Shown in pieces: positions 1 through 64,000 of a DNA stretch of 64,000 bases (the first letter of the stretch is position 1; the number at the start of each line of letters is the position of its first letter). The translations under genes and the position numbers were made by a program. The stretch is from Amoebidium appalachense. Taxonomy: Eukaryota; Protista; Ichthyosporea. The stretch covers positions 9,173,962-9,237,961 of the forward strand of contig CAVNZM010000007.1 in NCBI GenBank assembly GCA_963693365.1, in the 5' to 3' direction. The notes under the pieces were generated by a model that worked only from the letters and a program-made list of their open reading frames with translations, had not been told where the DNA came from and did not search any database.

Positions 1-649
1 CCGGGAATAAAACGTGATAATAATAATAATAAAAAATAATATATAAAACAATGCAAGTGGTTGATATGAGACATGTTATCCCCCCGCCCCCCCAACCGCC
101 AACCCCACCACTCCCCTCCCCTCCCCACCCCTCCCTTCCCCCCCACCGGTACCCACCAGCCCCCACCCTCCCCTCCCCCTCTCCCTCCCTCCCCACTTCC
201 CCAGTGGATCCCCCTCTACCCCCCCCTCCCCCCCTCGAAGGACCATTGCGCAGCCAGGCCGGGGGGGAGAGGGGGACGGGGGGGGGGGGGGGGAGGAGGG
301 GGGGGGGGGGGGACTAAGTCTTGTTAAATGTGCGGGAACCATTAGTAACTATGCTGGATATGTGAAGTGCAGGATAGAGCCTCAGGGCATAGAAGGTGCA
401 GAAAGGTTAAACACCAATGACTTCGATAGGTTCATATGTCAGCCCCTAAAGGTGTAGGGGGTTGGTCGGTGCAAAGAGGATCTGTAGGCCCTCCTCCCCT
501 CCCCCCCTCCCCCCCCCCTTCCCCCGTCTCCACGGCTGTCGCCTCCCCCCATCTCCCACCCCCCTTCCCCACTAAACCTCCTCCCGTTCGTAAACGCTCA
601 TATATCACAAAACTTTTTTTTTTCCTTTTTTTTTTTTCCTTTTTTTTTT

Positions 650-680
<31 letters not shown>

Positions 681-1746
681 GGAGGGGGGGGGGGGGAGGT
701 TGGAGGGCGCCGGGGGGCGAGAAGAAATCTTAATGAACAAACACAAAACATTTCGGCATCACAACTGATTGTATTGCCACAGCACACTGTATCACACATT
801 ATTGGAACAACCGTATCCCATTCTTCATCGTGCCGGCCCTGCCCCCCCCATCCCCCCCCCCCGGGGCCCTTCACCCTCGGGCCCTCCTCCCCGCCCCCCT
901 CCCTCCCCCTCCCCCCAACCCAACCCAACCCAACCCACCCATCCACCCGCCGACCCACCCACCCACCCCCCCTTGCTCCCCCCAAGGGGCTGCGACCTCC
1001 AGAACCACACCATCACTTCAGCCCGAGGAGCGTTACCCAAAAGTGCAAAACGATTAATGAAATTCTTGGGATGATTTGTTCAAATCGGATCCGGATTGTG
1101 ACCGTAAGGAATCCCCATACGCATACTGGATCCTCCACCTCTCCTCCTCCATTCCATAACACACACACACACACACACACACATACCAAAAAAAAAAAAA
1201 AAAAAAAAAGTGTGAATGAATGGGGGAGGGGGGGGAGGGGGGTTGCCACCAGGGGGAGGTTGGAAGGGAGGAGTGACGGGGGCTGCGGGAGTGAATCACT
1301 GTATATTGGGAGATAACTTTTGTAATTTCGGCAGTAATGAAGGTGACTGAGTCTCATGCACTGCACTTGGCGATACTCCATTTCCACGAATCGGTATCGG
1401 ACGTTAGAAAACGCACTTCCGAATAACCCTCCGTACTGTTAACGTACCACCACTCAGGCCCATTAGGAAAAGATCATGTGCAATGCCACGGCACGGGTTG
1501 TCTTTTGCACAAATCCGTGTAGATAATGAGCCCATCGAGCCTCAAGGCCAACCCCCCTCCCCACTCCTTCCCCCCTCCCCCCCCCCCCCCCCCCCCCCCC
1601 CCCTCCCCACCCCCCCATCCCCTTCCCCCTCCCTTCCCCACTCCCCCTCCTCATTTCCCACCTTTTTTGTTGCCATGCAGGATATTCGATTCTGTCCTCC
1701 CGCCCCCCTCCCCCACCCCCCACTTGGGTGTGTCATGGGGAGGGGG

Positions 1747-1783
<37 letters not shown>

Positions 1784-2208
1784 GAGGGGGGGGGGGGGGG
1801 GGGGGGGAAGGAAAAAGAGGAGGAGGGGGTGTACGTGTGGTTAGAGTATCGGGGAGGGGTGGAGGGGGCCGAGGGGGGTTTCATCACGTACCTCACTGAC
1901 AGAATATCCCAATGGATATCGTTGCTCCGAAAATTCCGGTCCCCTTCTGCCCTCCCTCCCCCCTCCCCACCCTTCTCATTTCCCCCCCTTCTTCCCCCTC
2001 TCATCCCCCCCCCCCCCCTTCCCTCCCTCCCACCGTCCCCACGACATGAAAACTGCCCATCTTCCTAACCCTGGTTTCGTATGAAGTAAGATAAGGCCCA
2101 TGTTTCTGTCTTTGGACAAGCAATGCAACATGCTCCGAGTCGGGCTAGTATAATGGGCCTGTTTTCTGTGGACGCCTGTTATGTAAACTTTTAAGAGAAA
2201 GTAAACAA

Positions 2209-2242
<34 letters not shown>

Positions 2243-2366
2243 TATGGTGAGAAAATAATGCTTGTCGGACAAGTTGAGTTGGCATGCTGTACACGATGAT
2301 CATGACACATCTACACCAACCAATTTTACTAAAATCTGCAGTAATTGAGTTGTGCCCATTACCAAA

Positions 2367-2407
<41 letters not shown>

Positions 2408-2431
2408 ACCACCACCACCACCACCACAAAA

Positions 2432-2472
<41 letters not shown>

Positions 2473-4874
2473 AAAAACTACATGCGTGCAATCATATAGT
2501 GCATTATAAAAGGTAGTCGTGCTATTCGTGTTGGTCCATCAAGGTGACTTGCTGCACATTTCCGACCGTAGGTTTTTGAGTGACACCGATAACGAAAGTG
2601 TCTGGCTTGCTTGCCGCGTGATAGGGCCCAGTTGGCATACGCACTTGCTCGCCTGCCTGCCCACGCCTACGCCACACTTTTTACGATAGGGAGCCCCTAC
2701 GTCTGTCAGTGTGTGTGTCTGTCCATCACCATAGCATACGTGAGGCCTTCATCACTTTCCCATGCATTTTCCCATGTCAACAAGCCGTTCCTCCGGTTGC
2801 GCAGTACGCTTGTTTCTTTAATCAGAGGGTGAACCCTACAGAGAGACCTGCCAGGTCTAGATCTTCGGTATATCCTTTCGACATTTCGAAAGTGGTACGT
2901 GGCTATGCCTACGTGCCATGCCCACTGCACTGTGATGCATGTTGCACAAAGTCACTGGGCCCAGGGAAGACTTTTTACTTGCTTGCCACTTCTTTAAACC
3001 CCCGCATGTGAACATATATACCACATGGTATACACAGACTTACCACAAATGGTAGTAGAAAGCTAGTTCGATATGAGCAAGAGTCCAAATACTTTCTTGT
3101 GCATGTGCCAATGGCATAATAAATATATCTATCGGAAGTACACACTAAAACTATTACTAACTCGTGGTCACTATTCTTGGAAGACAAATCTGACATGATA
3201 TAACGTCCAATATGATATGAACGCTAACTTGCTAAGCCTTCGACAGTCATGTTAGCCAAAACCCGCACGCGTGTTCCCTGCCTGGTTTATCTGTACAGTG
3301 GACCCGCGTCCGCACGACGTCCGCGCGTATGCATATCGAGTAAACAGCGTACTGCGTATGCGTATGTTAACTACGTACATGAATGAGTCATGCTGAGGGG
3401 TGCATTTGTTCAATTGTTCATAAAACCAAGTGTAGAAACTAATAAGCTTATCGCCCATCTCTTCCAGCTGCAGGTACTGGTGTACAGATGAGCTGTACAG
3501 ATGACAGATGCAGTTGAGTCAATGCGGACAACCAGACGAACGGCGTGGGTCTGCCTATAATTGGGCCGTGTGTCGTCTGTCGAGGCCCTAGGGTAAATGT
3601 ATAAATGTACATAAACATGAGTACCAGGCATCTGTGAAGCTACTCTGTGCATGTTGAGAGCACGTGCACGGGGGTACATTTTTAAATTTTTTCAGCTAAA
3701 TCTGTGTTCGTGTGTGCACGTGCAGCCTAAAGGCCTTGTTAGGCCGAACACCGGCATGCGCGTCGGTGTAATTAGTACCTGGCCTTCTTCGAACGGTATC
3801 CAGGCAATTATTAAATGAGAAACATGTACAAAAAGGGAGTGGAAGAGAAAAAGAACCTATACTGTATATGTTTTTCCATAACTAACTTTACCATGACTTT
3901 GTCGATGGCAGCAGCAGTTACCTAAGCGTTTACTAAGGCACCTGACTGACACTATCAAGGGAACCTCTTGCAGCTTGCTACCTTTGAGTTACAGGGATCC
4001 AATCAGATGGTCTACAAAATGCAACCAATCGGAACTCGCTGATATCTTCAATGCGCACATCAACCAGGGTTTGAAGGTAACGGTGGAGCCCATTACATAA
4101 CGGAAGTCGAAATCCCGTTTCGGAAAACCTCTTCGAAAATCGGAATGCTCCGTCGGAGCAGGCCCACCAAAAATCGCGATTCGTAATCGTCGCGCATCAG
4201 TAAACTAGGGCCTGCTTATCTGTGCCTATATTGCATCAAAATGTAATTATAATGCATACTCAAAAACCCCTGTGGTTATTAGAGGCCTTCCTGGTGCTGG
4301 CAGTTGAAGCTTTGAAGGAATAAAAGGGAAATATGAAGTGCATTAATACACAATATATATATATACTTTGTCTACGTATATACGTACGGTCACGTCCTCT
4401 TACACGTATGTGCGGCAGTGCCAGTGTATATGAGGATATATACTATGTGTGCATATGTATCTAGTTCCTGTGTGTGTCACTGTGTCCGTGGCCTTATTTT
4501 TTCCCAGTGCACGCATTTTCTTTTATTTGATGAACATGATCATGAATCATGTTACTAGCAGAGGTATTAGTTTACGCAATTTGTGCCTTCCCCGATTCGG
4601 ATTGGGTCCCTGAACCAGCCAATTTGAGCTGTTCAAATGACCAATCAAACCGCATCCTGCAACCTATATATACATGTGGGGTTTACGCTGTTTACTCGAG
4701 GCAAAGAGAACCAGTCTCAGGTATGGGGGGGGGGGGTTTTGCTCGGAATATCCCCTCAGCGGTATATCATGATCACGTACATAGATGTCGGGTGGTGACT
4801 ATATATCAGGGTTTACTTTCTCTACGAGACACCATAAAGACTACAAGGAGAAATCAATTAGTTGGGGTTCCCCG

Positions 4875-4907
<33 letters not shown>

Positions 4908-4939
4908 GGGCTCCCCTCGGGACACTCGGTATCAGCTGG

Positions 4940-4990
<51 letters not shown>

Positions 4991-5008
4991 TGTGTGTGTG
5001 TGCGCGTG
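4940..5008. repeat. (TG)n microsatellite abutting the RT stop codon
   Basis: Reads as (CA)n immediately after the RT TAG on the - strand. A second TG-rich tract at about 7501-7560 lies at the RT 5' end, and a T-run at about 4875-4902 would be poly-A on the RT strand. Confidence 0.9.
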
Positions 5009-5010
5009 CG

Positions 5011-7497
5011 CTATAATTTTGTAGTGATGTGTTTCTCAAGCCAATCAATACATCTAATAAACAGGTCGTAGTTACACGTGTTTAGTATAAAATCAAGGAT
5101 GTTGTAATTTACAGGTAGGCTATCTTTCTGGGTGTCTGTTGTGAATGTGACGTGTGTGTGTTGCGGTATTATGTGGTCTATCAAACTACATTTGGCGATA
5201 CATGACCGGTTAAACTGGTGTGTGTGTGTGTTGTTTGGGCATGCAAATGATGCCACCTTATACTTATTAGATCTCCACTGTATAGCACGTGTACAGTAAA
5301 AGCGTGGTAATTGATCAATAATACCATCAGCTAGAGAAAGACCAGTTCTACAGGAAGGTAATATGTATTTAGGTGTTATACACTTGCGAGTGCCATATTT
5401 GGCAATATGGTTGAGGCGGTCAGTATATATAAAACGAGACATAAGGCTTAGTTTTTCAAGGTGTATGCTTTCATCGGGTCTAGTGTCGTGTGGTATCTTT
5501 TTCCATTTGTTATATTGCGTGATTATCTTGTGATTGTGTACATGTTTAATAAGTAAGTGGCAGTCCAAAGTCACACACACACTATTGCGGGGTTTATTTG
5601 TATTTGTGCCCAGGGGAGAAGGGGAGAGAGAGGGGAGGAAAGAGGGGAGAGGTGAGGAGGGGACAGGTCGGATAGAGAAGAGAGGGTGGGAGGGCAAATA
5701 CTTCTTTAAGCGGCTTATGTGCTTATTGAATTTCAGCGCGAGATAGGATACTCTAGCAGCTATTGGGACCAGACCATATATCGAGAGCGTTACAGGCCCA
5801 GGTTTACAACAGTTGTTAGATAGAAAGGAGGCAACTTCTGCTTCAAGGAAATTTGCCAAGGGTTTAAGCGCTCTAGTTCTCTCTTTCTTGATCCAAGCGG
5901 CGAGAAGGGGTAAACCATATTCACATGCCGGGAAGACAAAAGTGCGAATAAATGTAAGTCTAATAGAAGGATGGAGGGGTGTGTCTTTAAAAATATTAGC
6001 CGAGAAGAAAGCTAACCGCTTACGAGCCAACTCTACCCTCTTTTCGACCATATGGGGAAACATAACACCAACAGAATCAACCGGAACACCAAGATATTTG
6101 TATTCTGGAACTATAGGTACAGGTTTAGATGATAATGTAAATGTGTGTAAATTGTTAGCTATATCAGGTACAAGAACACCACATTTGTCTATGTTAAGGA
6201 TCATAAGGTTTGCCTTGCACCACTCTGACACTACATCGAACAATCTTTGCAGGCGTCTAGGGGTACGGGCAAGGAGGGACAGATCATCAGCATAGAGAAG
6301 TGCAGGCGGAAAGTTATTAATAGGGTCATCGTTTTCGGCGTAAATCTTGACAGCCAAATCATCTATAAATAGGTTAAACAAAAAGGGGCTAAGCAATGAA
6401 CCCTGCAAGAGACCTCTAGTACGAGCAAAACCATATGAAAGATGCCCATTAACCACAGCTCTACCATAGGTTTGAGACAAGAGTGCTTCTATGCAGTGTG
6501 GTACACCCCGTGCAGCAAGCTTTTCCCATAGGAGACCAGGGGAGACAGAATCGTAAGCAGTTTTCCAATCAATAAAGCCAACATATTGTGCACCAACTTG
6601 CATAGAATCGTGCAGTGCCATTATTTGAACATAACATGAATTGTTTTTACGAAAAGCGGATTGGCATGGGTGTATGTGAAGAATAGATTGAAACCTAGGG
6701 TGATGTGCAAATAACCTAAGTAAGCAAGCTTCAAAGAATCTACGAACAACCTGGGTTAGTGTAATGGGGCGAAAGGATGATATGGGGCCCTCAGAGTCCT
6801 TCTTAACTATGGGGATCACTAAGGTATCTAACCAAGATGACGGGACATGTCCACATTTAACACACCAAGAAAAGAGAGAGCTTAACATGATAGTAAGATC
6901 AGGTTTAATAGCACGATCACTTTCCTTTTGTGGGTAGGAGGGAACAAGGATTTTAAGAAACCCAGCAGGGAGTCCATCAGGTCCACAAGACTTACTAGAG
7001 CTATAACTAGATATCACAGACCATATGGCATCGGGACTGAAAAAGGGGAGGATCGATTCTATGGGGATAGATGGGTCTACAGGCCACACAATAGGTTTCT
7101 GAGCGGGGGTCCTATCTTTAAACAGTTCCGAGAAATACTTATCAGAGTCTATGAGGGGGTCTCCAGTGGTATCACCAATAATACGAGCAGGGGGGCCAAA
7201 TCGATTCATACTAGCAAGCCGGCGCAAGCTTTCCTTTTGAGACAGGGGTTCACCTAGTCTAGCGGGAGTGGTGTTTGGTAACAAGAGAGCATCGGGATAT
7301 TCCTTCCTACCACCGCCAGCATAATCACCGAGATCTATCAAATCATCAACAATAAAGTTAGTGCATGTATCTAGTACGAGATGTGAATCTGGCCTGGCTT
7401 GTGCAGATTCTAATAGGCGCATATATATAGGGTGTGCAGGCATATGCATTGTATGTTCATGTGGCCATGCATGGCTATGATGCATATGTGGTGTCAC
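5011..7497 (-). CDS. Non-LTR retrotransposon-type reverse transcriptase, no endonuclease domain recognised
   Basis: Uninterrupted 828-aa ORF (GTG start in the track; frame open up to 7626). Motifs: KSCGPDGL, PIVKK..FRPITL, QSAFR, FIDWKTAYDSV, GLLQGSLLSPFLFNLFIDDL, YADD, LNIDKC, YKYLGV. C-terminal Cys/His cluster (ACPNNTHTHQFNRSCIAKC). No APE or PD-(D/E)xK motifs seen. Confidence 0.93.
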   Translation of the reverse strand: MTPHMHHSHAWPHEHTMHMPAHPIYMRLLESAQARPDSHLVLDTCTNFIVDDLIDLGDYAGGGRKEYPDALLLPNTTPARLGEPLSQKESLRRLASMNRFGPPARIIGDTTGDPLIDSDKYFSELFKDRTPAQKPIVWPVDPSIPIESILPFFSPDAIWSVISSYSSSKSCGPDGLPAGFLKILVPSYPQKESDRAIKPDLTIMLSSLFSWCVKCGHVPSSWLDTLVIPIVKKDSEGPISSFRPITLTQVVRRFFEACLLRLFAHHPRFQSILHIHPCQSAFRKNNSCYVQIMALHDSMQVGAQYVGFIDWKTAYDSVSPGLLWEKLAARGVPHCIEALLSQTYGRAVVNGHLSYGFARTRGLLQGSLLSPFLFNLFIDDLAVKIYAENDDPINNFPPALLYADDLSLLARTPRRLQRLFDVVSEWCKANLMILNIDKCGVLVPDIANNLHTFTLSSKPVPIVPEYKYLGVPVDSVGVMFPHMVEKRVELARKRLAFFSANIFKDTPLHPSIRLTFIRTFVFPACEYGLPLLAAWIKKERTRALKPLANFLEAEVASFLSNNCCKPGPVTLSIYGLVPIAARVSYLALKFNKHISRLKKYLPSHPLFSIRPVPSSPLPSFLPSLSPSPLGTNTNKPRNSVCVTLDCHLLIKHVHNHKIITQYNKWKKIPHDTRPDESIHLEKLSLMSRFIYTDRLNHIAKYGTRKCITPKYILPSCRTGLSLADGIIDQLPRFYCTRAIQWRSNKYKVASFACPNNTHTHQFNRSCIAKCSLIDHIIPQHTHVTFTTDTQKDSLPVNYNILDFILNTCNYDLFIRCIDWLEKHITTKL

Positions 7498-9107
7498 GGC
7501 TGTGTGCGTGTGAATGTGTGTGTGTGTGTGTCTGTGTGTGCGTGTGTGTGTGCGCGCGCGCGTGGCCGTGTGTGCATAAATGTGTTTGGTGTGACAACAT
7601 GTACATGTGCTACGCCGGCGCTGTAGTCAGGGTCTGCCATTGAACATTCAACAGGGAAAGGCCTAGGGAGACACGTACGTACGTGTGCAGCTTGTGTGGG
7701 TGGTGTATGCCCCGTGTATGATGAGACCTGCGAAATCATGAGAAGCTTCCCCACGGGGGCCGCGGGGGGGGGGGGGGGGGGGAGGGGGGGGGGGGGGGGG
7801 GGGGGGGGGAGGGGGGGGGATTCGGCCGGGACGATTTTCGGAACTGTAAATATTGGAAATTCCGATTTTTTGTAACTTCGAACCCTGACATCAACCATTC
7901 CGGTGGCTCACGTACCCAACAGACTGAGGAGTACATAAAGGGCCAGATTCGCCTCAGTTTTCCAGTATCTTTGTTATGGCGACTGGGCATGGCGTATGTT
8001 CTTAGAACACGCCTGTCACCGCCCTATGTCGACCTTCTCTCTGTGAAAAGTCGTCACCTTTATCTTCCCCTGCCAACGTCGTAAGTGGCCGTCATCATCA
8101 AAGGTAAGACATATGCTCGCCAAGCTTGCTCGCCATCGAAGCCAGAGTAGATGTCTACAAAAACCTTTCATGTCCATCTCGTCACCCATCAGTGGTACTG
8201 CTGTACGTATAAGTTGTTTCGGAATAGCCTAAAGCTTGGTGTATCTACTTAGTATCTTGTGTTCATAATGTAGTTCTCACACGACCGTTGGTAGCTGGGT
8301 GCTGAGAGTTGTTGTGTCCATTCCAAGTAAATCTTGTTGTATGTTTATGTACGGTACTGTACCTCTTGCATCTAGGGCTCAAAACGAGGAGAGAATGTGT
8401 AGAAGGAGCGCTTTAACTGAATGAGTCCTTGCCTATGTATATTACAACGGTATAGAAACACGGTGCACTATTTGCAGTCTCCTGCATCACCTATTTGTTA
8501 AAGGAGATACAACACAAACTCAACTAATAACTGCACATTTGCCCCCAACACAGCTTATGCGCACTCCCGACCATCAACATGGCCAACCAACTCCATCTTT
8601 GCGAGTCTATGGCCCGGATTTTGAACCAACCACCAACGAGTTGTGCACAGCGACCGTCAACGGCCTATGTGGGACTGGGTGGCTTCACACACCAACACAC
8701 GGCAGACAGGTAAAAAAAAAAAAATGAAATTACAGTACCACACTGAGTGTATGAAATGAACGAGTCAGAATACAAACCAACGAATACCTGTGTTGCTGCT
8801 ATACTTCCCTGTGGGTTCTGTGCACATTATCCAAAACCAAGTACAGTACTCTTCTATTTCTTCATGTGTATTTCTAACACTGCGTGTTCTATGCAGTATT
8901 CATAACTTAAATCACTGTACATGCCTAGTCAGGCTAATTGCCGTAAGAAAACATTGACTGACCTATCCGTACAGCCGTCGGAATTCGCTGTCGACCGTAC
9001 CGGCTAGCCCCCTTCTCAACGAAATAGACAACATTTTCTTTCCCTCGCTTTTTTCGGCCAATCAACAGCTTCTCTTAAATTTAAACCTGGCCAATCAAAA
9101 TGCGCTG

Positions 9108-9449
9108 ATGAATCAACGTGCAACGGAAAGTTGGGCTGCAAATATCTACAACCAAATGAACCAGAGCCCCCTTTCCAGCCCTGCGGCCGTTTCTGGCTCC
9201 CCCCTTTCTCCTCTGTGTTCCTCGACCGATTGGGGAATGTCTCTGGAAGGGGAATGGGATGCAAGACCCTATGGGCTGGCTGGATTAGAATTCAACGACG
9301 AGCTGCCATTGGGCAACGGGGATAAATCATTCTCCGGATTGAAGGAGAGACGCGACAGCGGGGTCAGCCTCGAATCTCTCCGAGAGCCCATGTCCTCCGC
9401 AAGCCACCATTTCTTGCAGCCACAGGAACCCTCGGGTACAAATCCCCCC

Positions 9450-9480
<31 letters not shown>

Positions 9481-9622
9481 AATTAAAAAACAAAAAAACA
9501 AAACAAAAAAAACACCGCATCCACCCACCCACTTGCCCACCCCCACCCCACTCCAACCCCATCCACCCGCCCCGCCCACTCACCCACCTCCCGCCCTAAA
9601 TCTCAAAAATGCACATGTGCGT

Positions 9623-9709
<87 letters not shown>

Positions 9710-10172
9710 ACGTCGTGTCCGAAAAATTGTCAACATGAAAATGATTGGGAAAAAGACATCATTTTCAGGCAACTTGTACACGTTTTGAGTTAGGTTTGTA
9801 AGTATTCATATGGTAGGTGAGTGTTTGTAACGAGAAATACTATTAGTGAAGAAATAAATGAAGAAGTGCGGCAATTCTGAGTTTGCCCTTGATGGATGTT
9901 ATGTAACCAATATGTGCTTTGGGCATCCAAGCACCGAGGGAAAAACCATCCTCTAAAATCGACTCAAGCTCCCCGCTCTTTCCTACTCGACTTCTTGCCT
10001 GCTAAATCTATCCCTTATCATGACCCCATCCTCCCCCCCTCCGCTCCCCCTCTCACTTCCTCTACTGCCTCCCACTTTCTCTCACTTGCCTATCCCGTTC
10101 ATTATAAATCTTTTTGGGTGCCTTCCTCCCTCCAGAAAAATAAAAAAACCCTCTTCCCACCCCCTCCCCTCC

Positions 10173-10210
<38 letters not shown>

Positions 10211-11985
10211 AACACAGCCAGTAACAAGTTCTCCGTTGCCGACTTCATATCTACCCTGGACATCCGCAATTCAGACATGATGTCTTTTTCCAACCAACAT
10301 AAACCCAATCCCACCACCGAACCAGCCACCTGCGTGGAAACCAGCAAGAGGAAAGTGGACGATGGACATATGGCGCTGCACCGCACAAAGAAGCAACGGC
10401 CCACCCCTCCGGCCACACCAACACAGCCAGAGCCCAGTGAGGCCAACAATGTGGTTGCAAAAAAGGTATTAGCAAGCAACCCCCCCCCCCCCCCCCCCTC
10501 CCCCCCCCCCCCCCCCACCACCACCACCACCATCCCAGCTCACACACACGCACACACGCCGACACAAACAAACAATATCACCCTGCCATCCCCCATTTCC
10601 CTTTCCTTGCCCACCCACCCACCTTACCCACTCCTTTTTGGCTATGTGTCCCCCCCTCCCCCCGTGAAGATGATATCATGGAACTTCTCCCTCCCCCCCC
10701 CCCCCCTCCCACCCCCCTCTTCACCCCCCCCTTCCCCCCCCCCCCTCCGTCCAAAAACCTCCAAAAAACAAGAAAGTTAGTCCCCGACCCCCGCCGCCCC
10801 TCCCCCTCCCCGCCCCCACCCTACCCGCACCCCTCTCCCATCCCTCCCCCGCCAAAATGTAGTTCACCCACAAAAATGGATCTGTCAGAAGTGTTTCCCA
10901 TATTCGCATGGCTCGCACCAGCTCAAAGGGTATCATAGTGCCCGCAACTTTCGAATTTATTTGCCACCCTCTTTACACTTCTCAAGGCATAAGAAACAAG
11001 TCACCCTTCACTAAACCTTTTCAACTGCACCCTTCCAGGAATCAGCCCACACGGGCACTGATCTTCTCCCCCGTGCCATGCTCCTCAATGCGGGCCTGTG
11101 GGAGGATTTCCATCGCCATGGCAACGAGATGATCATCAGTGCACGTGGTCGCAGCATGTTTCCTGTCCTGCGATTGGCTGTGTCCGATCTCGACCCCCAA
11201 AGGCTCTATGCTGTGTGGGTGGTGCTCAAGAAGACAGCAGACACAGTGAGTCCGCCCCTCCTCCCCCCCCCCTCCCCTCACCACCACCACCACCACACAC
11301 ACACACACAACCCCGCTCCCTCGCACTCCCTTCCCTCCTTCCCCATAACTACTCCCCCCCCCCCCCCCCCCCCCCCCCCACCCACCCACCCCTGCAACCA
11401 TACCCTAATACCTAGAGTACCCCTATTGTCTGCTTCCTCTCCGGCCATCATTTTCGTGCTCCATTCCCCTTACCTTCGTTTCCCCAGCCACCCCCCCCCC
11501 CCCCCCCTTTCCCACCCCCCCACCCCCTCCACCCCCTCATTCCCCCTGCCTCCCATTTACTCAAGAAATCGGATACCCCTGATTTAGCATACCATCACCC
11601 GGTGATTACCTTGGCTAATATCCACACCCCCCCCCTCCCCCCCCCTTCCCCTCTACAGCCGTTCAAGTGGAATTCATCCACCCGTGAGTGGGAGGCCGAC
11701 CCGACCCCAAGCGAGTGCACCGATGACAGTGGCCACATGGCCACATTTGTGCACCAAGAATCCCCCACAATGGGTATGTGCCCCCTCCCTTCTCCATCCC
11801 CCCCCAGAACCAACCACCCACCCACCCACCCACCCACCTGGCAGCCGCCCAAAACATGCACACCTCAACCTACCCCCTCCCCAAAAGCTCGCCCGCATGC
11901 GCAAAGTGAGATACAGAATTGGAAGACATGCATGCCATTCTCAAAAAAGTATGGATGACCAGGTAGGATTGCTGCCTGTTCCCGC

Positions 11986-12023
<38 letters not shown>

Positions 12024-12141
12024 ACTACCCACCCACCCACCCACCCACCCAACCCACCACCCCACCCCTCCCCCTACTTCAACAGTCTTTGCGGTTACAA
12101 TTTCGATATAGCAGAGCATAAATAGTCTGACCTTTGTTCAT

Positions 12142-12172
<31 letters not shown>

Positions 12173-13424
12173 GGCACGCTTCCGCCCATCCCTCCCCTCC
12201 CCCCACCTCCCCCCCCCCCCCCAAAAAAAAAAAAAAAAAAAAAAAAAACAAAAAAAAAAAAAAAAAAAAAAAACACAGGGAGCTACTGGATGGCTCAGCC
12301 CATCTCCTTCGACAAGATCAAGCTGACCAACAACAGGCGCCTGGTGCAGCCCAACCGCCAAAACCAATCAAATCCGCGCAGACACGTGCTCCTGACCACG
12401 TTCTTCCGCTACCAGCCAATCATCTACATTGCTGAGTGCGGCAACACGTCCAAGGGCCCAGACATGGAGCCTGCAAGCACCGCATTCCGCTACGAATTTC
12501 CTGAGACCTCTTTCTATGCTGTCACTCAGGTATCTCCCCCCTCCCCCCCCCTTTCCCCGGGTGTCCCCCCAACCCCCTCCCCCCCCCCCCTCCCCCCCCC
12601 CCCCAAACACATACACACAAACAAGTCCTGCCCACCCTTACACCTGCGCAACCATCCCAAACAAACCTTTGAGCTCATGGGATGAGCCAATTTGCATCGA
12701 TTGGTAAAGGGGGGTAAACAGGTAAGCTTACCGGCTTAGTGTTTTAATCCGTTTGATTGGAGCTTCAATATGGCAACAAGATTAAACGTTTGATTGGTAG
12801 ATGTCAAATCGATTGACCGGTTCGTCCCATTATTGGATGTGTGTGAAGGCGCTCCAATCACAGATGTTTGCCGCGCTCCCAAATGTCGACAGATGATTGG
12901 AGCGCCTTCAATATGGCAATACAGATTGCTAAATCGATTGGTGCTACTACACCTCGGATTGACAGTTTAGCGTTAAGGTTTGTTTCCCATGATCCACATC
13001 CACACCTTCTCCTTATCTATCCTTACAGATTCCTCCTTTTGCTCTCTACGTTCTCCCAGGGTACAATATTCTCGCACCCAATCCTTCCTTACGCTCAAAC
13101 ACACCAATGGCTTTGACTGCTCCCCCCATTGCCCCCCCCTCCCCCCCCCCCCCCCCCCCCCAATCATCCCAACCCAAACCGACTCGCTTCGGCCAGAGGT
13201 CATGCCTGATTTCACTCTGCCGAGTGCCGTGTCCTTTTTCATCCTTTTTATACTCACACATGTCCAAAGTGCTAAATAATTATTCAACCAACTAACCTTC
13301 TCCCCCCCCCCCCCCCCCCTCTCCCCCCACCCCTCCCCCTCCCCCACAGTACCGCAATCAGGAGATCACTAAGCTCAAGGTGCAGCACAACCCCATGGCC
13401 CACGCCAAGATCCCCAAGTTCTGA
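9108..13424 (+). CDS. T-box transcription factor (6 exons, ~407 aa, C-terminal T-box)
   Basis: Exons 9108-9435, 10218-10465, 11039-11245, 11659-11773, 12279-12529, 13350-13424; all GT-AG and phase-compatible. T-box motifs: LWEDFHRHGNEMIISARGRSMFP, LDPQRLY, FVHQESPTMGSYWM, ISFDKIKLTNN, RYQP, FPETSFYAVTQYRNQEITKLKVQHNP. The first two exons are less certain. Confidence 0.9.
12685..12945. promoter_or_regulatory. Intronic cluster of CCAAT/ATTGG boxes with a 17-bp inverted repeat
   Basis: Repeated TGATTGG/CGATTGG/CCAAT motifs; TGAAGGCGCTCCAATCA (12844-12860) is the reverse complement of TGATTGGAGCGCCTTCA (12894-12910). Function is inferred. Confidence 0.45.
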
Positions 13425-14120
13425 TTGGCTGCCGGCTGGAAATCCGGCCATTTCATTGGCTCCTGCACCAACAAAGGAACGCAAGAACCCGCGGTGCTGA
13501 GGCATTGCGGTTGCTGATTGGCTACGCAACAACACACCTGAAAGTCGTGTTTGATTGGCTGACACGGCCTGTATAAAATTTAGTGGTTTTGAACACAATA
13601 TGTGCTGACTACCAAGCAACACCACACGATCACTGTATTTCCGTTGTTTATCGCCTACTTCGTAAGCGCCTCAGGCGTACATTCTCGAAAGACAAAGAAC
13701 AGGGCGAACCCTGCTGTTGAACTGATATGTCAGCTGTGTGTATACAAGTGAGCTGCTGCAATCTAGAAGAACACATGTGCCTTGTACAGAAATTGCGATT
13801 CTAAATATTCTCTTTTGTACTCAAATTTAGGGATATGTTTTGTAGAATTTTTTACCCATAGGTACTGCATACCGTTTCAACCTGTACTCGTAGTAAGATT
13901 GGACGCATGTTGGTGGGTGGGTGGGTGGGGGGGGGGGGGTTCTATCGAAAAAGCCACATTTAAGGTTGTTTAAAGCTTGCAATGCGACGGAGCCAAAAAG
14001 TGAGAACTGCGTGTGACAGAGCGCAGGTATAAACTAACATTTCGAATAATAAAAAGAAAGAAACCTGGGCCCGGGGCCCCGTTTAGTTCAAGTGACTCCG
14101 GGCTGCACAAATCCAGTGAG

Positions 14121-14163
<43 letters not shown>

Positions 14164-15387
14164 CCCCCCCCCCCCCCCCCCCCCCCCCGAGCGTGCGCGC
14201 TCTCTCTCTCTCCTCCCCCCCCCCCCCCCCTCCCCTCTCTCCCCCTCTCCTTCTCCCCTCCTTAATCGGATTTCTTATCTGAATTAATTTGTGCACTTTG
14301 AACTTGGTTGGTAGGTGGGTGTGTGGGTGTGGGGAAGGGAGGGGGGGGGGGGGGGGGGGGCTGGCGAACACATCCATGTGTGGTGGGCATGTGCACACAC
14401 GTACACACACTCGAGCAGCACAACAAACACACAACAATGTCCCACATGTACGTAAACATACACCACACATGTACACTGCCTCCCCCCTCCCCCCCCCCCC
14501 CCCCCCCCCCCCTTCCCCCCTCCTCCCTCCCTCCTCCCCAAAGACAACTCCTTGAACTTCCTACACACGCCCTTGCCGTATCGGTCCATCGTGTTCATAG
14601 GCACATGGCAGTTGATTGTCCGGCAGCAATTTCAGTTATGGTAGTTGCCGCAGGACACTTGCAACATGAACATTTTGGTGGGTTGCATCAAATCAGATGC
14701 CACCAGGAGCCAAATGTGTGCACAATCCCCCCCCCCCCCCCCCCCCCCCCTCTTCTTCCCCCCCCCTCCCCCCCCCCCCCCCCCCCCCACCCACCACCAC
14801 CACCACCTTCCGTTGGCCTCCAACCCTCATCGTAGACAGACCCTAATTGCCCCTCTCATCATCTCCCATGATTCCCCTCAGAAGAGGATAACTAATCGGG
14901 CTGGTAAAACAAACACAAGGTGTCTCTCTCTTTCTATGCTATGATTTCACTGCTATTTCGGATCTTTTTCATACACCATGATGGGATGGCATTGGAAGGG
15001 AGGAGGGGAGGGGGAGGGGGGGGGGGGGGGGGGGGGGCTACGGCCTGTCTGTCGTGCAGTTGTGTGTGTGCGTACGTGTGTGCGCGATTTTTTTTTTTTT
15101 TTTTTCCTTTTTTGGGGGGAGGGGGGAGGGGGGTGGAGTGGGAAGGCCGAGGGGCAGGCATTGTCGGTGTGTGTGCATGTGTGTGTGTGTTGGGGGGGGG
15201 GGGGGGAGGCAAGCAGTGTGGAGGAGGTAACTTAGGATAGCTTGTGGTGTTGTGTGTGTGTGTTTGGGGAAGGGGAGGGCCAGGGGGGCGGGGGGGCGGA
15301 GGGGGGGGGAGCAGGTCTGTGAGTGTGTATATGTCTGAGGGGAAGGGGGGAGGGGAGAAAGGAGAGAGGGCAAGCAAATGTGTGTGT

Positions 15388-15444
<57 letters not shown>

Positions 15445-15976
15445 GGAAGGGAGGGGAGGGGAGGAGAGGGGGGTTTGTGAGCGAGACTTTTTTTTTTTTT
15501 TTGGAGGGGGGGGGGGGGGGGTGGCTTTGAGTGATGTGAAGGGCAGCGAGGGGGAGGGGACAGGGCGAGTAACTGTATGTGTGCATGTGTGTGTGGGGGG
15601 GGTTTGGGGCGGGGTGGGTGTTTGGGGGAGGGGGGGGGGGGAGGAGGGGGAGGAGGGTAGGTGTTGCCTCTCTCTCTGTGTGTGTGTGTGTATTTGTTCG
15701 ACATGTGTGTGTGTGTGTGTGAAGGTGTGTGTTTGGGGGGAGGGTGGGGGAGGGGAAGTCTGTGAGCTGAGAGCGTGTGTGTTTGGGAGGGGGGAAACGG
15801 GAAGGGGGTTTCACGTAGGGAGGGGAAAGCACTATGTGTGGGTGCGCTTGTGGTGGTGGTCGGGGTGGGGCTGTGTGTGGGTGACTGTGGGCAATCACAG
15901 AGAAGGTGTTGTGTCAATGTGTTCAGCGCGTCAGGGGTGGTGGTCGTAGTGAAGTGTGCATCTTTTTTTTTTTTTT

Positions 15977-16007
<31 letters not shown>

Positions 16008-16799
16008 GGGGGGCTCGTTTCGGTACTAGTTGTTGTTGGCCAATGAATGACATACATGTTTTGGGTGCCACTTTATTATATGGTCTGGATGTGCCGCTAG
16101 ACCCAAGGATGGCATTTGTGTGTTAGGATTCGATATTTTGGTATTTTAGTTTTTTTGTCAGCGTGTGGAGGCGGGGGTGTTGGGGGGTGGGAGAGGGAGA
16201 CAGCAGACGGGGGGTCAGGGAGGGCCCTCCGGGGGGGGGGGGGGGGAGGGGGGGGGGGGAGAGGAGGGGGGTTAGTAAGAGTCTTTACTCAGCCAAGAAG
16301 CATCTAAACACCTGTTCAACGGGAAAGAATATTGGAAACTTAAGCCATTAATATTGGTTAACACCAAAATAGGCCAACCCCGTGTGTCGCATAATAAGGA
16401 ACCTTTTATACAACTATAAAACATCTACAGTATTTTGACTGGGTAGGCTAGCACCAAGACAAGTCAAATGACCCCGGGTTTACTTCATGATACAGCATAC
16501 GTATACAACACCAAACCAACAAACCTCCGTTCATGACAATTTCATGTTTTGGGTAGACAACATGTTCGTAACATACATAACAGTCCCCCTTCTCAACCCT
16601 CGACTTTTGTCACATACAATCACCCCCCCCCCCCCCCCCCCCCTTCTCTCCCTCCCTCCCCCCCCCCCTCCCCCCCCCCTTCCCCCCAACACACACACAC
16701 ACACACCGCCATCACCCACCCCTACCCCCTTCAGCTTCTGCACCCTACAACAGTGGCAAGCATGCAAGCACAGGCAAGCAGAACCTTGAACGTCTCTTC

Positions 16800-17261
16800 T
16801 TTAACAGGCTATGCTCATAACCATACTTTTGTGGGTTTCCCGAGTTCAGCTCTATCAGACAGCAGGCTACCGCAATGCATCTTTTTTATCTACCAGTTTT
16901 CCTCGAGATCCCGAAGTCGAATCTCCAGGGCCACGCGAATCTCCTATTATAGCGCTTCAGCCAACCGCAATTTGAACAGTCTAAACCCCCTTCTCCCCTC
17001 TCTTGCCCCGGGATCAAGTACAAAAAAGTTGCATGACAGTGCCTACAACCCATCGAGGCGTGTCATGAGGACAACTTCATCAACAGCCTGATGCCTCCGA
17101 TCTCGGTTTCGACAGCCATGACCACGGGCTAACCAAAGATCTAAGGGTAGCGACCAGAAGCAAGGGGTGCTTCGATTTAACATAGTCCTTCGTGTACTGA
17201 CTCTACCATAATGGTATCCTTGGCAACTATCATGGTACATACTCTTACCGGCGAATCCCAT
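16800..17261 (-). pseudogene. Decayed coding relic, possibly gag-like
   Basis: The frame of ORF 17043-17261 continues as LDGL*ALSCNFFVLDPGAREGRRGFRLFKLRLAEAL**EIRVALEIRLRDLEENW*IKKM: protein-like and helical, with in-frame TAG/TAA stops. Family assignment is weak. Confidence 0.3.
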
Positions 17262-18358
17262 TCCCTAAACAACTCTAACGATTCTACTGATCGGGCATTC
17301 ATGTGAAGGAAAATAACCTATTTCTTCTAAAAGCTTGTGGGGGAGGGCAAGGGAGAGATGACATAAGCCCACAGAAGATCTTTTGGGGGTGTCAAGTTGG
17401 GGGGCTTCAAAATATGTTAAAATTTCCTCTCAGGTGCCGTTAGAGAATCTCATGTTCACGTGCTATGTTCACGTGTGTTTTATGCGTGCCACGCTCACGA
17501 CCCCTGCCTGTTTGTTGTGGGTGCTGAATTGCGTGCCAGTATGCAGATGCGCGCCAAAACTTTGTTGGCCAACATGGGCAGCTGCTCACACGCAACTGAT
17601 TGGTGGCAGATAATCTGCACTCAAATTGAGGCCCAATCAGCACAAACCGATCTTTCGTTCGATTTTTAGGGGATATTACAAAAGTTGATATAACATTCAT
17701 ACTAAAATGTTAAACAGTTAAAACGGTAAGATTAGCTCTTTTTAGCGTTTAAAGCATGTTAAAAGACCAATAGGATCTTTATTCGGGACGCAGCTGCTGC
17801 CGGCACGACAGTTCCACTTACATAACACCCCACCGGCCGTTGTGGACAAAGTAATTTATATAAGACAGCATATGTGTCTTAGTATCATTTCATCAATGCA
17901 CCCAAAAGGGTCAACTAAACACAGTTTATTTTTTTTTACTCCTACTAATCAATTGAAAGAATTACGTATGCTGTACAATTTAACATGTGTTGATCACCGT
18001 CCCATAGATGCACCTTCATTGCAAGAAATCTCCTTTAAATCTGTTGCCCATTTCCAGCCACTCTAAAAATGCCAATCGTTATTCAATATTCCTAAACCGA
18101 TTTTGTACTCCCCCCATCTTATTGGCCACAAGACTCGAACTATAGAAAAAAACTTTGTCCAGTAAAGGCATTCCACATGTCCACTTTTGAAATAATCAAA
18201 ACGACACAGTTGCAGTTGCGGCTCCAAACAAGCAGTTGTGCACGTTTGTTCACTACTCCTCTCATACGTTTTCGTTTTCCTACCATTTATATATCAAGCA
18301 TAGGCAGATTATCTCGCAGTTTTGCTAGTGTTAGCGTTTTCACAGTGTGTACGGAAAG

Positions 18359-20496
18359 ATGGGGGGCATTCTGTCGCTAAGGAATCAGGAGGAGTCCAAG
18401 ATTGACGGGTATGAAAAGTACCACACACAACATGGGGGTGATGTGGAGAAGAGGAAAGCAGCATATGCAGATATGGTCAACAAATACTACGATCTTGCCA
18501 CAGATTTCTATGAGTGGGGTTGGGGTCAGAGCTTTCACTTCGCACACCAAAGAAAGAACGAGACTTTGCCACAGAGCATTGCCAGGCATGAACACTACAT
18601 AGCCCTTAGGCTCAAGCTTAATCCTGGTGACAAAGTTCTGGATGTGGGTTGCGGTGTGGGGGGTCCTTTGAGAGAGATTGCACTTTTTTCTGGTGCTCAC
18701 ATCGTTGGGCTCAACAACAACGCCTATCAGGTAAGGAGGGTTGGTTTCCCACCAGGATCTGTGTTTGCAGTCAGGAGTGCCCATGTGTCGAACCTATGAG
18801 ACGTCTTTCACCTCATGACCATGTTATAGTGTCTATCTTGTGTTGCTTTTACCTTCTGCTGAAAGGGCTTGGGTCTCTCTTAGCACCGTAGACAGATCCT
18901 TAAAGTAGTTATTAGCTCCATTGGCTCTGGATTGGCTTGATCCCTCTGCAGCATCATGATAGTGGATGCTGGAGTACAATCGCATGTGTTTACTGCCTTC
19001 TGTTAGCAGGGCAGGAAAGAAACAGCTGCCTGCTACTACTCTCTAAACGTTTTACACAACACCTTATTTCTCACTGCAAGATTCTGCTCTCCCCTTATGT
19101 ACTCTCGTGTACCTCTTGTGTCGCTACCACCTTAAAGGGATGTACTGGGAGACAAATACCTTGTAGGAGCTTGACATCATCTTTGCACACCCACACCAGG
19201 GAGCTCCAGAAAAACACACCCTAGCATGCTAGATGTGGAGCAATCACCACCACAATGAACATAAGCCCACACACACACACCAGCATCCCTAAGCTGAATT
19301 GCCTGCCTACGCGGTACTCAGCCGTTCGAGGCTCATGAAAAGTTTAAGTTCAAACACACACCAAATAGCTGCTAAAAACCTTTCAGATTACCATTACCTC
19401 TCACCATTTTTTTATTTTATTGCGTTTTATTCCCGGAGAGCCTTTGCTTTCCCTCTAGGGAAACTACCGTCTACCACACAGCACCGACAGTACACTAGTT
19501 AAGGATTACCTCTCACCATGACGTCTAACATACAAGTACAAATAAGTGGCTCTTTACATCCGATTCGACTGTCCAAAGGGCGTGGAGGTGGTTGAATGCG
19601 GCAAACTGGGGTCTGCTTTAGTTGATGTTGTTTGCTGCATCTCGGGCATCAGGCTTCATATTAGTGCATGGTTTCTTTGGCTTTGGTACTTGTTACTGTC
19701 CTTTCGGCCCTAGCATTTGGGCAGATGTTTCTGTGTGATACAGTTTTTGGCACATCCTAACAGTCCGTGGTGTGACGACAGATACAACGGGGTGAATTGC
19801 ACAACAGACGAGTAGGCCTAGAGAAGACATGTGGCTATGTTAAGGCCGACTTCATGAACATCCCCCTGCCAGAAAACTCGTTCGACGGTGTGTATCAGAT
19901 TGAAGCCACCTGCCATGCACCTGACAAAGTGGGCGTGTACAAGGAGATCTTCCGGTAGCTCCCCCCCCCCCCCCCCCCCCCCCCCTCCACCTCTTAACCC
20001 ACCCCACCCACACCCACCCCCTTTCCTGCCCCTCGGCGGTTTCGAACACGCTCGCATACGCATTATTGAACATCCGACACACCTACCAGGTTCCGGAATT
20101 CACCTATGTTGCATTTTGTGCGTGTTTTATGTCACATATCACTGGCATGACCCGTCTCTTTTGTACCTCGTACTGTGTATCATATGCTCAAACTTCCTTC
20201 TATCCCTCCTGGGGATGAACTCCGCCCCCCCCCCCCCCCCCCCCCCCCCCCAACTCCCGTCCCCCCTTAATAGCGCATTCAACCCCCCCCCCCCCCCTGC
20301 CGCCGCCCCCTCATTTTGGAGAACGGGGTCTATTTTTGCTGCATGCTTGTTGTGTGGTTTTGTTGAACCTCGTAAGCACTGCCCGTTTTTACCAGTGGGT
20401 TACAAATTTTTGTAACACATCCCCCCCCCTCATGCATACTCTTGTGTTCGAGGTTTTTTTTGATCTGTGTTCGTAAATGTGTGATTCGTGCTGAAG

Positions 20497-20542
<46 letters not shown>

Positions 20543-20968
20543 ACACACACTTCCCCCCACGTTTCCCCCCTCCTTCTCTGTTCCCCTGCCCCTCCCCAAC
20601 ACCCCCGGGGCTTCCGGGCCCCTTCCGCACTTGTGCCCTGTCGTTTCCACGTGTCCAGTCCCCGTGCTTTGCTTGCCTCCTGTCATCTCCCCCCCCCCCC
20701 CCCCCCCCCCCTCCTTTCCCTTTCCCCTTTCCCTTTCCCCCTAGTGGGCCAGCTAAGCCTCTAATGAGTATCAATGCAGCTGACCTTCGGATTGATGCCC
20801 CCCCCCCCCCCCCCCCCCCTCCTCTCCCCGCTCCCCCCATCCCCGGCATTCTGCTTTTGATGCATACTCAGTATGTTTACTTTGCATTCTGCATCATGCT
20901 GTCCGTCATGACTGTAGTTCGTAATCTGACACATTCTTCTCATCTCCCCCCCCCCCCCCCCCCCCCCT

Positions 20969-21015
<47 letters not shown>

Positions 21016-21732
21016 CCCCCCCCCCCCCCCCCCCCCCCCCCCTTCTCCCCAGCGCGCTCCAAAAGAAAAAGACAGCCCACACATACATTCTACCTCCCAC
21101 ATCCCCATAAAATACGCTCGTCCCATAATTTTCTTGCTTTTTTTGGTTGTGTTTGTGATCTCTTTCTGTGTTTGCGAATGGACATGCATATGAGTACTTT
21201 TAGTATACCTGACGTTGGGTGGTGCTCGTGGTGTACAGAGGGGGTGTGAGTGTTTTGTGTGTGTGTGTGTGTGCATTCGGGGCAAGGAGCAGATCGCGTA
21301 TAATGACATAGAAATCCCACAGAGTGCTCAAGCCGGGTAAATACTTTGCCGGGTACGACTGGTGCATGACGAATAAGTTCGACCACAGCAACGCCGAGCA
21401 CCAGAAAATCAAGGCCGATATTGAGATCGGTAACGGCCTGCCGGACATCCTCACGTGCTTGCAGTGTGTGGAGGCATTGAAACTGGCCGGGTTTGAGGTC
21501 AGTGTAACCTTCCTTCTCCCCCCCTGCACACACACACACACACCACCACCACCACCACACACACTGCCACCAGCAGCAGCTTTTTCACACACACACACAC
21601 ACACACACACTTGCACACAAGCACATACACATGCACACACAAACACACCTACGATAACTTCCATACGCAAGCATGCATGCTCACGTGAACAAGTGGTATA
21701 CTACCACAACTTGCATACTATCCATTATCTCT

Positions 21733-21764
<32 letters not shown>

Positions 21765-22729
21765 CCCCTCTCTCCTTTCTCTCCCCCCCCCAACACCCAA
21801 CTCTCACCCCTTGGTTTGTGTGTGCGTGTTTTTTGGTGGTGGTGGCGGGGGTTTTTTTGGTGTGTGTGTGTGGGGGGGGGGGGGGGGGGGGGGGGAAGAA
21901 GGGGGGGGAGGAGGGGATACTCGGTTATATTAGACTTGGTTCCGGCCTGCCCTCAAATCCACCCCCTCCCCCCTTCCACTTAATCAGGTAGATTGAGTTG
22001 GGCCTCGTGCATCAGTGTCGAAGCTCGGTTACTGTGGATGGCCTCTGAGAATGGGCTCTGCATGTGTTCTGTGTGCTCCTTGATTATTTTTTTGCGAACA
22101 TTGTGGACTTCTACTTCTTACTGTGCAACACATTCTCATTTTCCCGACCTCCCCCCACCCCCATCACACCTCTTTCAACCACGAGACACTGTTCTTTGTA
22201 CCGAATATACACAGTCAGCTATGTGTGCACCGCAAAAAACTAACTATGTTTGCGCTTATCTGTACTTGACGCACGTGAAACCACCACACTACTAGCAATT
22301 AGCGCACACTGCCCCAAACATTTGTAATGGTACGCGCGGGGAGGGGAAGGGGGGGGGGGGGGTGGTAACTAGGCACTTGCATCAAGGGCCCGACCACACA
22401 CATGCACATGTGCACACCAGCACCATTGCTGACTGACATTCATGTGTGCACAGGTTGAGGACTCGTTTGACATGCAGCTGGGGGCCGACATCCCCTGGTT
22501 CGATGCCCTGGTGCCCCGCTGGATCACCCTGCGCAACCTGCCCTCCACATGGCTGGGCCGCACCGTCACCCGGAACCTCGTGTTTGTGATGGAGTGCGTG
22601 CGCTTGGCACCAAAGGGCTCTGTACGCACACAGATTGTTCTGGAAACGGCCGCAGACGGGTTGGTGAAGGGCGGGCAGTTGGCAGTGTTCACGCCTATGT
22701 TCTTCTTCCTGGCACGAAAGCCGCTGTGA
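18359..22729 (+). CDS. SMT1: Sterol 24-C-methyltransferase (SMT/ERG6 family; 4 exons, ~331 aa)
   Basis: Exons 18359-18730, 19782-19954, 21323-21497, 22454-22729. Motifs: YYDLATDFYEWGWGQSFHFA, VLDVGCGVGGPLREIA (SAM binding), YQIEATCHAP, RVLKPG, IEIGNGLPD, FTPMFFFLARKP. Confidence 0.95.
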
Positions 22730-23973
22730 GTGATCCGGGGGCCCTGAGATGACACCTGTGGATGTGCAGAGGGAAGGGGTATGTTCTTTTTTTGCCTCCT
22801 GGTGTGGTGGGTAGGTGTGTGGTGAGTTATGGAGAAACCTACATTTGGTTTGGGGGGGGGGGGGGGGGGGGGGGGCTGATCATGTATAGCATTAGTGACT
22901 TTCTGCCGTGAACCAGAACATTTTCCACAGATCATCTAAGACCGAATCTTTTTTACCCCTTCTTCCCCCTCCCTCCCCACCCACCCACCCAACCACCGCT
23001 CTGGCATGGCATTTCATGGATGGTATTTCTAGTTTTATGTCATACTGTGCTTCCTGTTTTTGAGCCTTAAAGGTGTCTGTCATGTCTCATCAATCGGGTT
23101 GAGTGGGATACAATATCTTATTTTTGAGCAAAAGGAATGTAGTGCAAGACCCCGAAGGGTTACTTGCCTTTGAATAGAGCATGGGTATATATCTTTTATT
23201 AGATTTTTTTGGTGTACAAATCTGCATGCATCAAGGTATGACCGATATATATCAAGATCGACAAATATGGGCAAAATGGATGGTGTTAACCCCTCTACTC
23301 TATAATGCTACTAGTAGAGTTTCTTGGTGCCACGGTTTGTTTTTGGGGGGGAAGGGGGTAGAGTTGGGCGGTTCTGTCGTATATAACCACACTTATCGAC
23401 AGTTTTTTTATGCGGGTTGGGATGGGAAGTTTTGTTTGCTCCTGACAGATATATTCGGACCGGACCTAAAATGTGAACATAGAATGCTGGAGTGGTGCGG
23501 TTGATCCGCCTATAGTAGTCCCAAATTAAGAGACCTTACTTACGATGTTTCCCTTGCATATGTGAATTCGGATCCTCTCCCCCCCCCCCCCACACACACA
23601 CACACACGCACACGAAAACACTGTGTCACTCACACACCAATCACCACCATCATATCCCGCACTTGCCTCCATATACATGACGCCTGATTGCTGCCACCAC
23701 CCACAAAGTTTAACAAACACGCGAAGTCTGGGGCCAACCGCTTTTCTGAAATTAGATTTGAACAATCGGAGAGCACGAAAATGAGGCGCGAAAGTCCCCT
23801 TGGTAGATATCTCCTGATGTCACCCCTTCTTCCTCCCCTCTCCCTTTTCCCCCCTCCCCCGGCGCCCTCCCCCCCCTCCCCCGGCCCCTCTCCTCAATAT
23901 GTGCACATTCCCTCCCCCTTCTCCCTCCCTCCCTCCCCTCTCACACACACACACGCATACACAAACGCACACA

Positions 23974-24008
<35 letters not shown>

Positions 24009-24599
24009 GTGCAAGGACGTGTCGTGTACATATTAGTTGGCATGGCATGAACACCGGCTTGGCCGGCTAACATATGTTAGTATAACCTTGCATATGCAAT
24101 GTGACAACCACAACCACGTACGTTTATTTGAAATTTATGCTGGAGACAGCAAGTGAAGAAACAACCTGCAGGACCACACACTCGGTCCACACGTTCTACG
24201 ATGAGGTGGCGAAAAATGTACGTATATATGATAGTCACGGGCAACGCGTACAGTACAATAGTAGTGTAATCGTTCGATGATATCATGCGCATACCCTTAG
24301 CACATGCTTAGCACAGTGCCCTTTCAACGTCGGTACATGCGGTTTTATTGACCGCACCACTTTTAGCTAAAGTATGCGGCTACTGATTGGCTTAAACGGT
24401 ATCGCGGGAAAATTGGCCAATGAAAGGCCGCGATTTTAGCAAAAACAATGCACAGTGACAGTGCCACCGTCAGACACCAAAACAGTGCACTCGCCTCTCC
24501 TCCCTCTCAGTCTCAGACTATGAGAGAAACAGCTCATGCCGGAAAGCTCTCATACGTAGCTTCGAACACGAACGCCTGCTTCATTCCATATGCCTGACC

Positions 24600-24605
24600 T
24601 ATAAA
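24600..24605 (+). promoter_or_regulatory. TATA box upstream of the secreted Cys-rich gene
   Basis: TATAAA about 125 bp upstream of ATG 24727; CCAAT/ATTGG motifs at about 24385-24421. Confidence 0.45.
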
Positions 24606-24726
24606 TACACTTCCCTTTGCTTTTGCAACTTTCCGATAGATCCGATCAATCACAGAACCACAACTGCCACAGAAACGTGTACCTCTGAACCACAAGCAAT
24701 CAGTGGCATGCGAGTGCCCATTCGCC

Positions 24727-25245
24727 ATGAAATCCCTGTCTACTGTTGTTGTTCTTGCGGCTGCCGCCCTGTGTAGCTCGGTTAATGCTCTCACCGTCTC
24801 CAACCCGCACGCTCACTCTAGGATAGATAACAGCGCCATCAAGCATAGACGGTCAAATGACGTCACCTCCGTCACCTGCTCTTTCTGGAAGTTCAGCAAT
24901 CCTTCTACCACGGCCAGTTGCCGTTGGGTGAAAAACCGCAACTGCAACTTGCTCAATAACGGCACGGCAGGAAAGGGATCCGGCTTCTGCAACCCAAAGA
25001 CATGCTGTGCAAAATCACCCACCGGAGGGACCACCAAGGATGTTTTCAAGTATACATGTGCACGTTTTCTTGATGAGACCAAAGGAAAGTGTGCCGGGCA
25101 GGTTGTATCTGACGCGCGAGACATACTCATGGATAGGGCCTGCTCGTGGGGCACCACTGAGTTTGTGTCTAACAGCCTGCCGGTGTGCAGCAACGACTTC
25201 TGCTGCAGCTGGGTGGTGATTCCAAACTACATCACAGGTGTGTGA
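24727..25245 (+). CDS. Secreted cysteine-rich protein (172 aa): signal peptide, KHRR site, two 6-Cys modules
   Basis: Single exon with good Kozak context (GCCATGA); hydrophobic leader MKSLSTVVVLAAAALCSSVNA; two modules of the pattern TC..C..C..C-x4-CC. Confidence 0.8.
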   Translation: MKSLSTVVVLAAAALCSSVNALTVSNPHAHSRIDNSAIKHRRSNDVTSVTCSFWKFSNPSTTASCRWVKNRNCNLLNNGTAGKGSGFCNPKTCCAKSPTGGTTKDVFKYTCARFLDETKGKCAGQVVSDARDILMDRACSWGTTEFVSNSLPVCSNDFCCSWVVIPNYITGV

Positions 25246-26261
25246 TTGGGCCGTGAGCATGCTGACCCATCACGTGCTGCATAAACGGTCAATTTGGTTC
25301 GTTATACCAGCATACTTCTTTGCAAAGGGAGGTCTAAGGACACGGTTGGATGCCGTGTTGTATTGAACTTCGTTAGAGAACTAATGGCGATGTTGAGGCT
25401 GCTCCCTGCTGCATCCCTGCACCCCTCCTCCCATCCTCCCCCCCCCCCCCCCCCCCCCTCCCCGCCCTCCAAACATCCCCTAACCCCATCGCTGCCTCCC
25501 TCGTTTGTGTACATACTCTTAATCCATTGTTCACCACCGACCTCTTCCTTCCACTATCCCATCCCAAGCCCCCAAGCCTCACCCCGTCCACAGGTCCCCC
25601 CCTTCCCCCCTCCCTCTCCCCCATTATGGGCCTTACTCTTCCATACAGAAACACTGACAACACAAATTACATCCCACAGGAGAGAGCGGCCAATCATCTG
25701 TGCCTTCACCCAACCATCAACCCACCCCCAACACCCCAAATCCTGTGGATTCTTCAGTGAAAAAGGTCCCCTCTGTTGCCATTTTGGAGCAAAACTATCT
25801 CCTTACACCTTGGAGGGTGCTCGATAAGGTTGGCACCGTGGCCCCCCAGACTATTGGCGGCACACGAAAGGTGTGAGTCAAGGCGCACTGAATTGCAGGG
25901 GTAGAATGGTGAATCTAGAACTGATGATGTTTTTTTTTTCTTGTTTTTTTTTTATTAAAAATGATGTAATTAGGTGTACATTGATTTTATATTTGTGCCT
26001 AAAAGCTGCCGTTTCTAGAGAGGATTTGCAGTTGGCAAACACATGCCTGCGGTTTAAACAAAACTTTCAAATCACTCTTGGAGTTTGGCATAAAAGACAA
26101 GCTGGTGACCTACCGTTAACTACTGCCCGATCCCGGGCTCTCACCCCCCGTCATACTAGTAGAAGACCCCCCCCCCCCCCCCCCCCCCCCCCTCCCTCCC
26201 CGGCCCATCGTCCCCCCGGGCCTTTGCTCCGGGGCCCTTTGCTCGGCACACCCGCACCAAA

Positions 26262-26337
<76 letters not shown>

Positions 26338-26496
26338 CATGTGCGTGTATCGCCATAACTTACCAGCGCACACAAGCACACGTTCAAAAAATCCGACTCC
26401 CAACTTGTTGATATAGACCAGTGCCAAACTGAATCGAATTCACATGTCAGGTTCATCAGAGCAGAGTAGAAACTACACATACACCCGACCCCCCCT

Positions 26497-26530
<34 letters not shown>

Positions 26531-26932
26531 TTAACTACCACCACCACCAGCACCACCCCCACCCCCACCCCCACCGAGAGGCCTCCCTCTCCTCTCCGGC
26601 TGGTGCAGGGAACGAATTGGAGGTCCAGTTCAAAGGCAGGAGGTTAAGTTCGAAAGGAAAGGGGGAGAAAGAGAAGGTCAAAAAGAGAACTTCGGGGGAG
26701 CTTCCTGGGGGGCAAGGGGGGGGGGGGGGGGGGGAGGAGGGGGGGGAGGGGGGGGAGGGAGGGAGGGAGCCTGAGGGGGTTCCGGAAGAAAAGGGCGGAA
26801 ACAGAAAAATGGTGGCCATTAATACAAAACGGGAAAGGCCCCTGTGCATGAAAAATAAGGCCGAGCGTTCATGTGGTAAAATCAGACAGTAGCATAGAGC
26901 ATTGTGTTTGTTTTAGTGCCGTGACCATGCAC

Positions 26933-26981
<49 letters not shown>

Positions 26982-27558
26982 AAAAACTTGAAACACGCAC
27001 GCACGCACGCACGCACGTACACACACACACAAACATGTATGCGCACACATGCACGCACGTACACACACACACACACGCACACTCCCTCTCTCTCTCTCTT
27101 TCTCTCACCCACCCACCCACCCACCCACATGTACACACGTACACGCACACACACAAACACATGTACGCTGCAAGAACTCCAAGTTCAACCACAGAAAAGC
27201 ATACGAATGGAGATTCTGACGGCTTTACTTAACGGTTTCAACATTCATCTATATTCATTGCATTCACAACATTTTAGGCAGGCATGATGCCTTGCACTGC
27301 CAGTCAACTACTATACACCAAATAATACAGGCATTCGTCAAAGAATCGGATATGTGGCTCCTTCATGTGAAGTGCTGTAATCTCAGTAAGCAAACCCTAA
27401 TCACAAACACCATTTTAGTTTAATTTCAGCACCGTATAACCACCAACGAACCACCTACTCATACATGCATACAAACCCAAGAACCCCCCCCCCCCTCCCC
27501 TCCCCCCCCTCCCCTTCCCCCCCCCCCCCCCAAAAAAATAAAACCAAAAACAAAAAGG

Positions 27559-35594
<8,036 letters not shown>

Positions 35595-35799
35595 TTTTGC
35601 GCACTAGACGGATACCTAAACGTGTACGAGGTGGCATTTTACACTAGCTATGCTATGAGGATGCATTTAAAAGGGACTCATTTCCTGGCTAGTAACATGA
35701 GACTCCTGCAGCGCTCACTTATACTGTGCACCCTACAACTGCTGCAAATCTAGCCGTCGGATGACAGGCAACTCGGAGTGTATTGTTGCGCAAACTGTT

Positions 35800-35841
35800 G
35801 CTATAAATAGATTATTGGCATACAGATGGTCTATTTATAGC
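35800..35841. promoter_or_regulatory. Inverted pair of CTA(A/T)4TAG (MEF2/Rlm1-type, TATA-containing) boxes in a divergent promoter
   Basis: GCTATAAATAGA (35800-35811) and its exact reverse complement TCTATTTATAGC (35830-35841), between the head-to-head ZnF and nitrobindin start codons. Confidence 0.55.
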
Positions 35842-36078
35842 CCTCCTGTTTATATCATCCCCCGACCAAGCCTGCACGGCCGGTAGTCCGTGCCCGGAGT
35901 ATTTTTTCCTAATGTTTTCCTGCTTGTTGTTATGCATATGTCGTGTACCGTGTGGTGTGGATTTAATGACTACGCATTTCTTATAGAGGTCAAATTAGCA
36001 AAGCAGGTCTACTGCTTTATCAAATATCCAGTTCGTTTTACTTTTTTTCGTTTGCATACGACGCCAGATCTAGACACC

Positions 36079-36761
36079 ATGGCAGCAAGAACAGTGATCC
36101 ACGACCTGATGAAACCATATGCCTTTCTTCTGGGCACCTGGGTGGGCACCGGAGAGGGCTTCTATCCCACAATTTCGAGCTTCCTATACAGGGAAGAAAT
36201 AACATTCACCAATAATCCACTAGGAAAACCTGTATTTTCATACACACAGAAAACTTGGAACCAGGCAAATGGCCAACCCATGCATTCCGAAATGGGCTTC
36301 CTCCGTGCTCATCCTAACGGACAGGGCTGTGACTTCAGCATTGTCCAGGTGAGCCTTCTCTCTGCTTCCTTAAACGTCTTTGTAACCCCTTCCCAAACCC
36401 CCCTCCCCTCAACCCCACCCACCCACACACACACACGCACACCGTGGTTCCACATGGCCTTAGATGTGTCTGTCACTAGCACCAGTCTGATCTAGCACCA
36501 GTCTGATCCTTCTTGCAGGTAACGGGCATCACCGAAATCGAGCAAGGCAAACTTCTGGATGCACACACACTTGACCTCAAGAGCACGCACTTGGGACGTG
36601 GTGAGTCCGGAAAACACCCTTATGCAACGGGGGTGGAAAGGACGTTTAAGCTGCACGAGGACGGGTCACTGAGCTACACACTGCGTATGTCCACGGAAAA
36701 CACACCACAAATGACGGACCATTTGAAGGCAATATTCCAGAAAAAGCAGGAGGCTAATTAG
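36079..36761 (+). CDS. THAP4: Nitrobindin / THAP4-like heme-binding beta-barrel protein (DUF1794; 2 exons, 170 aa)
   Basis: Exons 36079-36348 and 36519-36761. Motifs: LLGTWVGTGEGFYPTI, YREEITF, GKPVFSYTQKTW, PMHSEMGFLR, TGITEIEQG, and C-terminal TDHLKA (heme-ligand His). Confidence 0.92.
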
Positions 36762-37737
36762 TGAAGTTTGGCTACTATGGTTGGCACATCAGTAGCAGAC
36801 TGCACAGAGACATTTGTGAACACAGCCGGATACATTCTTTTTACTTTCCTCGGTATTCGACCGAATGGCTTTTCTAAACATGACTTGTTCATCATTCTAC
36901 CATATTGTATCGCAATAGTTTACCTTGCTGATTTGTCCGCCTACTCAAATATGTGCAACGATGAGGAGCTTGTGTACCACGTCTATTAAATAAGGTGTTA
37001 TGAAGGTTGTCAGTTAGCTTCAGAACCTCTGTGCAATAACTTCTAGCTGAAGTTTAAAATAACCAATTAATACAATACTTACATAGTCTTTTTACGTGTA
37101 ATGACGTCAAGGCCATTCTATGTAAAGTGTGAACGGAAGCATTTGTTAGGTTGGCGGGTGGGCAGGGTATGGGGGTGGTGGAGGAGGGGGGGGGGGGGAG
37201 GGGGGGGGGGGGTTGACAGGTGGGTGGGTGGGTGTTGGGGGTGGGGGTGGGGGGGGTATTGGTACCGTGAGCCAAGGTTGCCAGGGAGAAGGGAGGGTAG
37301 CCCATGGCCACCAGTGACTGTGTGTATGGGAACGGGGCGGGGTTGGTGGTGGTGGTGGTTGGGGGGGGGGGGGGGAGGGGCCACACCTGTGCTACGGTTA
37401 CCCGAGGGAGTCAACAAGGCCAGCCGAACTCGAAGGGGGAAGGGTGAGGGGTTACCACCGAGTCGGTGTGTGCTATGTTAACATTACGTTCTACTGCCCC
37501 CCTCCTCCCCCCCCCCCCCCCCTTTCCCCCCTCCCCCCCTTCCCCTTTCTCCTTGGCCTTTGACACTGCAGTAGCACGATCTGTTTTGAGAACACACACC
37601 CACCCACACACACGGTGGCATGCAAAAACGCACAAACAGACAACCACACGGCACGCATACATGTACACACACAGTTACACATCGTGTTACCGTGGCACAC
37701 AAACACCCACGTACGTACGTACGTGCGCGGGCGCGGG

Positions 37738-37779
<42 letters not shown>

Positions 37780-37832
37780 AACACGCACACACACACACAC
37801 AAACACACATACACACATACACACACAGGCAA

Positions 37833-37890
<58 letters not shown>

Positions 37891-38977
37891 ACGCAATAAA
37901 ACTCAAAGCCAAGTGTCCCCCCCTCCCCCCCCTCTCCCCCTGGCTCCGTTTTCGATAAAACAAACAAAACAAATTTGCACAAGGCAAAATAAAACAAGTG
38001 TTTGTTTTCAACCTTATTAACAGGACTTTTTCAATACCAGAGTAAGAAAATGGCGCTGTTCTGAGCAGTCTTCGGCCTCGAGCGGTGTCTTTGCAAACAC
38101 GGTCAACGTTTTTATTTGTTTGTCGTTCGCCCGTTTTATGGTGTTTACAGTGTTTGCGCAAACCATGTAACGTTTTGTCAATGACGTCTATCTGTTTTGA
38201 ATCCCCCTAGAGCTGAAACGTAAGCATTCTTTGTGCATGCCCAGATCTAGACGGCGGACGCGAATGATTTTATCGCTATCTCATGGGTAAGATACAACCT
38301 CCGTATCTACCATTTTAGCGGCGAGAAGCCGAGAGCCACATTTCTCAGATGTGGCTCACCAATCAGGAAGAGTTATCATATTGCCGATGTCGACGCGTAC
38401 GAGAACACATGACTGTATGAGTTCGCAGCAAAGTTTCAAGCAAAGCGCCAAAACGGCTGCGTGATAATTGTTAACAAATGACGTCACGCCCGCGATTGAA
38501 TGACAGTTTCGATAACTTATAATAATAGCCGGCGCCAGGGCAATTTGGAGTCCTCGATCGGATCGACCTCGATCGTGTCTAAAATGGTAGATGCGGACCT
38601 TGGTTTAAAAAGAAGAATACTACAAAGCATCGTGACACAATTACCTTAATTAATGCATGTTACACATATCCCGGACTACAGTCGCACTGTCGACTCTGGC
38701 CGACCGTGGTCCGCCGCCAGACACGGCGTGCTTTTAACCATCACCCTAGAGTGCATTCTTGGTGCATGCACATTAGTAAGTGAAATGTTTCATAACACAG
38801 ATATAGGAGCGAGATATTAGAAACATCTCTTCACAGCACTCGGGTGATCTTCACTTGGGTAGATCAAAAAGAAGAAAAAATAATGCACTAAGCTTTCGAA
38901 TATCACATTAGACGAGACTTCACTTTCACTTCGATCTCTTAGCTGTCACGTCAACTTTTTTTTCCCGATTCTTCACC

Positions 38978-41900
38978 ATGGCAGGTATATAATAAAGACT
39001 TTCGTTTCTTCTTTTTGTGGTTGGAGGGAGTCCCATTCAGGGGAACGTAACTGCAGCGTGTGTGTGGTGTGGCCTGGTGTATTCCTACTGCTGTGAGAGT
39101 GTGGGGGCATCTCTCTTCGCGGAGTTTCTCGCTTGAGAAGTGGTTTCTTCAACGCCGGCGCCTGGTGGTTGTAACCTAGTGGTCCACTGCAACCTATATA
39201 TGGTAACTTCTACACGCTGTCTACGCTTCTACGCGACCTATTGGCGGTGGGCTGCTGCAACTTCTTCAGCTACTTCTGCGCTGCGTGAGTGGAGCCTCAG
39301 GGGCGGCTACTTGGTCGTCGGGGAGCTTTCAAAGTGACTGCCAGTCCTTAGCCTCCAGTCGAATGGCAATGACCGGGTTTGCTTGCAAGCATTCTGTAAT
39401 AATTGTGTTTTTCTGTGTGTCCTGCCACAACTAGGCCACCTTATCAGAGAGCTAGATGCAGTTTCTCCGGAACGGTTATCTAGGGGCCGGGCTCGTTGAG
39501 ATTGTTTTTTAGCTCAGATTTGGTCTGCATTGCTCTTTTAGAGGCCGACTTGCTTGCTGTGCCTCGAAAGGTTTTGAGGGGCGATTGTTGGGAAGGAGCA
39601 GTAATGATGTCATCTTGCGGAGTGTGGTCTGGTCAACATCGATGCATATGACTAGTTGGAGCAAACTAGTTTCACGCATACACGTACACTTAGGGTTTTG
39701 CCCGCTGGTGTCCTTTGTCACTTGTCGCTTTATTTTTATTTCGTAGCTTTGGCTTTTTCAAATCTATTGGTGGTTATGTAGCCTGTGGCTGCACGTTGCC
39801 TTCATCAACGGATCAATAAACCCGAGTCAAAAGAAACTAAATTGTTAACCAGGAGCATCAAACAATCATATTAAAATTTTGCATGCATAGATATCCATTC
39901 ATTACAATTAAATTTCGTATGTAGGTGGGGGGTTTACACACTTTTTATTGATCAGGTGCACATTGAGATAACTTCTGTAAATTACGCCCGGTATATAGGC
40001 CATCGGCCGTTGGGCCACGTGCACAACGTTTGCAAGTGGCCGCAATGCACGGCGGATCCACCAAGAGTTGCACAAATACAGGTAAAAATTATACCATTCA
40101 TATGATAAACAAAGAAGTTCTATATCTTTCTGCGTTTATTATAATAGTTTATCTCTATCTCCTGCTTTTAGAGACAGAGGCCGTGCAGTACACTGTGGAG
40201 TGTGCACCACATTCCTTACTCACGACCGCTGATCTGATCCTGCTCTAAACCAATCAAATCCTGAGTACTCGCATGCCAACGTATTTTATCACGATTCAGG
40301 TATCAAGGACATAGCTATAAAAAGGCCATGTAACGCTCTGAGCCGCAGTTCAAACTGGGGTGAAAAAACTGTGTATTCATACTGTGGTGTTGGATATTCT
40401 CATCAGCCGAGTTTGACATAGGTAAGCTGGGTCGTGTCTGTTTACATATGGCTGGTTTGTCATAATAGATGACTGTTTTGTGCCAGCATGTTACCGCTCC
40501 GTAATTCCAATGTGAATGAGTCGTGGGAGCCATTGGGTGGTAGGTACTATTACTCAAGAATGTCTATCATCAAAAGATTGTTCGTGTGTGAACAAGTTAC
40601 TGACACAGCCACAAAGCACACACATCGGACTAACTTGGAGTATGTACTGTATTTGAACTGTTCAGGATCTTGCCAGCCTTCTGCTGCATCACTCTGTGCA
40701 ATAGTATTAACTCACAGGATGACTTGGACGCAACCTGAATACTATTCAGGCACAGGCACATAACAGTTGTTCTCCTGCAACAAATTACCCATATGACAAC
40801 AAATTGCTAATAACAAGGTCGTTTTCTTTTCCTTCAGGCAAACGAATGTTTCAGTGCATCCATCTGCTAAGTTGCTTGCTAACTTTATAGCCTCTCTGCA
40901 TGGCATGCTCAAGTGTCAGAACTAACATCACTTCTTATCTCAACAGGACCTTTTGGCAGCGTTACCCCACCAGAAACCACCGTGACACCCACGCCTTCTT
41001 TCAAACCACCACGCACCATGGCTTCCACACCAACCATCGCACCTACCACTGTTCCGCCCGGCACAGCTAAGAATGAGGGACATGGCCCGCGCAAGGTTGT
41101 TCAAGCAGTGTCTGCCGGCCTGGCCTCAGCAGGTAAAGGCCTGCAGGCTGCAGCAGGCAGAGTGGTGAGTCCCATGCTCAGCCGGAGTGCCTCGGGGGTC
41201 GATGAGAATGCAAGGGAGCCAGTTCCTGCCCAAACCAGCCCCCAGGACTCGGGTGCGGAGGATCCAGACACCAGGTACCCCTCCACCCCTTACTGGTCAA
41301 GGCAGGTGACCATCTCCCCTTCCCCCCTCCCCCCTCCCCCCCCCCCCCCCCCCCTCCCCCCTTCCCTCCCTTTCCCTTTACCACCCCCCTTCCCTCAAGT
41401 GTGTTCGTGCCACGCGCTTTGTAGACAGTCAAGTGTGTGTGCTCGTGCGGCCCACGTTTCCCCCCCCTCATGCCTACCATTCCCCTCCCTCTATTATGAA
41501 TCTTTCACATTGGCCTTCCCTCACATCGTCCCCCTCCCCCCTCCCCCCCCCCCCCCCCCAGGGGCCCTTCCCCTACCCCCCGACGGTAAGAGAGAAGGGG
41601 GTGGGGGGGGGGGTACCCAAGCCCACACCCCCAGGATCTCCACAGACATGAGCGAACATACAAAAGAAGGAGAGAAGTTCCGGTGAGAACAAGTTGGTGC
41701 GCACAACATTACCCTATTCGTCGGATGTTGCTATTATTCCTTTTGAGGCACAACGTTTGGATCATCCTCCCTGCGCTGTTCTAAAACCTCTGCATTCTAT
41801 TGACCATGTTCTTTGTTTTCTTCTCTGTTTGCGCTGGGCTGCATCCAACTAAATTCTGACCTCCCCCCCCCCCCCCCTCCCCTCCCCTTCTGCCACTCTC

Positions 41901-42388
41901 CTCCTTTCACTTCCTCCCCGCCTCCTCCCCCCCAACCATCACCACAACGTGCTCCTCTACACACCTACCCACACAAAGCTCCAACGAGGGCCCTAAAGAG
42001 AAGGTGCAGACCAAAACGAGCATCGGCAAGAAAGTGATAGATGCTCCCGTGGCAGTCAAGACGGCAGTCCTCAAGAAACTGGGCATGGGCCAATACAAAG
42101 CGTCACAAAAGTGGGTGCACCAATCACATGCTGGTTGTTGAATATGTGGGTGTGTGTCTGGTTGGGGGGGGGGGGGGGGGGAGGAGGTGGGGGAGGGTTT
42201 TGTGTGTGTGTGTGTGTGTGTGTGTGAGGGTGCCTGTGCGGGTGTGGGTTGTGAAGGAGTGGCTGGCGCGGTGTAGCGAATGGGATTGATCGGAGGAATG
42301 CGTTGCTGGGTTATTGGTATGGTGTTTGTGGGGGTTGGTGTAGCACGCCATAGGTAGGAAAGGGGGAAAGAAAGAACGAAAAGACGAG

Positions 42389-42439
<51 letters not shown>

Positions 42440-42541
42440 AAGGCCTCTTGCTAGCCAATTTGTTTTCTTCGATGCATCGAGTTAACTGTTCGCTTGTCTA
42501 AGCAAAGCCCATATTTGAGTAGCTCATTTTTTTCCGCTACA

Positions 42542-42589
<48 letters not shown>

Positions 42590-43845
42590 AAAAAAAAAAA
42601 TAGAAAAAAGATTTTATAAGGCCTTTAGCCCAAGCATGCATCCTCCGCACCTTTTCGGCCCCCTACGCTTCAGCGTATGTGTGTGTTTATGAGCCGATTG
42701 CTGACATGTGATTTTGTGGCCGCAGGGGTGTGGAGGAGGTTGCCGAGGTCAGTGCGGAGCAGAAGATGTTTGAGACGTTCTCGGTGTGGCTGCAGGCCCA
42801 GAAGCTCAAAGACATCAAGACACTCCCCGTCACCCTGGACGTCCCTCCTGGTAGAGTTCTCCCTCCCCCTCCCCTCCCTCCCCCCCCCCCCCCTCCCCCC
42901 CCTCCCTCCCCCCCCCCCCCCCCCCCCCCCCCCCAAACACACACACACATCATCTTGCACACACATGAACACGCATGCACACACACACACACACTTGTTT
43001 CGACCCGGTGCCATTCTCACAGCTTCCCACGTTGGTTCCTACTCTTCTCTTTCTTCGTGTATTCTAAATCACTGAAAGAAAACTACACGCGTCGCTCGCA
43101 TATAAATACTGCTCATCCTCCCTCCCCCCCCCCCCTTCCTGCCCCGGCCCCCACCGCCCAAGCATGCAAGCACACATGCGTGAGCGCACATGCACGCGCA
43201 CACAAATATACACCGAATGTACTCGCCCCCCCCTCCCCCAACACACACACACACACACACACCACACCCTTTTCTAGCCTTCCCCCACACACAATATAAT
43301 TCTGCACCCTTTTCTAACCTCACCCTTCCCCCGCCCCCCTCCCCCCCCTCCGCCCAACGCACACACACACACACACACACACGATGCCCCGCAGGGTTCA
43401 AGGTTCCCGCCTGGGACAATCCGGACGGTGACGAGGTCAAGCAGGTGAATGTGCTGAAGCGCTTCAACTCGCGCAAGCTGCCACACCTGCTTGAGTTTGT
43501 GAATCTTGCCGGGGAGTGCAAGAAGTACATCTACAAGCAGGATGACGACATCAGCATGGACGCGTGCGTGCTCAAGATGATGGGGTTTGCCAACAAGATC
43601 TGGGAGGAGAAGGGTTTGAGGCCACGCATCCACACGTACAAGGTCATTGCGTGCAGTGACATGACTGGCTTCTGCGAGGTCGTGCCGGGTACGTGTTTTT
43701 TTTTGGGGGGGGGGGGGGGGGGGAGAGGGGGGGGCGGGGGTAGGGGGGGGGGGGGGGAGGGGGGATGTGGGGAGAGATGGGAGGTTCAGGTTGGGTTAGA
43801 ATGATATGGGAATGAGGAGACGGGGCGAGAGGAGGAAGGAAGGAA

Positions 43846-43877
<32 letters not shown>

Positions 43878-44317
43878 GACGGTGAATTCAGGTTTTTGGT
43901 AGAGGGAATGGACAGTCAATAGAAGTGCTCGATGGATGTTAACATTACGCGGGTGGGCGAGCGGGTGACCGAGGAGAGGGGAGGAAGGGGGGGGGAGGGA
44001 GGGGGGAAGGGGGAGGGGGCAAACGGGGAAGAGGGGGTAACGAATAAAGAGATTTTTTATTTGTCTGCACTCTGTTGCATCCATATATACTTGCAACACA
44101 TCCGGCTACCGAAATACTCTTGGGCATGACGAGATCCTCCATTCCACCACATTCACTGGGCATACAATACTTGGCGCATAGCTATACACACACAAGTGGG
44201 ACAGACAGGGCGGCGCGGCGCGGAGCCGCGGGGGGGGGGGGGGGGGGGGGTGGGGGGAGAGAGAGAGAGAGGGAGGTTCTGGCAGAGACCGCTTACACGA
44301 TGTCTGTGCACACACAG

Positions 44318-44348
<31 letters not shown>

Positions 44349-45655
44349 TCCACACACACACATCCACAAACACCCCCTTAATGGTGTACATCTCCTACCC
44401 CCCCCCCCCCAAAACCTGCCCCCGTTCTCCCCCCCCCCCCCCCCCCCCCCCCCCTCCCCGCCCTCTCACCTTTCCCCACCCACCTACCCACTTCCCTCAT
44501 CACCACCACCACCAAAACCACCACCACTTTTTTTTTTTTTTTTTTTTCCCTCCAAATTCACAGGCGAGACGATGCTCAAGCTGCACGCCAAAGAAATGGA
44601 CGAAGTTCTAGGGATGGACATGGACAAGTGGCAAGCATTCCTCAACAGTATCATTGCCGTGGCCGTGCTCACGTGTGCCTTTGATATTACCGACCGCCAC
44701 CACAACAACGTCATGCTTAGCCCCGACGGTAAGCTCGTGCTGATCGATCTGAGCGCGAGCCTTGGGTATAAGGCGCCCTTGGATAAGAACCTCAAGATGA
44801 ACCCCGTGTACCTGCCTGACCGCATCAGGAAGGTGGGTGCACATGTGATCACTATGCCCCTCACATTTCCATTTCCCGGTCCCATTTCCATTTCACCCCG
44901 CACATTTCCAGTTCCCCGTCAGATTTCCGCTATGTGCATACACGTGGTGCTGCGGGCAAAAGCTGAAATAGGTGACTCACAAGAATGATTAATATTGAGA
45001 AGGCAAGCGCCGGGGGGATGGGGGGGGATGGGGGGAACCTTCTTGTTGCTTGGTTAGCTGCGTTGTGAGCACGACGTCTGGTGAATACGAGGTAGGGAAA
45101 AGGTGTAGAGAAAGGAGTCGGTGATTTTGTTTCTGTTTTTTTTGCCCCGTGGGGGGGGGGAGGGGGGGGGGGGGGAGGGTGGAGGGGTTTGGGGAAGGAG
45201 CGTTGGGGGGGGGGGGGGGGGGGGGGGAATGTTCTGAGGATTTTAAGGTGGGTAAGGGGGCTTATGAGATGACCAATCACGATAATCGTCAATTAGATTT
45301 AAATAACCGCTGTGATTGGTTACAGACTGGGTTTAAGATCCGCGACAAGGCCAACACATCGGACCTGCAGCACGAAGTGGCCGAGTCGTTCAAGACGAGA
45401 CGCTGGAGCGACATTGAAGAATACATGATGACGGGATACTACGCACTGTACAACGACCGGCGCCTGGAGAAAATTCTCGAGGATGTAAATTACAAAATGC
45501 CGAAACCCCACGTGTTTTTGGGGTTCTTGAGGGATCGCAAGCACTTGCCGCAGTTTAAGGAGACACTGAGGAATGATATTGTTGAGACGATGGACAACAA
45601 TGCGACGGTGAATAAGATGGTGGCGGCTATATGCTCGGTGGTACCCATGAACTAA
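38978..45655 (+). CDS. Atypical stand-alone PI3/PI4-kinase-like protein (8 exons, ~510 aa)
   Basis: Exons 38978-38984 (ATGGCAG), 40947-41274, 41635-41682, 41979-42110, 42726-42850, 43395-43688, 44564-44832, 45326-45655; phase-compatible. Motifs: FNSRKLP, YIYKQDDDISMD (cf. KxGDDLRQD), TYKVI..GFCEVVP, DRHHNNVML, IDLS (DFG position). The 5' exons are less certain. Confidence 0.82.
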
Positions 45656-46194
45656 TTTTATCGATGGCGGATCGGTTGCAGCGATATTTTAGATGCGATT
45701 GGCGCTCTGGAGGGAATTGCTATTCGTCCCCATGCATATTATGATATGAAGCGCTTTAACGTTGCTAAACTGATATTGATAAACAAAGATGACATGTGCA
45801 CGACGGAAGCATAGAAGGGTGAGATTCTGTTTTGATGTGATTGTGATATTTAAGCAAGATTGGTAATCGTAAACATAGAAGCTAGCCCTGGGCGTGCACC
45901 CATGTAGGTGTCATAAGCTCGCAGGTGAGTATACTAAGCACCACAAGGCAGAAATGATATCTCTCTCTCGTTCTCTCTCTTTTATTTGCATATAGAAGAG
46001 GCACATGTATCGTTGAATCAGGTACAGTGTCCTTTTTCATCGTATAATAGAGAAACCGAATGCCATACACTGAAATGACGAAAAAAATTAATACTATGGC
46101 ATAAACAATGATGTTGGACATATCTTGATAAAGCAGATCACTGCCATACAAATAATAATTCAAATTGAATAAATTTCCTGGTCGGGTGTACTTC

Positions 46195-46225
<31 letters not shown>

Positions 46226-46702
46226 AAAAAAAAAAAGAAAGAAAAAAACTCAACGGAAAATTTTGCACCTGCGCGAGTAGCACCTTAGAATTGACCGCCC
46301 CCTCCTTTCCCCCTATGTATCTCCTTCACCGGCCTGACCTCTGGGCCCAGCGCTAGACAGTGACCGGTACCCTGTACGCACATACCGGGGGGCGGGGGGG
46401 GGGGGGGGGGGGGGGGGAAGGGGGGGGACAACTTTGTGTGCGCGTTATTTGTGTTTCATGATGCAAGCACGTGTGTGGGCCAGAGGGGCGGAAATGTCCC
46501 GCAGGTGGTCTTCGAGGAAATTATGAAAGGCGGTCGCGAGGGGACGGGGAGGAGACAGCGAGTGAGACAGTTAGTGGACGGCACTGAGTATGCCTGTTGT
46601 GTACACTGTGTTGGTGTAATCCTTGTTAGTCCCGTGAGAGAACCGTTGGGTGGGTTCGTGGTGATGGTGGTGGTGGTGTGTGCGTGTGTGTGCCTGTGCG
46701 TG

Positions 46703-46748
<46 letters not shown>

Positions 46749-46749
46749 C

Positions 46750-46794
<45 letters not shown>

Positions 46795-48425
46795 CGGGGA
46801 GGGAGGGGTAGGGGAGGAGGAGAGAGTGCGATGCCCGCAGCGTCGTGTCCATGCACTAGGGCAATATGTGTCCGTGCCAGGTGGTGTGCATAAACATACA
46901 GCTTTGAGCAACGTTTTCATGAGTTTTTGAAACTTGATGACCTATCCATCGTACGCCGTTATTTCTCTGTGCTATGACCTTGGACAGAATGCAAGTGTAT
47001 TAGTACTGCTGGTACTGCGGGCATAATATGTACAGCCTCGTGATACCAACATGGAAGTACCTCCGATGCTGTTCATGTGATATGAGTCCCCATCCGATTC
47101 GAGGCTTCAGGCCTGGTGACCCGTGCCCGCGTCTCTCTCTCCAGGGCCTCCCGGATGCTGCGCGCCAGCGTGTGCCGGCACTCCTGCCAGGGAGGACGAG
47201 TCGCGCAAACTTTCCCGCCACATTCCACAACGTCCCAAAACATTCCAATATGAATCCCCCAAAACTCATATGTGTGGGGTGAGTCGTATGTGTGTAACAG
47301 TGGATTACGATTTTCCAGTTTCGACATTTAGGCCACGTAAAATTCCGTTACAGACATAGGACTGCATGTGGATCTACATATGTTAAAAATCAATAAATTC
47401 ACGCTAAACATGGGTCTTTTAGTTTAACGAGGCTCCATTTTTCGTAGCTACTAGCTACATACTGTTACACACATATGGAAACGGGGTCTAAAATTCCCGG
47501 GAGCGTAGGTACGGACATATGATCGCCCCCCCACTTAGAAGTGTTGGGGGATCCCCAATATTTACAAGTAAGCCAATTAAAATGATCTTTGCCAAGATGA
47601 GCGAATTGCTGCGTTTTCCGTCAGTTGAAATGGAATGTTGGTAAATACAGAGAACAATACTATACGAAATACATATATGCAATTCGAATAATATGGGTAT
47701 TCAAATTTATCTACAGGCAAAATAAATTTATAAACCCCCCTATAGGGGAGCTTCATTGAAAGAACCGGTAGTTGTATTTTCAGAATGTCAACGGAAGCGC
47801 GTAACGCTGCCTCACGTACCGAAAGCAGCCTGAGCGGACCACGGCCGAAAAACGTGACAGGCGAAAGCAACAGATGTGTTTTATGTTTCTGTATGGCACA
47901 GCCCAACCTCTTCCTTTCATCCCCTCTCCTGCACAAAGGAAGGTCGCGAGCACACACCATTATTTAATCCGTAGGCGGTCGAAAAGGCAAATTTTACTGT
48001 TGAAGAACGGTTCTCTCGTTGATCAATGTTTACTCATACTCAATCAGGCTAATCGATTTCGTCTTTCTATAGTTCTTAGTTTATGCCAAACATCTTGTTA
48101 TGTCACAGCCGTATGCCAATAGAGAGGTACCGCATACATAACTGCAGAACAGCTCGCGGTTCCCTTGTGGTTCTGCTGCCATACAGTAAGAAACCCATGT
48201 GCTCCTCATGAAGAGGCCCGTATGCAACATAAGCGAAAATGTACACTTTCAGACACGACATCATTACGACAGTGTGATCAAATGTCCCGTCAACGTTTCA
48301 ATTTACAAACGTAAACCTTTTTTTTCTTTAAACTTATACGCGCCAACTGGCATGGCCTTGCCACCTGGAATCTCACCAATTAACTCATTAACAAGTTGCG
48401 CGCCAACTCAGGCGCTTACACCAAC

Positions 48426-54860
<6,435 letters not shown>

Positions 54861-55623
54861 ATGTTTAAGTACTTGTTCGATAGCATCTGATTAGATGATT
54901 TAACTTTAAATTTGATAGGAGGTGAATGCATTTGACTTGCATCGCCCTTTCCTGTTTAGACAAGTCGAATTTCCTGTAATTATACTCGGCCGCGTTATAG
55001 TGCTAAGAGAACTTCTTTTAATGATTTGTTGGCCCAAGTACTACACATGAAACCTGGTTTATAGCTATGTTGAGCTGGTGCGTCAAGAACACTGATGTGT
55101 TTTATCCCTAATTCCCTAACCGCAAGCTTAAATCCAACTTAGCAAACGAAAGAATGATGTGCACTTCGGCAATTATACACATGTACAGAGTCACAATATC
55201 ATGTTGACTCGTTTTCGGAGTTGGGAATTGGGAAACAGAAATAAATTGAGACTTGATGGTCACATGCCGCATAATGATTGCCGGCACAAAACTTTGAACC
55301 AGACGCACTCACCTTCGCAACTCATGACACTAGTTGTAGTTGCACACATGAGCTGCTTGAGTGGGCACAGCTCTTAAGGCTAGTCGCATTTCACGATATG
55401 CTTCAACTGAAGGCAAAAAGATGTGAAACTTGAATACGGCCCCCTCCTCCCCTCCCCCTCCTCGCCCCCCTCGCCTCCCCCTCCTCCTCCCCCCCCCCCC
55501 ATTGGAAAAGAAAACAATAAATTGAAAATCGTCACATGCATGCATATGTGTGTGCCCCCTGGCCATATAGCAGCACACGCACACACGTGACACACACACA
55601 CACACACGCACACACACACGCAT

Positions 55624-55694
<71 letters not shown>

Positions 55695-56392
55695 ACACAC
55701 AGAAGCGCGCGCACACACACATACACACAAATACACACAAACACAGTGTCACACACACACAATACACACACAAGCGCACACACACACGCACACACACTGC
55801 ACACACATACACACATGTACAACACACACACACACACACAAACAAAATGAATTAACACACACAACACAAACCCAATTGTTATACGTATAGCCACCCAACT
55901 TAATTTAACCCATTTGTCTCTCCTTGCAAATGGAATACTACATATATGCATGTGCGGATGTGTAATTATACTATGTGTGTGCACATGCGTGTGTACGTAC
56001 ATGTGTGTGTGTGTGCAGTGAGTGACACGGTGACACAATGTGTGTGTGCATTATTGTGTGCGAATTCCGGATCCCCGTGGAAAAGGGAGCCTTGAAAGGC
56101 CGGGCCGGAGGGGCTGGATCACCCTGGGGAAGGGGGGGGGGGGGGGGGGGGGGGGGGGTGGAGGGGGGGGGATTGTTGTTGTTGTAATGATCCTGGTTAA
56201 CGTCATATCTTCCAAGAGATGGGAAAAAATTACACTGTGACAAAACGTAATACATGTTCGACTTGAGTATCGCAACACCTTCGTCGGACTCCATTGCAAC
56301 TCACACTTGCAATTGAACTTTTTAGGTTCGGTTGCCTTACCGGGTTGGTCTGTCTGTACAGTATTAGCCTGGATTAACTAATAAATCATGGC

Positions 56393-56580
56393 AAATACGC
56401 GTCCAAAGGCCACCCAGCCCCCTCTCAGCTAGACTGGCACCCCCCCCCCCCCCCCCCCCCCTGTAAATACGCGTCCAAATGCCGCCCAGCCCCCTCTCAG
56501 ACTGCCCCCCCCCCCCCCCCCCCCCCCTCCCCCTAAATACGCGTCCAAAGGCCGCCCAGCCCCCTCTCAGACTGCCCCCC
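56393..56580. repeat. Three ~42-bp direct repeats separated by poly-C
   Basis: AAATACGCGTCCAAAGGCCGCCCAGCCCCCTCTCAGACTG-like units at 56393, 56465 and 56535. Confidence 0.85.
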
Positions 56581-57424
56581 CCCCCTCCCCCCCCCCCCCG
56601 GCCCCTGCATGTCACACACGTTCACACATGCATATGCATATGTACCGACACACACACACACACACACACACAAATGTGTGTTCACGTACACACACGCACA
56701 TACATACACAAAAACAGTTACACATATAGGCACACACCCGGATCGTGTAAGATGTTGATAAGTAAAACTGTTATACAGAACATACACATTTATTAACCAC
56801 TGCTCAAACACAGCATACCCCCCCCCCGTGCACCCTCAACTTTCAGTGGGGAAGAGAGGGGCGCAATACAGTCTGACAGTGCTCTCACATAGTGGCACAC
56901 AACCAGTCCTGTCGCATACATATAAGATCCATATACCACTGCCCACGGACCATGGCATTCTTTTGCATGAATTTGCACATAAACGTAAACAGATGTGTGG
57001 ACAGTTGGGAGAAAGAGGAAGGGGTGGGTGGGTGGGGAGGGGGGGAGGAGGGTTAAAGATTATGGGTGGCTGGGGACGGGAGTTGGTTGTCTGCAACAGT
57101 GCAGAAAACTACGTGTAATGAATCTGGCACGGCTGAGGAAAGGGTAAAGGAACTTCAGGGATCCGAGACTGCAAGGATCTCTGTCATATAATCACACAGA
57201 ACAATAACACAGGAGAACCCCCCCCCCCTCCCCCCCCCTCTCCCTCCCTCACATGCCCAAAACAAGGAGGGCATAGGGTGGGTCCAGAGTGGAAAAACGT
57301 AAATGCGAGGGAAGGACAAATTCAGGGTTTGAAAAAAGGTTCAAGCAACCACTTTGCTCTACACGACGATGGGGCATGGAGAAAACTTTCAACACGATGG
57401 AAGGGATGGACGTTAGTTGTGATG

Positions 57425-57491
57425 GTAAAAGGGGACAGAAAAAAAGAGCCAAAGAAAAAAAGAAGGGGGGGGGAGGGGGGGAAGAGAGGAG

Positions 57492-57555
<64 letters not shown>

Positions 57556-57653
57556 AGAGAGGAGAAGAGAGGGAGAAGAGAGAGAGCGAGAGAGGGAGGG
57601 AGGGAGGGAGGGAGGGAGGGAGGGAGGGAGAGAGAGGGAGGGAGGGAGGGAGC

Positions 57654-57699
<46 letters not shown>

Positions 57700-58070
57700 G
57701 AGAAATAGAAGGAAGGGGAGAAAGAGGGAAGAAAGAGTGGGAGGAGGGGGAGGCGGAAAAAAGAGAGCAAGAGGAGGAGGGAAGGGGGGGGGGGGGTGGG
57801 GGGTGGGGACGGAGATGTGCAGATGCGGATCGCGAGAGAGATGTAAGGGAGAGAGGGCCTCAAAGGGGGGGAAGGGGGGGGGGGGGGGGGGGGGAGGGGA
57901 GGGGGATGGGATGGCAAAGAGGGAGTGGAGCAGGAGGAAAAGCGAGCGAGGGAAAGGAAGAGCGAAAGAAAGAGAGGAAGGGAGGAAGAGGGATAGAGGG
58001 GAAGAGCGAACGAAACGAGGAAAAGAGAGAGCGAAGGGGGAGGAGGGGAGAAGAGAAAGGAAAGAAAAAT
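57425..58070. repeat. Long polypurine (GA/GGGA) tract
   Basis: About 650 bp of almost exclusively A/G on the + strand. Confidence 0.85.
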
Positions 58071-59171
58071 AGTCAGCGCGTGGGTGGGAGAGAGGGAGCT
58101 GATTCGGGAATTAAGATTGGAAAGGCAACCCGAGACCGAGGAATAAGGAAAAAGGCGTTGGGAGAGATCCAAAGGCCGAGAAAATGGATGCGTAAAGGGC
58201 CAGGCAGAGGGGACCTTCGGGGAGTAACAAAAAGGAGCAAGGCAAGGGGAGCAGAGACCATGCAGAATCTAGCAACCACCCAAGATGTAAATCGCGTGCA
58301 AACAAAAAAGAGGCTAGTCATATGTGGAGCACGAAACTTGGAGCAAGAATAAATAAGCTTCAAAAACACTGAGGCACGCACCAAACTTTATGTGTAAGTG
58401 TTTGCACCGACGGTCATCGTGCAAATTCTGTTTACCAACGTGCTGCCCTCACGGGTGTAGACATGACAAAATAAAAAAAAAGGGTGATAGGGGTGCCAAG
58501 TAATAACTGCTTTATAATCTAGGATTATTCACTCAACACATCACTGGGAGAGACCCAACACACGTCATTCACCAGCTTTTTGAGACGTTTTTGGCAATTT
58601 CTCCGCCGTGGTTCATATGCATGACTGGTGACCACAGAAAACGAGCCTGAAGAATTGCAGCACTGACAGAGAGCAAATCAATAACCTCTAAAATTTTACC
58701 TACTTGATTACGACCAATAACAATGTGAGCTCGATGCTGTCAGAGCGCTGTAAAACGCATCGTGATGCCGTGCGCAAATGAAATGCAACCATTCCAAAGA
58801 GTCCAGCCGACCACAAGGCATTTACGTTTTTTTGGCCTGTGAGTGAGGAAAAGAGGGAAGATTTTTTTTGCCTATTATTCTTAGAGACAAATTAGGTTGT
58901 TATAAGCGGAAATATCCGCTTTAGTTGTTTTAGTGAATTATCGTTTGAATGTATGGTCCACTCCCCTTTTTTTTTCTCTCTCGCCGGTATTCTGTGGACC
59001 TCAAACGGAAATATCATAGAGTGGTCGGGGATTCATATTCTTTTCAATCAGTGCTACAGGGACGCTCTTAGTGTTGAACCAAACCTTCTTCCTACTGTTT
59101 AACTAGACATCACCGAGGGGTGGCTCTACATCAAAACTAGTAAACACGCTGCAGCGGAACATTAGGATAAA

Positions 59172-59930
59172 ATGGGTGCGGGGGAGCGCAACACGCCCAC
59201 ACCAAACTACCGGTTGGTGGTGTTGGGTGATGGTGCTGTGGGCAAGTCCTGTATGACCATCCAGTTTACTCGCGCCCAGTTTGTGGAGGACTATGACCCG
59301 ACCATAGAAGACGCATACAGAAAGCAGTGCGTGGTTGATGATCAGGCTGTTTTGCTGGATATTTTGGGTAAGTTTTTGGGGTGCTTTGAGGCTAAAGAGC
59401 TAAGCAAGGGGCAGGAAAAGGATGTTTGTCAGCAAAGGGTTGGGGGCATGTGCATTGAATGGGGGCTATGTACTACAATTGGTGGAGGCACTTCTCAAAG
59501 CATCTACATACTCCAGAAGTGGACACACACAGACACATGATCACAGGCACACAGGCAATCACGAGGGGCCATTGTGCATAAACCAAAGCACGTTCACAGA
59601 CACACATACACTTTTGAGCCTGGGGAACAGTTAAACACCCGTAATTAGTCATATGCACACCCACCCACACTCGTGCACATGCACACAAGCACAAGCATGA
59701 ACACAGACACACAGACCCATGCAGATTCGGCTCTATGCATTCACACACCTGTTCACAATCGGTGAGGGCAGTACAAACACGCACACACACATTCACACAC
59801 TCACATGCACCCGTGTGCACCTAGCCACACACAACAAGGCATACAGACAGGACACACGCGCACGTGCATGCACTCACCTGCACTCAAGCACATGTACGCC
59901 TGCATGCATACAGCACGTAAACGCACACGT

Positions 59931-59968
<38 letters not shown>

Positions 59969-61174
59969 AGCACTCACCTGCACTCACCTGCACTTAAGTA
60001 TAAGCTCATTCACTGCAACTATCCACTTCTTTGCTAGTCTTTCCCCTCGCCCTCCCCCCCTCCCCCCTCCTTTTGGGCTCCCCCTGAGGATGGGTTCTGC
60101 TGACGTTGCGTAGTGTGCGTGTTACTGTTGTTGCATACTTGGATGTTTGCCTTTGCGTGTGTCATGCACCGTATATCTCATCATGCAGTTGTACTATGTA
60201 CCGTGTACCGCATCCTGCCCCTCTTCGGCCCTCCCCTGCCATCCCTGATGCATGTGCGTGTGTTTCTTTTTGCACACGTGTGTGTGTCTCCACGTGTGAG
60301 TGCTCACCTGCAACCATGCGTGCAGCAATCCTTGTGCTGTGCATCCGTGTTCCTGTCGGCGCTTGCAGATTAGATGTCTTTTTCAGTATTAGCAACATAT
60401 TCATGCTCATGACACAGCTTTCCCTCTTCCCCCCCCACCCCCTCTCTGTGCTAAGCAATCTGCATTGTGTTGTCTGCCATAACTGTGTACTTCATACCCT
60501 GTTACACAATCTAACCCCCTTCCCCTCCCCCCCCCCCCCCCCCCCCCCCCCTCTCCCCTACATCTTTCCTTCAATGGTTAGCGCAGCTGTCGAAAAGCAG
60601 GAGGGTGTAGGTTTTAGTCCTACTTCGGTCCCTGTTCGATCTTGCGCTTGTGCCGCCTATGGCAATGCTACGGCAATGCTAATTCTCCCCTTTAGGTCGA
60701 CTTCTGCCCTGCAGCTATGCCATATGTCGGCTATGGTGTATGGGGTTCCTGATGCGTGTTTGTTTGCAGATACGGCGGGACAGGAAGAGTACAACTCCAT
60801 GCGCGAACAGTACATGCAGGGAGGGGAGGGCTTTTTGTGTGTTTTTTCAATAACCTCGAGGGTAAGTCATTGGCGTTGTGTTCCTGTATCATGCAACCTG
60901 GATGTGTCATGTTTTTGGCTGTGTCATGACGGCTACGTCAATGTTCCTGGCAAATTGCCCACATGTGTGCCATTATCCAACCACTTTGATGTTTCTTTGT
61001 TTGCTGTCCCTACCGCCTTCCCGAATTCCCATTTTTGATCACGTGTATGAGTAGACCACCCGTCATCGTCTAATGTCTCATGCATTCCTTCCCCTCGCTC
61101 TTTTTTAGGACCTGCCCGTCCTTTTTAACCACCAGAAGAGAAACGCCAAAGCAAATACTGTAGCTGCACATCGA

Positions 61175-61207
<33 letters not shown>

Positions 61208-61559
61208 TTCGTTCGAAACTCAGACGCAATTGATGACTTGGGCCCTCCCTGAGGATGGGCTCTGCTTATGACGCATACTGTGCGCATGGCTGATGCTGCA
61301 TACTTGAATGTTTGCCTTTGCATGTGTCCTGCACCATGCTTCTCATCGTCTATGCGTACTTCGTACTGTGTTCCGCATTCAAACCCCCCCCCTTCGTTCC
61401 TGGCATGCATGCTGGTGTCCATGTCCGTGCTGTCCGTGCATTCCTTTTCTTTGTTTTTAATGTGTCTGCAGGGTGGTTTACGTGTCTCCTGACGTTCGTT
61501 GGGTGTATATCTGGGTGTCCATGCTGGTACTTGGCTTCTGGATTCTTCCCCCCCCCCCC

Positions 61560-61590
<31 letters not shown>

Positions 61591-61814
61591 CCCACCCCTT
61601 CCCCCCCCCCCCCCCCCCCTGGCGGCCTCCACCACCACCACCACCTACACACACACAGCTTTTTCTCCGGGTCTCTCGTTCCCTCCATCCCCCCCCCCCC
61701 CCCCTGCATACTGTGCGCATGGCTGATGCTGCATACTTGAATGTTTGCCTTTGCATGTGTCCTGCATCATGCTTCTCATCGTCTATGCGTACTTCGTACT
61801 GTGTTCCGCATTCA

Positions 61815-61855
<41 letters not shown>

Positions 61856-62458
61856 CCTCCTCCCCTGCCCTTCCCTTCCTCTACTGCTCCCCTTCATGAC
61901 CTGGCCCCGCCCTAAGGAGGGGCTGTACTTATTAATTGTATTCGTTGCGTGGTTTGCACTCAACTTCCCCTCCCCCCCCCCCCCCCCCCCCAAAAAAAAA
62001 GACAAAAACAAAAAAACAAACAAACCCAAAACTCGTATTTGACAAACCCGTATCAATGAGTAACATGTCCCGTCCGGAGACTGCACTGTGCCTTAGTTGC
62101 ATATTCTTTTTGTTGTTTATTTTCGCATACCCCTTTGTGCTATGCAAGGTGTGTTTCTATTGTGTATCTGTGTACGTACGCGTGGTTCTGTGTGATGCTT
62201 TGACGCCCCCCCCTGACGTGCCCCCCCTCTGAGGATGGGCTCTGCTTATTATGCATACTCTTTATGTATGGTTTGCACTCTGCATCGTGTTATCCGTTGT
62301 TCATGTGTACTTCGTACTTTATGACGCATTTAACACCCACACACACACACACACACACCCTCTCCCGAGAATGTGCTTTACTTGTTTTGTATACTTTTTT
62401 TGTGTGGTTTGCACTCGGCGTTGTGTCGTCGGTTGTGAATGTGTGCTCCCTACTAAAT

Positions 62459-62508
<50 letters not shown>

Positions 62509-62730
62509 GGGCAATCCCCATCTCTGTGCTGTACCATGTGTTTCATTGTGTAGCTCTGCACTTGGTTTCTGTTTGATGCATTGTGAACCTCCCCTTCATC
62601 CATGACCTCCTTTGCACACACAGTGTCCGATTATTCTGCCCCACTCACTTACGCCCCACTCCTCACTCCCAATCTTGCAACACACCTACCGTGCATTTCC
62701 TTACTGACAACCCCCCCCCCCCCCCCCCCC

Positions 62731-62774
<44 letters not shown>

Positions 62775-62926
62775 CCCCTGTGCAAACTTGACAAACACCC
62801 TTGCCCTTCCTTTTTTTTTCTTTCTTTTTTTTTTCTGTGCATACTTGACAAACACCCTTGCCCTTTCTTTTTTTTTTTTTTTTTTTTTTTTTTCTGTGCA
62901 TACTTGACAAACACCCTTGCCCTTCT

Positions 62927-62960
<34 letters not shown>

Positions 62961-63214
62961 CCTGTGCATACTTGACACACACCCTTGCCCTTCCTTTTTT
63001 CTTTTTTTTCTTTTTTTTTTCTGTGCATACTTGACAAATACCCTTGTCCTTCCTTTTTTTCTTTTTTTTTTTTTTTTCTTTTCTTTTTTTCTATGCGCAG
63101 GAATCGTTCAATGAGGTTGGCAAGATAGTCAAGCAAATACTGCGGGTCAAGGACACGGAGCATTATCCGATTGTCCTGGCTGGCAACAAGTGCGATCTAG
63201 AGTCTGACCGGCAG
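59172..63214 (+). CDS. Ras-family small GTPase, 3'-partial (continues beyond the window)
   Basis: Exons 59172-59367, 60770-60861, 63101-63214. G1 GDGAVGKS, effector loop [10 protein letters not shown]3 DTAGQEEY, G4 GNKCDL. The G5/CAAX exon is not in the window. Confidence 0.93.
61247..61820 (+). repeat. Near-identical ~110-bp duplication belonging to an intronic repeat family
   Basis: GCATACTGTGCGCATGGCTGATGCTGCATACTTGAATG...CCGCATTCAAAC at about 61275-61385 and 61706-61817; related copies elsewhere (see findings). Confidence 0.85.
62778..63100 (+). repeat. Five ~32-bp repeats separated by poly-T, ending at the Ras exon 3 acceptor
   Basis: CTGTGCATACTTGACAAACACCCTTGCCCTTC-like units at 62778, 62835, 62894, 62962 and 63021. 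Confidence 0.9.
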
Positions 63215-63551
63215 GTAAGCACACATCACCACGCCTTATTACTGAGGAGAACTACACTTACACGAACACAATTGTTTCACCTTCTGTTCCTCTTTTTTGT
63301 TTTTTGTTTTAGTGTGTTTGTCACTCAATATGCCTGTATGTACCCTCATTTCTCCCCCCAATTATGCACACATCACCACATACCAACATCGAAAACAACT
63401 ACACTTTCAACTTGCACAGTCGTTCCATCCTCTGCTTTTCGTCTTTGTTTTGGTGTGTTTGTCGCGTCCCTATGCATACCCCCCCCCCCTCCCCCCCCCC
63501 CCCTTTTCCCGTGGGTACTGTGGATTACGTTGGCCCCTGCTGAGAATGGGC

Positions 63552-63690
63552 TTTGTTCATTATGCATACTCTTTGTGTGGTGTGCACTCTGCATTATTTG
63601 TTCATTATGCATACTCTTTGTGTGGTGTGCACTCTGCATTATTTGTTCATTATGCATACTCTTTGTGTGGTGTGCACTCTGCATTATTTG
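63552..63690 (+). repeat. 45-bp tandem repeat x3
   Basis: TTGTTCATTATGCATACTCTTTGTGTGGTGTGCACTCTGCATTAT repeated three times. Confidence 0.9.
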
Positions 63691-63877
63691 GACTGATTGT
63701 GTACTTCGTACTCAGTAACACATCCCCCCCCTCCCCCCCCCCCCCCCCCCTCCCCCCCGGAACACACTCGTATTTGCACGATCTGTTGTGCTTTTGTGTG
63801 CGCGTGGAAGTCTGATATCTTTCGTCCGACGTGAACATCTACTTCGTATCCTGTTCCACATTCCCTCCCTCCCTCCC

Positions 63878-63924
<47 letters not shown>

Positions 63925-64000
63925 CCGCTTTGGGACCTCGGGATACAACGTTTATTCTCTGTAACGAGGAGGGAGGATGTGTGTGTGTGTGTGTGTTGGG

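Follow-up and report, generated by a model that had tools for sequence, protein, structure and literature searches.

The nested element and its surroundings

The window analysed here is one stretch of 64,000 nucleotides of the Amoebidium appalachense genome (contig CAVNZM010000007.1). It contains two nested repeats (Table 1): an outer element with short terminal inverted repeats (TIRs) and an 8-bp target-site duplication (TSD), and within it, on the minus strand, a LINE copy with a long open reverse transcriptase (RT) frame. A first-pass annotation had presented the pair as a candidate class I/class II hybrid. About 1 kb downstream of the element lies an intron-rich gene for a T-box transcription factor (about 8958-12700, plus strand), with PF00907 matches in the frames 11015-11584 and 12131-12682. 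Further pieces of host genes were identified in frames of the window; of these, the PI3/PI4 kinase scored slightly below the cut-off. Long poly-C/poly-G runs and CA/GA microsatellites abound in introns and intergenic DNA and produce many spurious long frames.

Table 1. Features of the window (positions count from its first letter).
Feature	Position	Strand	Evidence
Left TSD ACATCAAC, 8 bp	4057..4064	.	sequence; element-free contig joins 4048 to 7892 in 3/3 DNA runs
Left TIR	4065..4079	+	13/15 match to right TIR
Left arm, non-autonomous hAT-like element	4065..4677	.	CGGAA/TCGAAA-type motifs, AAAATCGGAAT at 4136-4146; repeated by contig depth
5'-truncated APE-type LINE copy, 2757 bp	4678..7434	-	3' end 4678, truncation 7434; contig loose ends, joint 4674 to 7433
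LINE 3' UTR, 333 bp	4678..5010	-	sequence; boundary from contigs
Remaining LINE ORF, 807 codons + stop	5011..7434	-	Pfam RVT_1; 98% identity to P0001, 4-residue gap
RT domain, then thumb and C-terminal Cys/His region	about 6082-6804; YADD 6283-6294	-	
Right arm, hAT-like element	7435..7887	.	arm contigs 30-46 times flank depth; fall at 7888
Right TIR	7873..7887	-	sequence; AAAATCGGAAT at 7859-7869 just inside
Right TSD ACATCAAC	7888..7895	.	sequence
SAM methyltransferase	18335-18796		window frames
C2H2 zinc-finger protein	32333-35603		window frames
THAP4-like heme-binding barrel	35887-36492		window frames
PI3/PI4 kinase	44182-44985		window frames; just under cut-off
Subtilase + I9 propeptide	48384-51691		window frames
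Ras	59166-59537		window frames

Ends and arms of the outer element

The outer structure is as the first-pass annotation had described it. Two exact copies of ACATCAAC form the TSD, and the TIRs, of 15 bp each, start at 4065 (CAGGGTTTGAAGGTA) and, on the minus strand, at 7887 (CAGGGTTCGAAGTTA), with 13 of the 15 positions identical. The subterminal motif AAAATCGGAAT is present on both arms, in plus orientation on the left and minus orientation on the right, and motifs of the CGGAA/TCGAAA type are repeated, the left arm having more of them. We scanned the whole window for 8-bp direct repeats flanking inverted ends with at least 12 of 15 positions alike. Eight pairs were found, seven of them CA/TG microsatellite artefacts and the remaining one the element at 4057-7895; the chance expectation for such a pair, assuming uniform composition, is about 0.014. 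The TIR pair was not among the repeats reported by a repeat search of the window, and blastn and tblastn within the 64 kb gave no second copy of the TIR element or of the LINE.

The element has the features of hAT transposons: an 8-bp TSD, read exactly and at this locus only, short TIRs (usually below 20 bp) with subterminal repeats, and dispersed copies that stop precisely at the TIR in contigs of the sequencing runs X1, X3 and X8. Its first letters, CAGGG, presumably fit the hAT end consensus. As the first-pass annotation had noted, it carries no transposase: Pfam found RVT_1 (E 9.5e-29) and neither a transposase nor an endonuclease in the RT frame (7626-5011), and no hAT transposase was present among the 13 window frames scanned. 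A 519-aa frame (34047-35603) considered as a transposase was rejected, as it encodes the C2H2 zinc-finger protein. The left-end pattern of the element was not found in metagenome contigs. Superfamilies other than hAT also make 8-bp TSDs. Since they do, and since we found no autonomous partner, we call this non-autonomous element hAT-like, a superfamily call based on its terminal features. In most contigs of the TIR family, the interior upstream of 7436 is unlike the left arm of the window (regions 4600-4677 and 7436-7500); hence, the family has at least two subfamilies.

The RT frame and the LINE copy

The RT frame, on the minus strand, runs from 7626 down to a stop codon at 5011-5013, i.e., 871 aa from stop to stop. 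The 828 aa given in the first-pass annotation count from a GTG at 7497; counted from the first ATG, at 7485, the length is 824 aa. The LINE itself accounts for only 807 codons (7434-5014). The first 63 nt of the right arm prolong the frame by 21 codons, up to the GTG, which we regard as chance read-through. No stop or frameshift occurs across the 807 codons, which fits a young copy and would also fit selection. The frame is open, as had been claimed, but the RT is not intact. The endonuclease is missing, and an in-frame 12-nt deletion between 6490 and 6491, inside the RT, has removed four residues between RT motifs (GVLL in the related protein P0001, introduced below). Other contigs have the 12 nt, and the gap occurs in 1 of the 23 aligned rows. 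Given the absence of the N-terminal endonuclease and the loss of these residues, the RT of the window is a damaged fragment rather than an intact stand-alone enzyme; the copy also lacks its own 5' end and, to judge from its sequence, was likely dead on arrival. At about 5527-5613 (minus strand), it has some 29 in-frame residues lacking in P0002 and in the other aligned relatives. Contig depth there is no lower than in the neighbouring bins, so these residues are probably common to the LINE family in this organism.

The 3' UTR contains (CA)n, an A-run, and a C-run, and its terminus is an imperfect 9-bp repeat followed by four C; a terminal poly(A) is lacking. We considered the A-run at about 4875-4903 as a poly(A) tail and rejected it, since the ends of the family cluster at 4677/4678. 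The first-pass annotation had found no LINE-type TSD around the RT. One exists, but it is short: our reading of the junctions gives 1-4 bp, a length that is ambiguous because of a 2-nt microhomology at the 5' junction. Without the LINE, its empty target reads through as CATGTGCAGG.

The LINE family encodes an endonuclease

A homolog search with the RT frame returned 236 proteins, and the figures that follow are from the 120 listed. The best match among these is P0001, a EukProt record labelled Amoebidium parasiticum, which is identical to the window frame at 479 of 490 positions (98%) from His65 (nt 7434) onward. Before His65 the two differ, and P0001 has 253 additional N-terminal residues. 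Outside Amoebidium, the nearest relatives among the matches listed are unnamed proteins with 46% and about 30% identity.

Several lines of evidence identify the additional region as an endonuclease. When the window frame is aligned with 22 homologs (23 rows), the N-terminal region has conserved Asn, Glu, Tyr-x-Pro-Pro, Gly-Asp-x-Asn, and Asp-His positions, which we take to be the motifs expected of APE endonucleases. Positions 2-211 of the family profile match LINE-1 endonuclease chains with E values from 1e-11 to 1e-8 (1vyb, 9.5e-11; 8sp5, 5.4e-11), and the profile matches the whole L1 ORF2p at 4e-66, its best PDB matches being L1 ORF2p and R2 proteins. In a fold search, the AlphaFold model of P0001 (mean pLDDT 81.5) gave matches to L1 ORF2p at full length (E 1.7e-28) and to the L1 endonuclease alone (1vyb, E 1e-7). 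Among the 120 listed homologs, 70 have at least 560 residues before YADD, with GDxN there in 67 of them; 48 are shorter N-terminally, none of these with GDxN, and 2 have no YADD match. In P0001 and P0002 the endonuclease escaped Pfam even at an E value of 1, and of 21 proteins only 3 (P0009, P0018, and P0020) had it above the curated cut-off. Hence, the domain is divergent, and profile and fold searches are needed to see it.

Longer copies of the family therefore encode APE and RT in one frame, which contradicts the proposal of an RT natively devoid of endonuclease. The family is a LINE family in its other traits as well, with a non-LTR-type RT domain (RVT_1, with L1 ORF2p and R2 as best structure matches) and, from contig ends and depth, a shared fixed 3' end and variable 5' ends. 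Its closest relatives among the matches listed are proteins of about 1000 aa in which a single ORF encodes both APE and RT and the C-terminal part has a Cys/His motif. A search of metagenome contigs with P0001 gave 19 pattern matches, none confirmed as a related locus. Among the published titles covered, which leave out Repbase and most subscription journals, none concerned a TIR-plus-RT hybrid or these Amoebidium families, and the LINE clade may be undescribed.

Both components occur separately

From 24 runs listed, we aligned public short contigs of runs X1, X3, X8, and X20 to positions 3400-8600, and those of X1, X3, X8, and X15 to 7412-7911, where X15 had none. The contigs are mostly of 50-250 nt, and our counts of loose ends are the contigs listed, i.e., minima. 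Positions 7412-7428, at the LINE 5' junction, are uncovered in X1, X3, and X8; a contig filter can drop pieces, perhaps the same one in each run. X20 (presumably an RNA run) has contigs on the LINE and not on the arms. We draw no conclusion from either gap, be it on the junction or on expression.

The LINE occurs at many other sites. Its 3' end at 4677/4678 is followed by unrelated flanks (agreement 0.39-0.40) in at least 45 contigs of X1, 28 of X3, and 47 of X8. Past 7435, at least 9 contigs of X1 and at least 2 of X20 encode the ten P0001 residues that precede the shared stretch; these are other LINE copies, continuing toward the endonuclease. The TIR element likewise occurs on its own: in X1 (depth 35.8) and X3 (20.3), 4674 is joined to 7433, which corresponds to the element without the LINE, about 1.07 kb long, and all 12 listed contigs with loose ends upstream of 7433-7444 go into a LINE-free interior of the TIR element. 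Two X3 contigs depart at 7887 into other flanks. Finally, a joint from 4048 to 7892, present in all three DNA runs (X1, X3, and X8), represents a version of the site that lacks the TIR element. With 3843 bases skipped instead of the 3831 expected, and with several differences in the flanks, it is a diverged allele or a paralogous site.

The contigs also contain other junctions. Position 4678 is joined to 4705, 4810, 5750, 7429, and 7887, placing the LINE 3' end inside other LINE copies and, in one X8 contig (depth 17.1), beyond a right TIR at a distance of 5 nt. This second adjacency of the two families points mildly toward amplification of the composite, but it lies outside the element and fits independent insertion. 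G or GTG stands at the end of several LINE targets, which may reflect a preference for certain sites.

Contig depth, which is a rough measure of copy number only, indicates that both families are repeated. Summed depth over the left arm is 10^2-10^4, against 15-77 in the flank. On the right arm, single contigs reach 30-46 times the flank depth, and exactly at 7888 the depth drops by a factor of 22 in X1, 29 in X3, and 56 in X8. At LINE position 5076 the mean contig has 86-225 times the flank depth, declining toward 7434. Since the LINE depth exceeds that of the TIR arms, most LINE copies must lie outside TIR elements. In the right arm, the letters that the window has at 7613/7616 reach a depth of 24.1 out of 7042.9 in X1, where the flank has 50.6, and no contig of X3 or X8 shows them. 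With less than one flank depth, this lineage of the arm would be single-copy at most in the three runs, which argues against its amplification.

Origin of the nested structure

Our results are best explained by nesting: a non-autonomous hAT-like element of about 1.07 kb contains a 5'-truncated copy of an APE-type LINE, and this copy was likely dead on arrival. We give this reading a probability of about 0.9. As the LINE and the TIR element each occur without the other, an ordinary, one-off nested insertion is the most likely origin, rather than a new kind of hybrid. The first-pass annotation had offered this very option, and the contig junctions and the longer, endonuclease-bearing copies support it. 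Such copies were what it had said would speak against a hybrid, and they exist outright, in P0001 and in the contigs past 7435. The other observation it had named to that effect, that all other TIR copies lack the RT, holds as far as the short contigs reach.

The structure could have arisen as follows. A transposase encoded elsewhere, probably of the hAT cut-and-paste type, would have inserted the TIR element and duplicated ACATCAAC. A full-length LINE located elsewhere would then have been transcribed, its APE nicking a site within the TIR element and its RT copying the RNA at the nick by target-primed reverse transcription. Copying would have ended after 2.76 kb, just before the endonuclease region, and the 5' junction would have been sealed through the 2-nt microhomology, leaving the duplication of 1-4 bp. 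In such a scenario the RT would have no part in moving the TIR element. Since the LINE-free joint is not assignable to the locus 4057-7895, we infer the order of insertion there, TIR element first and LINE second. According to PMC11244446, about half of the A. appalachense genome consists of transposable elements, and nesting is therefore to be expected; its supplement text names LINE only as a class. Copies of L1 that are 5'-truncated typically have short TSDs and microhomologies (PMC2912911).

Could the LINE have been carried to this locus instead? It may have entered a TIR copy elsewhere, the 3.8-kb composite, with the LINE as passive cargo, being then moved here and perhaps to a few further sites by a transposase acting in trans, with no role for the RT. 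The well-kept TIRs, subterminal motifs, and TSD suggest that the composite could be a substrate for a transposase, and the existence of an element-free version of the site implies that the insertion is not very old. However, the letters of the window-type right arm do not exceed single-copy depth where they are found, LINE-free joints with a window-like left arm exist, and none of the 12 listed arm contigs with upstream loose ends leads into the LINE. We consider this history unlikely, although it has more in its favour than the other alternatives. The arm-letter depth speaks against an amplified composite and is compatible with a single move or a small number of them. More doubtful still is a young composite lineage, the TIR element and the endonuclease-less RT having been carried as a unit to several sites by a hAT-type transposase. 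The RT and the TIRs are not a usual travelling unit, as had been suggested, since LINE-free TIR copies and TIR-free LINE ends are both seen.

The remaining explanations have very little probability. In a true class I/class II hybrid, an endonuclease-less RT would copy the element via RNA and a hAT transposase would integrate the cDNA through the TIRs. The idea draws on the union, in a single element, of TIRs and an 8-bp TSD with a long open RT frame that has YADD and for which the right arm provides in-frame ATG codons. Yet the RT is a fragment, 98% identical, of an APE-bearing LINE of the same genus; it begins and ends at a truncation junction and at the LINE's own 3' end, lacks four residues kept in all 22 other aligned proteins, and each partner is found without the other. 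An equally slight chance attaches to a chimera, i.e., two repeats wrongly joined in the source assembly. No listed contig piece spans the whole stretch, the best runs containing 0.80-0.83 of the sampled words, and the left-arm letters at 4212, 4220, 4297, 4366, 4406, and 4559 are in no aligned contig of X1, X3, or X8. These letters could be private mutations, assembly errors, or the effect of filtered contigs. Against a misjoin, the 3' junction lies exactly at the natural end of the LINE family, the two junctions rebuild an empty target with a 1-4-bp duplication, which would be unexpected, and the border between right TIR and flank is matched without differences in X1 and X3.

A nested truncated LINE in a DNA transposon is ordinary here and of little wider weight. 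A real hybrid would have paired RT with DDE transposase in the absence of LTRs, and that would have been new; if the composite lineage were true, a hAT-type transposase might one day integrate products of a LINE-derived RT. What the locus provides is clean boundaries for two apparently young Amoebidium families, useful in repeat annotation. One is an APE-type LINE whose 3' end is not poly(A) and whose duplications are very short; the other is the non-autonomous hAT-like element.

Comparison with known systems

The inner copy resembles 5'-truncated copies of APE-type non-LTR elements with an L1-like ORF2p, with which it shares an RVT_1 RT with YADD. In L1 ORF2p the APE is N-terminal in the same ORF, as profile and fold indicate for this family. 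Truncated LINEs have many 3' ends with unrelated flanks and a depth that drops toward the 5' end, and the same is seen here. Truncated L1 copies also combine a short TSD with microhomology at the truncation, like the LINE of the window (PMC2912911), and 5' truncation is described as common in a survey of Capsaspora (PMC4007536). There are differences: the structural alignment of the P0001 model with human L1 ORF2p has 18% identity, proteins of this family have about 1000-1070 aa compared with 1275, and, unlike L1, the LINE of the window has no terminal poly(A) tail and a TSD of just 1-4 bp.

The outer element has its counterparts among non-autonomous hAT elements, of which maize Ds is an example, and hAT MITEs. 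With elements of this kind, for example mRover1 of Lachancea, it shares an 8-bp TSD, TIRs shorter than 20 bp, repeated short subterminal motifs, the lack of a transposase, and a copy number in the tens (features as in PMC4316626). Compared with a typical MITE, the present element is longer, about 1.07 kb without the LINE, and its interior varies among copies. A TIR shell around foreign coding sequence, as at this locus, is also found in Teratorn, a piggyBac-like transposon fused to a virus, and in DNA transposons with Fanzor cargo. These carriers are described as composite or widespread, whereas at this locus, for which the contigs gave no sign of several composite copies, the cargo is a defective piece of a LINE family that also occurs on its own.
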